In this document: in pieces, positions 1 to 64,000 of the stretch
Numbering within the stretch: the stretch's first letter is position 1
Layout of the letters: every line of letters begins with the position of its first letter
DNA from: Escherichia coli
GTDB lineage: Bacteria > Pseudomonadota > Gammaproteobacteria > Enterobacterales > Enterobacteriaceae
Direction: 5' to 3' (one strand)
DNA: 64,000 nt
Assembly: GCF_045037415.1 (NCBI RefSeq)
Contig: NZ_CP173438.1
Notes under the pieces: model-generated
Seen by the model: only the letters and a program-made list of their open reading frames with translations
What the model was told of the DNA's origin: nothing
The model's database searches: none
Translations under genes and position numbers: made by a program

Positions 1-334
1 GCGCGATTTCAGCGAAGAAGAGATTATCGCCCGCATGATGATCCCGATGGTCAACGAAGTGGTCCGCTGTCTGGAAGAGGGCATTATCGCCACTCCGGCA
101 GAAGCGGATATGGCGCTGGTCTACGGCCTGGGCTTCCCTCCGTTCCACGGCGGCGCGTTCCGCTGGCTGGACACCCTCGGCAGCGCAAAATACCTCGATA
201 TGGCACAGCAATATCAGCACCTCGGCCCGCTGTATGAAGTACCGGAAGGTCTGCGTAATAAAGCACGTCATAACGAACCGTACTATCCCCCGGTTGAGCC
301 AGCCCGTCCGGTTGGCGACCTGAAAACGGCTTAA
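1..334 (+). CDS. fadB: Fatty acid oxidation complex alpha subunit, C-terminal fragment (5' end outside window)
   Basis: ORF running in from the window edge and ending 10 bp before fadA; position matches the fadBA operon. Confidence 0.8.
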
Positions 335-1507
<1,173 letters not shown>

Positions 1508-1511
1508 CCAC

Positions 1512-1620
1512 TTGCCGGATGCGGCGTGAACGCCTTATCCGGCCCACGGTTCAGAACTTTTGTAGGCCCGATAAGACGCGGCAGCGTTGCATCGGGCACT
1601 GTTTGCCGGATGCAACGTAG
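1512..1620. repeat. REP/BIME cluster (2-3 REP palindromic units in alternating orientation)
   Basis: Sequences such as gccggatgcggcgtgaacgccttatccggcc and its inverted partner gtaggcccgataagacgcgg match the E. coli REP consensus. Confidence 0.6.
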
Positions 1621-1654
1621 AGTAATGCCACTGTATAAAGTTTTAGTTGCCGTT

Positions 1655-1685
1655 CTTCCCGCCTGTCAGGGGCGGGTTTTTTATA
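1655..1685 (+). terminator. Rho-independent terminator after fadBA
   Basis: GC stem cccgcc-tgtcag-gggcggg followed by a run of 7 T. Confidence 0.6.
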
Positions 1686-1687
1686 TC

Positions 1688-2389
1688 TCAGATAAATGCA
1701 AACGCATCGCCAAACAGGCGATCTTCCCGCGCATTACGCTCGCTGCAAAACAGGTCACGGGCAATTTTCGCCATCTCAAAACGTCCGGCAATATAGATAT
1801 CATGCTCTGCCAGCGTACCATGATCCTGCAATACCGCCGTTAACACGGTGCCAGTACGCCCACGCCAGCCCGCTTCCGGTTGTTCAACCACCGGCACCAC
1901 TTGTAGACCAGGATGCTTCAACGAAAGCGCCTCAAGCTCGCAGAGATCATACAGATGCTGCTCTTCACGCCCGCCCCAGTAAATGGTGATATCACGGTTT
2001 GGGTTACGCGCCAACGCTGTCAGCAAAATCGAGCGGGCATAAGAGAACCCGGTGCCGCCCGCAATCAAAATCATCGGACGCTCTTCATCATCGCGCAGCC
2101 ACGCTTCTCCGTGGGGAATATCGACCACGATTTGATGATCTTTGAGGATGCGGTCCATGACTGCTTTCGCGTAAAGGTTGATTTCAGAAGCGCCAATATG
2201 CAGCTCGATAAACCCTTTTTCATCTGGCGTCGAAGCCATTGAGAACGGACGTTTGTCGCGCTCATCCATCACTACCATCAAATACTGACCAGCACGAAAA
2301 GAAAAGGCCGCGTCTGGCACGATGCGGACACGATATACGGTATCCGTGATAGCTTCTACCGAGGTCACTTTACAGCTTAAGGTTGTCAT
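1688..2389 (-). CDS. fre: NAD(P)H-flavin reductase
   Basis: Translation from [14 protein letters not shown] matches Fre (233 aa); the ORF track extends 11 codons upstream to a TTG that I trimmed. Confidence 0.9.
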
Positions 2390-2434
2390 GCGCTTTCTCT
2401 GTCGGATCGATAAATAGGGCAAAACAAACGCGCA

Positions 2435-3928
2435 TCAGGCGCTTTTACCGTTGTTAAAAATAGCCAGTTCATCCCAAATGGCGTCAATATGCGCGACAAC
2501 ATCTGGATCTTTTTTGATGGGACGTCCCCATTCACGCTGGGTTTCACCCGGCCATTTATTCGTGGCATCCAGCCCCATTTTTGAACCCAGCCCGGAGACA
2601 GGCGAGGCAAAATCCAGATAATCAATAGGCGTATTTTCTACCAGAACAGTATCCCGCGCCGGGTCCATACGGGTGGTAATCGCCCAAATCACATCGTTCC
2701 AGTCGCGGGCGTTGACGTCATCATCGCAAACGATCACAAATTTAGTGTACATAAACTGGCGTAAGAACGACCAGACGCCCATCATGACGCGCTTCGCGTG
2801 TCCGGCGTACTGTTTTTTGATCGTCACTACCGCCAGACGATAAGAACAGCCTTCCGGCGGCAGATAAAAATCGACAATTTCCGGGAACTGTTTTTGCAGA
2901 ATCGGCACGAACACTTCGTTCAGTGCTACACCCAGTACCGCAGGTTCATCTGGCGGACGCCCGGTATAGGTGGAATGATAAATCGCATCTTCACGCTGGG
3001 TAATATGCGTCACGGTAAATACCGGAAAACTATCGACTTCGTTATAGTAACCGGTATGGTCGCCATACGGCCCTTCCGGCGCAGTTTCGCCTTGTTCGAT
3101 ATACCCTTCCAGCACAATCTCCGCACTGGCGGGCACTTCAAGGTCATTGGAGATACACTTCACCACTTCGGTCTTGGTACCGCGCAGCAATCCGGCAAAC
3201 GCATACTCTGAAAGCGTATCCGGAACGGGGGTGACTGCACCGAGAATCGTGGCAGGATCGGCACCCAGCGCCACAGAAACCGGGAAACGTTCGCCCGGAT
3301 GCGCCGCACACCACTCCTGATAATCCAACGCGCCGCCGCGATGCGACAGCCAGCGCATAATCAGTTTGTTTTTACCAATTAGCTGCTGGCGATAAATGCC
3401 CAGATTCTGCCGCTCTTTATGCGGGCCACGCGTTACGGTGAGCCCCCAGGTAATCAGCGGCGCGGCATCTTCCGGCCAGCAGGTCATAATGGGAATGCGA
3501 TTGAGATCGACGTCATCGCCAGAGACGATTTTTTGTTGGCAGGGTGCACCACGCAGTCGCTTTGTCGGCATGTTCAATACTTGCTTAAACTGCGGCAGTT
3601 TATCAAACAGGTCGCGGAAACCTTTTGGCGGCTCCGGCTCTTTCAGAAACGCCAATAATTTACCAACTTCACGCAGCGCCGAAACATCTTCCTGCCCCAT
3701 GCCCATCGCCACGCGCTTTGGCGTACCGAACAGGTTGCACAGCACCGGCATTGAGTAGCCTTTAGGGTTTTCGAACAACAGCGCAGGCCCACCGGCACGC
3801 AAAGTGCGGTCAGCAATTTCAGTGATTTCCAGGTGCGGATCCACCGGGAGCGTGATACGTTTTAGCTCACCCTGCTGTTCAAGCAGCGTCAAGAAGTCGC
3901 GTAAATCGTTATATTTCATGGCGTCCAT
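2435..3928 (-). CDS. ubiD: 3-octaprenyl-4-hydroxybenzoate decarboxylase
   Basis: 497 aa, full-length match to UbiD ([13 protein letters not shown]...). Confidence 0.95.
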
Positions 3929-4049
3929 TGTAGCCTCTTAATCTGCGCCCATTATACGGCGTTCATCTTTGCGATGCTGTAAATTTGTTAAATTAGCGTG
4001 AACTCTGACGGTATAACGCAAACCGGGGAATATAATTAACTTAGCGTAA

Positions 4050-5362
<1,313 letters not shown>

Positions 5363-5403
5363 CCTGTACTCCATATGACAACCGCCCTGACGGGCGGTTG
5401 AAT

Positions 5404-6180
5404 TTATTCTTCAGTTTTTTCGCTTTCTGCTTCAGCGTCGTTTTCCTCTTCCCGGTTTCGCCCTTTACCAACGTAAAAGCGTGAGAAGAAGACACCGATT
5501 TCAAACAGGCAGTACATCGGGATCGCCAACAGCGTTTGCGAGAAGACATCCGGCGGCGTCAGCAACATCCCGACAACGAATGCACCAACCAGCACATACG
5601 GGCGTTTTTTGCGTAAGTCTTCTGGCGAGGTAATCCCCATCCAGCACAGCAGCACAATTGCCACCGGCACTTCAAAGGAGACACCAAACGCCATAAACAG
5701 CGCCATAACGAAGCTTAAATAGCTCGCGATGTCGGTGGATACCTGTACCCCTTCCGGCGCGGTATTGGCAAGGAAGCCAAATGCCAGCGGAAAGACCACA
5801 AAGTAGGCGAACGCCATGCCGATATAAAACAGCAGAGAGCTGGAAACCAGCAGCGGCACCACCAGGCGACGTTCATGCTTATACAGCGCTGGGGCGATAA
5901 ACGCCCACACCTGATAGAGAATCACCGGCGCTGACAGAATCAGCGACACCATAAAGGTCAGCTTGATCGGCGTAAAGAACGGCGAGGCCACGTCGGTGGC
6001 GATCATCGTTGAACCTTGCGGCAACTGCTTGATCAATGGCGCGGATACCAGGTGATAGATGTCATTGGCGAAATAGACCAGACACAGGAATATCACGATC
6101 ACCGAGATAATGCAGTTCAGCAGACGCTTACGCAGCTCAATCAGATGCGTGATAAGCGGTTGAGTATCTTCTACAGACAT
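5404..6180 (-). CDS. tatC: Sec-independent protein translocase TatC
   Basis: 258 aa polytopic membrane protein matching TatC. Confidence 0.95.
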
Positions 6181-6182
6181 GT

Positions 6183-6698
6183 TTACGGTTTATCACTCGA
6201 CGAAGGGGAAGGTGCAGCGGTTTTCGGTTCAGCGTCCGCAGCAGGTTTTACCACCGGCTCTGGCGTGGTTTCTGGCTTCTGTTCCGGCGAACTGGCCTGC
6301 GTTTGTGCAGCAGCAGGCGTTACGCCTTCATGCACAGTTTCATTGTCTTTCACCACCGGGTTATGGATGGTGTGCGCTTCATCGCTCGCCTTTTCAGGAT
6401 CGTTTGCAACGTAGGAACGCTTCATCGACTCCGCAGCCTGGCGTAATTCATCCATCGACGCTTTCAGTTCGGGCGTCAGGTTAGTGAGGCTCGCCTTTTC
6501 AACCTTTTTCAGACTGTCCTGAAACTCCTGGAGTTTTAACTCCTGGGTCAGTTCGTTCTGCACCGTTGTCGCCAGTGAACGCAACGCACGAATCCAGCCC
6601 GCTACCGTTTTTACCGCCACAGGCAGTCGTTGCGGCCCCAGAACGACGAGGCCGATGATGAACACCAATAGCAGTTCGCTAAAACCGATATCAAACAC
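6183..6698 (-). CDS. tatB: Sec-independent protein translocase TatB
   Basis: 171 aa, N-terminal TM helix + amphipathic helix, matches TatB. Confidence 0.95.
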
Positions 6699-6701
6699 AG
6701 A

Positions 6702-6971
6702 TTACACCTGCTCTTTATCGTGGCGCTTCGCGTCTTCTGTTTTAGCCTGTTCCTGATTCGTATCCGCCTGCTTATCGGCGATAGTTTTCGCAGTAAAATC
6801 AGCATCCTGGCTGGTTTTATCCTGCTTTGGTTCATCATCGCTCATTGCTTTTTTAAAGCCTTTGATCGACGCACCAAGATCGGAACCGATGGAGCCGAGC
6901 TTTTTGGTGCCAAAAAGCAGTACAACGATGACGGCAATAATCAATAACTGCCAAATACTGATACCACCCAT
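6702..6971 (-). CDS. tatA: Sec-independent protein translocase TatA
   Basis: Matches TatA from [14 protein letters not shown] (89 aa); ORF-track extension of 14 codons trimmed. Confidence 0.9.
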
Positions 6972-7049
6972 ACATGTTCCTCTGTGGTAGATGATGATTA
7001 AACAAAGCCGCATTATACGTTACACGGCCCGCCTTGAGCGATGAAAAAA

Positions 7050-9292
<2,243 letters not shown>

Positions 9293-9305
9293 TTCCGGTC
9301 TCCTG

Positions 9306-10061
9306 TCAGAACTTATAACCACGATGCAGCGCCACAACCCCTGCCGTCAGATTGTAGTAGTCAACACTTTCGAATCCGGCATCCTGCATCATGGTTTTCA
9401 GGGTATCCTGATCGGGATGCATACGGATGGATTCTGCCAGATAACGGTAGCTGTCGGCGTCGTTCGCGACCAGTGAGCCAATACGCGGCAGCACATGGAA
9501 GGAGTATGCATCATAGGCTTTGCTCAGCGGCTCGATAATTGGCTTCGAGAACTCAAGCACCAGCAGGCGGCCGCCGGGTTTCAGCACGCGATACATTGAA
9601 CGCAGTGCTTTATCTTTGTCGGTGACGTTACGCAGACCAAACGAAATGGTGATGCAATCAAAGGTGTTATCCGGGAACGGCAGCGCCTCAGCGTTCGCCT
9701 GAACATACTCAACGTTGCCAATCACACCGATATTACGCAGCTTCTCGCGGCCCATTTTGAGCATGGATTCATTGATATCAGCAAGGACCACTTTGCCAGT
9801 TTCTCCGACCAGGCGAGAGAATTTCGCTGTCAGGTCGCCGGTGCCACCAGCCAGATCCAGCACGGTCTGCCCACGGCGTACGCCGCTGCAATCAATCGTG
9901 AATCGCTTCCACAAACGATGAATACCGAATGACATCAAATCATTCATGACATCGTATTTTGATGCCACGGAATGGAAAACGTGGGCGACCATATCCGCTT
10001 TTTGTTCCTTCGCGACGGTCTGAAAACCAAAGTGCGTCGTTTCTTGTGACTTATCCACCAT
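9306..10061 (-). CDS. ubiE: Ubiquinone/menaquinone C-methyltransferase
   Basis: 251 aa, SAM-MTase motif LDLAGGTGD, matches UbiE. Confidence 0.95.
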
Positions 10062-10155
10062 CTCAATGCCTGCTCATCAAAAAATTGTTCCAGAAGTGTA
10101 ACAGATTGGGCGTCGATGCCCTAGATTTCTACCCGGCTTAACTACCCCCAATGGG

Positions 10156-11583
10156 CTAGCGCGACTGCTGATTATATTCATCATCGCGTTGATAAGCTTC
10201 ATCATTCGGCTGCTCCGGAACCGACCGAAGTCGATACTCTTCATCCTGGCTCACCGCCTGTTCAGCCAAATCCGGATTAATCTCGCGTTTAATTTCTACC
10301 CCTAAACCGCGAAACGCTTCTGCCTGCGCCAGCACATTTCCGCGACCTGAAGAGAGTTTTTTCATTGCCTGGCGATAGTTATCCTGCGCTTTGTCGAGAC
10401 TTTGACCAATCGCGGACATGTCATCGATGAACAAACGCATCTTGTCGTACAGCTTGCTGGCACGATCGGCGATTTGCTGGGCGTTGCGGCTTTGATGCTC
10501 ATAACGCCACAGGTTGGCGATAGTGCGCAGCGCCACCAGCAGCGTAGTCGGGCTAACCAGCATGATATTGTTTTTCAACGCTTCGGTGATCAGCTCCGGC
10601 TGACGGTCAAGCGCCAGTAAAAAAGCGGGTTCAACGGGAATAAACATCAGCACGTAATCCAGAGTTCGCAGCCCCGGCAGCTGTTGATAATCTTTGCGTC
10701 CCAGCAAACGGATATGGTTACGCACCGACGCGATATGTTCCTGTAGCGCGCTTTCACGTGTGTAGTCATCTTCAGCGTTGAAATAACGTTCATAGGCAAC
10801 CAGCGTCATTTTGGCGTCGATCACCACATCTTTGCCCTGCGGCAGCCGCACGATGACATCCGGTTGCATTCGCGAACGAGTGTCGGTTTCGATACTCACT
10901 TGAGTCTGATATTCATACCCTTCACGCAGACCAGACGCCTCCAGTACGCGGGTTAGCACCACTTCGCCCCAGTTGCCCTGGGTTTTATTGTCGCCTTTCA
11001 GCGCACGCGTCAGGTTGATCGCTTCCTGGGCCATTTGCGCGTTGAGTTGCTGGAGATTGCGGATTTCGTGAGTCAGGGTATGACGTTCTTGTGCTTCTTT
11101 ACCGAAACTGTCCTGAACCTGACGGCGAAAACCGTCCAGTTGTTCACGCAACGGCGACAAAAGACTGTTCAGACTCTGGCGATTTTGCTCATCAACCCGA
11201 CGATTACTGTGTTCAAAAATACGGTTGGCAAGGTTTTCAAATTGCTCACTGAGGCGCTGTTCGCTGTTGATCATCTGGCGAATTTTATCGTCAGCGTGTT
11301 GCTGTGCGGCTTCCATCCGCGTGGTCACTTCACGCAGATCGGCCTCCAGCGAGGTGTTAATACTTTGCAGGCTGCGCACTTCGTTATTGAGCAATTCACA
11401 CTCTGCGCGCCAGTGCTCGCTTTGGGTAATTTGTTGTTTTGCCGCGCTTAACTCCGCGACCATCTCTTCACGTTCAGCTAATTGCTCGGCTTTTTGCTGC
11501 GCATGTTGATAACTGGCAAACAGCCAGCCAATTGCCACACCCACCAACGCAATGACTGCGTAAACCATGATTGAGAAATCCAC
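10156..11583 (-). CDS. rmuC: DNA recombination protein RmuC (YigN)
   Basis: 475 aa, N-terminal TM segment + long coiled-coil + RmuC nuclease-like C-terminus. Confidence 0.9.
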   Translation of the reverse strand: MDFSIMVYAVIALVGVAIGWLFASYQHAQQKAEQLAEREEMVAELSAAKQQITQSEHWRAECELLNNEVRSLQSINTSLEADLREVTTRMEAAQQHADDKIRQMINSEQRLSEQFENLANRIFEHSNRRVDEQNRQSLNSLLSPLREQLDGFRRQVQDSFGKEAQERHTLTHEIRNLQQLNAQMAQEAINLTRALKGDNKTQGNWGEVVLTRVLEASGLREGYEYQTQVSIETDTRSRMQPDVIVRLPQGKDVVIDAKMTLVAYERYFNAEDDYTRESALQEHIASVRNHIRLLGRKDYQQLPGLRTLDYVLMFIPVEPAFLLALDRQPELITEALKNNIMLVSPTTLLVALRTIANLWRYEHQSRNAQQIADRASKLYDKMRLFIDDMSAIGQSLDKAQDNYRQAMKKLSSGRGNVLAQAEAFRGLGVEIKREINPDLAEQAVSQDEEYRLRSVPEQPNDEAYQRDDEYNQQSR

Positions 11584-11702
11584 AACGCCTCCTGACGCAA
11601 CAACTTACCCGCACAAAATAGAATTGTGCTGTACAAACGTCCAGTTTGAAAGAAGTTTCCTGCGAGGCGCTACGCAAAACGATCGTTAATTTTCATTATT
11701 TT

Positions 11703-11738
11703 ATCCCATAATATGAGATGAAGTTTATATTGTGGGAT
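11703..11738. promoter_or_regulatory. Imperfect inverted repeat upstream of the IclR-family gene (candidate operator)
   Basis: atcccataatat-N12-atattgtgggat, arms one mismatch from perfect, about 60 bp upstream of the start codon. Confidence 0.3.
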
Positions 11739-11799
11739 ATATCACCTTTTCCCCACGTCATTATGTGGAACACTTCAGCAATATCATCAGGAGAAACGT

Positions 11800-12567
11800 A
11801 TGGCAGAAACCTCTTCAACCACCGCAGGCGCACAAACGTTATTACGTGGACTGGCGGTTCTTAATGCTGTTTATAACGGCTGCCATGACCTAAAAAGTAT
11901 CGGCGAGTTCACCGGCACGACCCGGAGCACAACCCATCGTTTAGTCACCGTTCTGGTGGAACAACGCTACCTGCGCCATGTCCCAACGCAGGGCTACCAA
12001 CTGGGTGCCAAACTGATCGAATTCGGTGCCAGAGCACTGGAAAGCACCTCGCTGTACGAAATTGCCCAGCCCGTTTTGCAACGCCTTGCCCGTTACACCC
12101 TGGACACCGTGCATCTGGGGATCGTTGAAGGCGACGAAGTGCTGTATCTGGAGAAGATCAACAGTCAGCGCGGGCTGGAAATGCGCTCACGCCCAGGCCA
12201 TCGCATGCCACTGGCAATCACCGGCATCGGCAAGGCATTGATCCTCAACCGAACAGAAGAAGAGTGGCGCACGCTGTTTAAGACCTGTGGTGATGAAACA
12301 AAACTGGGCGCATTTATTCAGAACATGCGTCGTTATGCCGCCAGTGGTTTTGCTTTTGATCTGGAAGAGAACGAGCCGACTATCCGTTGCGTTGCAGCGC
12401 CGGTTTACAACGCCCGGGATGAAATTGTGGCGGCTATTTCTGTCGCCAGTACCACCACGTATATGTCGCTGGCGCGTCTGGAAGAACTGGCACCTTACGT
12501 CAAATCCTGTGCAGAAGAGATATCCGCTGAACTGGGCTGGGGTAAGCACGTCCGCAAAGATAAATAA
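11800..12567 (+). CDS. IclR-family transcriptional regulator (KdgR-like)
   Basis: 255 aa; N-terminal wHTH followed by an IclR effector domain; RBS aggag 8 bp upstream. Confidence 0.8.
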   Translation: MAETSSTTAGAQTLLRGLAVLNAVYNGCHDLKSIGEFTGTTRSTTHRLVTVLVEQRYLRHVPTQGYQLGAKLIEFGARALESTSLYEIAQPVLQRLARYTLDTVHLGIVEGDEVLYLEKINSQRGLEMRSRPGHRMPLAITGIGKALILNRTEEEWRTLFKTCGDETKLGAFIQNMRRYAASGFAFDLEENEPTIRCVAAPVYNARDEIVAAISVASTTTYMSLARLEELAPYVKSCAEEISAELGWGKHVRKDK

Positions 12568-12590
12568 ACCATGATTAAAGGAAACGACTA

Positions 12591-13595
12591 ATGCCGGGAG
12601 CACCCTCATTTATTGCCCTGGACTGGGGAACGTCATCGCTTCGGGCATGGCGTTTTGGCGAATCACCAAATCCACAAGAAAAACGTGAATTCCCCTGGGG
12701 GATCATGAAATTACCCTCCCAGGCAGCAACACGTGAGGACGCTTTCCACGATACGTTTTTACGTGTCTGCGGCGACTGGCTGGCACAAACCCCATGCCCG
12801 GTACTGGCTTGCGGCATGCTCGGCAGTGCGCAAGGGTGGCAACCAGCAGCTTATTTACCTTGCCCGGTCACTCTCGAGGGTCTGGCGAAGCAGTTGACGC
12901 CTGTTATCCACCAGCAGCAGACAATGCTGCACATCATTCCTGGCGTGATTAAAGAAGGTGAAATGCCCGAAGTGATGCGTGGCGAAGAGACACAAATCTT
13001 CGGTGCTATCTCGATGGAACCGTCCCTGCAAAATGCGATCCATCAGGGTATGCCAGTGCTGATAGGCTTACCCGGCACACATGCGAAATGGGCAGTAGTT
13101 GAAAACAACACCATTACCGATTTCCGAACCTTTATGACGGGCGAGTTATTTGATGTTTTATCCCGCCATTCGATTCTCGGTGCCACCATGCATCCTGGAG
13201 ATGAACTGCACTGGGATGCCTTCACCCACGGGCTGACAGCAGCACAAGAGCATCATCAGACCGGATTATTATCGACGCTGTTTTCGACCCGTTCGCGCCT
13301 GCTGACCAGTAATCTTACGTCGTCCTCGCAGGGGGATTACCTTTCCGGATTACTGATAGGCCATGAATTATGTGGTCTGGCATCCAGTTTGCTACGTGAT
13401 TTACCCGCCACAACACCGATCGCCTTAATCGGTAGCGCAAATCTGAACAGCCGCTATTCACAAGCATTCAGCCACGTTTTTCCCGACAGACAGATACACG
13501 CCATTCCTAATGCCACTGAACAGGGATTATGGCGAATCGCCCACGCTGCCGGGTTACTGTCCACCAACGCCAGGGAATGTACCCATGCCATTTAA
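12591..13595 (+). CDS. 2-dehydro-3-deoxygalactonokinase-family sugar-acid kinase (DgoK-like)
   Basis: 334 aa; shares DgoK motifs IALDWGTS, MRGEETQ, PGTHAKW, FRTFMTGEL, LSGLLIG. Confidence 0.8.
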   Translation: MPGAPSFIALDWGTSSLRAWRFGESPNPQEKREFPWGIMKLPSQAATREDAFHDTFLRVCGDWLAQTPCPVLACGMLGSAQGWQPAAYLPCPVTLEGLAKQLTPVIHQQQTMLHIIPGVIKEGEMPEVMRGEETQIFGAISMEPSLQNAIHQGMPVLIGLPGTHAKWAVVENNTITDFRTFMTGELFDVLSRHSILGATMHPGDELHWDAFTHGLTAAQEHHQTGLLSTLFSTRSRLLTSNLTSSSQGDYLSGLLIGHELCGLASSLLRDLPATTPIALIGSANLNSRYSQAFSHVFPDRQIHAIPNATEQGLWRIAHAAGLLSTNARECTHAI

Positions 13596-14214
13596 TACGC
13601 TTTTGCAAAAAACCGGGTTAGTCGCCATTTTACGCGGCGTGAAACCGGATGAGATTGTCGCCATCGGTGAAAAACTGTACGCCGCCGGATTCCGCCTGAT
13701 TGAGATTCCTATGAACTCGCCGGAGGCGTTGCAAAGTATCAGTTTACTGCGCGACGCCCTGCCTAAGGACTGCCTGGTCGGAGCCGGAACTGTGCTTTCG
13801 GTAGAGCAGGTGGTTGCGGTTAAAGAGGCTGGGGGCCAGATTATCGTGATGCCGCATTGCGATACTGCGGTGATCCGTCGCGCCCGTGCGCTGGGTATGT
13901 ATTGTGCGCCTGGCGTCGCCACGCCCACCGAAGCCTTTACTGCCATTGAACATGGTGCTAATGCCATCAAGCTGTTCCCGGCTGAACAAATTACGCCAGA
14001 AGTTACCAAAGCCTGGCGTGCGGTTATTCCACAATCCGTTCCGATGTTACCGGTTGGCGGTATCACACCGGAAACCATGGCGCGTTATCTGAGCCACGGC
14101 GCAAACGGCTTTGGCCTCGGTTCTGCGCTATATCACCCCGGCATGACGCCAGAGCAAGTCTATGAAAATGCAGTACTGTTTATGAACGCATGGAACAATT
14201 TAAATAGCAACTAA
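13585..14214 (+). CDS. 2-dehydro-3-deoxy-6-phosphogalactonate/KDPG-type aldolase (DgoA/Eda family)
   Basis: Start chosen at MPFNTLLQ, overlapping the kinase stop by 11 bp; motifs LVAILRG, GAGTVL, KLFPA, GGITPE typical of class I KDPG/KDPGal aldolases. Confidence 0.75.
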   Translation: MPFNTLLQKTGLVAILRGVKPDEIVAIGEKLYAAGFRLIEIPMNSPEALQSISLLRDALPKDCLVGAGTVLSVEQVVAVKEAGGQIIVMPHCDTAVIRRARALGMYCAPGVATPTEAFTAIEHGANAIKLFPAEQITPEVTKAWRAVIPQSVPMLPVGGITPETMARYLSHGANGFGLGSALYHPGMTPEQVYENAVLFMNAWNNLNSN

Positions 14215-14238
14215 CTGATAAATAAGGATATAAAAGCA

Positions 14239-15213
14239 ATGATAAAACATCTTACCTTACCGAAAAAAATGGCTGCAATGGTACTTCTTGCAGGCGCTGC
14301 CCTCAGCATTGCGCCTGTACAGGCTGCCTCCTGGCCAACCAAACAGATCGAGTTAGTCGTTCCCTACGCTGCCGGAGGCGGTACGGATCTGGTTGCCCGT
14401 GCCTTTGCTGATGCCGCCAAAAACCATTTACCCGTCAGCATCGGGGTTATCAATAAACCTGGCGGAGGCGGTGCTATCGGCCTGAGTGAAATCGCCGCTG
14501 CCCGCCCTGGCGGTTACAAAATTGGTTTAGGCACGGTTGAACTGACCACCCTTCCCAGCCTCGGAATGGTGCGTTTTAAAACCAGCGACTTTAAACCCAT
14601 TGCCCGTCTGAATGCGGATCCGGCTGCTATCACAGTCCGTGCCGATGCGCCGTGGAATAGCTATGAAGAATTTATGACTTACGCCAAAGCGAATCCCGGA
14701 AAAGTACGCATTGGTAACTCAGGCACCGGAGCTATCTGGCATCTGGCGGCAGCTGCACTGGAAGACAAAACGGGCGCAAAGTTTTCTCATGTCCCGTATG
14801 ACGGCGCAGCCCCTGCCATTACAGGCCTGTTAGGCGGGCACATTGAAGCGGTTTCCGTAAGCCCAGGAGAAGTTATCAACCATGTGAAAGGCGGCAAGCT
14901 GAAGACACTGGTAGTGATGGCGGATGAGCGAATGAAAACCATGCCTGACGTCCCGACGTTAAAAGAGAAAGGCGTTGATCTCTCCATCGGCACCTGGCGC
15001 GGCCTGATTGTGTCGCAAAAAACGCCGCAGGATGTGGTGGATGTTCTGGCAAAGGCAGCAAAAGAGACGGCTGAAGAGCCTGCATTCCAGGATGCACTAC
15101 AAAAGTTGAATCTCAACTATGCATGGCTTGACGCTGCCAGCTTCCAGACCCAAATCAGCGAACAGGAAAAGTACTTTGACGAGTTGCTGACTCGCCTGGG
15201 CCTGAAAAAATAA
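14239..15213 (+). CDS. Tripartite tricarboxylate transporter substrate-binding protein (TctC/Bug family)
   Basis: 324 aa with signal peptide (AAL-SIAPVQA) and Bug-family length and composition. Confidence 0.75.
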   Translation: MIKHLTLPKKMAAMVLLAGAALSIAPVQAASWPTKQIELVVPYAAGGGTDLVARAFADAAKNHLPVSIGVINKPGGGGAIGLSEIAAARPGGYKIGLGTVELTTLPSLGMVRFKTSDFKPIARLNADPAAITVRADAPWNSYEEFMTYAKANPGKVRIGNSGTGAIWHLAAAALEDKTGAKFSHVPYDGAAPAITGLLGGHIEAVSVSPGEVINHVKGGKLKTLVVMADERMKTMPDVPTLKEKGVDLSIGTWRGLIVSQKTPQDVVDVLAKAAKETAEEPAFQDALQKLNLNYAWLDAASFQTQISEQEKYFDELLTRLGLKK

Positions 15214-15226
15214 ACCTGAGGTACGG

Positions 15227-15736
15227 TTGATGAACACAAAACAGTCTGTTGCTCAACTCGCCGTACCGCACCGCAAGCGCCTTTCATCAACGATGGTGGT
15301 GGCGCTGTTACTTTGTGTGGTTGCTGGCGCGGTGATGATTAATGCCGCTGATTTTCCAGCAACTGCCATTGAAACGGATCCCGGTGCAAGTGCCTTCCCT
15401 ACCTTCTATGCCTGTGCCCTGATTGTGCTCGCTGTCTTGCTGGTGATACGCGATCTTTTGCAGGCAAAACCAGCCTCTTGCGCCAACGCACAGGAAAAAC
15501 CGGCATTCAGGAAAACGGCAACAGGAATTGCGGCAACCGCGTTTTATATTGTGGCGATGAGCTACTGCGGTTATCTCATTACTACTCCTGTTTTCCTCAT
15601 CGTCATTATGACGTTGATGGGCTACAGGCGATGGGTACTCACACCGGGTATTGCGCTGCTGTTAACGGCAATCCTCTGGTTGCTGTTTGTCGAAGCGTTA
15701 CAGGTGCCATTGCCTGTCGGCACATTTTTCGAATAA
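15227..15736 (+). CDS. Tripartite tricarboxylate transporter small membrane subunit (TctB-like)
   Basis: 169 aa hydrophobic 4-TM protein immediately between the TctC-like and TctA-like genes. Confidence 0.6.
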   Translation: MMNTKQSVAQLAVPHRKRLSSTMVVALLLCVVAGAVMINAADFPATAIETDPGASAFPTFYACALIVLAVLLVIRDLLQAKPASCANAQEKPAFRKTATGIAATAFYIVAMSYCGYLITTPVFLIVIMTLMGYRRWVLTPGIALLLTAILWLLFVEALQVPLPVGTFFE

Positions 15737-15748
15737 CAGGGGCCAGCA

Positions 15749-17239
15749 ATGTTTGAAAGTGAACTTTTAACTCAGGGTTTTTCGACATTACTCAATAATC
15801 CTCAGGCGCTGCTGTTTGCCACTTTTGGGGTGATGCTGGGTATTGTGATTGGCGCTCTGCCTGGTCTGACAGCGACCATGGGTGTGGCGATTTTGCTGCC
15901 TTTCACCTACGGCATGGAGCCTGTTTCTGGCTTGTTGATGATTTGCGGCGTCTTTTTTGGCGGCGTCTATGGCGGTTCTATCACCGCAATTTTGCTCAAA
16001 ATTCCCGGTACGCCTGCCGCCGCAGCCACCGCCATTGACGGATATGAGCTGACGAAGCAGGGAAAAGCAGGGCTGGCATTGAGTGCCGCCACGTTCTCTT
16101 CCTTTAGTGGCGGAACGCTCAGCATTATCGTGCTGATGTTTCTCTCTCCGGTACTTGCCAGTTGGGCGCTGAAATTTAGTGCCTCGGAGTCCTTCGCCCT
16201 GGCAACCTTCGGACTGAGCATTATTGCCAGTATTTCCGGTGAGTCGCTGATTAAGGGGCTGATTGCCGGGGTTGGCGGATTGCTGATCGCAACGATAGGC
16301 CTTGATCCAATGGGCGGTTTTCCACGGTTTACAGGTGGATTTGTGGAGCTGATGAATGTGCCATTTATCCCGGTGATGATTGGTTTATTTGCTGCTTCAG
16401 AAGCATTCCGCTCTATGGAGCAAAACCAGCAAATTCGTCAGGGGGCGAAGGTGGCTATCGGCAGTCTGTTACTGCCCTGGCAAACACTACGCCGCATCGC
16501 ATTAACCATTTTGCGCTCATCAGGATTAGGGGTTTTTATCGGCATGATCCCCGGTGCGGGGGCGGATATTGCAGCTTTTGTTGCCTATAACGAAACTCGT
16601 CGTTTCAGTAAGACACCAGAAAACTTTGGTAAGGGTGAAATTAAAGCTGTGGCCTCCTGTGAGGCAGGCGCGAATGGCTGCACCGGTGGCGCATTGTTAC
16701 CTATGCTGACGCTGGGGATCCCTGGCGATGCGGTAACCGCCATCATGCTGGGCGCGTTAACGTTACAGGGAATGCAACCAGGCCCGCTGATGTTTACCGA
16801 CCACGGCGATATGGTTTATACACTGTTTGTCGGCATGATCTTCTGTTACTTCATGCTACTAGTTCTTGGACTGCTCTCTTTGAAAGTCATCGGTAATGTG
16901 GTGAAAATTCCCGGCAATATTCTCACACCGATGATCCTCGCACTTTGTGTGGTCGGGACTTATGCGTTGAACAATAGCCTTTTTGATGTTGGCATTATGC
17001 TGATTGCAGGCGTGGTGGGCTATTTCATGCAGAAAGGAGGATATCCGGCATCACCCGTAGTGCTGGCATTGATTATGGGGCCAATGGCGGAAAGTAATTT
17101 TCGCCGTGCGCTGTCGCTTTCTGGTGGGTCACTCGACTTTCTGTATACCCGACCGATCACTCTGGCATTGCTGACTCTGGCAGCCTTTACGCTACTGACG
17201 CCAATAATCCGCAAAATAATGCGTTTACGGCGTCAATAA
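15749..17239 (+). CDS. Tripartite tricarboxylate transporter large permease (TctA family)
   Basis: 496 aa polytopic membrane protein with TctA-like glycine-rich repeats. Confidence 0.8.
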   Translation: MFESELLTQGFSTLLNNPQALLFATFGVMLGIVIGALPGLTATMGVAILLPFTYGMEPVSGLLMICGVFFGGVYGGSITAILLKIPGTPAAAATAIDGYELTKQGKAGLALSAATFSSFSGGTLSIIVLMFLSPVLASWALKFSASESFALATFGLSIIASISGESLIKGLIAGVGGLLIATIGLDPMGGFPRFTGGFVELMNVPFIPVMIGLFAASEAFRSMEQNQQIRQGAKVAIGSLLLPWQTLRRIALTILRSSGLGVFIGMIPGAGADIAAFVAYNETRRFSKTPENFGKGEIKAVASCEAGANGCTGGALLPMLTLGIPGDAVTAIMLGALTLQGMQPGPLMFTDHGDMVYTLFVGMIFCYFMLLVLGLLSLKVIGNVVKIPGNILTPMILALCVVGTYALNNSLFDVGIMLIAGVVGYFMQKGGYPASPVVLALIMGPMAESNFRRALSLSGGSLDFLYTRPITLALLTLAAFTLLTPIIRKIMRLRRQ

Positions 17240-17246
17240 CTGATAT

Positions 17247-17276
17247 CGCTCCCCGAAGTTGGGGAGCGTTTTTTTA
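17247..17276 (+). terminator. Rho-independent terminator after the TctA-like gene (overlaps the udp stop)
   Basis: cgctcccc-gaagtt-ggggagcg stem followed by 8 T. Confidence 0.55.
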
Positions 17277-18038
17277 TTTCAGCAGACGACGCGCCGCTTC
17301 CACCACGATTTTCACCGCATGGCTTTCGGTTTGTTTCATCGTCTCAGCATTCGGGATCTCTTGCTGGGTGCGGTTAACGATAACCCCCGCTACCATACCG
17401 GCACGCAGGCCCTGACTTGCACACATGGTCAGCAGGGTTGCAGATTCCATTTCATAGTTCATTACGCCCATCGCCTGCCACTCTTCCATAGAACCTTTAA
17501 AGTGACGAACTACGCGACCAGAGTAAGTATCGTAACGTTCCTGACCTGGGTAGAAGGTATCAGAAGAAGCTGTCACGCCAACGTGAGTCGTCGCGCCAAT
17601 GGATTTCGCAGCTTCAACCAGCGCAGTCGTACATTCGAAATCAGCGACAGCCGGGAATTCCAGCGGTGCGAAGTGCAGGCTCGCGCCATCCAGACGAACA
17701 GACGCCGTGGTAACCAGGACATCACCCACATTAATATGCGGCTGAATAGCGCCCGTTGTACCGATACGCAGGAAGGTGCGAATGCCCAGCTGTGCCAGCT
17801 CTTCAACAGCAATAGAGGTAGACGGGCCGCCGATACCGGTAGAGCAGACGATAACAGGTTTACCATCCAGCTCTGCACGCCAGGTGGTGAATTCGCGGTG
17901 AGATGCCAGCTTAACCGGCTTATCCATCAGCGCGGCGATCTTTTCCACACGATCCGGGTCGCCAGGGACGATGGCAAGCGTAGCCCCTTGTAAATCGTTT
18001 TTAGTGAGGCCGAGATGAAAAACATCAGACTTGGACAT
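17274..18038 (-). CDS. udp: Uridine phosphorylase
   Basis: Matches Udp from [16 protein letters not shown] (253 aa). Confidence 0.95.
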
Positions 18039-18129
18039 ATACAACTCCTCTGTGAATCGGTTTAGTCAGAAGAAGCAAAAAGACACTTTACCGAAGGGTT
18101 TAACATTTTTTCGTGATACTCATCACCAT

Positions 18130-18180
18130 GACGAAAATGTGTTGCATAAATTTACCCATCAAAAGTGATGCAAATCACAT
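18130..18180 (-). promoter_or_regulatory. udp promoter region with CRP-like half-site pairs (CRP/CytR-regulated promoter)
   Basis: gtgatgcaaatcac (TGA-N6-TCA core) and a second tgtg..ttgca element upstream of udp; udp is a known CRP/CytR target. Confidence 0.4.
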
Positions 18181-18299
18181 AAATCACTCTTCATTCTGCA
18201 GGACTGCATAAAAGATGAGCCGATTCAGGCAATGTGATTTGTTGCATGCTGACTATAGTTAACATTGCGCAACATTTTTATAAGGGTACGGAGAATACC

Positions 18300-19109
18300 A
18301 TGGCAACAACACAACAATCTGGATTTGCACCTGCTGCATCGCCTCTCGCTTCGACCATCGTTCAGACTCCGGACGACGCGATTGTGGCGGGCTTCACCTC
18401 TATCCCTTCACAAGGGGATAACATGCCTGCTTACCATGCCAGACCAAAGCAAAGCGATGGCCCACTGCCAGTGGTCATTGTAGTGCAGGAAATTTTTGGC
18501 GTGCATGAACATATCCGCGACATTTGTCGCCGTCTGGCGCTGGAGGGGTATCTGGCTATCGCACCTGAACTTTACTTCCGCGAAGGCGATCCGAATGATT
18601 TTGCCGATATCCCCACGTTGCTTGGCGGTCTGGTAGCAAAAGTGCCTGACTCGCAGGTGCTGGCCGATCTCGATCATGTCGCCAGTTGGGCTTCCCGCAA
18701 CGGCGGCGATGTTCATCGTTTAATGATCACCGGATTCTGCTGGGGTGGACGTATCACCTGGCTGTATGCCGCGCATAATCCACAGCTAAAAGCCGCAGTG
18801 GCGTGGTACGGCAAACTGACGGGCGATAAGTCGCTGAATTCACCGAAACAACCTGTTGATATCGCAACCGATCTTAACGCGCCGGTTCTCGGCTTATATG
18901 GCGGCCAGGATAACAGCATTCCGCAAGAGAGTGTGGAAACGATGCGCCAGGCGCTGCGGGCAGCAAACGCGAAAGCAGAGATTATCGTGTACCCGGATGC
19001 AGAGCATGCGTTCAACGCCGATTATCGTCCGAGCTATCATGCCGAGTCTGCGAAAGACGGCTGGCAGCGAATGTTGGAATGGTTTACACAGTATGGTGTT
19101 AAAAAGTAA
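18300..19109 (+). CDS. ysgA: Dienelactone hydrolase-family protein (YsgA/DlhH)
   Basis: Start at MATTQQSGF with RBS ggag; alpha/beta hydrolase with the DLH-family GFCWGG nucleophile motif. Confidence 0.85.
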   Translation: MATTQQSGFAPAASPLASTIVQTPDDAIVAGFTSIPSQGDNMPAYHARPKQSDGPLPVVIVVQEIFGVHEHIRDICRRLALEGYLAIAPELYFREGDPNDFADIPTLLGGLVAKVPDSQVLADLDHVASWASRNGGDVHRLMITGFCWGGRITWLYAAHNPQLKAAVAWYGKLTGDKSLNSPKQPVDIATDLNAPVLGLYGGQDNSIPQESVETMRQALRAANAKAEIIVYPDAEHAFNADYRPSYHAESAKDGWQRMLEWFTQYGVKK

Positions 19110-19175
19110 CGCCATAGTCGCTAAATCTGATGATTAAGCTCACACAATTTCAACGATTTTTTTAATCTCAAAACC

Positions 19176-19272
19176 ATACAGCATCAAAAAATTTGTTGCT
19201 GTATGCCACTCTTTGACTCCCTTCACATTCGTCATCACACCACCTGCTGAATGCAAAAATTTCGTTGCTGTG
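19176..19272. promoter_or_regulatory. Two related ~20-bp motifs upstream of the isochorismatase-family gene (candidate regulator binding sites)
   Basis: atacagcatcaaaaaatttgttgctgtat (perfect 8-bp inverted arms ATACAGCA/TGCTGTAT) and the related tgcaaaaatttcgttgctgtg about 50 bp downstream. Confidence 0.3.
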
Positions 19273-19365
19273 CGGCAAACTTTTTTCCTGTTTTGTGCCG
19301 CTTTTCTCCTGAATACTCGTTCTCAGAACAACTGGATCGTTTAAACATCAGACAGGAGATTTACC

Positions 19366-20034
19366 ATGACGCAATCCATTTTTCAGGCTCAACCCTTTGA
19401 ATTACCTTTTGATCCGCGCACAACTGCACTGGTCATGATCGACATGCAGCGTGACTTTGTCGAAGCCGGGGGCTTCGGTGAGGCACTGGGCAATGATGTT
19501 TCACGGGTACGCACGGCTATCGCACCATGTACAGAGGTGCTGGCAGCCGCACGTCAAAAAGGAATTATGGTTATTCATACTCGTGAAGGCCATCGTGCAG
19601 ACTTAAGCGACTGCCCGCCAGCCAAACTGACGCGCGGCGGAAAAACCTTTATTGGTGAACCAGGACCGATGGGACGCATTCTGGTCAGAGGTGAAGCAGG
19701 TCATGACATCATTCCTGAACTGTACCCGGTGGCAGGCGAACCGGTGATTGATAAGCCTGGCAAAGGCGCGTTTTATCAAACCGACTTACATCTGATTTTG
19801 CAAAACCACGGTATCAAGACGCTGATAGTTTGTGGTGTAACAACCGAAGTTTGCGTAACCACCACCGTGCGCGAAGCAAATGATCGTGGCTATGAATGCA
19901 TTATCCCGGAAGATTGTGTCGGCTCCTATTTCCCGGAATTCCAGAAATACGCCCTCGAGATGATCAAAGCACAAGGTGCCATTTTCGGTTGGGTTACTGA
20001 TTCCAAAGCCATTATTGCAGGTCTGGAAGGCTAA
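19366..20034 (+). CDS. Isochorismatase-family cysteine hydrolase (RutB / N-carbamoylsarcosine amidase / biuret hydrolase-like amidase)
   Basis: 222 aa; family triad context D (LVMIDMQRDF), K (DKPGKGAF), C (LIVCGVTTEVCV); RBS aggag upstream. Confidence 0.75.
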   Translation: MTQSIFQAQPFELPFDPRTTALVMIDMQRDFVEAGGFGEALGNDVSRVRTAIAPCTEVLAAARQKGIMVIHTREGHRADLSDCPPAKLTRGGKTFIGEPGPMGRILVRGEAGHDIIPELYPVAGEPVIDKPGKGAFYQTDLHLILQNHGIKTLIVCGVTTEVCVTTTVREANDRGYECIIPEDCVGSYFPEFQKYALEMIKAQGAIFGWVTDSKAIIAGLEG

Positions 20035-20039
20035 CGCCG

Positions 20040-20900
20040 ATGGTACAGGTTACGCTTTGCGCATCGTCGTTGGGATATCTTTTCCCGCAGGATGAAACGC
20101 AAGATTTACGTCTACATAGCGCTTTTAAACATGCGGTAAATCTGTATTCAGACGCGGGAACATTCATCACTCTGTTGTGTGCGCAAACGTATCTGAATCT
20201 CCCTGATGCTGCCAGAGTCTGGCTACCTGAATGTTGGGACTGGCGAAGAGAGATTGCCCATTCAGATCCCATTCAGTTAACCCCAGGCTTGCTGCGGACA
20301 CCTCGATTTTGTGTGGCGCTCGATAACGCAACGCTCTGGCAGTCGCCATTTGTGGGGGGAATGCTGACACTTGAGGCATTCCCTTTGGTTTTCCAGCACT
20401 ACCCAACGATGGCATCGCAACGGCTTTTATTTTGTCTGGAGCATAACGTTCAAAGCACATTGCACCTGCCGGATAGTCTCACGCACCAGGGATTAGCGAT
20501 TATGGAGCATCCAGATGCGCTGGAACGCCAGGTGCCACAACTGATCGGCTTTGGTAAAGGCTTAACGCCCGATGGAGATGACTATTTGTTGGGCTATCTG
20601 GCAGCGCTCTGGTTATGGCAACTCCCTGCACCACTTGCCGATCATCAATACCGGTTGCAGCAGGCAATTGATCAACATGCGCACAACACCACGGATATCA
20701 GTCGTCATTATCTGGAGCGTGCGCTTCAGGGACATTTTTCAGAACCGATTTGCCAGTTACTCGCACAACTGGTTGGGAGCGCATCGGCAATGACAATCGC
20801 ATCCTGTGCAGAACAGGTCATGCAATTTGGCGCAACGTCAGGAGTAGATTGCCTTGCAGGAATGCTGCATGGCTTTCGAACCCTGAACACCATGAATTGA
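20040..20900 (+). CDS. DUF2877-like protein (YahE/YlbF-like; putative carbamoyltransferase accessory subunit)
   Basis: 286 aa ORF starting 6 bp after the amidase stop. Assignment rests mainly on length and its position directly upstream of the FdrA-like gene, as in the yahEFG and fdrA-ylbEF clusters. Confidence 0.45.
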   Translation: MVQVTLCASSLGYLFPQDETQDLRLHSAFKHAVNLYSDAGTFITLLCAQTYLNLPDAARVWLPECWDWRREIAHSDPIQLTPGLLRTPRFCVALDNATLWQSPFVGGMLTLEAFPLVFQHYPTMASQRLLFCLEHNVQSTLHLPDSLTHQGLAIMEHPDALERQVPQLIGFGKGLTPDGDDYLLGYLAALWLWQLPAPLADHQYRLQQAIDQHAHNTTDISRHYLERALQGHFSEPICQLLAQLVGSASAMTIASCAEQVMQFGATSGVDCLAGMLHGFRTLNTMN

Positions 20901-20994
20901 TTTCAACCTTTTCTCCCGTAGCCCGTTTATGGGGCTACACGGGGATGCTTTGCCCGAATTTTGCTATCGGGCGGAATGAAACAGGCGTAACAGC

Positions 20995-22554
20995 ATGAAA
21001 GTTAAATATAAAGTTTTCAGTAATCTTTATCAGGACTCAGTTTCTCTGATGCAGATTTCCGCGCAAATCAGCAAGTTGCCCGGTATTCAACAGGCCTCGG
21101 TCGTCATGGGAACGCCCAATAATCTCGAACAATTGCGCGATGCGGGTCTGGGTAACGAAATCAACGCCAGTCCCAATGATTTAGTGATTGCAGTCATGGG
21201 TGAAGAAGATATTTGCAATGAAGCACTGATACTGGCCCAGCAACGTCTGACCAGCAAACCCGATGATGAAACGGATAGTGGCATTAAAACACCGGAAAAG
21301 GTCAGCCTGGAAATGGCACTGGAAGCCGAACCCGAAGCCAACCTGGCACTCATTTCTGTACCGGGAGACTACGCCGCCGCCGAAGCAATTAAAGCGTTAA
21401 ACCTCGGAATGAACGTGATGATGTTCAGCGATAACGTCAGTATCGTGCAGGAAAAATCCATCAAAACGCTTGCCCGAGAACGTCAGCGCATCGTAATGGG
21501 ACCTGACTGTGGAACCGCCATTGTTAACGGCATTCCGTTAGGCTTCGCTAATGTGGTGAAACGCGGAGCAATTGGTGTTATTGGCGCGTCAGGCACCGGG
21601 CTACAGGAAGTGACTTGCCGAATCGACCAGCTCGGAGCGGGTATTTCTCAGGCGTTGGGAACAGGCGGACATGATCTCAGTAAAGAGATTGGTGGAATAT
21701 CGATGCTCTTCGCTTTAGATGCGCTGGCGCAAGACGATGAAACTCGCGTAATTGTGCTGATTTCAAAACCGCCTTCACCGATCGTTGCCCGGACTATTCT
21801 GGAGCGCGCCGAGGCTTGTGGAAAACCCGTGGTGGTGAATTTCCTCGGGGCGAATCCGCATGATCTGGCACGTCCCAATATCACTGCCGCCACCACACTT
21901 GCCAGCGCCGCCGACATCGCTGTGGCGTTACTGAATGCTCAGCCACTTCCGGCTGTCGAAACCGATGTACCCTGCGACGATCTCACAATGTTACAAAACG
22001 CCTGCCAGCGCCTGCCAGCCCATCGCCAGGCGATACGCGGTGTTTTCGCCGGAGGAACCTTCTGCTACGAAGCGCAACTTATCTGCCAACAAAAGGGATT
22101 CAGCGCAGCTTCCAATACGCCAGTTGCGGGTAATCGTGCTCTGGCAAATATCTGGCAAAGCGAAGATCACACGTTGATCGATATGGGCGACGATGATTTC
22201 ACCCGTGGCAAACCGCATCCAATGATCGACCCGACTCTGCGCAATCAACGTCTGCTCAACGAACTCAACGACTCACACACTGCCGTCGTGTTATTCGACC
22301 TGGTACTTGGTTATGGCGCTTCCACGACGCCTGCCAGCGAATTACTGGACCAACTTTCACACATCGACATGAATAACGCTCCGTTGCTGATTGCGCACGT
22401 TTGCGGAACGGAAGCTGATCCGCAAATACGCAGTCAGCAGATAAGCGCACTACAAAATGCAGGGGTCATCATCGCCAGCAGCAATGCACAGGCGGCGCTA
22501 TGGGCCAGCACCGTTGCACAGACTCAGTTGCAGAAAAAGGGGCTAAACGCATGA
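20995..22554 (+). CDS. FdrA-family protein (succinyl-CoA-synthetase-like fold)
   Basis: 519 aa; motifs QDSVSLM, NLALISVPGDYAA, NVMMFSDNV, MGPDCGT, GVIGASGTG, KPHPMIDPTLRNQ shared with E. coli FdrA/YahF. Confidence 0.7.
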   Translation: MKVKYKVFSNLYQDSVSLMQISAQISKLPGIQQASVVMGTPNNLEQLRDAGLGNEINASPNDLVIAVMGEEDICNEALILAQQRLTSKPDDETDSGIKTPEKVSLEMALEAEPEANLALISVPGDYAAAEAIKALNLGMNVMMFSDNVSIVQEKSIKTLARERQRIVMGPDCGTAIVNGIPLGFANVVKRGAIGVIGASGTGLQEVTCRIDQLGAGISQALGTGGHDLSKEIGGISMLFALDALAQDDETRVIVLISKPPSPIVARTILERAEACGKPVVVNFLGANPHDLARPNITAATTLASAADIAVALLNAQPLPAVETDVPCDDLTMLQNACQRLPAHRQAIRGVFAGGTFCYEAQLICQQKGFSAASNTPVAGNRALANIWQSEDHTLIDMGDDDFTRGKPHPMIDPTLRNQRLLNELNDSHTAVVLFDLVLGYGASTTPASELLDQLSHIDMNNAPLLIAHVCGTEADPQIRSQQISALQNAGVIIASSNAQAALWASTVAQTQLQKKGLNA

Positions 22555-23975
22555 ATACCTTATTTAATCAGCCTTTGAAGGTTGTGAACGCGGGACTACA
22601 CAGTTTTGCTGACAATATTCAACATGCCGGGGGAAGCGCAATTGCACTCAACTGGCAGCCACCAGCACAAGGCGATATTGACGCTGGATTGGATCTGGCA
22701 TCGTTGCTACGTCATCCCCTGGTAGAAAATGCCAACCAAATCGCCATGGCACGTTATCTCGAAGCACAGCCCGTGCTGGTGGATGTCATGCTTGCTAAAG
22801 AGGCCATTCCAGCAATGGCTGAACAAAAACGTATTTTGCACTCTGGCCCGCCGATTGCCTGGGAAGAGATGTGTGGTCCGGTAAAAGGGGCGATTATTGG
22901 TGCCATGCTGTACGAAGGTTGGGCCACCAGCCAGCAAGACGCTGAAAACCAGATAAACGCAGGCGAAATCGACCTTGCCCCTTGTCATCATTATCACGCG
23001 GTTGGCCCAATGGCAGGCATCATCAGCCCGTCGATGCCGTTATGGGTGGTAGAAAACAAAACCAACGGCCACCGTACTTTTAGCAATTTCAATGAAGGTC
23101 TGGGTAAGGTTCTCCGTTTTGGCGCCAATAACGATGAAGTTCTCAATCGTCTGGCCTGGATGCGCGATGAACTGACGCCGGCAATGAAAGCAGCAATCGC
23201 ACAACACGGCGAGCTGGAACTCAAGCCATTAATGGCGCAGGCGCTGCATATGGGGGATGAAGTTCATAACCGCAATGCTGCCGCTACCGGTTTGCTGATT
23301 AAGCGCCTGCTCCCGGCATTGCTGGCCTGCTCTCTTCCACAGGAACATATCCAGCGCGTCGTGGCATTTATCACCGGTAACGATCACTTCTTCCTCAATC
23401 TGTCGATGGCCGCCTGTAAAGCAATGATGGATGCCGCCGCCAATGTACCGTTCAGTTCAATGGTTACGGTGATGGCGCGTAACGGGGTGAATTTTGGTAT
23501 TCGGATTTCCGGTACTGGCGATCGCTGGTTCCAGGCTCCTGCCAATGCCGTTGAAGGTCTGTTCTTCCCCGGATTTGGCGTTGACGACGCTGCTGCTGAC
23601 CTGGGTGATAGCGCAATTACTGAAACCGCAGGTGTGGGTGGCTTCGCGATGGCGTCGTCTCCGGCGATCGTCAAATTTGTGGGAGGCACCCCTGCCGATG
23701 CCACCAATAACAGCCGTCGGATGCAAGCCATCACCCTCGGCGGTAACCCCGCATTTACACTTCCAGCCCTCAATTTTGCCCCCACCGCAGCAGGGATTGA
23801 TGCGCGTAAAGTGACCGATCGCGGCATTTTACCGGTCATCAATACGGGTATCGCCCACAAACAAGCGGGGGTCGGGCAAATTGGTGCCGGGATCACCACT
23901 GCGCCGATGGCCTGTTTTGTCGCCGCTGTACGTGCACTGGCGGAGATCGTCGCAAAGGAGAACCATCATGGTTAA
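22551..23975 (+). CDS. DUF1116-family protein (YlbE/YahG-like)
   Basis: Start ATG overlaps the FdrA-like stop as ATGA (translational coupling); ~474 aa, the size of YlbE/YahG. Confidence 0.6.
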   Translation: MNTLFNQPLKVVNAGLHSFADNIQHAGGSAIALNWQPPAQGDIDAGLDLASLLRHPLVENANQIAMARYLEAQPVLVDVMLAKEAIPAMAEQKRILHSGPPIAWEEMCGPVKGAIIGAMLYEGWATSQQDAENQINAGEIDLAPCHHYHAVGPMAGIISPSMPLWVVENKTNGHRTFSNFNEGLGKVLRFGANNDEVLNRLAWMRDELTPAMKAAIAQHGELELKPLMAQALHMGDEVHNRNAAATGLLIKRLLPALLACSLPQEHIQRVVAFITGNDHFFLNLSMAACKAMMDAAANVPFSSMVTVMARNGVNFGIRISGTGDRWFQAPANAVEGLFFPGFGVDDAAADLGDSAITETAGVGGFAMASSPAIVKFVGGTPADATNNSRRMQAITLGGNPAFTLPALNFAPTAAGIDARKVTDRGILPVINTGIAHKQAGVGQIGAGITTAPMACFVAAVRALAEIVAKENHHG

Positions 23976-24924
23976 GCCACTGGCTGTCGTCGCGGTTGGC
24001 GGCAATGCGCTCATTCAGGACGAGCAACGCAATAGTATTCCCGATCAATATGTTGCAGTGATGGAAAGCGTGCAGCATATCGTTGATATGGTTGAAGCCG
24101 GATGGGACCTGGTGCTAACCCACGGTAATGGCCCGCAGGTGGGCTTTATTCTGCGCCGCTCTGAACTCGCCAGTAACGAAGTTTCTCCGGTTCCACTTGA
24201 TTACGCCGTGGGTGATACACAAGGTGCAATTGGCTACATGTTCCAGAAAGCGCTGCATAACGAACTCGCTCGCCGTGGCATAAACAAACCGGTAATTGCC
24301 CTGGTGACACAAACGCGAGTCAGCCCACATGACGATGCTTTCGCCAGCCCCAGTAAACCGATTGGCGCGTTTCTCGATGAAGCAACGGCCCAACAACGCC
24401 AACAACAACTCGGCTGGACGCTGATGGAGGACGCCGGGCGTGGTTGGCGGCGTACAGTTCCCTCTCCTGCACCACTGGAAATTATTGAGCACGACACCAT
24501 CGCTCACCTGGTGCGCCAGGGATATCTGGTTATTGCCTGCGGCGGCGGCGGTATTCCGGTGGTGCGAGACGGGCAACAACTGAAAGGTGTAGAAGCCGTG
24601 ATCGATAAAGATCTGGCCTCCGCGCTGCTCGCCAGTCAGTTAGGCGCAGATCTGCTGGTGATCCCCACCGGTGTAGAAAAAGTGGCGATTAACTTTGGTA
24701 CACCACAACAACAGTGGCTCGACGCTATCAGCGTTGCCGAAGCGCAAACGCTGTTGCGGGAAGGTCAGTTTGGTGTCGGCAGTATGCAACCCAAAGTGGA
24801 AGCCATTGTTGATTTCATCAATGCCAGCCAGCAACAAGGCAAACAGGCCAGCGGCCTGATTACTTCACCGCAAACCATAAAAGCAGCCCTGGCGCATCAG
24901 AGCGGTACATGGATAACCCTTTAA
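23968..24924 (+). CDS. Carbamate kinase
   Basis: Start at MVKPLAVVAVGGNAL with RBS aaggag; carbamate-kinase motifs THGNGPQVG, CGGGGIPV, VIDKD, GSMQPK; overlaps the upstream stop by 8 bp. Confidence 0.8.
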   Translation: MVKPLAVVAVGGNALIQDEQRNSIPDQYVAVMESVQHIVDMVEAGWDLVLTHGNGPQVGFILRRSELASNEVSPVPLDYAVGDTQGAIGYMFQKALHNELARRGINKPVIALVTQTRVSPHDDAFASPSKPIGAFLDEATAQQRQQQLGWTLMEDAGRGWRRTVPSPAPLEIIEHDTIAHLVRQGYLVIACGGGGIPVVRDGQQLKGVEAVIDKDLASALLASQLGADLLVIPTGVEKVAINFGTPQQQWLDAISVAEAQTLLREGQFGVGSMQPKVEAIVDFINASQQQGKQASGLITSPQTIKAALAHQSGTWITL

Positions 24925-24940
24925 TTCTCTGGAGAACACA

Positions 24941-25330
24941 ATGACTACAACGCTTTTAGCCGTTAACGGAACGCTGATGCGCGGCCTGGAACTCAACCCA
25001 AATATGCAAAAAGCGGGCGGTATTTTTGTCCGTGAAGACCGAACTGACGCCCATTACCGGTTGTGGAGTATTAATGATCGCCATCCGGGAATGATTCGCG
25101 TGAATGAAGGAGGAACACACGTCGACGTAGAAATTTGGCAATTACCGCTGGCCAGTTTTGCCGCTCTGTTAATGAGCGAACCCGCTGGGCTGGCAATTGG
25201 CAAAATCAAACTTGCCGATGGTAGCGAAGTGCTGGGCGTACTGGCAGAAAACTGGCTGACCGAAGGCCAACGGGAAATTACAGAACTGGGTAGCTGGCGT
25301 AAATACACCGGGCATTTTCATACTGTGTAA
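24941..25330 (+). CDS. Gamma-glutamylcyclotransferase-like (AIG2/GGCT fold) small protein
   Basis: 129 aa, N-terminal LLAVNGTLMRG resembles the GGCT-fold YGSL-type motif; function inferred only weakly. Confidence 0.4.
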   Translation: MTTTLLAVNGTLMRGLELNPNMQKAGGIFVREDRTDAHYRLWSINDRHPGMIRVNEGGTHVDVEIWQLPLASFAALLMSEPAGLAIGKIKLADGSEVLGVLAENWLTEGQREITELGSWRKYTGHFHTV

Positions 25331-25355
25331 CGCGCATTTATAAAGGGAACATACT

Positions 25356-26579
25356 ATGCGTAAAAAAGAAGAGAATCTGAATACGGCATCAGGATTGCGT
25401 ATTGCCATGATTTTGCTGGGTATTGCCGTCACACCTGTGCTGTTGTCATCCTCAAGCCTCGGCAATCAACTTTCCAGCGGCAGTTTAATTAGCGTCGTAT
25501 TGTTAGGCGGCGTCATTCTGACCTTACTTTCAGCCATCACCATTAGCGTGGGAGAAAAAGCCCGCCTGCCAACGTATGGCATTGTGAAATATTCGTTTGG
25601 CGAAAAAGGGGCCATCGCCATTAACATTTTGATGGCGATAAGTCTGTTCGGCTGGATTGCCGTTACCGCCAATATGTTTGGTCATTCGGTACATGACTTA
25701 CTGGCTCAACATGGACTGGAAGTTCCACTGGCACTGTTAGTGGCGGCTGGCTGTGTCATTTTTGTCGCCTCTACGGCATTTGGCTTTGCCGTTCTGGGAA
25801 AAATTGCCCAGGTTGCCGTGCCGGTTATCGCGCTGGTGCTGTGTTACATCCTCTATGTGGCAACCCATACCGAAGTGGCAGTACCAGCGGCGATTGTGGA
25901 GATGAATACAGGTGTCGCCGTTTCCACCGTTGTTGGCACCATTATTGTGCTGGTTGCCACACTGCCTGATTTCGGTAGTTTTGTGCATAACCGCAAACAT
26001 GCGCTGATTGCCGCAGGCGTGACGTTTCTGGTTGCCTACCCTCTGCTCTACTGGGCGGGTGCAACGCCGAGCGCCATTAGTGGTCAGGGATCTTTACTGG
26101 GTGCGATGGCGGTATTCGGTGCAGTTCTGCCTGCGGCGCTGTTGTTGATTTTCGCCTGCGTCACCGGTAACGCGGGCAATATGTTCCAGGGCACGCTGGT
26201 GGTTTCCACACTGCTTACCCGCTTTCCCAAATGGCAGATTACCGTGGCGCTGGGTATCCTTTCCGCCATCGTAGGCAGTATGGATATTATGGCGTGGTTT
26301 ATTCCGTTTCTGCTGTTCCTGGGTATCGCCACGCCACCCGTTGCCGGAATTTATATCGCTGACTTTTTCCTTTATCGCCGTAATGGCTATCAAGAGTCAG
26401 TGTTAGCCCAGGAGTCACAGATTAAAGTGCTGACATTCGCAGCATGGATCATAGGCGCAGCGGTTGGCTTTATGACCGTAAAAGGCTTATTCACCCTGAC
26501 GACGATCCCTTCGGTAGACTCGATTCTGGTGGCATGTATCGCGTATGCGATTCTCAGTCGGGCAAGTCAACACCGCTAA
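25356..26579 (+). CDS. NCS1-family nucleobase/ureide permease (cytosine permease CodB-like)
   Basis: 407 aa, ~12 TM segments, size and composition like CodB/allantoin-type permeases. Confidence 0.65.
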   Translation: MRKKEENLNTASGLRIAMILLGIAVTPVLLSSSSLGNQLSSGSLISVVLLGGVILTLLSAITISVGEKARLPTYGIVKYSFGEKGAIAINILMAISLFGWIAVTANMFGHSVHDLLAQHGLEVPLALLVAAGCVIFVASTAFGFAVLGKIAQVAVPVIALVLCYILYVATHTEVAVPAAIVEMNTGVAVSTVVGTIIVLVATLPDFGSFVHNRKHALIAAGVTFLVAYPLLYWAGATPSAISGQGSLLGAMAVFGAVLPAALLLIFACVTGNAGNMFQGTLVVSTLLTRFPKWQITVALGILSAIVGSMDIMAWFIPFLLFLGIATPPVAGIYIADFFLYRRNGYQESVLAQESQIKVLTFAAWIIGAAVGFMTVKGLFTLTTIPSVDSILVACIAYAILSRASQHR

Positions 26580-26656
26580 TTCCTGGGTATACTCAGGCAA
26601 TGATTACGGCTGAATCTGGAGAGATTCAGCCACTTTACCACTGACCAGGGAGCCTT

Positions 26657-27562
26657 ATGTTCATCTCAGACGAAACGCTTCGTGTTATTCATCTGGTCGC
26701 CAGACACCAGAGCATTACCACCGCAGCCGAGCAGTTAAATAAAGTCCCTTCCGCCATCAGTTACACCATCAAGAAAGCGGAAGAGAGCCTGGGCGTTGAA
26801 CTGTTCATTCGTAAGGGACGCTATATTGAATTATCGCCAGCGGGAAGTTACTTCATCGAACATAGCAAAACTATTCTTGGCGACCTGGAAGCATTAAAGC
26901 GCAACACAGTGCTGATTCACGATGGTATTGAGCGTGAACTGACAATTGCGGTAAACAATATTATTCCTGGTGATTTGCTGGTGGCATTTATTCGAGATTT
27001 TGAACGGCAATTCACATCAACAACACTGACGGTAGATCTTGAGGTATACAACGGCTGCTGGGATGCGCTGTACAGTAAGCGTGCTGATCTGGTCTACGGT
27101 GCTCCTCATGCAGTACCAAGCAGTGAAGGCATCATTAGCGAACCGGTCGGACAAATGGAATGGGATTTTGTCGTCAGCCCACTCCACCCACTGGCAGCGA
27201 AGCGGCATCCATTAGAAAACAGTGAATTGCGTCATTATCCAGCGGTTTGTATCCGCGATACCTCCGTTAACTTCCCCCCGATGCAAGCCTGGTTGTTGGA
27301 AGGACAAAAACCCATTTTTGTTCCTGACTTCGCTACGGCAATCGCCTTAATAGAACAAAACGTCGGTATTGGTTATATTCCACATCATCTGGCATTACCG
27401 TTATTGAACAGCGGTAAATTGCTTAAAAAGCCAATGCGCGAACATAAACACGCCACCAAGTTATTTCTTGCCGCTCGTTCCGATGGTATGGGCAAAGCCT
27501 GTCAGTGGTGCATAGAATATTTAAGAAACCAGCAATTAATGACACGATTTGTATTTAATTGA
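26657..27562 (+). CDS. LysR-family transcriptional regulator
   Basis: 301 aa; N-terminal HTH (TAAEQLNKVPSAISYTIKKAEESLGVELF) plus LysR substrate-binding domain. Confidence 0.8.
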   Translation: MFISDETLRVIHLVARHQSITTAAEQLNKVPSAISYTIKKAEESLGVELFIRKGRYIELSPAGSYFIEHSKTILGDLEALKRNTVLIHDGIERELTIAVNNIIPGDLLVAFIRDFERQFTSTTLTVDLEVYNGCWDALYSKRADLVYGAPHAVPSSEGIISEPVGQMEWDFVVSPLHPLAAKRHPLENSELRHYPAVCIRDTSVNFPPMQAWLLEGQKPIFVPDFATAIALIEQNVGIGYIPHHLALPLLNSGKLLKKPMREHKHATKLFLAARSDGMGKACQWCIEYLRNQQLMTRFVFN

Positions 27563-27689
27563 CAATACAATGATAAAAATATAAGTCTTGCTTTAATTAG
27601 AGCGCCCGTTTAAATTATTTTTGTGCAGTTGACGTAATTCATGAAAATTAACCGGTCTGTTAATCATTACGTTCACTGCACACCTTCAT

Positions 27690-27761
27690 TTTTTCACACC
27701 TATCCACGCCTGAAAACTATGTTATAATCAGCACTTTCTGTCAGAATGAAATTTACTAATT
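27690..27761 (+). promoter_or_regulatory. Putative promoter of the RpiR-family gene (extended -10 TGTTATAAT)
   Basis: tgttataat about 35 bp upstream of the ATG in an AT-rich intergenic region. Confidence 0.3.
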
Positions 27762-28607
27762 ATGAATAACATAACCGTAAAAAGTCTGATTCAAAGCAAT
27801 TACCCTACACTGCATCAGGCGGAAAAAAAGGTCGCTGACTATATTCTTAGCCACGCACATGAAGTCGTGAACTATAGTGTCACTGAACTATCAGAAAAAA
27901 GCCATGCCAGTGAAGCGACTATCGTACGCACCTGTAAGAAATTAGGTTATCAGGGTTATTACCATTTAAAAATTGCATTAGCAAAAGAAGTCATTAATCC
28001 TGACAATAGCTATCCTGAAAATACCGACTTCAGCGATATAACATCTTTGGCAACCTTTTTATTAAAAAAACAGGCCGAAGATTTAATACAATCAACGCAA
28101 TTTTTTAATGCCGACGTGCTTGAGTCCATTCTCAAACTACTTGCTAATTGCGATACTATTTTCTTTTTTGCTGCCGGAAATTCAAACCCACTGGCCGTTT
28201 ATAGTGCTTATAAATTCAGCCAACTCGGATTAAAAACCGTTGTTCACGTCAGCCCGGAAATGCAAATTAATGCGGCATATTCTATGGGGAAACGCGACCT
28301 GGCGATTGGTATTTCTAACTCTGGCAGCACCAACTTAATGGTCGATATCTTTAAAGTGGTGAAAGAGCGCGGTGCCAAATCCGTTTGTATCACTAACTAT
28401 ATTAAATCTCCGTTATCAAAACTCTCCACCCATCAACTCAATACCGCGGTCAGCGATAAAATCTTCTTTGAAGCCTTCGACTCCACTCGCGTTCCGGCAA
28501 TGGGCGTTATTGATATGCTGGTGCTGTTGTTTATGTATAAAAACAAGGCGCATTACGAGAAATACCGCACCCGTGAAGAGTTTCTTGGCTCCCGTTTCAA
28601 GGGGTAA
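27762..28607 (+). CDS. RpiR/MurR-family transcriptional regulator (HTH_6 + SIS domain)
   Basis: 281 aa; N-terminal RpiR-type HTH (LSEKSHASEATIVRTCKKLGYQGY) and C-terminal SIS sugar-phosphate-binding domain. Confidence 0.8.
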   Translation: MNNITVKSLIQSNYPTLHQAEKKVADYILSHAHEVVNYSVTELSEKSHASEATIVRTCKKLGYQGYYHLKIALAKEVINPDNSYPENTDFSDITSLATFLLKKQAEDLIQSTQFFNADVLESILKLLANCDTIFFFAAGNSNPLAVYSAYKFSQLGLKTVVHVSPEMQINAAYSMGKRDLAIGISNSGSTNLMVDIFKVVKERGAKSVCITNYIKSPLSKLSTHQLNTAVSDKIFFEAFDSTRVPAMGVIDMLVLLFMYKNKAHYEKYRTREEFLGSRFKG

Positions 28608-28629
28608 AAGGTCATCCTTTCACCCCTTG
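28598..28629. terminator. Hairpin between convergent RpiR-family and transketolase genes
   Basis: caaggggtaaaagg-tcat-cctttcaccccttg inverted repeat; no clean U-tract on either strand. Confidence 0.35.
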
Positions 28630-28636
28630 TGCAGGT

Positions 28637-30634
28637 TTAGCTGTTCAGTAGCTCACGCGCCTGCGCCAGGACATTTTCCGGCGTAAAACCAAAGTGTTTG
28701 AACAACACATTCGCCGGAGCAGACTCACCAAAGCTCGTCATGCCGATCACTTTACCGTCCAGGCCCACGTAGCGTTCCCAGAATCCGGCGATGCTGGCTT
28801 CTACCGCCAGACGTTTGCGTACAGCTTTTGGCAATACCGACTCTTTGTACGCCGCATCCTGATTATCGAAACGCTCGGTACACGGCATGGAAACCACGCG
28901 AACTTTACGCCCTTCTTCCGTTAACGCTTTTGCGGCGCTGACCACTAACTCAATCTCTGAACCCGCAGAAATGAGGATCATCTCAGGCTGACCGTCACAA
29001 TCACTCAGTACATAACCACCACGCGCAATCTCTGCCAACTGTGCAGCGGTGCGCGGCTGTTGCGCCAGAGGTTGGCGCGTTAATACCAACGACGTTGGGC
29101 CATCTTTGCGCTCAATCGCCTGTTGCCAGGCCACCGCCACTTCCACCTGATCGCAACCGCGCCAGGTTTCCATATTCGGCGTCAGACGCAGCGACGCCAG
29201 TTGCTCAACGGGCTGATGTGTCGGGCCGTCTTCGCCCAGGCCGATGGTATCGTGGGTATAAACAAACACCGAGCGGATCTTCATCAGCGCCGCCATGCGC
29301 AGTGCATTACGCGCATATTCCATAAACATCAGGAAAGTACCGCCGTAAGGGATAAACCCACCATGCAGCGCAAGACCGTTCATGATGGCCGACATACCAA
29401 ATTCACGCACGCCATAGGAGATGTAATTCCCCGCCGGATTTTCTCCGGTGAAATCAACCGATTTCTGATGGCGAGTCAGGTTAGAGGGCGACAAGTCCGC
29501 CGAGCCGCCCATCAGTTCCGGCAGCATATCTGCGAAGTGATTGAGGCATTTCTGGCTAACCTGACGGGTTGCCAGCGCCGCCGGATGGGATTGCAGATCG
29601 TGCACATATTTCTGCATATTCTCGACCCAGCCAGCAGGCAAATCACCCTTCATGCGACGAGTAAACTCCGCCGCCAGTTCCGGCCACTGCTTCGCGTAGT
29701 CGGCAAACAGTGCATCCCATTCCTGTTGAACCTGCGCGCCTTTCTCGGTCGCATCCCATTCGGCATAAATTTCACCAGGAATTTCGAAAGGGGCATACGG
29801 CCATTGCAGACGTTCACGCACCAGCGCCACTTCATCTGCACCCAGCGCCGAGCCGTGGCAATCGTGGCTGTTGGCTTTATTTGGCGAACCAAAACCGATA
29901 ATCGTTTTGCAGCACAGCAGACTGGGCTTATCCGTGACGCTTTTCGCTTCACGCACCGCAGCATCTACCGCTTCTGGATCGTGACCATCAACGCCTTCAA
30001 TGACATGCCAGCCGTAGGCACGAAAACGGGCAGCCGTATCTTCAGCGAACCAGCCTTCTACGTGACCATCGATCGAAATACCGTTATCGTCCCAGATAGC
30101 AATCAGATTGCCGAGCTTCAGCGTTCCTGCAAGACCACAGGCCTCGTGGGAGATCCCTTCCATCAGACAGCCATCACCCAAAAATAACCATGTGTGATGA
30201 TCAACAATATTAAAGCCCGGTTTGTTAAATTCTGCCGCCAGCGCCTTCTCCGCAATCGCCATCCCCACCGCATTAGCTACGCCCTGCCCCAACGGGCCGG
30301 TGGTGGTTTCAACACCCGGCGTATAACCATATTCTGGATGACCCGGCGTGCGGGAGTGGAGCTGACGAAAGTCGCGAATATCATCCATCGACAGGTCGTA
30401 GCCTGTAAGATGCAGCAAAGCGTAAATCAACATGGAGCCGTGACCGTTCGACTGAACATAGCGGTCGCGGTTAAACCACTGCGGATTTTTTGGGTTATGA
30501 CGCAGGTGACGACGCCAGACCACTTCGGCAATATCCGCCATCCCCATCGGCGCGCCCGGATGACCGGAGTTCGCTTTCTGGATCGCATCAACACTTAACA
30601 TTCGGATGGCATTAGCCAGTAATTGTGAATTCAT
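28637..30634 (-). CDS. Transketolase (full-length, additional paralogue of TktA/TktB)
   Basis: 665 aa; collinear with TktA over the whole length ([15 protein letters not shown], ThDP-binding [20 protein letters not shown]) but clearly divergent from both TktA and TktB as I recall them. Confidence 0.9.
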
Positions 30635-30684
30635 ACTTCAGCTCTCTCTGTCTGGCGGGCTGAAACCAGCCCGCTAATCTCGAA

Positions 30685-32193
30685 TTAGTTAGCACAGGCC
30701 ACTGTCATTTCTGTCGGGCGCGGTCTGCTCATTACGGTTTTGATTTCGTCGCGCAGGATTTGCGATTTGCCGCCAAATATCACCTGTACACCGCCATCAC
30801 CCAGTTTCACTAAACCCGCAGCCCCCAACTCCTTCAGCCGTTTTTCATTCACTTTCTTATCGTCTACCAGCGCCAGCCTTAGGCGTGTTGCGCAGGCATC
30901 CACATCTTCGATATTGTCGAAACCACCTACTGCTTCGATGATTTGGTATGGACGTTCTTCGCGCGTTAATGTGGTTGCAACGGCAATCTCTTCATCCTCA
31001 CGCCCCGGTGTTTTCAGATTCAACTTGCGGATCAGTACCCGAAATACGGTGTAGTAAATCGCTGCATAGCCCGCGCCTGCCAGGAACACCAGATACCACG
31101 GCGTGCGGTTTGGCATAACGCCATTCAGTACGAAATCAATAAGACCGCCAGCAAAAGGATGACCAATGTGCACATTCAGGATGTTCATCAGCACAAATGA
31201 AGTGGCATATAAGAAGATGTGAATGATGTAGAGAACCGGCGCTGCAAACAAAAATGCATATTCCAGCGGCTCCGTAATCCCGGTAACAAATGTGGTCAGC
31301 GCACCGGAGAGTAAAAGGCCTTTAATCAGCGCCTTACGTTCCGGTTTTGCTTCCTGATACATCGCCAACGCGGCGGCAGGTAACGCAAACATCATGATCG
31401 GGAAACGACCTGTCATAAACAGCCCCGCCGTCAACGGAGCACCGTCGCGCAATTGGGCAAAGAACACCGGAATATCGCCCGTCACCAGTTGCCCGGATTT
31501 GGTCATGTAGTCGCCAAAGTTGTAATAAAACGGCACGTTCCAGATATGATGCAGGCCAAAAGGAATCAGCGAACGTTCGCCAACGGCGTAAATAAAGGCC
31601 GCGAAGTTCGCGTTATGTCCACTGGTCACCAGCGTTGAAAGCGACGCCAGACCTTTTTGTACCGGTATCCACAGCCACGGCAATAAATAGCCGACAATAA
31701 TTGCCGCCACAGCCGTAATAATCGGTACAAAGCGTTTTCCACCGAAGAAACCAAGAAACTGAGGCAATTCAATATTGTGGAAGCGGGTATAGAGCAGATA
31801 AACAAAGATGGCGACAATCAGACCGCCAAACACTCCCGTTTGTAACGTCGGTACCCCGAGGATCATCGCATAATCACCGTTACTGGCTGCAACGGACTCC
31901 GCAGTAATGCCAAGTTGCGTTCCCATCGTGGCATTCATGATCATGTAACTGATAATCGCTGAAAGTGATGAAGAACCATCACCTGTCAGGCCAATCACAA
32001 TACCGACACAAAACAGCAAAGGAAGGTTGGCGAAAATCAGGCCGCCGCAATTCGCCAGCAGCTCAATGTTAAATGAAATCCCGATGGCTAAAATCAAACC
32101 CGCCGCCGGAAGAATGGCGATTGGTAACATCAGAGCAGAAGAAAATTTCTGCAACTTCTTGAAGTTAAACAAGGATGTTATTTTTTTGCTCAT
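30685..32193 (-). CDS. PTS system glucose-family EIICB component
   Basis: 502 aa; EIIC membrane domain with GITEPLEY motif and C-terminal EIIB domain with the phospho-cysteine motif CATRLR. Confidence 0.85.
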   Translation of the reverse strand: MSKKITSLFNFKKLQKFSSALMLPIAILPAAGLILAIGISFNIELLANCGGLIFANLPLLFCVGIVIGLTGDGSSSLSAIISYMIMNATMGTQLGITAESVAASNGDYAMILGVPTLQTGVFGGLIVAIFVYLLYTRFHNIELPQFLGFFGGKRFVPIITAVAAIIVGYLLPWLWIPVQKGLASLSTLVTSGHNANFAAFIYAVGERSLIPFGLHHIWNVPFYYNFGDYMTKSGQLVTGDIPVFFAQLRDGAPLTAGLFMTGRFPIMMFALPAAALAMYQEAKPERKALIKGLLLSGALTTFVTGITEPLEYAFLFAAPVLYIIHIFLYATSFVLMNILNVHIGHPFAGGLIDFVLNGVMPNRTPWYLVFLAGAGYAAIYYTVFRVLIRKLNLKTPGREDEEIAVATTLTREERPYQIIEAVGGFDNIEDVDACATRLRLALVDDKKVNEKRLKELGAAGLVKLGDGGVQVIFGGKSQILRDEIKTVMSRPRPTEMTVACAN

Positions 32194-32234
32194 TTTTATT
32201 CTCCTGTAGGGTATCGAGCAAATAACGGCGACGA

Positions 32235-32804
32235 CTATTCCAGATTGGCGTGGCGCTTAAACAGTTCACTTTCCGGCGCACCACTTTCAGCAGCCATCTT
32301 CATCACTAATGCATCGGCAATCACCAGCAAAGCTTGCTCATACAACGACGCCATCGGCTGTGCCGAGCGGAAAACAGAATCTTTTTGATTTTTGGAAGGG
32401 GCATTGATTTGCACGATGACGTCGACAAACTCGGTGATAGTGGCGTGTCGATTCGTGGTTAACACCGCCACAGCGCCGCCGAGCTGACGTGCTTTTTTCG
32501 CCAGCGCCACCAGTTGTGCTGTCTCACCGGAAGCAGAAGAAACGATAAACAGATCGCCAGGCCCAAAGTTCGGCGTAATGGTTTCCGTCAGGAAGTAAAC
32601 CTCTTTTCCCATATGCATCAGGCGCATGGTGAAGGCTTTCATAGAAAAACCGGCGCGTCCCAGGCCATAGCAGAAAACGCGCTGGCTTTGCTGAATAGTG
32701 TCGATCAATTTGGTGCAGTCATCCTCACGGATAGAGTCCTTAACGAAGGTTAATTCATTGATGATCTCAGTGATGTACAGCTTTGCGTCCATTTCACACC
32801 TCAT
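32235..32804 (-). CDS. 6-phospho-3-hexuloisomerase-like SIS-domain protein (HxlB/PHI family)
   Basis: ~185 aa single SIS domain; MRLMHMG, QPMASLYEQ and C-terminal HANLE closely resemble B. subtilis HxlB. The true start may be the second Met (MDAKLYI, 12 bp in). Confidence 0.75.
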   Translation of the reverse strand: MRCEMDAKLYITEIINELTFVKDSIREDDCTKLIDTIQQSQRVFCYGLGRAGFSMKAFTMRLMHMGKEVYFLTETITPNFGPGDLFIVSSASGETAQLVALAKKARQLGGAVAVLTTNRHATITEFVDVIVQINAPSKNQKDSVFRSAQPMASLYEQALLVIADALVMKMAAESGAPESELFKRHANLE

Positions 32805-32829
32805 GAAATAATTTTCTCAAACACAAAAT

Positions 32830-32850
32830 CTCATGAAATTTTATTTCATT
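32830..32850. promoter_or_regulatory. Perfect palindrome TGAAAT-TTT-ATTTCA upstream of the PHI-PTS-transketolase operon (candidate operator)
   Basis: tgaaattttatttca about 30 bp upstream of the SIS gene start; related TGAAAT/ATTTCA copies near 32793-32810, 32865 and 32990. Confidence 0.3.
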
Positions 32851-33091
32851 CCAATGCATCAGTATGAAATGTGAAGCTAGTCACAAGAAAGATCATAGGT
32901 TGATATGTTTTTCATTAAAAAACATAGAGATATCAAGTAATTTTTAATATGTGATGGAGAGGCAGATAGAAAAAATGGCGGAAATGACGAAATTTATTTC
33001 ATGAGAAGGGAATAAAGAAGATTTTCTTAAACAGGGTATGAACTGATATCTGGAATGGTTTACGCAGTATGCTGGGAAGACGTCGCTGTAA

Positions 33092-33122
33092 TGAGAAAAG
33101 ACCGGGTGGTATTACCACCCGG
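33092..33122 (-). terminator. Rho-independent terminator downstream of metE
   Basis: ccgggtggt-att-accacccgg stem with a T-rich tract on the minus strand just after the metE stop. Confidence 0.5.
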
Positions 33123-33130
33123 TTTGGATT

Positions 33131-35392
33131 TTACCCCCGACGCAAATTCTGCGCCGCCTGCACCATGTTCGCCAGTGCCGCGCGGGTTTCTGGCCAGCCG
33201 CGCGTTTTCAGGCCACAGTCCGGGTTGACCCACAGACGCTCTGCCGGAATGCGTTTTGCCGCTTTCTTCAGCAAGGCTTCAATCCATTCCACGCTCGGTA
33301 CGTTTGGCGAGTGAATGTCATAGACGCCAGGACCGATTTCATTTGGATAATCAAACTCTTCAAACGACTCCAGCAACTCCATGTCGGAACGCGAGGTTTC
33401 GATGGTGATGACGTCTGCGTCCAACGCCGCAATCGAATCCATAATGTCGTTGAACTCGCAGTAACACATGTGAGTGTGGATTTGTGTGTCATCTTTCGCC
33501 ACGGCGGCGTTGATACGGAAAGCCTCCACGCCCCACTGGAGATAGGCATCCCAGTCGCTGCGACGCAGTGGTAAACCTTCGCGCAATGCCGGTTCGTCAA
33601 TCTGAATGATGCCAATTCCAGCGGCTTCCAGATCGGCCACTTCATCACGCAGTGCCAGCGCAATCTGTTTGGCGATGGTTTCACGGCTGACATCTTCACG
33701 CGGGAACGACCAGCAGAGAATAGTCACCGGGCCAGTCAACATCCCTTTCACCGGTTTATCAGTCAGGGATTGCGCATATTTTGCCCACTCCACGGTAATC
33801 GGTGCCGGGCGGCTAACGTCACCAATAACAATCGGTGGCTTCACGCAGCGGGAACCGTAGCTCTGTACCCAACCGTTTTGCGTAAAGACAAAGCCATCCA
33901 GATGCTCGCCAAAGTATTCCACCATGTCATTACGCTCGGCCTCGCCATGTACCAGCACATCCAGTCCCAAACGTTCCTGCTCAACAATGGCCTGCTTGAT
34001 ATGTTCCGCAATGCCCGTGCGGTAGTTATTGGCGTCGATATTACCCTTTTTAAAATCCAGACGCAGGGTACGAATCTCCGTGGTTTGCGGGAAGGAACCA
34101 ATCGTGGTGGTCGGCCACGCGGGCAGTTTAAAACGCGCACGCTGGGCTTCAGCACGCACTTCATAGACATTCGCACGCTGACTGTCCTGGGCGGTGATCG
34201 CCGCCAGACGCTTTTCTACTGCCGGATTATGTACACGAGTAGAGTGACGACGCGCCTGAATCGGAGCGCTCCACTCTGCCAGAGCTGCCGTATCACCACT
34301 GTTCAGCGCATCGCGCAGCAATGCCAGTTCATGACATTTTTGCAAGGCGAAGGCAAACCAGCTTTTCACTTCTGCATCAAGACGCGTTTCCACGCTCAGG
34401 TCGATGGGGCTGTGCAGCAGTGAGCAGGAAGATGCCACCCACAAATCACGTTTGCCGACAATGTCCTTAATTTGCGCATATTTCTCGGTAAGATCGGCGC
34501 GCCAGACGTTACGACCATTGATAAGACCCGCAGACAGCAGCCAGTCAGAAGGCAGGCGCTTGTGCAGTTCAGCAACGTCATCTTTACCATGTACAAGATC
34601 GACATGCAGACCCTGAACAGGCAGCGCAGTAATCGTGTCGAGGTTTGGCGTTACGCCTTCAAAATAGGTGGTCAGCAGCAGTTTCACCTGGCCCTGGAGC
34701 GCGTCGTAAGCGGGTTTGTATGCATCCAGCCACGCCTGCGGCAGTTCCAGCACTAGCGCGGGTTCGTCGATCTGTACCCACTCAATGCCGCGTTTCGCTA
34801 GTTCTGCCAGCACTTGCTGATAAACCGGCAGAATGTCGTTCAGCAGGCTCAGGCGATCAAACTGTTCACCTTTCACTTTACCCAGCCACAGGTAGGTAAC
34901 CGGCCCCAGCAGCACAGGTTTCACCTTGTGGCCCAGCGCCAGCGCCTCGTCCACTTCCTCCAGCAGCTGCGTCCAGGTCAGTTTGAACTGTTGGCCTTTA
35001 ACGAACTCCGGCACCATGTAGTGATAGTTGGTGTTAAACCATTTGGTCATTTCCGCTGCCGCCGCAGGTTCGCCAGTCGGTGCACGTCCACGACCAATAC
35101 GGAACAGGGTATCGATATCTACCGAACCATCGTTGTTCTGATGACGTTGCGGAACATTACCCAGCAGCAGACTGGTTGTCAGTACATGATCGTACCAGGC
35201 AAAATCGCCCACCGGCAGCAGGTCGATACCCGCTTGCTTTTGTTGATCCCAGTGACGAGCACGCAATTCACGCCCTACCGCCAGCAGTTCTTCACGCGTG
35301 GAGTTCCCCGCCCAATAACTCTCTTGCGCTTTTTTCAGCTCGCGACGCAGGCCAACGCGAGGGAAACCGAGGGTGTGATTAAGAATTGTCAT
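33131..35392 (-). CDS. metE: Cobalamin-independent methionine synthase
   Basis: 753 aa, full-length match to MetE ([23 protein letters not shown]...). Confidence 0.95.
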
Positions 35393-35422
35393 TATATGCC
35401 CCTTATGGAATTTTTAGTATTT

Positions 35423-35446
35423 AGCCGTCCAGATGTTTACACATCC
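35423..35446. promoter_or_regulatory. Tandem MetJ-box-like 8-mers in the metE-metR divergent control region
   Basis: agccgtcc agatgttt acacatcc, each 5-6/8 to the met-box consensus AGACGTCT. Confidence 0.4.
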
Positions 35447-35509
35447 ATAATTGGCGGTTACTGTATATTCCTCAAGCGCAAATTATTCATGCCGAAGTGA
35501 AGGACTTTC

Positions 35510-36463
35510 ATGATCGAAGTAAAACACCTGAAAACGCTACAAGCGTTGCGGAACTGCGGCTCACTCGCAGCCGCTGCGGCGACGTTGCATCAAACGCAAT
35601 CCGCCCTGTCTCACCAGTTTAGCGATCTGGAACAACGCCTTGGCTTCCGGCTATTTGTGCGTAAAAGCCAGCCGCTTCGCTTTACACCGCAGGGAGAAAT
35701 CCTGTTGCAACTGGCAAATCAGGTGCTGCCGCAAATTAGCCAGGCACTGCAAGCCTGCAATGAACCGCAGCAGACGCGCCTGCGCATTGCCATAGAGTGC
35801 CATAGCTGTATTCAGTGGCTGACGCCCGCATTAGAAAATTTCCATAAGAACTGGCCGCAGGTGGAGATGGATTTTAAATCGGGCGTAACGTTTGATCCGC
35901 AGCCTGCGTTGCAACAGGGCGAGCTGGATCTGGTGATGACGTCCGATATTCTGCCGCGCAGTGGCCTGCATTATTCGCCGATGTTCGACTATGAAGTACG
36001 TCTGGTGTTAGCACCTGACCATCCACTGGCGGCAAAAACGCGTATTACACCGGAAGATCTCGCCAGCGAAACGCTGTTGATTTATCCGGTGCAGCGTAGC
36101 CGACTGGATGTCTGGCGGCATTTTCTTCAGCCAGCAGGCGTCAGCCCGTCACTGAAAAGCGTCGATAACACCTTATTGTTGATTCAGATGGTTGCCGCAC
36201 GGATGGGTATTGCCGCACTACCTCATTGGGTGGTGGAGAGTTTTGAACGCCAGGGTCTGGTGGTCACCAAAACCCTGGGCGAAGGCTTGTGGAGCCGACT
36301 GTACGCCGCCGTGCGCGATGGCGAGCAGCGTCAGCCGATTACAGAAGCGTTTATTCGTTCAGCGCGCAATCACGCCTGCGATCATCTGCCGTTTGTGAAG
36401 AGCGCGGAGCGACCCACTTACGATGCACCCACAGTGAGGCCAGGATCACCAGCGCGCCTGTAA
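35510..36463 (+). CDS. metR: LysR-family regulator of methionine biosynthesis MetR
   Basis: 317 aa, matches MetR. Confidence 0.95.
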
Positions 36464-37250
36464 TAAACGTTGGCCAGTGCGGCTGTTGGTGCCAGATAGC
36501 CAGGTTTACCAGCAGCCCTGCCGGAACGTGCATATTATTCATAATGCCCAGCGTTCCGGCGTCCACCTGCGTCGCGCCGTAGTTCCACATAAAGTAGCCA
36601 ATCCCGGAAGCCACCACGCCAAGAAACACCAGAATGCCCCATTGCAACGTGGTTTGCGGCATTTTCTGCGCATTTCCCAGCAAGAACCATGCAATCACTG
36701 CCACCAGGAACGCGCCAAGATAGAACCACGCAAAGGCGTTATGCTGCGGCATCGGGCGAGTTTCCATCAGACGTTTGTAACCCACCATGCCGATGGCAAA
36801 AGTGATATTGGAGAGTTGCACCAGCAACAAGCCAGTCCAGAAATGGTCGGTGACCTGATCATAGCGAATAATCCCGGCACCAATCACCGCCAACAAGGCG
36901 CTAAAAGCATAGCCCCAGCGCAGACGGCGCTTACTCATGATGTCATAAATCAGCGTGATGTAGAGCGGCGTCAGTACGGTGAACAACAGCAGTTCAGAAA
37001 CCGTCAGGTAGAGATAGGCGCGGAAACTCAGCATATACATCACACCGAGCTGCATCGCGCCCACCAGCATATACAGGCCGACCGTTTTCAGGCTATTGCC
37101 ACGGGTACGCAGAAACGGCAGAAAAACAAGTGCCGCCAGACCAACGCGCACCAGCACCGCAAAATAGCTATCGACGTGCCCCGCAAGGTACTCGCCATAA
37201 AAGCTAAAGGAGAAGGCCCACAGAATCGTGGTGATGATAAGTAGCGCCAC
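36351..37250 (-). CDS. yigM: Inner-membrane transporter YigM (EamA/DMT family)
   Basis: 299 aa, 10-TM DMT-family protein matching YigM; 3' end overlaps metR convergently. Confidence 0.85.
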
Positions 37251-37325
37251 AATGGAAAACTCTTTGATTAACGAGTATCCATTGTAGCGAAGTATCAGGT
37301 TGACAACTGACCAAATAAAGAACGA

Positions 37326-38126
37326 TTACGATAAATAGAGCTTACGCAGATAATGCGGCACTGCGTCTTCGGCGTTAGTACCAATCACTTCCAGCTCTGG
37401 ATGCAGATCTTTCAGCCGTTGATGCGCGCTGCCCATAATGCAGCCTTTCCCCGCCATCGACAGCATTTCGGCATCGTTCATTCCATCGCCAAAGGCAATA
37501 CAATCTTGCAGGCTGTAACCCAGTTTCTTCGCTACCGCTTCCAGGGCATGGCCTTTTGAAACGCCGCCAGCCATGACTTCCAGGCAGGTTAAGGTAGAGA
37601 AACTGACATTGACGCGATCGCCCCAGCGAGCGTTAATCGCTTGCTCCAGTGGCAGAAGTTTTTCATGGGAATCGCAGGTGAAGAACACTTTGCTGACGCC
37701 TTCCGGCTCCAGCAATCCCGGCTCATACAGCGCATAATTGAACACCGCTTCTTTGAAAAAGCGCATCTCTTCCGGGCGATGGCGATTCATAAACCATTCG
37801 TCGTCGCGATAAACGTTAGTAATGATGTCCGGATTGTCGTTGACTACGCCAAACAGATCGCTGGCAATGTCGCGATCCAGGTTATGAGCAAAAATCAGGT
37901 TGCCATCCAGATCGTGAACGCGCGCGCCATTGGAGGTAATCATGTAAGACTTAATCTCCAGATTATCGCGAATTTGCCCCACATCAACGTGGTGACGACC
38001 GGTCGCAAACACAAAGTTGATGCCGCGCGCGGTGAGCAGCTTCAGAGTTTCTTTGGCGTAAGGGGATAACGTATGGTCGGGAGAAAGTAACGTGCCATCT
38101 AAATCAGACGCAACAACCTGGTACAT
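37326..38126 (-). CDS. yigL: HAD-family (Cof-type) sugar phosphatase YigL
   Basis: Matches YigL from MYQVVASDLDGTLL (266 aa); ORF-track N-terminal extension trimmed. Confidence 0.85.
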   Translation of the reverse strand: MYQVVASDLDGTLLSPDHTLSPYAKETLKLLTARGINFVFATGRHHVDVGQIRDNLEIKSYMITSNGARVHDLDGNLIFAHNLDRDIASDLFGVVNDNPDIITNVYRDDEWFMNRHRPEEMRFFKEAVFNYALYEPGLLEPEGVSKVFFTCDSHEKLLPLEQAINARWGDRVNVSFSTLTCLEVMAGGVSKGHALEAVAKKLGYSLQDCIAFGDGMNDAEMLSMAGKGCIMGSAHQRLKDLHPELEVIGTNAEDAVPHYLRKLYLS

Positions 38127-38133
38127 AAGAAAT

Positions 38134-39156
38134 TTAAACCTCTGTAGAGCGGTTTCCGCTGGGTGAGTTATGCCTGTTGAAAAAATCAACGATAGCGTGG
38201 AGCGCGACTGAGCGCATTGCGTCCTTTTCAAAAAGGATCTCATGGTACGCACCTTTAATTACCAACGGCCGTCCTCCTTCGACAGGATGGCCCGCAGCGG
38301 TGCGTAGTTCACAAAAACGGTCGTGCATGCGGTTATCCACCACGCGTTCCTCTTCAGCTTGTAAGAGAAGCGTTGGCGTGGCGTCATCACCCGCACCGGC
38401 TAACACCTGTTCGCCAGCCAGAATACTTTCGCGTACCCAATGGTAGGTCGGCCCACCGACGCGAATCGTTGGGTCATCAGCATAGAAACGTAAGTTACGT
38501 CGATATCGCTGTCTGCTGTGGGTCAGTACGTTGATAGCAAACGGCAACGCGCGCCAGCGCCCGGTGCCTATTGCATAGCCATCACGGAAACGTGGATGCG
38601 CTTCGGCCCAATTGAGGATCTGCCGTGCCATAAATGACGGCATACGAATCACGATCCCAAACATTGGCGCAGTTAGCGCAATGGCGTCACATACACCTGG
38701 ATGGCGTTGCAGAAATAATGTGGAGATCGCACCGCCCATCGAATGTGCCAGTATATAGCGTTTACGCCACGGACCGGGCTGAACCTCCTGTTGCCAGAAT
38801 GCCGCCAGATCATCAACATAATCATTAAAGCGATTAACATGCCCGAGATGTGGATCGGCTAACAGGCGACCGGAACGTCCCTGCCCGCGATGGTCGATGA
38901 TTAAAACATCAAACCCCGAATGGAACAGGTCGTAGGCCAGTTCCGCATATTTTACGTAGCTCTCAATACGCCCCGGGCAGATAACTACCACCCGGTCATG
39001 GTGCTGTGCGCGAAAACGGACAAAGCGAACCGGAATGTCATCCACACCAGTAAACTCTGCTTCATCACGCTGACGCCAGAAATCAGTCAGCGGTCCCATG
39101 GTAAAAGCAGCAAACGCGTTTTCTCTTGTTTCCCAGTCTTTTTGCTGCTGAAACAT
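38134..39156 (-). CDS. pldB: Lysophospholipase L2
   Basis: 340 aa alpha/beta hydrolase with HSMGG nucleophile motif, matches PldB. Confidence 0.9.
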   Translation of the reverse strand: MFQQQKDWETRENAFAAFTMGPLTDFWRQRDEAEFTGVDDIPVRFVRFRAQHHDRVVVICPGRIESYVKYAELAYDLFHSGFDVLIIDHRGQGRSGRLLADPHLGHVNRFNDYVDDLAAFWQQEVQPGPWRKRYILAHSMGGAISTLFLQRHPGVCDAIALTAPMFGIVIRMPSFMARQILNWAEAHPRFRDGYAIGTGRWRALPFAINVLTHSRQRYRRNLRFYADDPTIRVGGPTYHWVRESILAGEQVLAGAGDDATPTLLLQAEEERVVDNRMHDRFCELRTAAGHPVEGGRPLVIKGAYHEILFEKDAMRSVALHAIVDFFNRHNSPSGNRSTEV

Positions 39157-39266
39157 CGGGTAATCTGCCTCTTAAACCACGTAAAATCGTTTTTTTAAGC
39201 GTGCCTGACACAACGCTGCGACAGTAGCGTATTGTGGCACAAAAATAGACACACCGGGAGTTCATC

Positions 39267-39887
39267 ATGACCTTAGAATGGTGGTTTGCCTACCTGCTGA
39301 CATCGATCATTTTAAGCCTGTCGCCAGGCTCTGGCGCAATCAACACCATGACCACCTCGCTCAACCACGGTTATCGCGGCGCGGTGGCGTCTATTGCTGG
39401 GCTTCAGACCGGACTGGCGATTCATATTGTGCTGGTTGGCGTGGGGTTGGGGACGCTATTTTCCCGCTCAGTGATTGCGTTTGAAGTGTTGAAGTGGGCA
39501 GGCGCAGCTTACTTGATTTGGCTTGGGATCCAGCAGTGGCGCGCCGCTGGCGCAATTGATCTTAAATCGCTGGCCTCTACTCAATCGCGTCGACATTTGT
39601 TCCAGCGCGCAGTTTTTGTCAATCTCACCAATCCCAAAAGTATTGTGTTTCTGGCGGCGCTATTTCCGCAATTCATCATGCCGCAACAGCCGCAGCTGAT
39701 GCAGTATATCGTGCTCGGCGTCACCACTATTGTGGTCGATATTATTGTGATGATCGGTTACGCCACCCTTGCTCAACGGATTGCTCTATGGATTAAAGGA
39801 CCAAAGCAGATGAAGGCGCTGAATAAGATTTTCGGCTCGTTATTTATGCTGGTGGGAGCGCTGTTAGCATCGGCGAGGCATGCTTAA
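39267..39887 (+). CDS. rhtB: Homoserine/homoserine-lactone efflux protein (LysE/RhtB family)
   Basis: 206 aa, matches RhtB. Confidence 0.9.
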
Positions 39888-40045
39888 AACTGGAATAAAG
39901 CTCACGTAAATTAATGTGCCTCGAGAGATTGTTACATCCGCGCTCGAGGCATCTCGTAATAAGCGTAATCTGTTAATTTATTTACTATTTACTTCTCTTT
40001 GTTAGTGCCAGAATGCCGCCATATTTCACCCACGGATGATGAAAA

Positions 40046-40906
40046 ATGACGGAAGCAACGACACCACATGACGCAATCTTTAAGGCTTTTTTATCCCGAC
40101 CAGAAACGGCCCGTGACTTTATTGAAATTCATCTGCCGCCTTCTTTAGTTAAACTCTGCAATCTTGATACGCTCCATCTCGAGTCCAGCAGTTTTGTAGA
40201 GGAAAACCTACGCCAGTATTACAACGACGTACTTTATTCAGTAGAGACGACGAAAGGGTGCGGATATATCTATGTGTTGATTGAGCATCAAAGTTCACCT
40301 GATGAAAATATGGCGTTCCGTATGCTTCGCTATGCTATTGCCACCATGCAGCGGCATCTTGAAGCGGGACATGATTATCTGCCTCTGGTGATCCCCATTC
40401 TTTTTTACCAGGGAAAGCGTAGCCCATATCCATGGTCAACAAACTGGCTCGATGGTTTTCCGGATCCGGACATTGCACGCGATCTCTATTTTCATGCTTT
40501 TCCGCTGGTTGATATTACGCTAATTCCTGATGACGAAATCATGCAACACCGCAGCATGGCCGCCTTTACGCTGGTACAGAAGCATATCCGTCAACGGGAT
40601 ATGACAACGCTGTTAGATAAGTTATCCCGCTTAATGATTCTGGGGCAGATGAGCGGACAGCAAATACGCATGTTGATAAACTACATGGCGCTGGTAGGTG
40701 AAGCACAGGATGTACGAACATTAGTACATGGTCTGGCACAACGAGTGCCTCAACAAGGAGAGGAACTGATGACTTTAGCGGAAGAACTTCGGCGCGATGC
40801 CCTTCTCAATGTCGCAAAAGCCATGCTACAGCGTGGCTTTGATTTGCAGTTGATTATGGAAATGACCGGGCTTTCTCAGGAAGACCTTTATCAATTGCAA
40901 TCCTGA
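40046..40906 (+). CDS. Rpn-family recombination-promoting nuclease (YhgA-like, PD-(D/E)XK)
   Basis: 286 aa; N-terminus MTEATTPHDAIFKAFL and the D...VLIEHQS nuclease core are characteristic of Rpn/YhgA proteins. Confidence 0.75.
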   Translation: MTEATTPHDAIFKAFLSRPETARDFIEIHLPPSLVKLCNLDTLHLESSSFVEENLRQYYNDVLYSVETTKGCGYIYVLIEHQSSPDENMAFRMLRYAIATMQRHLEAGHDYLPLVIPILFYQGKRSPYPWSTNWLDGFPDPDIARDLYFHAFPLVDITLIPDDEIMQHRSMAAFTLVQKHIRQRDMTTLLDKLSRLMILGQMSGQQIRMLINYMALVGEAQDVRTLVHGLAQRVPQQGEELMTLAEELRRDALLNVAKAMLQRGFDLQLIMEMTGLSQEDLYQLQS

Positions 40907-40909
40907 TGT

Positions 40910-40940
40910 TATTCCCCCTGATAGCGTATCAGGGGGGAAG
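40910..40940. terminator. Hairpin between convergent rpn-like and rhtC genes
   Basis: ttccccctgata-gcg-tatcaggggggaa inverted repeat directly after the rpn stop and before the rhtC stop. Confidence 0.4.
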
Positions 40941-40943
40941 CGC

Positions 40944-41564
40944 TTAACGCGAAATAATCAAATGAATGCCAAATCCGGCAAATAACGCCCCGGCAAAACC
41001 ATCAATCCACTTCGCCAGACGTTGATAACCACAGCGCATTTGCGGCAGAGCAAACAGGCTGGCAACGACGGTAAACCACGCCAGTGTTTCGACAATAATC
41101 AACGCGAAAATGCCCCAGCGTTCGGTGGTGCCGACATTATCACCGACAAACAGCGAGAACACCGAACCAAAGTAGATAATCGCTTTAGGATTCGCGAGAT
41201 TGGTCAGTAAGCCCTTAAGAAAACTGCGCCCGCTTTTCGCCAGTTCGACTTGTGGCGCAGGGGCAGAAACAACCTCTTTTTTCAGTGCACCACGTAGCAT
41301 CTGGTAACCCATCCAGCAGAGATACAGGCCACCGCCCACCATAATCAGCGTATGCAGCCAGGCCATTTTTTCGATAATCAAATGTAGGCCAAGCAACGCA
41401 ATCCCAGCCCAAACCATTACGCCGCAGGTAATGCCCAGCACGCCCATCATCGCTTCTTTACGGGAACGACTAACAGCGGTCTGAGATACAAAAAAGAAAT
41501 CGGGACCGGGGCTCATAAGCGCCACAATGTGCACCATGGCGACGGTGAGGAATAACATCAACAT
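40944..41564 (-). CDS. rhtC: Threonine efflux protein (LysE/RhtB family)
   Basis: 206 aa, matches RhtC. Confidence 0.9.
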   Translation of the reverse strand: MLMLFLTVAMVHIVALMSPGPDFFFVSQTAVSRSRKEAMMGVLGITCGVMVWAGIALLGLHLIIEKMAWLHTLIMVGGGLYLCWMGYQMLRGALKKEVVSAPAPQVELAKSGRSFLKGLLTNLANPKAIIYFGSVFSLFVGDNVGTTERWGIFALIIVETLAWFTVVASLFALPQMRCGYQRLAKWIDGFAGALFAGFGIHLIISR

Positions 41565-41628
41565 ACATTAGACTCGCGGGGGGAAACGTTTACGGAGTCT
41601 TCATCCTGGCACTTTTTTATGCTGCTGA

Positions 41629-43458
41629 CTACTCTTCGTCGTCACCATCGACATGCGCACGAATCAGCGCCATAAACGGTTTGCCAAAGCGTTCCAGCTT
41701 GCGCATACCAACGCCGTTAACGCTGAGCATTTCGCTGGCGGTGATCGGCATCTGTTCAGCCATCTCAATCAAGGTAGCGTCGTTAAACACCACGTACGGC
41801 GGGACATTGCTTTCATCGGCAATCGATTTACGCAGTTTGCGTAATTTGGCGAACAGTTTGCGATCATAGTTGCCGCCGAACGATTTCTGCATCGCTTTCG
41901 GTTTGAGCGCCACGATACGCGGCACGGCAAGTTGCAAAGAGGATTCGCCGCGCAGCACCGGACGCGCAGCCTCTGTCAGTTGTAGGGCAGAATGCTGGGC
42001 AATATTTTGCGTCACCAGGCCGAGGTGAATCAGCTGGCGGATCACGCTCACCCAATGTTCATGGCTTTTATCACGGCCCATGCCATAGACTTTCAGTTTG
42101 TCATGACCATAGTCGCGGATACGCTGATTATTAGCACCGCGAATCACTTCCACCACATAACCCATCCCAAACCGCTGATTCACACGACCAATGGTGGAAA
42201 GGGCAATCTGCGCATCGGTTGAACCATCGTACTGTTTTGGCGGATCGAGGCAGATATCGCAGTTCCCGCACGGCTCCTGACGCCCTTCGCCAAAATAGTT
42301 CAGCAATACCAAACGACGGCAAGTTTGCGCTTCAGCAAACGCGCCCATCGCATTGAGTTTATGACGTTCGATATCCTGCAACTGCCCCTGCGGCTTCTCT
42401 TCCAGACAACGGCGCAGCCACGCCATATCAGCCGGATCGTAAAACAGCATCGCTTCCGCGGGCAGGCCATCACGCCCGGCGCGTCCAGTTTCCTGATAAT
42501 AGGATTCGATATTGCGCGGAATATCAAAATGCACCACGAAGCGAACGTTAGGCTTGTTGATGCCCATGCCGAACGCCACCGTCGCCACCACAATTTGCAG
42601 GTCATCGCGCTGGAATTTTTCCTGCACATCAGCGCGAACATTATTTTCCAGCCCGGCATGATAGGCCGCCGCGCTAATTCCCTTGCTTTGCAGGCGCGCA
42701 GCGGTGTCTTCTACTTTCGCACGACTATTACAGTAAATAATCCCCGACTTACCGCGTTGTTCCTGTACATAACGCATCAACTGATCGAGCGGTTTGAATT
42801 TCTCCATCAGCATGTAGCGAATATTCGGACGGTCAAAACTGCTGATTTGAATCAGCGGATCGTTCAGCCCCAGCAGGCGCACGATATCCTGGCGCGTGGT
42901 GTCATCGGCTGTGGCAGTCAGCGCCATAAACGGCAGCGTCGGAAAACGCTGACGCAGCTGACCGAGGGCAGCGTATTCCGGGCGGAAATCGTGACCCCAT
43001 TGGGAGATACAGTGCGCCTCATCAACGGCTAATAACACCGGATTCCAGTGCGCCAGATGCTCAAGAAAGTTATCCAGCATCAGGCGTTCCGGCGCGATAT
43101 AAAGCAGGCTGATTTGCCCGGTGCGACAGCCTGTCATCACTTCAAGTTGCTGCTCGCGGGTTTGCGTCGAGTTAAGGCACGCCGCCGCCACGCCGTTGGC
43201 TTGCAGTTGATCTACCTGATCTTTCATCAACGAAATCAGCGGTGAGACAACCACGGTAAGGCCGTTTAGCAATAAGGCAGGGATTTGATAGCAAAGGGAT
43301 TTTCCGCCACCAGTGGGCATGACGACCAGGCAATCGCGACCGGAAAGTACGGTGTCGATAATCTCTTCCTGGCCGGGGCGAAACTGTTGGTAGCCAAAGG
43401 TTTCTTGTAAAACCTGTTTAGCTCCGGACTCCAGATTCAACACTTCCGCCTGCGCCAC
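41629..43458 (-). CDS. recQ: ATP-dependent DNA helicase RecQ
   Basis: 609 aa from the GTG at 43458 (the ORF track starts 2 codons upstream); DEAH helicase, RQC and HRDC regions match RecQ. Confidence 0.9.
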
Positions 43459-43477
43459 ATTCACCCCGATTGCCTGA

Positions 43478-43507
43478 AATAAAAACAGGCGCTATTTTCA
43501 GCGCCTG
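43478..43507 (-). terminator. Rho-independent terminator downstream of pldA
   Basis: On the minus strand: caggcgct-gaaaat-agcgcctg followed by tttttattt. Confidence 0.6.
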
Positions 43508-43582
43508 CGCGAGAAACTGCAATGCTTTTAGTCTCTGAGAGGGTAATCCTGGATGCTGGATTCCAGATTTGCCAACCATTCA

Positions 43583-44452
43583 TCAAAACAGGTCGTTTAG
43601 CATAACTCCCACACCAACGCGGGTCTGGTTGAAGTTATAGTCGATGAGCGATTCGCCGTAACCGCTGTAAACCTGAGTATAAAGGCGCACATGTTTGGTG
43701 ATCGGGTAGCTTAAGCCTAACTCCGCGCCGCCGTAACCGGTGTTCCAGTTGTACTGCCCTTTCGCGCTCAGTACCGCATCACCGAGGTGATAGCCGATTT
43801 TAAGCTGGTAGTAACCCATATATTTGGTGATGTCCGGGTTATCGTCCGTATTCCCCACCACATACCACGGCTTCACCTCTACCAACCAGTTACCGTTTTC
43901 TGCCATCAGGCGGGTATAAAGGCGGTTCCAGCTGCGGGAAGTCGGGTCTGAACGCCCGTTTGAGTCGTGGTTGTAGCCCATTTCCACATCGCGCAGCGTC
44001 CAGCCAGCAAAGTTGTAATCCGTGGCAAAACCGAGGAACAATTGCGGTTCGTAGTTAGTTTCACGAAACGGTGATGACTCATCGCTATTAGAAAGCTGCC
44101 ACCAGGATTTCTGTGTGTAGGAGGCGCCCAGTACAGAGTTTGGCCCCAAAATCCCACGCCACAGCGGAAACGCCAGGCTCAACTGGAACTTTACTTCATC
44201 CTTACGCGCGTTTTCCGCCCAGTCGTAACTGGCAATCGCTTCTTTATTCAGATCGCTGGTTTGGGTGTAGATGATGTAGTTGGTGTCATAAGGATAAAGG
44301 GTGAACGGATTGTCATGCTCCTGCAGCATATTGGCGATAATACTGCCACGCACCGCTGGCGCGTCATGCACCTCTTTCACCGTTGCCTCTTGTGCATATA
44401 CTGCCATAGGCAACATAAACACCGGCAACAACCAGCCCTGCAGAGTCCGCAT
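43583..44452 (-). CDS. pldA: Outer-membrane phospholipase A
   Basis: 289 aa with signal peptide, matches PldA. Confidence 0.95.
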   Translation of the reverse strand: MRTLQGWLLPVFMLPMAVYAQEATVKEVHDAPAVRGSIIANMLQEHDNPFTLYPYDTNYIIYTQTSDLNKEAIASYDWAENARKDEVKFQLSLAFPLWRGILGPNSVLGASYTQKSWWQLSNSDESSPFRETNYEPQLFLGFATDYNFAGWTLRDVEMGYNHDSNGRSDPTSRSWNRLYTRLMAENGNWLVEVKPWYVVGNTDDNPDITKYMGYYQLKIGYHLGDAVLSAKGQYNWNTGYGGAELGLSYPITKHVRLYTQVYSGYGESLIDYNFNQTRVGVGVMLNDLF

Positions 44453-44616
44453 CGCTCGTGTTCTCCGTAACGAATTATTGATAAGGTGAATATTTTTCTG
44501 CGGGCTATTTTACATACTTAACTCCATAGCCGTTAGTTATCCCTTCCTAAAGTAGAAACCAACAATAAATAAGCATAAAATCAACATTTCATTAACTAAT
44601 GAAGTGTAAGGATGTT

Positions 44617-45084
44617 ATGTCTGCCGTACTGACCGCTGAACAAGCCCTCAAATTAGTGGGTGAGATGTTTGTTTATCACATGCCATTTAACCGCGCATTG
44701 GGGATGGAACTGGAGCGTTACGAAAAAGAGTTCGCACAGCTGGCCTTTAAAAATCAGCCGATGATGGTGGGCAACTGGGCGCAAAGCATTTTACACGGCG
44801 GGGTCATTGCGTCGGCGCTGGATGTCGCCGCAGGTCTGGTGTGCGTGGGAAGTACCTTAACCCGCCACGAAACCATCAGTGAAGATGAACTACGCCAGCG
44901 GCTATCGCGGATGGGGACCATTGATCTTCGCGTCGATTATCTGCGCCCAGGCAGAGGAGAGCGTTTTACTGCTACCAGTAGCCTGTTGCGTGCAGGCAAT
45001 AAAGTCGCCGTCGCCCGCGTTGAATTACACAATGAAGAACAGCTTTATATTGCCAGTGCCACCGCCACCTATATGGTAGGTTGA
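44617..45084 (+). CDS. yigI: Hotdog-fold acyl-CoA thioesterase YigI
   Basis: Matches YigI from [14 protein letters not shown] (155 aa). Confidence 0.85.
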
Positions 45085-45135
45085 AGACATAAAAGCAGGT
45101 AAACTGCTGTTACCAATTAAAAATGAGTATTCCCG

Positions 45136-46026
45136 ATGGATGCAAAACAAACGCGGCAGGGCGTATTACTCGCTCTTGCCGCTTATTTTATTTGGGGTAT
45201 TGCGCCAGCGTACTTCAAACTGATTTACTACGTGCCCGCCGATGAGATCCTGACGCATCGCGTGATCTGGTCGTTTTTCTTTATGGTGGTGCTGATGAGC
45301 ATTTGCCGCCAGTGGTCCTATTTAAAAACGCTGATTCAGACGCCACAGAAAATTTTTATGCTGGCAGTCTCTGCCGTGCTGATTGGTGGCAACTGGCTAC
45401 TGTTTATCTGGGCGGTGAACAATCACCATATGCTGGAAGCGAGCCTTGGTTACTTTATTAACCCACTGGTGAACATTGTGCTGGGGATGATTTTCCTCGG
45501 CGAGCGATTCCGCCGGATGCAATGGCTGGCGGTGATTCTGGCGATTTGTGGCGTGTTGGTTCAGTTGTGGACTTTTGGTTCACTGCCGATCATCGCGCTG
45601 GGGCTGGCGTTTAGTTTTGCTTTCTACGGCCTGGTGCGCAAGAAGATTGCTGTTGAAGCGCAAACCGGCATGTTAATCGAAACTATGTGGTTGCTGCCCG
45701 TGGCGGCGATTTACCTGTTTGCTATTGCCGACAGCTCAACCAGTCATATGGGGCAAAACCCGATGTCGCTGAATTTACTGCTGATCGCCGCCGGTATTGT
45801 CACCACCGTGCCACTGTTGTGTTTTACTGCAGCTGCGACACGCCTGCGTCTCTCAACGTTAGGCTTTTTCCAGTACATTGGTCCGACGCTGATGTTCCTG
45901 CTGGCTGTGACGTTTTATGGTGAAAAACCGGGTGCCGATAAGATGGTGACTTTCGCCTTTATTTGGGTGGCGCTGGCAATTTTTGTGATGGATGCGATTT
46001 ATACGCAGCGTAGAATTTCCAAATAA
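45136..46026 (+). CDS. rarD: EamA/DMT-family transporter RarD
   Basis: 296 aa, 10-TM, matches RarD. Confidence 0.9.
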   Translation: MDAKQTRQGVLLALAAYFIWGIAPAYFKLIYYVPADEILTHRVIWSFFFMVVLMSICRQWSYLKTLIQTPQKIFMLAVSAVLIGGNWLLFIWAVNNHHMLEASLGYFINPLVNIVLGMIFLGERFRRMQWLAVILAICGVLVQLWTFGSLPIIALGLAFSFAFYGLVRKKIAVEAQTGMLIETMWLLPVAAIYLFAIADSSTSHMGQNPMSLNLLLIAAGIVTTVPLLCFTAAATRLRLSTLGFFQYIGPTLMFLLAVTFYGEKPGADKMVTFAFIWVALAIFVMDAIYTQRRISK

Positions 46027-46120
46027 AAAATAAATATATTCTGAAAAAATATGCCTGCTCTTGCATAAGAGCGGGAATATTGCCATGCTAACGAAATTCT
46101 TACACAAGGATGTAAAATTA

Positions 46121-46501
46121 ATGTTGCGTATATTTATTCCAACATCTAAAGGCAGAATTTCCAGACGCCGCTATATATTTTCATTTATTTTTACAAATCT
46201 AATTTGTATCTTACTTATTTCTTTTTTTTCCAATGCCGGGGCTGGTTTCTTTGTTATAACATCTACCATTCTTTTACATTATCTCGTTATCAACATGAAT
46301 TGCCAACGACTCCGGGATAGTGGTTTTACTTATATAAAAACTTATATTTTTAGTACATTAGTAGTCTATATCATTTCTTTCATCATCATGGTTGCTGAGC
46401 ATTTTGACTGTTCTGGCAATGGTTCGATGATTTTTTTGATTTGTTATTTTTCCACCTTTGGCATGTTAGTTCTTGCCCCCACTGATTCCCCCCGTAAATA
46501 A
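46121..46501 (+). CDS. yigG: DUF805-like inner-membrane protein (YigG)
   Basis: AT-rich ORF; start chosen at [18 protein letters not shown] to give 126 aa (the ORF track starts 20 codons earlier). Confidence 0.55.
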
Positions 46502-46515
46502 TTAATGGAGATTTT

Positions 46516-46896
46516 ATGAGTAAGGATTATATGGCAGATGGCTCATTAACTGAAAAGTGGAAGTACCGCTTTTCGTTTTATGATGAACATGGCTTCCCTG
46601 GATTTTGGGGTGCAAGCCCAGAATATAAACAAGCATTAAAAGGATTAAACACAAGGCAAAAGATAATAATTAGAACAAATGTTATTGCTTTTTTCTTCTC
46701 GTGGGTCTATTTATTTGTATTGGGTTTATGGAAGAAGGCTATTGTTGTTCTATTCCTGGCGATATTTTCTTTAATTTTTGGTTACATGATTGGCTATAAT
46801 GTATTTGGATTCATTATCGCCGCTTATGTTTCATACAATACCAACAGATGGTTCTATGAAAAAGAAGTAAAAGGTATTCATACCTGGAGCCTTTAA
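46516..46896 (+). CDS. yigF: Small inner-membrane protein YigF
   Basis: 126 aa, 2 TM helices, RBS gga-g upstream; position as in K-12. Confidence 0.55.
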   Translation: MSKDYMADGSLTEKWKYRFSFYDEHGFPGFWGASPEYKQALKGLNTRQKIIIRTNVIAFFFSWVYLFVLGLWKKAIVVLFLAIFSLIFGYMIGYNVFGFIIAAYVSYNTNRWFYEKEVKGIHTWSL

Positions 46897-46902
46897 ATAA
46901 TC

Positions 46903-46940
46903 GGTGGCTTAGCCAGGCTAAGCCACCGTTCTCGTTTTTT
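46903..46940. terminator. Bidirectional terminator between yigF and corA
   Basis: ggtggcttagcc-agg-ctaagccacc stem followed by gttctcgtttttt. Confidence 0.6.
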
Positions 46941-47889
46941 ACAGCCAGTTCTTCCGCTTAAAGTACAGATACGGTGCCAGGCCCGCGAGGATCATAAAGA
47001 TAATCGCGCCTGGGTAGCCGAAGCTCCACTTCAGTTCCGGCATAAACTCAAAGTTCATCCCGTAGCTGGAAGCGACCAGCGTCGGTGGCAGGAACACCAC
47101 GGATACCACCGAGAAGATTTTGATGATGCGGTTCTGCTCGATATTGATAAAGCCCATCGCCGCCTGCATCAGGAAGTTCACCTTCTGGAACAGGGATTCG
47201 TTATGCGGCAGCAGGGATTCGATATCTCGCAGGATTTCACGCGCCTGCTCCAGTTGCCCACCCGGTAAGCGTGCTTTACGTACCAGGAAGTTGAGCGCGC
47301 GCTGGGTATCCATCAGACACAGGCGAACTTTCCAGCCGATATCTTCCAGTTCCGCCAGCGTGGAGAGCGCCTCGTCGTACTCATCGCCCTGATGCCCTTC
47401 CATAATTACCCGGCTCAACTGCTCCAGGTCGCTGTAGATATTTTCAATTTCATCTGCCAACTGTTCGATTTTGGTTTCGAACAGATCCAGCAGCAGCTCG
47501 TAGGCGTTACCGTCCACCATTGACTGGCTACGGGCACGCATACGATACAGACGAAAAGCGGGCAGTTCACGCTCACGCAGAGTAAACAGACGACCATCAC
47601 GGATGGTAAATGCCACAGTGGAGTTACCGGCGTGATCTTCCGCATCTTCAAAGAAGAAGAAGGAGTGAATATGCAGGCCGTCATCGTCTTCAAAGAAACG
47701 TGCCGATGCTTCGATGTCTTCCAGTTCCGGGCGGGTTGCCAGGCTCTGGCCAAGTTCAGATTGTACGCGCAGTCGCTCGTCGTCGTCCGGTTCGACAAGA
47801 TCAATCCATACTGCATTTACAAGGGGTTGTGACTCTTCGACTTCCAGCCGGGTCAGTCGGTTATTTTCCAGTTGAAATGCGCTCAGCAT
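46939..47889 (-). CDS. corA: Magnesium/cobalt transport protein CorA
   Basis: Matches CorA from [15 protein letters not shown] (316 aa), including the GMN motif ([11 protein letters not shown]). Confidence 0.9.
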
Positions 47890-48258
47890 GACCGGGACTC
47901 CCAATGCTTAAAATATCGGACAGTTCGGTGGGCACACAGAAACAAATTGGGTTTCAGACCATTAAACAGCCTGACTCAGCGCGACGGGAAAAATTGAGGT
48001 CGCTGACAACCGCTAAGGCTATCAGCAAAAAGGGATAGCCTTAGGAGTTGATCCTGGATGACAGGATAGTGAGCCAGTATCTACTGGGTGTGTCCAAGGC
48101 GAATGTCCTCTTAGAGTGATCGTGCGCGCATGTTACGCCAGCAAAATTTTGCCGTCAACACGCAACAGAACACCACAGAACAATAGTTGAACTTCGCGCT
48201 TTTTGGTACTCGTCAAGGTCGCTAACAGGATAAAAAAATCCCACATTCAGGGCCTATA

Positions 48259-49023
48259 ATGGCGCATCGGCTATTCATTGGTAAAGGAATGATCACCTTG
48301 AATCTCAAACGGATTTTTCTCACCCTCACCTTACTTCCCTTGTTTGCTGTTGCCGCTGATGATTGCGCACCCTCAGATCCGACGCTGACCGTACAGGCGT
48401 ATACCGTTAATCCTCAAACAGAGCGGGTGAAAATGTACTGGCAAAAAGCCAATGGCGAAGCGTGGGGAACGTTACATGCGCTGCTGGCGGATATTAATAG
48501 TCAGGGTCAGGTGCAGATGGCGATGAACGGCGGCATCTATGATGAAAGCTATGCGCCGCTCGGTTTGTACATCGAAAACGGTCAGCAGAAGGTGGCGTTA
48601 AATCTCGCTTCAGGTGAAGGGAATTTCTTTATTCGCCCTGGCGGCGTGTTTTATGTCGCGGGAGATAAAGTCGGCATCGTTCGTCTGGATGCCTTTAAAA
48701 CCAGTAAAGAGATTCAGTTTGCGGTGCAGTCAGGGCCATTGTTGATGGAAAACGGTGTAATTAATCCGCGTATTCATCCCAACGTCGCCTCACGTAAAAT
48801 TCGTAACGGTGTTGGGATTAATAAACATGGGAACGCCGTGTTTTTGCTGAGCCAGCAGGCGACAAATTTTTATGATTTTGCCTGTTATGCCAAAGCGAAA
48901 CTGAACGTTGAGCAGCTGCTTTATCTTGATGGCACAATTTCACATATGTATATGAAAGGCGAGGCAATCCCGTGGCAACGCTATCCTTTTGTCACCATGA
49001 TTTCCGTCGAGCAGAAAGGTTAA
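48259..49023 (+). CDS. yigE: DUF2233-family secreted protein YigE
   Basis: 254 aa with N-terminal signal-like hydrophobic segment, matches YigE. Confidence 0.8.
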   Translation: MAHRLFIGKGMITLNLKRIFLTLTLLPLFAVAADDCAPSDPTLTVQAYTVNPQTERVKMYWQKANGEAWGTLHALLADINSQGQVQMAMNGGIYDESYAPLGLYIENGQQKVALNLASGEGNFFIRPGGVFYVAGDKVGIVRLDAFKTSKEIQFAVQSGPLLMENGVINPRIHPNVASRKIRNGVGINKHGNAVFLLSQQATNFYDFACYAKAKLNVEQLLYLDGTISHMYMKGEAIPWQRYPFVTMISVEQKG

Positions 49024-49105
49024 ACATTGTACACTCGAGGAGGCCAGACAAACTGGGGCTGGCTACACAGCTGGAAAATCATCAGATAAATGAAGGGAAA
49101 CAAAA

Positions 49106-50008
49106 ATGAAAAAAACGCTCGCAACATTATTTTTATTAACCTGTCTGGGGTCATCATCCGCTTATGCGGATAACGCTTTGATTTTACAAACGGATTTTAG
49201 CCTGAAAGATGGTGCCGTCTCGGCGATGAAAGGGGTCGCATTCGGTGTTGACCATAATCTTAAAATCTTTGATTTAACACACGAAATTCCACCGTATAAC
49301 ATCTGGGAAGGCGCTTATCGCCTGTATCAGACTGCCAGTTACTGGCCGCAAGGTTCGGTGTTTGTTAGCGTGGTCGATCCAGGTGTTGGTACAGACCGTA
49401 AATCGGTAGTGCTGAAAACCAAAAACGGTCAGTACTTCGTTTCACCAGATAACGGTACGCTCACGTTGGTGGCGGAATCGCTGGGTATTGAGAGCGTCCG
49501 GCAAATCGATGAAAAAACCAACCGTCTGAAAGGTTCCGAAAAGTCATATACCTTCCATGGTCGTGATGTATATGCCTACACCGGTGCGCGTCTGGCTTCC
49601 GGGGCGATCACGTTCGAGCAGGTGGGGCCAGAGCTTCCTGCAAAAGTTGTCGAACTTTCTTATCAGAAAGCCAAAGCAACAAAAGGTGAAGTGAAGGGCA
49701 ATATCCCGATTCTCGATATTCAGTACGGCAACGTCTGGAGCAATATCAGCGACGAGTTGCTGAATCAGGCAGGAATCAAACTCAACGACACGTTGTGTGT
49801 GACCATTTCCGAAGGTTCCCAGCAAAAATACGCAGGGAAAATGCCGTATGTCGCAAGCTTCGGCGATGTGCCGGAAGGCCAGCCGATGGTGTATCTGAAC
49901 AGCTTATTGAATGTTTCCGTGGCGCTGAATATGGATAATTTCGCGCAGAAACATCAGGTTGCGTCTGGTGCTGACTGGAATATTGATGTGAAGAAGTGCG
50001 CTAAGTAA
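49106..50008 (+). CDS. DUF62 / SAM hydroxide adenosyltransferase-family protein with N-terminal signal peptide
   Basis: 300 aa; signal peptide MKKTLATLFLLTCLGSSSAYA; DUF62 N-terminal motif LILQTDFSLKDGAVSAMKGVAFGV. Confidence 0.65.
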   Translation: MKKTLATLFLLTCLGSSSAYADNALILQTDFSLKDGAVSAMKGVAFGVDHNLKIFDLTHEIPPYNIWEGAYRLYQTASYWPQGSVFVSVVDPGVGTDRKSVVLKTKNGQYFVSPDNGTLTLVAESLGIESVRQIDEKTNRLKGSEKSYTFHGRDVYAYTGARLASGAITFEQVGPELPAKVVELSYQKAKATKGEVKGNIPILDIQYGNVWSNISDELLNQAGIKLNDTLCVTISEGSQQKYAGKMPYVASFGDVPEGQPMVYLNSLLNVSVALNMDNFAQKHQVASGADWNIDVKKCAK

Positions 50009-50017
50009 GGTGCTGAT

Positions 50018-50049
50018 GCCGGATGCGGTGTAGCGCACCGCATCCGGCA
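50018..50049. repeat. REP element
   Basis: gccggatgcggtg-tagc-gcaccgcatccggc palindrome between the DUF62 gene and the uvrD 3' end. Confidence 0.6.
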
Positions 50050-50062
50050 ACGGAATCGTAAA

Positions 50063-52225
50063 TTACACCGTCTCCAGTCGGGCGTAAGCCGCCACCAGCC
50101 ATTTAATACCCTGGCCCTGGAATGCCACCTGCAAACGGCTATGCTCGCCGCTGCCTTCCATATTGACGATGGTGCCTTCACCAAACTTAGCGTGGCGTAC
50201 GCGCTGGCCGAGCTTGTAGCCGCTGTCGTTCTCGACCATCGGCGTCCCCATACGCTGATGGCTGACCGGGCGGCTTACCGTGGCGCGCAGGCGCACCTCT
50301 TCCACACACTCTTCCGGCAACTCACCGATAAAGCGCGACGGGCGATGGTAAACCTCTTTGCCATATAGACGGCGGGTTTCCGCGTAGGTCAGCGTCAGTT
50401 TCTGCATCGCGCGGGTTACGCCAACGTAGGCCAGACGGCGTTCTTCTTCCAGACGCCCGCCTTCATCTAGCGACATCTGGCTTGGGAACATGCCCTCTTC
50501 CATACCAACGATAAACACCTGCGGGAATTCCAGACCTTTCGCCGAGTGTAGCGTCATCAACTGCACCGCGTCCTGCCAGGTATCCGCCTGCCCCTCGCCC
50601 GCTTCCAGCGCCGCATGGGAGAGGAATGCCTGCAGCGGCATTAAATCTTCGTCTTCTTCGTTGTAGCTGAACTGGCGCGTTGCCGTCACCAGTTCCTCTA
50701 AGTTTTCGATACGCGTCTGACCTTTTTCGCCCTTCTCCTGCTCGTACATGGTGCGCAGGCCGGAGTCTTTAATTACCCGGTCAGTCTGTACATGCAGCGG
50801 CATATCGGCAGTTTCCTGCGCTAAGGCGTCGATCAGCTCCATAAACCGCTGTAAGGCGCTGGCAGCACGTCCGGCGAGGGCTTTTTCCTGCAACAGTTCA
50901 CGACATGCCTGCCAGAGTGTTAACTGGCGATCTCGCGATGTCTGACGTACCACGTCCAGCGTCCGGTCACCAATACCCCGCGTTGGCGTATTCACCACAC
51001 GCTCAAAGGCCGCGTCGTCGTTGCGGTTGGCAATCAGGCGCAGATACGAGAGCGCATCTTTGATTTCCTGGCGTTCGAAGAAGCGCATCCCGCCGTAAAT
51101 ACGATACGGCATACTCGCCTGCAATAACGCCTCTTCCAGCACACGCGACTGGGCGTTGCTGCGGTAGAGAATGGCGCACTCAGCGAGCGCCCCGCCGTTG
51201 TCCTGCCAGGTTTTGATGCGATTAACCACAAAACGCGCTTCGTCGAGTTCGTTAAAAGCGCAATAAAGGGAAATCGGCTCACCGTCCGCGCCATCGGTCC
51301 ACAGTTTTTTACCCAAACGCCCGTTGTTGTTTTCAATCAGGGCGTTCGCGGCGCTCAGAATATTGCTGGTAGAGCGGTAGTTCTGCTCCAGACGGATAGT
51401 TTCAGCACCGGGGAAATCATTGAGGAAACGCTGAATATTCTCCACCTGCGCTCCGCGCCAGCCGTAGATTGACTGATCGTCATCGCCAACGATCATCACT
51501 TTGCCGGTATCGCCCGCCAGCAGGCGGATCCACGCATACTGAATGTTGTTGGTATCCTGGAATTCGTCCACCAGGATATTGGTAAACCGTTCGCGATAGT
51601 GCTGAAGGATATGCGGCTTGTTAAGCCACAACTCGTGAGCACGTAGCAGCAGCTCGGCGAAGTCCACCAGGCCCGCGCGGTCACACGCTTCCTGATACGC
51701 CTGATACACCTTCTGCCAGGTCTGCTCCACCGGATTACCGTAGCTCTGAATATGATGCGGACGCAGCCCCTCATCTTTCTGGCTGTTGATGTACCACATT
51801 GCCTGACGCGGCGGCCACTGCTTCTCGTCGAGATTCATCGCCTTGATCAAACGCTTAAGCAGACGTAGCTGGTCTTCACTGTCGAGGATCTGGAAATCCT
51901 GCGGCAGGTTGGCGTCCATATGGTGCGCACGCAGCAGGCGGTGCGCCAGCCCGTGGAAGGTGCCGACCCACATACCGCCCTGGCTAGTGCCCATCAGTTG
52001 CCCGATACGATGACGCATCTCCGCCGCCGCTTTGTTGGTAAACGTCACCGCCATAATCGAATACGGCGAGCAGTTTTCCACGCTCATCAACCAGGCGATA
52101 CGATGCACCAGTACGCGCGTCTTACCACTGCCCGCGCCCGCCAGCACCAGAAGGTTGCTGCGTGGCGCGGCCACCGCTTCGCGCTGTTTGTCATTAAGGC
52201 TGTCGAGCAGGTAAGAAACGTCCAT
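50063..52225 (-). CDS. uvrD: DNA helicase II
   Basis: 720 aa from MDVSYLLDSLNDKQREAV (the ORF track extends 62 codons upstream); Walker A AGAGSGKT. Confidence 0.95.
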   Translation of the reverse strand: MDVSYLLDSLNDKQREAVAAPRSNLLVLAGAGSGKTRVLVHRIAWLMSVENCSPYSIMAVTFTNKAAAEMRHRIGQLMGTSQGGMWVGTFHGLAHRLLRAHHMDANLPQDFQILDSEDQLRLLKRLIKAMNLDEKQWPPRQAMWYINSQKDEGLRPHHIQSYGNPVEQTWQKVYQAYQEACDRAGLVDFAELLLRAHELWLNKPHILQHYRERFTNILVDEFQDTNNIQYAWIRLLAGDTGKVMIVGDDDQSIYGWRGAQVENIQRFLNDFPGAETIRLEQNYRSTSNILSAANALIENNNGRLGKKLWTDGADGEPISLYCAFNELDEARFVVNRIKTWQDNGGALAECAILYRSNAQSRVLEEALLQASMPYRIYGGMRFFERQEIKDALSYLRLIANRNDDAAFERVVNTPTRGIGDRTLDVVRQTSRDRQLTLWQACRELLQEKALAGRAASALQRFMELIDALAQETADMPLHVQTDRVIKDSGLRTMYEQEKGEKGQTRIENLEELVTATRQFSYNEEDEDLMPLQAFLSHAALEAGEGQADTWQDAVQLMTLHSAKGLEFPQVFIVGMEEGMFPSQMSLDEGGRLEEERRLAYVGVTRAMQKLTLTYAETRRLYGKEVYHRPSRFIGELPEECVEEVRLRATVSRPVSHQRMGTPMVENDSGYKLGQRVRHAKFGEGTIVNMEGSGEHSRLQVAFQGQGIKWLVAAYARLETV

Positions 52226-52280
52226 TGGCACCGCCGCGTAAAAATAGGTTGGGCGGAGAAGCGCAACGCCCTCCGCCAAA

Positions 52281-52300
52281 AAGCTGGGTATATATACAGA
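52281..52300 (-). promoter_or_regulatory. LexA (SOS) box of the uvrD promoter
   Basis: Minus-strand atCTGTatatatacCCAGct, i.e. CTGT-N8-CCAG, one mismatch from the CTGT-N8-ACAG consensus, about 55 bp upstream of the uvrD start. Confidence 0.6.
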
Positions 52301-52308
52301 TTTGCTGA

Positions 52309-53025
52309 TTATATCAGCGAGGTCAGAGATGCCAACCGGGAAATTTCCAGATGCGGCAGTAAACGGCTGTCCCAGGTTTGCATCAGATCGCCATTTTCCG
52401 GTCTGATCCAACAGGCCTGCATTCCGCTGCGAATTGCCCCACCCACGTCAGTGGTGAGATCGTCCCCGACATGTAAGATCTCGCCGATCGGCACGTTGAG
52501 TTTTTCCGCCGCCAGGAAGTACATATCGCTGAACGGTTTTGAGCGCCCGTGCGGGCCAGCGCGCAGCACAAACTCAAAATAATCCCCCAAACCAAACAGT
52601 TCCGGCTGGGCGTTACCGTTGGTGATCGCCACCAGCGGCCATTTCTTCGCCAGCTGTTTTAAGGTGTCGTGGGTTTGCTGCGGGACGTCGATCCGGCTGC
52701 GCCATTTGGCAAAGTTGATCATTGCTGCATGTGCGCCTGCACTGGCTTCTTCGGCACTCAGCCCGGCGTCGAGCATCGCTTGTTCAATCGAACGAAAACG
52801 CCAGCGCGTCACGTCGTGATAAATCTCAGGTTCCGCTTCCCGTACCGCCTGGCGCAGGCGTTGCAGATCTTCATTCTGGAAGCTGCGCAGCGCCGGATGA
52901 TAATTTTGCACAAAGGTAAGCGCCTCTCGCTCGGTGCGCAAAATCACCGGACGGTTATCGTAAAGGGTATCATCCAGGTCAAAGGTGAGCGCCGAGATGC
53001 GCCCCAAAGGCCGGTAAAAACGCAT
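52309..53025 (-). CDS. yigB: HAD-family phosphatase YigB
   Basis: 238 aa, HAD motif I (LTFDLDDTL), matches YigB. Confidence 0.85.
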
Positions 53026-53921
53026 TATTTCCCCCGTTTGGCGCGTGGATGCGCCGCATCGTACACCGAGGCAAGGTGTTGAAAATCAAGATGAGTATAG
53101 ATTTGCGTGGTGGAGAGGTTGGCATGACCCAGCAGCTCCTGCACACCACGAAGATCGCCGCTCGACTCCAGCATATGGGTAGCGAACGAGTGACGTAATT
53201 TATGCGGGTGAACGTGATTATTCAGCCCTTGTTTTATGCCCCATTCGGCAAAGCGTTTCTGCACATTACGCGCGGAGATGCGTTTGCCCAGTTTCGACAG
53301 AAAAAGCGCGTCGTCTTCGCTACCAAACAGGTCGCGCAAATCAAGCCAGTGCTCAATCCACGCCACGGCGTTGCGACCAATCGGCAGGCGGCGCTCTTTG
53401 CTGCCTTTTCCCATCACCCACACTTCGCCAGACTCCAGGTCGAGGTGTTTGATATCGAGCCCCACCAGCTCGGAAAGACGCAGACCCGCGCCGTACATCA
53501 CTTCCAGCATTGCCCGATCGCGCACGGCGAGGGGATCGTTGATATCAATATCCAGCAGCCGATTCATATCATCGACGTCGATGTTTTTCGGCAGATGACG
53601 CGGCGCTTTCGGTGCCGAAACACCTTTCGCCGGGTTAGCTTTGAGTTCATTCTGGCTGACCAGCCAGTCAAAAAAGCTACGTAGCGCAGAAAGCCGTAAC
53701 GCCAGACTTGCAGCTCCCAGCCCTTTACGGCGACTGCGTACAGCAAAATTACGCACCATCGTCACATCACATTGCTGCCAGCTTTGCAGGCCGTTTTCGC
53801 TGGCAAAATGGATGATCGCCTCAAGCTGTCGCTGGTAGTTAAGCAGGGTTATCGGGCTAAGCTGGCGCTCCACGCTCAGATAACGTAGGTAGCGTTCTAC
53901 ATCGGTGTGTAAATCGGTCAT
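53025..53921 (-). CDS. xerC: Tyrosine site-specific recombinase XerC
   Basis: 298 aa, matches XerC (C-terminal [10 protein letters not shown]...[14 protein letters not shown] with catalytic Tyr). Confidence 0.95.
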
Positions 53922-54625
53922 ACGCGTTCAATCCAACGCGCCAGAAGCTCCGGCAACATCAGCGCAATTTCATGAAGTAACTGCGTTCCCTGCCCTTGTT
54001 GATAGTGACTGGCATCGCGACTGGTAAACAGCACAACCCCCAAATCAGCATCGCTTCCCAGCATCGACATCGCCACCGATCCCACCGCTTTCGCTTCCGG
54101 TAGCACCACCAGCAGCTCCGGTCCGTTAAGCGGTCCCAGATAGTGCTGTTCCTGCCCCAGACGCTGAATACGCAGCGGTTCGAAAGACTGACGGCTTAAT
54201 GCCAGATGAGTGTGGTTCGACGGCGCACCTAAGCGCCAGCGATCTGGAAACAGGCGCAGACTCGCACCTGCCAGGCCGAGATCGCGCGCCCAGCGGTGAA
54301 AGCGCATCAGCATATCATCGAGACTGCTGGCGGCGGTGAGACTGCGCTGCAGGTAGAGTAGACGATAAAACAGGCCTTCGTTGGCGATAGCCTGTTCCAT
54401 CAACAACGCCATGTTCTCTTCCAGAACATGAATATGATTACGTGCGCGGGCCATGTGCCACTCGACCAACGAAACGGTGCCGCGTACCGGATGCGGCACA
54501 CGTATCGCTTCTACTGCGCGCGCATTGCGGATAAAAAACTCAGGATTTTTAATCAGATAATCGACAACCGCCCGGTCATCAAGCTCCGTGAGTGTTTCCT
54601 GCAGTTCTTCCCCTGGTTGCTTCAT
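53918..54625 (-). CDS. yigA: DUF484-family protein YigA
   Basis: 235 aa, 4-bp overlaps with both xerC and dapF as in the dapF-yigA-xerC-yigB operon. Confidence 0.8.
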
Positions 54626-55446
54626 AGATGAATAAATCCGTCGTAGACATGTACCGCCGGGCCAGTCATATATAACGGGTGACCCGGACCTTTCCAGGCG
54701 ATATCAAGACGACCGCCAGGGAGTTCCACGCGTACTTCTTCGGCCAGCAAACCTTGCTGAATCCCTACCGCCACCGCCGCACACGCGCCGCTGCCGCAGG
54801 CCTGGGTTTCTCCTGCCCCACGCTCATAAACGCGTAAACGAATATGCTCGCGCTTAACCACTTGCATAAAACCGATATTGGCGCGCTCCGGAAAACGTTC
54901 GTGGCTTTCCAGAACAGGACCAAGCGTTTCTACCGCCGCAGTATCAACATCATCAACCTGAATCACGCAGTGCGGATTTCCCATCGACACCACGCCGCAT
55001 AAGATTGTCTGCTCGGCGGCGCGCATAATATAGGTCTTTTCCGCTTTGTTAGCGCGAAATGGCACGGCAGAAGGTTCGAAGTTGGGTTCGCCCATATTGA
55101 CGCGGACCAGATCATCATCGGTGACGGTCAACACCATCCGTCCGTTGGCGGTGCTGACGCGGATATCGCGCTTATTGGTCAGCCCTTTCAGGCGCACAAA
55201 ACGGGCAAAGCAGCGCGCACCGTTGCCGCACTGCGCTACTTCACTGCCATCAGCATTGAAAATGCGATAGTGAAAATCCAGTTCCGGATCATACGGTGGC
55301 TCAACCACCAGCAGCTGGTCAAACCCTATCCCCAGGTGCCGATCCGCCAGGCGACGAATCAGCTCCGGTGAAAAAAAGACATTCTGCGTTACCGCGTCGA
55401 CGACCATAAAATCGTTGCCAAGGCCATGCATTTTCGAGAACTGCAT
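54622..55446 (-). CDS. dapF: Diaminopimelate epimerase
   Basis: 274 aa from [17 protein letters not shown]; catalytic Cys motifs GNGARC and CGSGACA. Confidence 0.95.
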
Positions 55447-55482
55447 CATTTACTCCAATCACGCGGGTACAGAAACTGACTT

Positions 55483-55686
55483 TTAGTAATTCACCTGGGA
55501 TGGACCATCGCCAGTGGCGCGGTCGTTTTTGTCCGGCACCGTGGATTGCGTTTGCGTCTCTACCGGTTTGGTCGGCGGCGGTGCGTTTTTATCTGCAGGC
55601 GGGAAATAGAGCGGACCTTTCAGACCGCAGCCCGTCAGGCTGAAGAGAGTAAGTAATACAGTGAGTGCCTTAAACACGTTTTTCAT
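55483..55686 (-). CDS. yifL: Small lipoprotein YifL
   Basis: 67 aa with lipobox LTGC, Pro-rich tail. Confidence 0.8.
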   Translation of the reverse strand: MKNVFKALTVLLTLFSLTGCGLKGPLYFPPADKNAPPPTKPVETQTQSTVPDKNDRATGDGPSQVNY

Positions 55687-56155
55687 TATGGATTGCCTGT
55701 AAAGTTCATCGCTTTCTGCTTTCTATCATCGCAGGAGAAGGCGTAAAAGCAAGCGTTTAGCGACTCTTTATGAAGTCTGAAAAGTGAGGAAATGCTGCGA
55801 GTATAACGCTTACTCGTGGCGATTTATGTTTTGCTGGTAGTTTCGTGATCGGCACCTCGCGCCAGGATGGCTTTATGCACTATCGCAATGTGGTTTGTTT
55901 ATTGTCTTGTTCGTTGTTCTTATCATCGGCATGGGGATGTCGGCTTGATGAGCCGGAACATAATATTTACCAGAAACAGGGAAAAGGCGTGGTGTATTTG
56001 CGCCCTTATGAAAAGACCAATCTTTCGCTATATAGAGATATTATTATTCCGGTGACGGATGAATCATGCCGGAACGCAGCAGCAGACGGGCAAACTTTGA
56101 AGCCCTGACCCCATGCCGCTATACTGCCGCCATCACTTAAAAACAGGATACAACA

Positions 56156-56476
56156 ATGAACGACAGTGAATTTCATCGCCTGGCTGATCAACTGTGGCTG
56201 ACCATTGAAGAACGTCTGGACGACTGGGATGGCGACAGCGATATCGACTGTGAAATCAACGGCGGTGTACTAACCATTACCTTTGAGAACGGCAGCAAAA
56301 TCATTATCAACCGCCAGGAACCACTGCACCAGGTATGGCTGGCAACCAAACAGGGCGGCTACCATTTTGATCTGAAAGGCGATGAGTGGATTTGCGATCG
56401 CAGCGGCGAAACCTTCTGGGATTTGCTGGAACAGGCGGCGACGCAGCAGGCGGGAGAAACCGTCAGTTTTCGTTAA
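56156..56476 (+). CDS. cyaY: Frataxin homologue CyaY
   Basis: 106 aa acidic protein, matches CyaY. Confidence 0.9.
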
Positions 56477-56478
56477 GA

Positions 56479-56514
56479 GCTAATGCCGGATAAGCCTCGC
56501 TTTCCGGCATTAGC
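56479..56514. terminator. Bidirectional hairpin between convergent cyaY and cyaA
   Basis: gctaatgccgga-N12-tccggcattagc inverted repeat between the two stop codons. Confidence 0.5.
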
Positions 56515-56515
56515 A

Positions 56516-59062
56516 TCAAGAAAAATACTGCTGCAACAGCGGCGCGTCATGCTCCTGATTGGCAGGTGGCATGTTACCGATAGATTTGGTGCGAAACGGA
56601 ATCACCTGTTCACGACCATCAACCTTCACAATCTGATAGAACTGCGGCAGGTTGAAGTTGATGAAGCTTGAGCCGTAGGTGAAACGGTCGTGCGAAGACG
56701 AGTAGAAGCGACTGACGTCACGCACCAGTTCCTCTTTGCTGCCTTCGCAGTGGTGATACACCTCAACCCGGTTGCTTTCGTCGAGAATGTAGATATTAAA
56801 GCCATTCTCGTCTTGCGTTTCTTCGAAGAAGAACTGGATGATCCCTTCGCTGGCAAAGCCGTCCACCACCGCCGGTAATTTGACGTGATTGGTTTCAACC
56901 TGCACTGACAGGCCGTGCAGTTTGTTATGCGAAATAGCGCCATAAAACTCGATGGCGTTTTCCAGTTTCTGTACCGATACATTCAGCCGTTCGAAGAACA
57001 AGCCCCAGGTTTGACCGGAGACGCGCAGCGCCTTGAAGCGCCCGGTTTCCTGGCGGGTGCTGGAAAGACGCAGTTCAATACACTCAGAAACCAGTTGCTG
57101 CACGCGAGTACGGATTAACCCGCGCAGATGCTGGCTATAACAGAAGACTTCCACGCTATCTGGCGGTGCGGCGTCCTGATGCATTTTGCCGAGAATAGTT
57201 TTCAGGGCTTCGATCATCGATTGCTCGCCGTTGAAGTGCAGCGTACGCACTTCGTTCCACGAGTTGCGATACAGCAGGTCAACGCTACCCACCAGGCAAT
57301 TTTGATTCTCGCCAAAGCTGAAGACATCCAGCTTACGGAAATCAAAATGCACCACCTGATTGCGGAAGGCTGCCGTCGGGTCATATTCCAGGTTAACGAT
57401 AATCGCCAGATGGCGGATCTCACACGGGCTGTAGAGCGCCTTCGGTGTCGGTGCAGGTAAGCGCAGCGGGAAATGGTGCGACACGTCTGCGACCATCTCC
57501 TGCAACTTAGGCAAATCGACAATGCCGTTACCTTTAATATACAAACGGGTGCGAGAGGTCAGCAGGCCGTTAAACCATGCCCACGCCACCAGTTTATTCA
57601 GGTAGCGATTATATTCCAGCGGCTGATGGCTGATGATTGACTCAATATTTGGCGCGCGGTTATACAGATACCAACCTGAACGGTTGGCGCGGCCCGGCGG
57701 TACATAAATAAAGGTCAGATTCGGTTCCGAGAGATCGGGCGAAATCTGCGGGTTTACCAGCGTCACTTTACCCGGTAATGCTTCAAACGCGGCGTACAGT
57801 TTACGTGTCAGCACGCCGATATCCTGCGGGCTGGCGGAGACGCTAAGGTTATTGCGGCGCGCAAAGCGGATCAGATTACGGTAGCTCTGCATCATTGCGT
57901 CGAGCAGCTCGTTGTGCGCCTCACGCACCTGATCTATCTTCCAGTTAGCGCGGTTATCGAGCATTGCCAGACGAGCTTCGTCCCAACCCCACTCGCTCAC
58001 TAACTGGCTCAACACTGCGCGACGCCAGCCTACACAGGCGCGTTCACGGCTGAGCTTTTCGCACACTTTTAAATAGAAGCAGCGACGCACTAAATCCAGA
58101 CGGGTGAAATCTTCAATCGCCGTCAGGTATTCAGTAACACGCTCCAGCATCATGCAGTACGGGTCGAGGCCAAACGATACAATCTCGCCGTCGTGCAAAC
58201 GCTGTTTGATATCTTTCGCCAGCAGACGTGGGTTCGGGTATTCCCAGGAATAGGCTTCCAGCAGCAGTGTTTTCAGCACCGCTTTGTATGGGGAATCGAT
58301 ACTCTTGTAGAGCTGCCAAAGGCTGGCACCAAAGTACTCTTCAGCAGAAAGCGAGCTTAAGCCACCAAGATCCAGCCATTCATTTGGCGTCAGCACGCCC
58401 TGCGCGTAAAGCGTCATCACATAGTCGTCGTAATGCTCTTCTTCGTCGCACGGCACCATATTCCACAGAATACGCTTACCGGCGAGACGCACGGCGGTAC
58501 GATAAAATTCGTCAAGCAGCAGTATATGCTGGGTGGAGCCACAATCTTCGCCCCCCAGGCTGCCGCTTTCATTATGACGGAAGCGGTTTTCATCAATCAG
58601 GAAGAAGCTGACTTCCACACCCAGCGAGGCGGCCCAGCTTTCCAGCAGACTACATTTACGTTGTAGCAACTGGCGCTCTTCGCTATCGAGCCAGGATTGA
58701 TGACAGACCCAGATATCCAGGTCAGAGGAACAACTTTGCCCTACGGACGAGGTGCTGCCCATGGTGTATACACCAGTAATTGGAAGCTCACCTTTCGGTG
58801 GGTCCTGTACTGACATTCCACGATACAGTTCAAGCTCGTTCAGGTAGTGGCGTTGAGTTTCATCAGGCGTGTAAAGGCAAATGCCTTTGGGAACGTTACC
58901 ATCAAGGTAACCCGGCATTAGCGGATGGTGATAGTGCAACAATGTCGGCAGTAGACTGTAGACCTGTTGGAATGCAGGCCCCATAGCAGCAAGCGCGCGA
59001 TCCACACGCAATTGATTTATGGCATCCAGTCTCTGTTTCAGAGTCTCAATATAGAGGTACAA
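56516..59062 (-). CDS. cyaA: Adenylate cyclase (class I)
   Basis: 848 aa, matches CyaA; non-ATG (TTG) start as in K-12. Confidence 0.95.
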
Positions 59063-59448
59063 GACGTATCGCCTGATTTGCTACCCGTCATGACTGTGAT
59101 TCCGCCAACATCAACGGTAACACGCGGCATTCGGGATATTTCGTATGTCAAAGGTAACCGTTACCACTTTTCGCGCCTGGTTTTTTTAGTTTCACGACGA
59201 AAAAATGGTCTAAAACGTGATCAATTTAACACCTTGCTGATTGACCGTAAAGAAAGATGCGCTACATACAAGTGTAGCACCGTTTATTCTCTGTAAATTC
59301 CTTATTACGAAGGCTCAAAGCGCCTGTCAGGATCCACTGCCCGACCTCATTTTACGGTTTGCGCAGGCGTCTACGTTTCACCACAACACTGACATCGCTC
59401 TGGCAAGGATGTTAGGATGGACCACGGATGATAATGACGGTAACAAGC

Positions 59449-60390
59449 ATGTTAGACAATGTTTTAAGAATTGCCACACGCCAAAGCCCACTTGCACTCT
59501 GGCAGGCACACTATGTCAAAGACAAGTTGATGGCGAGCCATCCGGGCCTGGTCGTTGAACTGGTACCGATGGTGACGCGCGGCGATGTGATTCTTGATAC
59601 GCCGCTGGCGAAAGTAGGCGGAAAAGGCTTATTTGTTAAAGAGCTGGAAGTCGCGCTCCTCGAAAATCGCGCCGATATCGCCGTACATTCGATGAAAGAT
59701 GTGCCGGTTGAATTCCCGCAAGGTCTGGGGCTGGTCACTATTTGCGAGCGTGAAGATCCTCGCGATGCATTTGTGTCCAATAACTATGACAGTCTGGATG
59801 CGTTACCGGCAGGCAGTATCGTCGGGACGTCCAGTTTACGTCGCCAGTGCCAACTGGCTGAACGCCGCCCGGATCTGATTATCCGCTCCCTGCGCGGCAA
59901 CGTCGGCACTCGCCTGAGCAAACTGGATAACGGTGAATACGATGCCATCATTCTTGCCGTAGCCGGACTAAAACGTTTAGGTCTGGAGTCCCGCATTCGC
60001 GCCGCGTTGCCACCCGAGATTTCTCTTCCGGCGGTAGGGCAAGGTGCGGTGGGCATTGAATGCCGCCTTGATGATGCACGCACTCGCGAGCTGCTCGCCG
60101 CGCTGAATCACCACGAAACTGCACTGCGTGTTACCGCCGAACGCGCCATGAATACCCGTCTCGAAGGCGGATGTCAGGTGCCAATTGGTAGCTACGCCGA
60201 GCTTATTGATGGCGAAATCTGGCTGCGTGCGTTGGTCGGCGCGCCGGACGGTTCGCTGATTATTCGCGGTGAACGCCGCGGTGCGCCGCAAGATGCCGAA
60301 CAAATGGGGATTTCGCTGGCAGAAGAGCTACTGAATAACGGCGCGCGCGAGATCCTCGCTGAAGTCTATAACGGAGACGCCCCGGCATGA
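59449..60390 (+). CDS. hemC: Porphobilinogen deaminase (hydroxymethylbilane synthase)
   Basis: 313 aa from [19 protein letters not shown] (the ORF track starts 7 codons upstream). Confidence 0.9.
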
Positions 60391-61127
60391 GTATCCTGGT
60401 CACCCGCCCGTCTCCCGCAGGAGAAGAGTTAGTGAGCCGTCTGCGCACACTGGGGCAGGTGGCCTGGCATTTTCCGCTGATTGAGTTTTCTCCGGGTCGA
60501 CAATTACCGCAACTTGCTGATCAACTGGCAGCGCTGGGAGAGAGCGATCTGTTGTTTGCCCTCTCGCAACACGCGGTTGCTTTTGCCCAATCACAGCTGC
60601 ATCAGCAAGATCGTAAATGGCCCCGACTACCTACTTATTTCGCCATTGGACGCACCACCGCGCTGGCACTACATACCGTAAGCGGACAGAAGATTCTCTA
60701 CCCACAGGATCGGGAAATCAGCGAAGTCTTGCTACAATTACCTGAATTACAAAATATTGCGGGCAAATGTGCGCTGATATTACGTGGCAATGGCGGTCGT
60801 GAGCTAATTGGGGATTCCCTGACGGCGCGCGGTGCTGAGGTCACTTTTTGTGAATGTTATCAACGATGCGCAATCCATTACGATGGTGCAGAAGAAGCGA
60901 TGCGCTGGCAATCCCGCGAGGTGACGACGGTCGTTGTTACCAGCGGTGAAATGTTGCAGCAACTCTGGTCGCTGATCCCACAATGGTATCGTGAGCACTG
61001 GTTACTACGCTGTCGACTATTGGTCGTCAGTGAGCGTTTGGCGAAACTCGCCCGGGAACTGGGCTGGCAAGACATTAAGGTCGCCGATAACGCTGACAAC
61101 GATGCGCTTTTACGGGCATTACAATAA
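60387..61127 (+). CDS. hemD: Uroporphyrinogen-III synthase
   Basis: 246 aa, 4-bp overlap with hemC, matches HemD. Confidence 0.9.
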
Positions 61128-61148
61128 CTCTCATAACAGGAAGCCATA

Positions 61149-62354
61149 ATGACGGAACAAGAAAAAACCTCCGCCGTGGTTGAAGAGACCAGGGAGGCCG
61201 TGGACACCACGTCACAACCTGTCGCAACAGAAAAAAAGAGTAAGAACAATACCGCATTGATTCTCAGCGCGGTGGCTATCGCTATTGCTCTGGCGGCGGG
61301 CGTCGGTTTGTATGGCTGGGGTAAACAACAGGCCGTCAATCAGACTGCCACCAGCGATGCCCTGGCTAACCAACTTACGGCACTGCAAAAAGCCCAGGAG
61401 AGCCAAAAAGCCGAGCTGGAAGGCATTATCAAGCAACAAGCTGTACAGCTTGAGCAGGCGAATCGTCAGCAAGAAACGCTGGCAAAACAGCTGGATGAAG
61501 TCCAACAAAAGGTCGCCACCATTTCCGGCAGCGATGCTAAAACCTGGCTGCTGGCCCAGGCCGATTTTCTGGTGAAACTCGCCGGACGGAAGCTGTGGAG
61601 CGATCAGGACGTCACGACCGCTGCAGCGTTGCTGAAAAGTGCAGACGCCAGCCTGGCGGATATGAATGACCCGAGTCTGATTACCGTTCGCCGGGCAATT
61701 ACCGATGATATCGCCAGCCTTTCTGCGGTATCGCAGGTGGATTATGACGGTATCATCCTTAAGCTTAATCAGCTTTCAAATCAGGTAGATAATCTGCGTC
61801 TGGCCGATAATGACAGCGATGGTTCGCCGATGGATTCCGACGGTGAAGAGCTTTCCAGTTCCATCAGCGAATGGCGTATCAATCTGCAAAAAAGCTGGCA
61901 GAATTTTATGGACAACTTCATTACGATTCGCCGTCGTGATGACACTGCCGTACCGCTGTTAGCGCCAAATCAGGATATCTATCTGCGCGAAAATATCCGC
62001 TCTCGCCTGCTGGTCGCAGCACAAGCTGTACCGCGTCACCAGGAAGAGACTTATCGCCAGGCGCTGGAGAACGTCTCCACCTGGGTACGTGCTTACTACG
62101 ATACTGATGATGCCACCACCAAAGCGTTCCTCGACGAGGTGGACCAGTTAAGCCAGCAAAATATCTCGATGGATCTTCCGGAAACCCTGCAAAGCCAGGC
62201 GATGCTGGAAAAATTGATGCAGACCCGCGTGCGTAACCTGCTGGCACAACCGGCAGCAGGGACAACGGAAGCTAAACCTGCACCTGCACCTGCACCTGCA
62301 CCTGCACCTGCACCGCAAGCTGATGCTCCGGCAGCCGCGCCGCAAGGAGAATAA
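61149..62354 (+). CDS. hemX: HemX-family membrane protein (putative uroporphyrinogen-III C-methyltransferase)
   Basis: 401 aa; N-terminal TM helix, coiled-coil, C-terminal Pro-Ala repeat. Confidence 0.85.
62277..62312 (+). repeat. Perfect hexanucleotide tandem repeat (cctgca)x6 inside hemX, encoding (Pro-Ala)6
   Basis: Read directly from the sequence: cctgcacctgcacctgcacctgcacctgcacctgca. Confidence 0.9.
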
Positions 62355-62356
62355 CC

Positions 62357-63553
62357 ATGCTAAAAGTGTTATTGCTCTTTGTGTTGCTGATTGCGGGGAT
62401 CGTGGTTGGCCCGATGATTGCCGGCCATCAGGGTTACGTGCTGATCCAGACCGACAACTACAATATTGAAACTAGCGTCACGGGCCTCGCGATTATTTTG
62501 ATTCTGGCGATGGTAGTGCTGTTTGCCATTGAGTGGCTACTGCGGCGAATCTTCCGCACAGGCGCGCACACCCGTGGGTGGTTTGTCGGACGTAAGCGTC
62601 GCCGTGCACGTAAGCAGACCGAACAGGCGCTGCTGAAACTGGCGGAAGGCGATTATCAGCAAGTTGAAAAGCTGATGGCGAAAAATGCCGATCACGCTGA
62701 ACAACCGGTGGTGAACTATCTACTGGCAGCCGAAGCCGCGCAACAACGTGGTGATGAAGCACGCGCCAACCAACATCTGGAACGCGCAGCGGAGCTGGCC
62801 GGCAATGACACCATTCCGGTAGAAATCACCCGTGTACGTCTGCAACTGGCCCGTAATGAAAACCATGCAGCACGTCACGGCGTTGATAAGCTGCTGGAAG
62901 TTACGCCACGCCATCCGGAAGTATTACGTCTGGCGGAACAGGCGTATATCCGCACAGGGGCATGGAGTTCGCTGCTGGATATCATCCCATCAATGGCGAA
63001 AGCCCATGTTGGTGATGAAGAACATCGTGCAATGCTGGAACAACAGGCATGGATTGGCCTGATGGATCAGGCGCGTGCCGATAACGGTAGCGAAGGTTTG
63101 CGTAACTGGTGGAAAAACCAAAGCCGGAAAACGCGTCATCAGGTGGCCTTGCAGGTGGCAATGGCGGAACATCTTATTGAGTGTGACGATCATGATACTG
63201 CCCAGCAAATTATCATCGACGGCCTGAAACGCCAGTATGACGATCGCCTGCTGCTGCCGATCCCGCGTCTGAAAACCAATAATCCGGAACAGCTGGAAAA
63301 AGTGCTGCGCCAACAGATCAAAAACGTGGGCGATCGCCCGCTGTTGTGGAGCACACTGGGTCAGTCGCTGATGAAACACGGAGAATGGCAGGAAGCATCG
63401 CTCGCCTTCCGCGCAGCGCTGAAACAACGTCCGGACGCCTACGATTACGCATGGCTTGCCGACGCGCTGGACAGACTGCACAAGCCGGAAGAAGCCGCAG
63501 CGATGCGTCGCGACGGTTTGATGCTAACGTTGCAAAACAACCCACCGCAGTAA
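62357..63553 (+). CDS. hemY: HemY-family TPR membrane protein
   Basis: 398 aa, 2 N-terminal TM helices + TPR-like repeats, matches HemY. Confidence 0.9.
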   Translation: MLKVLLLFVLLIAGIVVGPMIAGHQGYVLIQTDNYNIETSVTGLAIILILAMVVLFAIEWLLRRIFRTGAHTRGWFVGRKRRRARKQTEQALLKLAEGDYQQVEKLMAKNADHAEQPVVNYLLAAEAAQQRGDEARANQHLERAAELAGNDTIPVEITRVRLQLARNENHAARHGVDKLLEVTPRHPEVLRLAEQAYIRTGAWSSLLDIIPSMAKAHVGDEEHRAMLEQQAWIGLMDQARADNGSEGLRNWWKNQSRKTRHQVALQVAMAEHLIECDDHDTAQQIIIDGLKRQYDDRLLLPIPRLKTNNPEQLEKVLRQQIKNVGDRPLLWSTLGQSLMKHGEWQEASLAFRAALKQRPDAYDYAWLADALDRLHKPEEAAAMRRDGLMLTLQNNPPQ

Positions 63554-63555
63554 TC

Positions 63556-63588
63556 TATATCGCCTCGTTCAGGGGCGATATTTTTTTA
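63556..63588 (+). terminator. Rho-independent terminator of the hemCDXY operon
   Basis: atatcgcc-tcgttcagg-ggcgatat stem followed by 7 T. Confidence 0.6.
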
Positions 63589-63602
63589 CAAGGATGTCAA
63601 AC

Positions 63603-64000
63603 ATGCGCACACCGTCCCGCTATATTTTCCGCTTACCATCACATGAAATTAATCCTTTTCGGGCAACGCTCTTGCTGATTTTGTTGATATGTGCCGTTCT
63701 GGCTGGCGTAAGTTGGCTGATTCTGTCCTTCGTACGTACAGGCAATACATTCATCTTCTGGTTAACACTTTTTATTGGGTATCTGATAGCCATTGCGAAG
63801 CAGGAAAAAATCAAGCTCATCGAGAAGCGCCAGATTATGGCTGATAAACGTCAGGGACTTTCCATTTGTCAGTTCGCACGCCAATTTTCCCCCCACACCG
63901 TAGATACATGGGTGATTCGGGCTGTGTGGAATACCTTACAAGGAAACGGCTATATCGATTATCCATTACCACTGAAAGCCAGTGATAAACTGGACGATGA
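63603..64000 (+). CDS. Hypothetical membrane protein, 5' part only (ORF runs off the window end)
   Basis: ATG at 63603 opens a stop-free frame of at least 132 codons (MRTPSRYIFRLPSHEINPFRATLLLILLICAVLAGVSWLILSFV...), with two predicted TM helices then a charged soluble region. It is not in the ORF track because no stop is reached. Confidence 0.3.
   Translation, partial: MRTPSRYIFRLPSHEINPFRATLLLILLICAVLAGVSWLILSFVRTGNTFIFWLTLFIGYLIAIAKQEKIKLIEKRQIMADKRQGLSICQFARQFSPHTVDTWVIRAVWNTLQGNGYIDYPLPLKASDKLDD

Follow-up and report, generated by a model that had tools for sequence, protein, structure and literature searches.

The 64-kb stretch of Escherichia coli DNA analysed here (hereafter, the window) carries a perfect hexanucleotide repeat within the 3′ part of hemX, and this raises the question of what kind of locus it is, how its length changes and whether a change of length has any consequence for HemX or for the gene that follows. 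We put at roughly 90% the probability that the repeat is the known VNTR CVN014 behaving as an in-frame, near-neutral length polymorphism driven by slippage.

A perfect in-frame hexanucleotide repeat near the 3′ end of hemX

Direct reading of the window located a perfect (CCTGCA)x6 array within hemX on the + strand at 62277–62312, exactly as the original prediction had it. TRF reported the same array (62276–62314, period 6, 6.5 copies, 100% matches, score 78), which was the top scorer among its arrays in the window. With the size and composition of the window taken into account, a perfect 36-nt tract of period 6 has a chance expectation of about 6e-14, and the runner-up among perfect periodic tracts in the window (periods 2 to 9) measured 17 nt. 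The tract begins at codon position 1 of the open reading frame at 61149..62354 (+; 401 aa plus the stop codon) and reads K-(PA)6-PQ. Residues 377–388 of the 401 are thus (Pro-Ala)6, in line with the claim of an in-frame Pro-Ala run near the C-terminus.

The reading frame was assigned to hemX by its profiles and by its position. Its product scored 719 bits against the NCBIfam equivalog NF008173 (cut-off 313) and 361 bits against Pfam PF04375 (cut-off 25.9; E 4e-108), and the RefSeq annotation of an identical sequence is also hemX. The gene order is hemC-hemD-hemX-hemY: hemC (59428–60390, +) and hemD (60387–61127, +), both recognised from their ORFs and from the annotation of homologous loci, lie upstream in the hemCDXY operon, and hemY (398 aa; 62357..63553, +; ORF and RefSeq annotation) follows. 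hemY begins 2 nt past the hemX stop codon, and the repeat tract lies 40 nt upstream of it. An AAGGAG motif (62344..62349, +), read directly from the final hemX codons CAA GGA GAA (Q-G-E), stands 7 nt before the hemY ATG at 62357, and its position makes it a putative Shine-Dalgarno-like element for hemY; strain 1218KP has GGACAA in place of AAGGAG at this end of hemX. A terminator scan returned a terminator-like stem-loop with a T run directly 3′ of hemY (63557..63581, +). Scans for Rfam families, tRNAs, promoters and terminators around the repeat revealed nothing relevant to it.

Some further features of the window and its counterparts were recorded. The sole Rfam match in the window was a full-length Erse small RNA (RF02757; 8687–8938, −; 317 bits, gathering score 138), and no tRNA genes were found in it. 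Right after the hemY terminator, a 199-aa ORF (about 63595–64000, +) runs off the end of the window. It corresponds to the 'hypothetical protein' WP_001260226.1 of the O25:H4 strain 18044 (5462–6061 of the fetched locus), and its sequence contains hydrophobic segments, while its C-terminal half is acidic. Both the window and the O25:H4 genome have this ORF, which is missing from the O157:H7 hemY-aslA spacer (679 bp, against 1270 bp). In E. coli EPSSH018, aslA and aslB lie 3′ of hemY as truncated pseudogenes, beside an ISApl1-family (IS30-like) transposase (6148–8378 of the fetched locus).

The repeat is the MLVA locus CVN014

The original prediction viewed the tract as a potential strain-typing locus. 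This was right, but it missed that the locus was known before and is in wide use for that very purpose. Lindstedt and colleagues reportedly described in 2007, in J Microbiol Methods, a generic E. coli MLVA scheme that includes a 6-bp locus named CVN014. The generic scheme is said to be known as GECM-7 / GECM-10, after the work of Lindstedt et al in 2007 and of Lobersli et al in 2012.

The CVN014 primers, whose sequences are given in Table 1 of PMC8143711, both match the window without a mismatch. The 'R' primer, GCAGCRGGGACAACGGAAGC, lies at 62253..62272 (+), where 0 matches were expected by chance, and the 'F' primer, TCCCCGCAATCAGCAAMACAAAGA, lies at 62376..62399 (−), inside the start of hemY. 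The two are convergent and bracket the repeat, with an amplicon of 147 bp (62253–62399). By the published allele formula, (product size − 111)/6, the window carries allele 6, that is (147 − 111)/6, and the same calculation returned the counted number of units in 12 of 12 further genomes with 2 to 15 units. Since both published primers match exactly around the tract and the amplicon fits 111 + 6x6, the repeat is the already known locus CVN014; the observation was correct, but not new. Primers, the 6-bp unit with its 111-bp offset, and polymorphism, including the 5 or 6 units of ST131, all coincide with CVN014, and no difference from it was seen at the sequence level.

Published typing work describes CVN014 as the 'most variable locus' of the MLVA assay (PMC3877011) and as the most polymorphic one in non-O157 STEC, with 9 alleles, a range of 4–15 and D 0.83 (PMC3519732). 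In ST131 it was behind most single-locus variants, with alleles 2–11 and the other loci fixed (PMC3407997). Every allele from 2 to 12 was seen in a Swedish ESBL collection, and among O25b-ST131 isolates 59% had 5 units and 41% had 6 (PMC5217547), a pair that we reproduced here with strain 18044 (5 units) and the window (6 units). The Japanese EHEC MLVA locus EHC-1 has 5–12 repeats over O157 clades (PMC10062581), a range that resembles the hemX units counted here in O157:H7 genomes (5, 7 and 12); judged by this repeat range, EHC-1 may be the CVN014 site under another name.

CVN014 has several traits in common with Salmonella Typhimurium STTR5 and with E. coli O157-19/TR7 and O157-25/TR4, namely short hexanucleotide units that are coding and in frame, fast stepwise gain and loss, discrimination at the outbreak level and proneness to homoplasy. 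These loci are taken to lie in genes other than hemX, provisionally so for the O157/EHEC ones. In the open-access MLVA papers that we read, we found neither a placement of CVN014 in hemX nor a statement of the Pro-Ala run. A literature search for hemX together with tandem repeats likewise gave nothing relevant, and a Salmonella VNTR paper has hemX only as a SNP site.

Repeat number varies widely among E. coli genomes

A 336-nt segment centred on the repeat was used as the query against 5,426 complete E. coli genomes, with matches in 5,425. We sampled 59 full-length matches at even steps down the ranking, and drew a second systematic sample of 59 genomes with the K-12 allele as the query. Match spans in the first sample lay between 312 and 390 bp and were spaced exactly 6 bp apart, and the second sample behaved alike and added a 12-unit class. 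When both samples were pooled (118 genomes), we counted 13 length alleles, of 2–13 and 15 units, with a Nei's D of 0.88. Two units were found in 20 genomes, three in 4, four in 9, five in 19, six in 20, seven in 12, eight in 9, nine in 7, ten in 8, eleven in 4, twelve in 3, thirteen in 2 and fifteen in 1; as the complete-genome set over-represents laboratory strains and clinical clones, these frequencies should not be read as estimates for the population. The allele was called by match length in 100 of these genomes and by sequence in the remaining 18. Invariance of the repeat number across strains, the outcome named in the original prediction as speaking against it, is therefore not what E. 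coli genomes display, with units ranging from 2 to 15. Both range and diversity (2–15, D 0.88) are in line with the published values for CVN014 (4–15, D 0.83; 2–12 in Sweden). An exact census of all 5,425 genomes by BLAST identity bands was considered and dropped, because long insertions split the alignment and evade the identity penalty, which leaves the bands ambiguous.

The CCTGCA run held the entire length difference in 18 of 18 fetched sequences. In the first fetch, which took one genome for each length class, K-12 had 2 units, Nissle 8, and T28R and 1218KP 15 each; the other fetched strains had 3, 4, 5, 7, 9, 10, 11 and 13 units. A variant last unit, CCTACA, occurred in only two alleles. 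The K-12 hemX gene measures 1182 nt and encodes 393 aa with 2 units, so the difference of 8 aa from the 401 aa of the window equals exactly 4 units (6 versus 2), and the suggestion that the repeat accounts for the longer HemX holds to the residue.

We also considered a sequencing or assembly artefact and rejected it, since the lengths are all multiples of 6, independent PCR/capillary-electrophoresis studies find the same alleles, and at 12–90 bp the tract can be spanned by reads. Two irregular loci came up in addition. In E. coli P276M (NZ_CP044293.1) just 80% of the query is covered by the match, and the annotation of the gene that follows hemX goes no further than 'HemY N-terminal domain-containing protein', which suggests a disruption or rearrangement of hemY in P276M. 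The other is a HemX of 485 aa on one E. coli ENA metagenome contig, with an 84-aa internal tandem duplication whose junction falls exactly where the Pro-Ala run begins (...EAKPA|HQEETYRQ...), and with a PT unit that interrupts the second repeat; this duplication could be real and repeat-mediated, or it could be an assembly chimera.

Alleles of different length share near-identical flanks

To what extent the diversity arises in place can be read from the sequence around the repeat. We compared 4 kb on either side of the segment in six genomes. O157:H7 Balcarce_24.2, O157:H7 8368 and the cattle strain 119 showed 0–1 differences in about 8,300 flanking positions, and despite these near-identical flanks they had 12, 5 and 7 perfect units, respectively. 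Similarly, the window and the O25:H4 strain 18044 had 0 differences in 5,838 comparable flanking positions, with 6 and 5 units. The original prediction had pointed to expansion and contraction by slipped strands, and clone-mates with identical flanks that differ only in unit number are what slippage predicts. In agreement with the description of the tract as a microsatellite, the copies are perfect and head to tail, the alleles differ by whole units, the flanks are constant and the change occurs among clone-mates.

An alternative source of diversity is the import of hemX alleles by homologous recombination between lineages. Flanking SNP haplotypes do vary by lineage (GCTGATGCT, GCTGATACT and GGTGATACT), and the longest sequenced alleles (11, 13 and 15 units) all sit on the GGTGATACT haplotype, so some of the structure is inherited with the flanks. 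However, a single flank haplotype bears many unit numbers: GCTGATGCT carries 3–8 and 10 units, and GCTGATACT carries 2, 5, 7, 9 and 12. Alleles up to 7 units apart at 0–1 differences in about 8.3 kb of flank largely refute import as the main source, and published variation inside ST131 (PMC3407997, PMC5217547) adds to this, which leaves allele exchange a very unlikely explanation. Since 5, 7 and 12 units are found on essentially identical flanks of about 8.3 kb, the comparison points to change in situ by slipped-strand mispairing, rather than to imported alleles.

On this mechanism, whole CCTGCA units would be gained or lost through slipped-strand mispairing at replication. Folding predictions for each strand of the tract give quasi-hairpins, in which TGCA palindromes pair across 2-nt mismatches, with predicted energies of −17.6 kcal/mol for (CCTGCA)15 (z = −6.0 versus shuffles) and −5.9 kcal/mol for (CCTGCA)6 (z = −3.3). 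Speculatively, such quasi-hairpins might help slippage.

The repeat occupies the variable tail of a poorly characterised protein

HemX, an inner-membrane protein, starts with a short segment that contains a cluster of lysines, has a single hydrophobic helix at about aa 36–57 and ends in a Pro/Ala-rich tail at aa 366–401. By the positive-inside rule, the N-terminal segment would be cytoplasmic and the remainder periplasmic. A 24-aa tandem duplication across the end of the transmembrane helix was noted in Salmonella enterica serovar Berta, whose HemX has 413 aa. The Pfam HemX domain covers aa 130–363, and the repeat lies outside this conserved domain. When HemX was aligned with its orthologues from Citrobacter and Salmonella, invariant columns were nearly unbroken up to P368, then absent, and back at about aa 388, where the terminal PQA-D/E-xPAxAPQGE begins. 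The repeat therefore fills the one poorly conserved segment of HemX, and the conserved end of the tail consists of the 13 residues after it (62313..62351, +), as aligned in Escherichia, Citrobacter and Salmonella.

A PDB sequence search with HemX found no related solved structure. An AlphaFold2 model built from a 10-sequence alignment was poor (mean pLDDT 44); in it the last helix spans aa 343–365, and aa 366–401 are coil with a pLDDT of about 30, compared with 50–77 for the preceding 80 residues. This low-confidence model gives a slight indication that the tail may be disordered. As for function, a Pfam scan (E <= 0.01) returned PF04375 alone above the cut-off, with no methyltransferase domain in HemX. 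The product name attached to hemX, uroporphyrinogen-III C-methyltransferase, is thus not borne out by a detected catalytic domain; the name is historical, and Pfam itself words this activity as 'putative'. HemX is rated as poorly characterised in a review (PMC2704936), is characterised elsewhere as a remote homologue of Mic60 without the mitofilin domain (bioRxiv 10.1101/2022.06.14.496148), and deletion of its gene is reported to reduce gentamicin sensitivity (PMC12282077).

The tail is also a place of length change in other genera. Citrobacter gillenii has 4 CCTGCA units at the homologous position and C. rodentium has 3, and C. koseri and Salmonella enterica have only one degenerate unit there. 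Among the genera examined, long perfect arrays occurred only in E. coli. HemX of Citrobacter sedlakii has 394, 397 or 400 aa by way of (PAA)1–3, a 9-bp in-frame repeat in the tail that may be a VNTR of that species. Since CCTGCA recurs in Citrobacter and a separate (PAA)n is found in C. sedlakii, the sequences compared argue for the HemX tail as a region where in-frame changes of length are generally tolerated.

Length change is most likely near-neutral

The 6-nt unit sits on a codon boundary, so each change would add or remove Pro-Ala dipeptides with the frame kept, and a Pro/Ala-rich tail outside the HemX domain would tolerate the change in length. The hemX CDS was intact and annotated in every fetched allele. 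Taken together, near-neutral length polymorphism is the most likely reading of the repeat variation.

The tract is an intragenic simple-sequence repeat of high mutability, and a translationally coupled gene begins 40 nt further on. It could also be suspected of being a phase-variable contingency locus, at which a change in repeat number would switch the expression of hemX, or of hemY behind it, on and off. The likeness to the contingency loci of Haemophilus, Neisseria and Campylobacter extends to a mutable in-gene tandem repeat that changes by slippage. However, the repeats of those genera shift the frame or the promoter spacing and thereby switch expression, whereas the hemX repeat is always in frame and the gene is never inactivated: the unit is 6 nt and in frame, the lengths sampled in 118 genomes are all spaced by multiples of 6, and each of the 18 alleles inspected (2 to 15 units) keeps the hemX CDS, the stop codon and the hemY start context. 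A frameshift on/off switch is refuted by the reading frame kept in every allele, and phase variation of any kind is hardly tenable.

A subtler possibility is that (Pro-Ala)n acts as a semi-rigid spacer that sets the reach of a conserved C-terminal HemX motif across the periplasm, its diversity being selected as a 'tuning knob' that keeps the frame. Escherichia, Citrobacter and Salmonella share a nearly invariant stretch of 13 residues after the repeat, and such conservation of the tail across genera beyond the repeat could mean that the tail, and hence its spacing, matters. The Mic60 family, of which HemX would be a distant homologue, makes contacts between the inner and outer membranes (bioRxiv 10.1101/2022.06.14.496148), and allele lengths span about 8-fold. 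There are also functional Pro-rich spacers in other envelope proteins. The Glu-Pro/Lys-Pro region of TonB and the Ala-Pro hinge of OmpA resemble the HemX run as low-complexity proline-dipeptide stretches of an envelope protein for which an extended conformation is expected. However, in TonB and OmpA the spacer joins two modules, folded or functional, and its length does not vary within a species, whereas no more than 13 residues follow the HemX run, whose length differs about 8-fold among alleles.

Other observations weigh against selected spacing. Otherwise identical O157:H7-type clone-mates have 5, 7 and 12 units; the alleles are spread broadly, peaking at 2 and at 5–6 units, with no one favoured length; and Salmonella and C. 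koseri are essentially without a PA run. The terminal codons overlap the ribosome-binding site of hemY, so they may be conserved without any function at the protein level, and on the sequence as it stands the conservation of '...PQGE' across genera may reflect translational coupling or that ribosome-binding site instead of HemX function. The literature examined contained no tail-length phenotype. We consider tuning of this kind unlikely, and the evolutionary extension of it, by which a hypermutable repeat would let E. coli lineages quickly retune the reach of a Mic60-like HemX under fluctuating selection, quite improbable.

Discussion

A near-neutral polymorphism of this sort would drift in length fast and be prone to homoplasy, behaviour to which it would owe its value for strain typing. 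CVN014 is an established marker in epidemiology and, with a scheme that dates from 2007, its routine use goes back almost twenty years. With its position known, the CVN014 allele can be obtained directly from a genome sequence (6 in the window), which lets sequence data be set against older MLVA data.

For HemX itself, the annotated length of 393 to 419 aa is a property of the strain and not an annotation error. The variation raises no new question unless tail length affects the poorly understood function of the protein. What the locus offers is a clear case in which a microsatellite within a coding sequence is tolerated thanks to its in-frame unit and its place in a variable tail.
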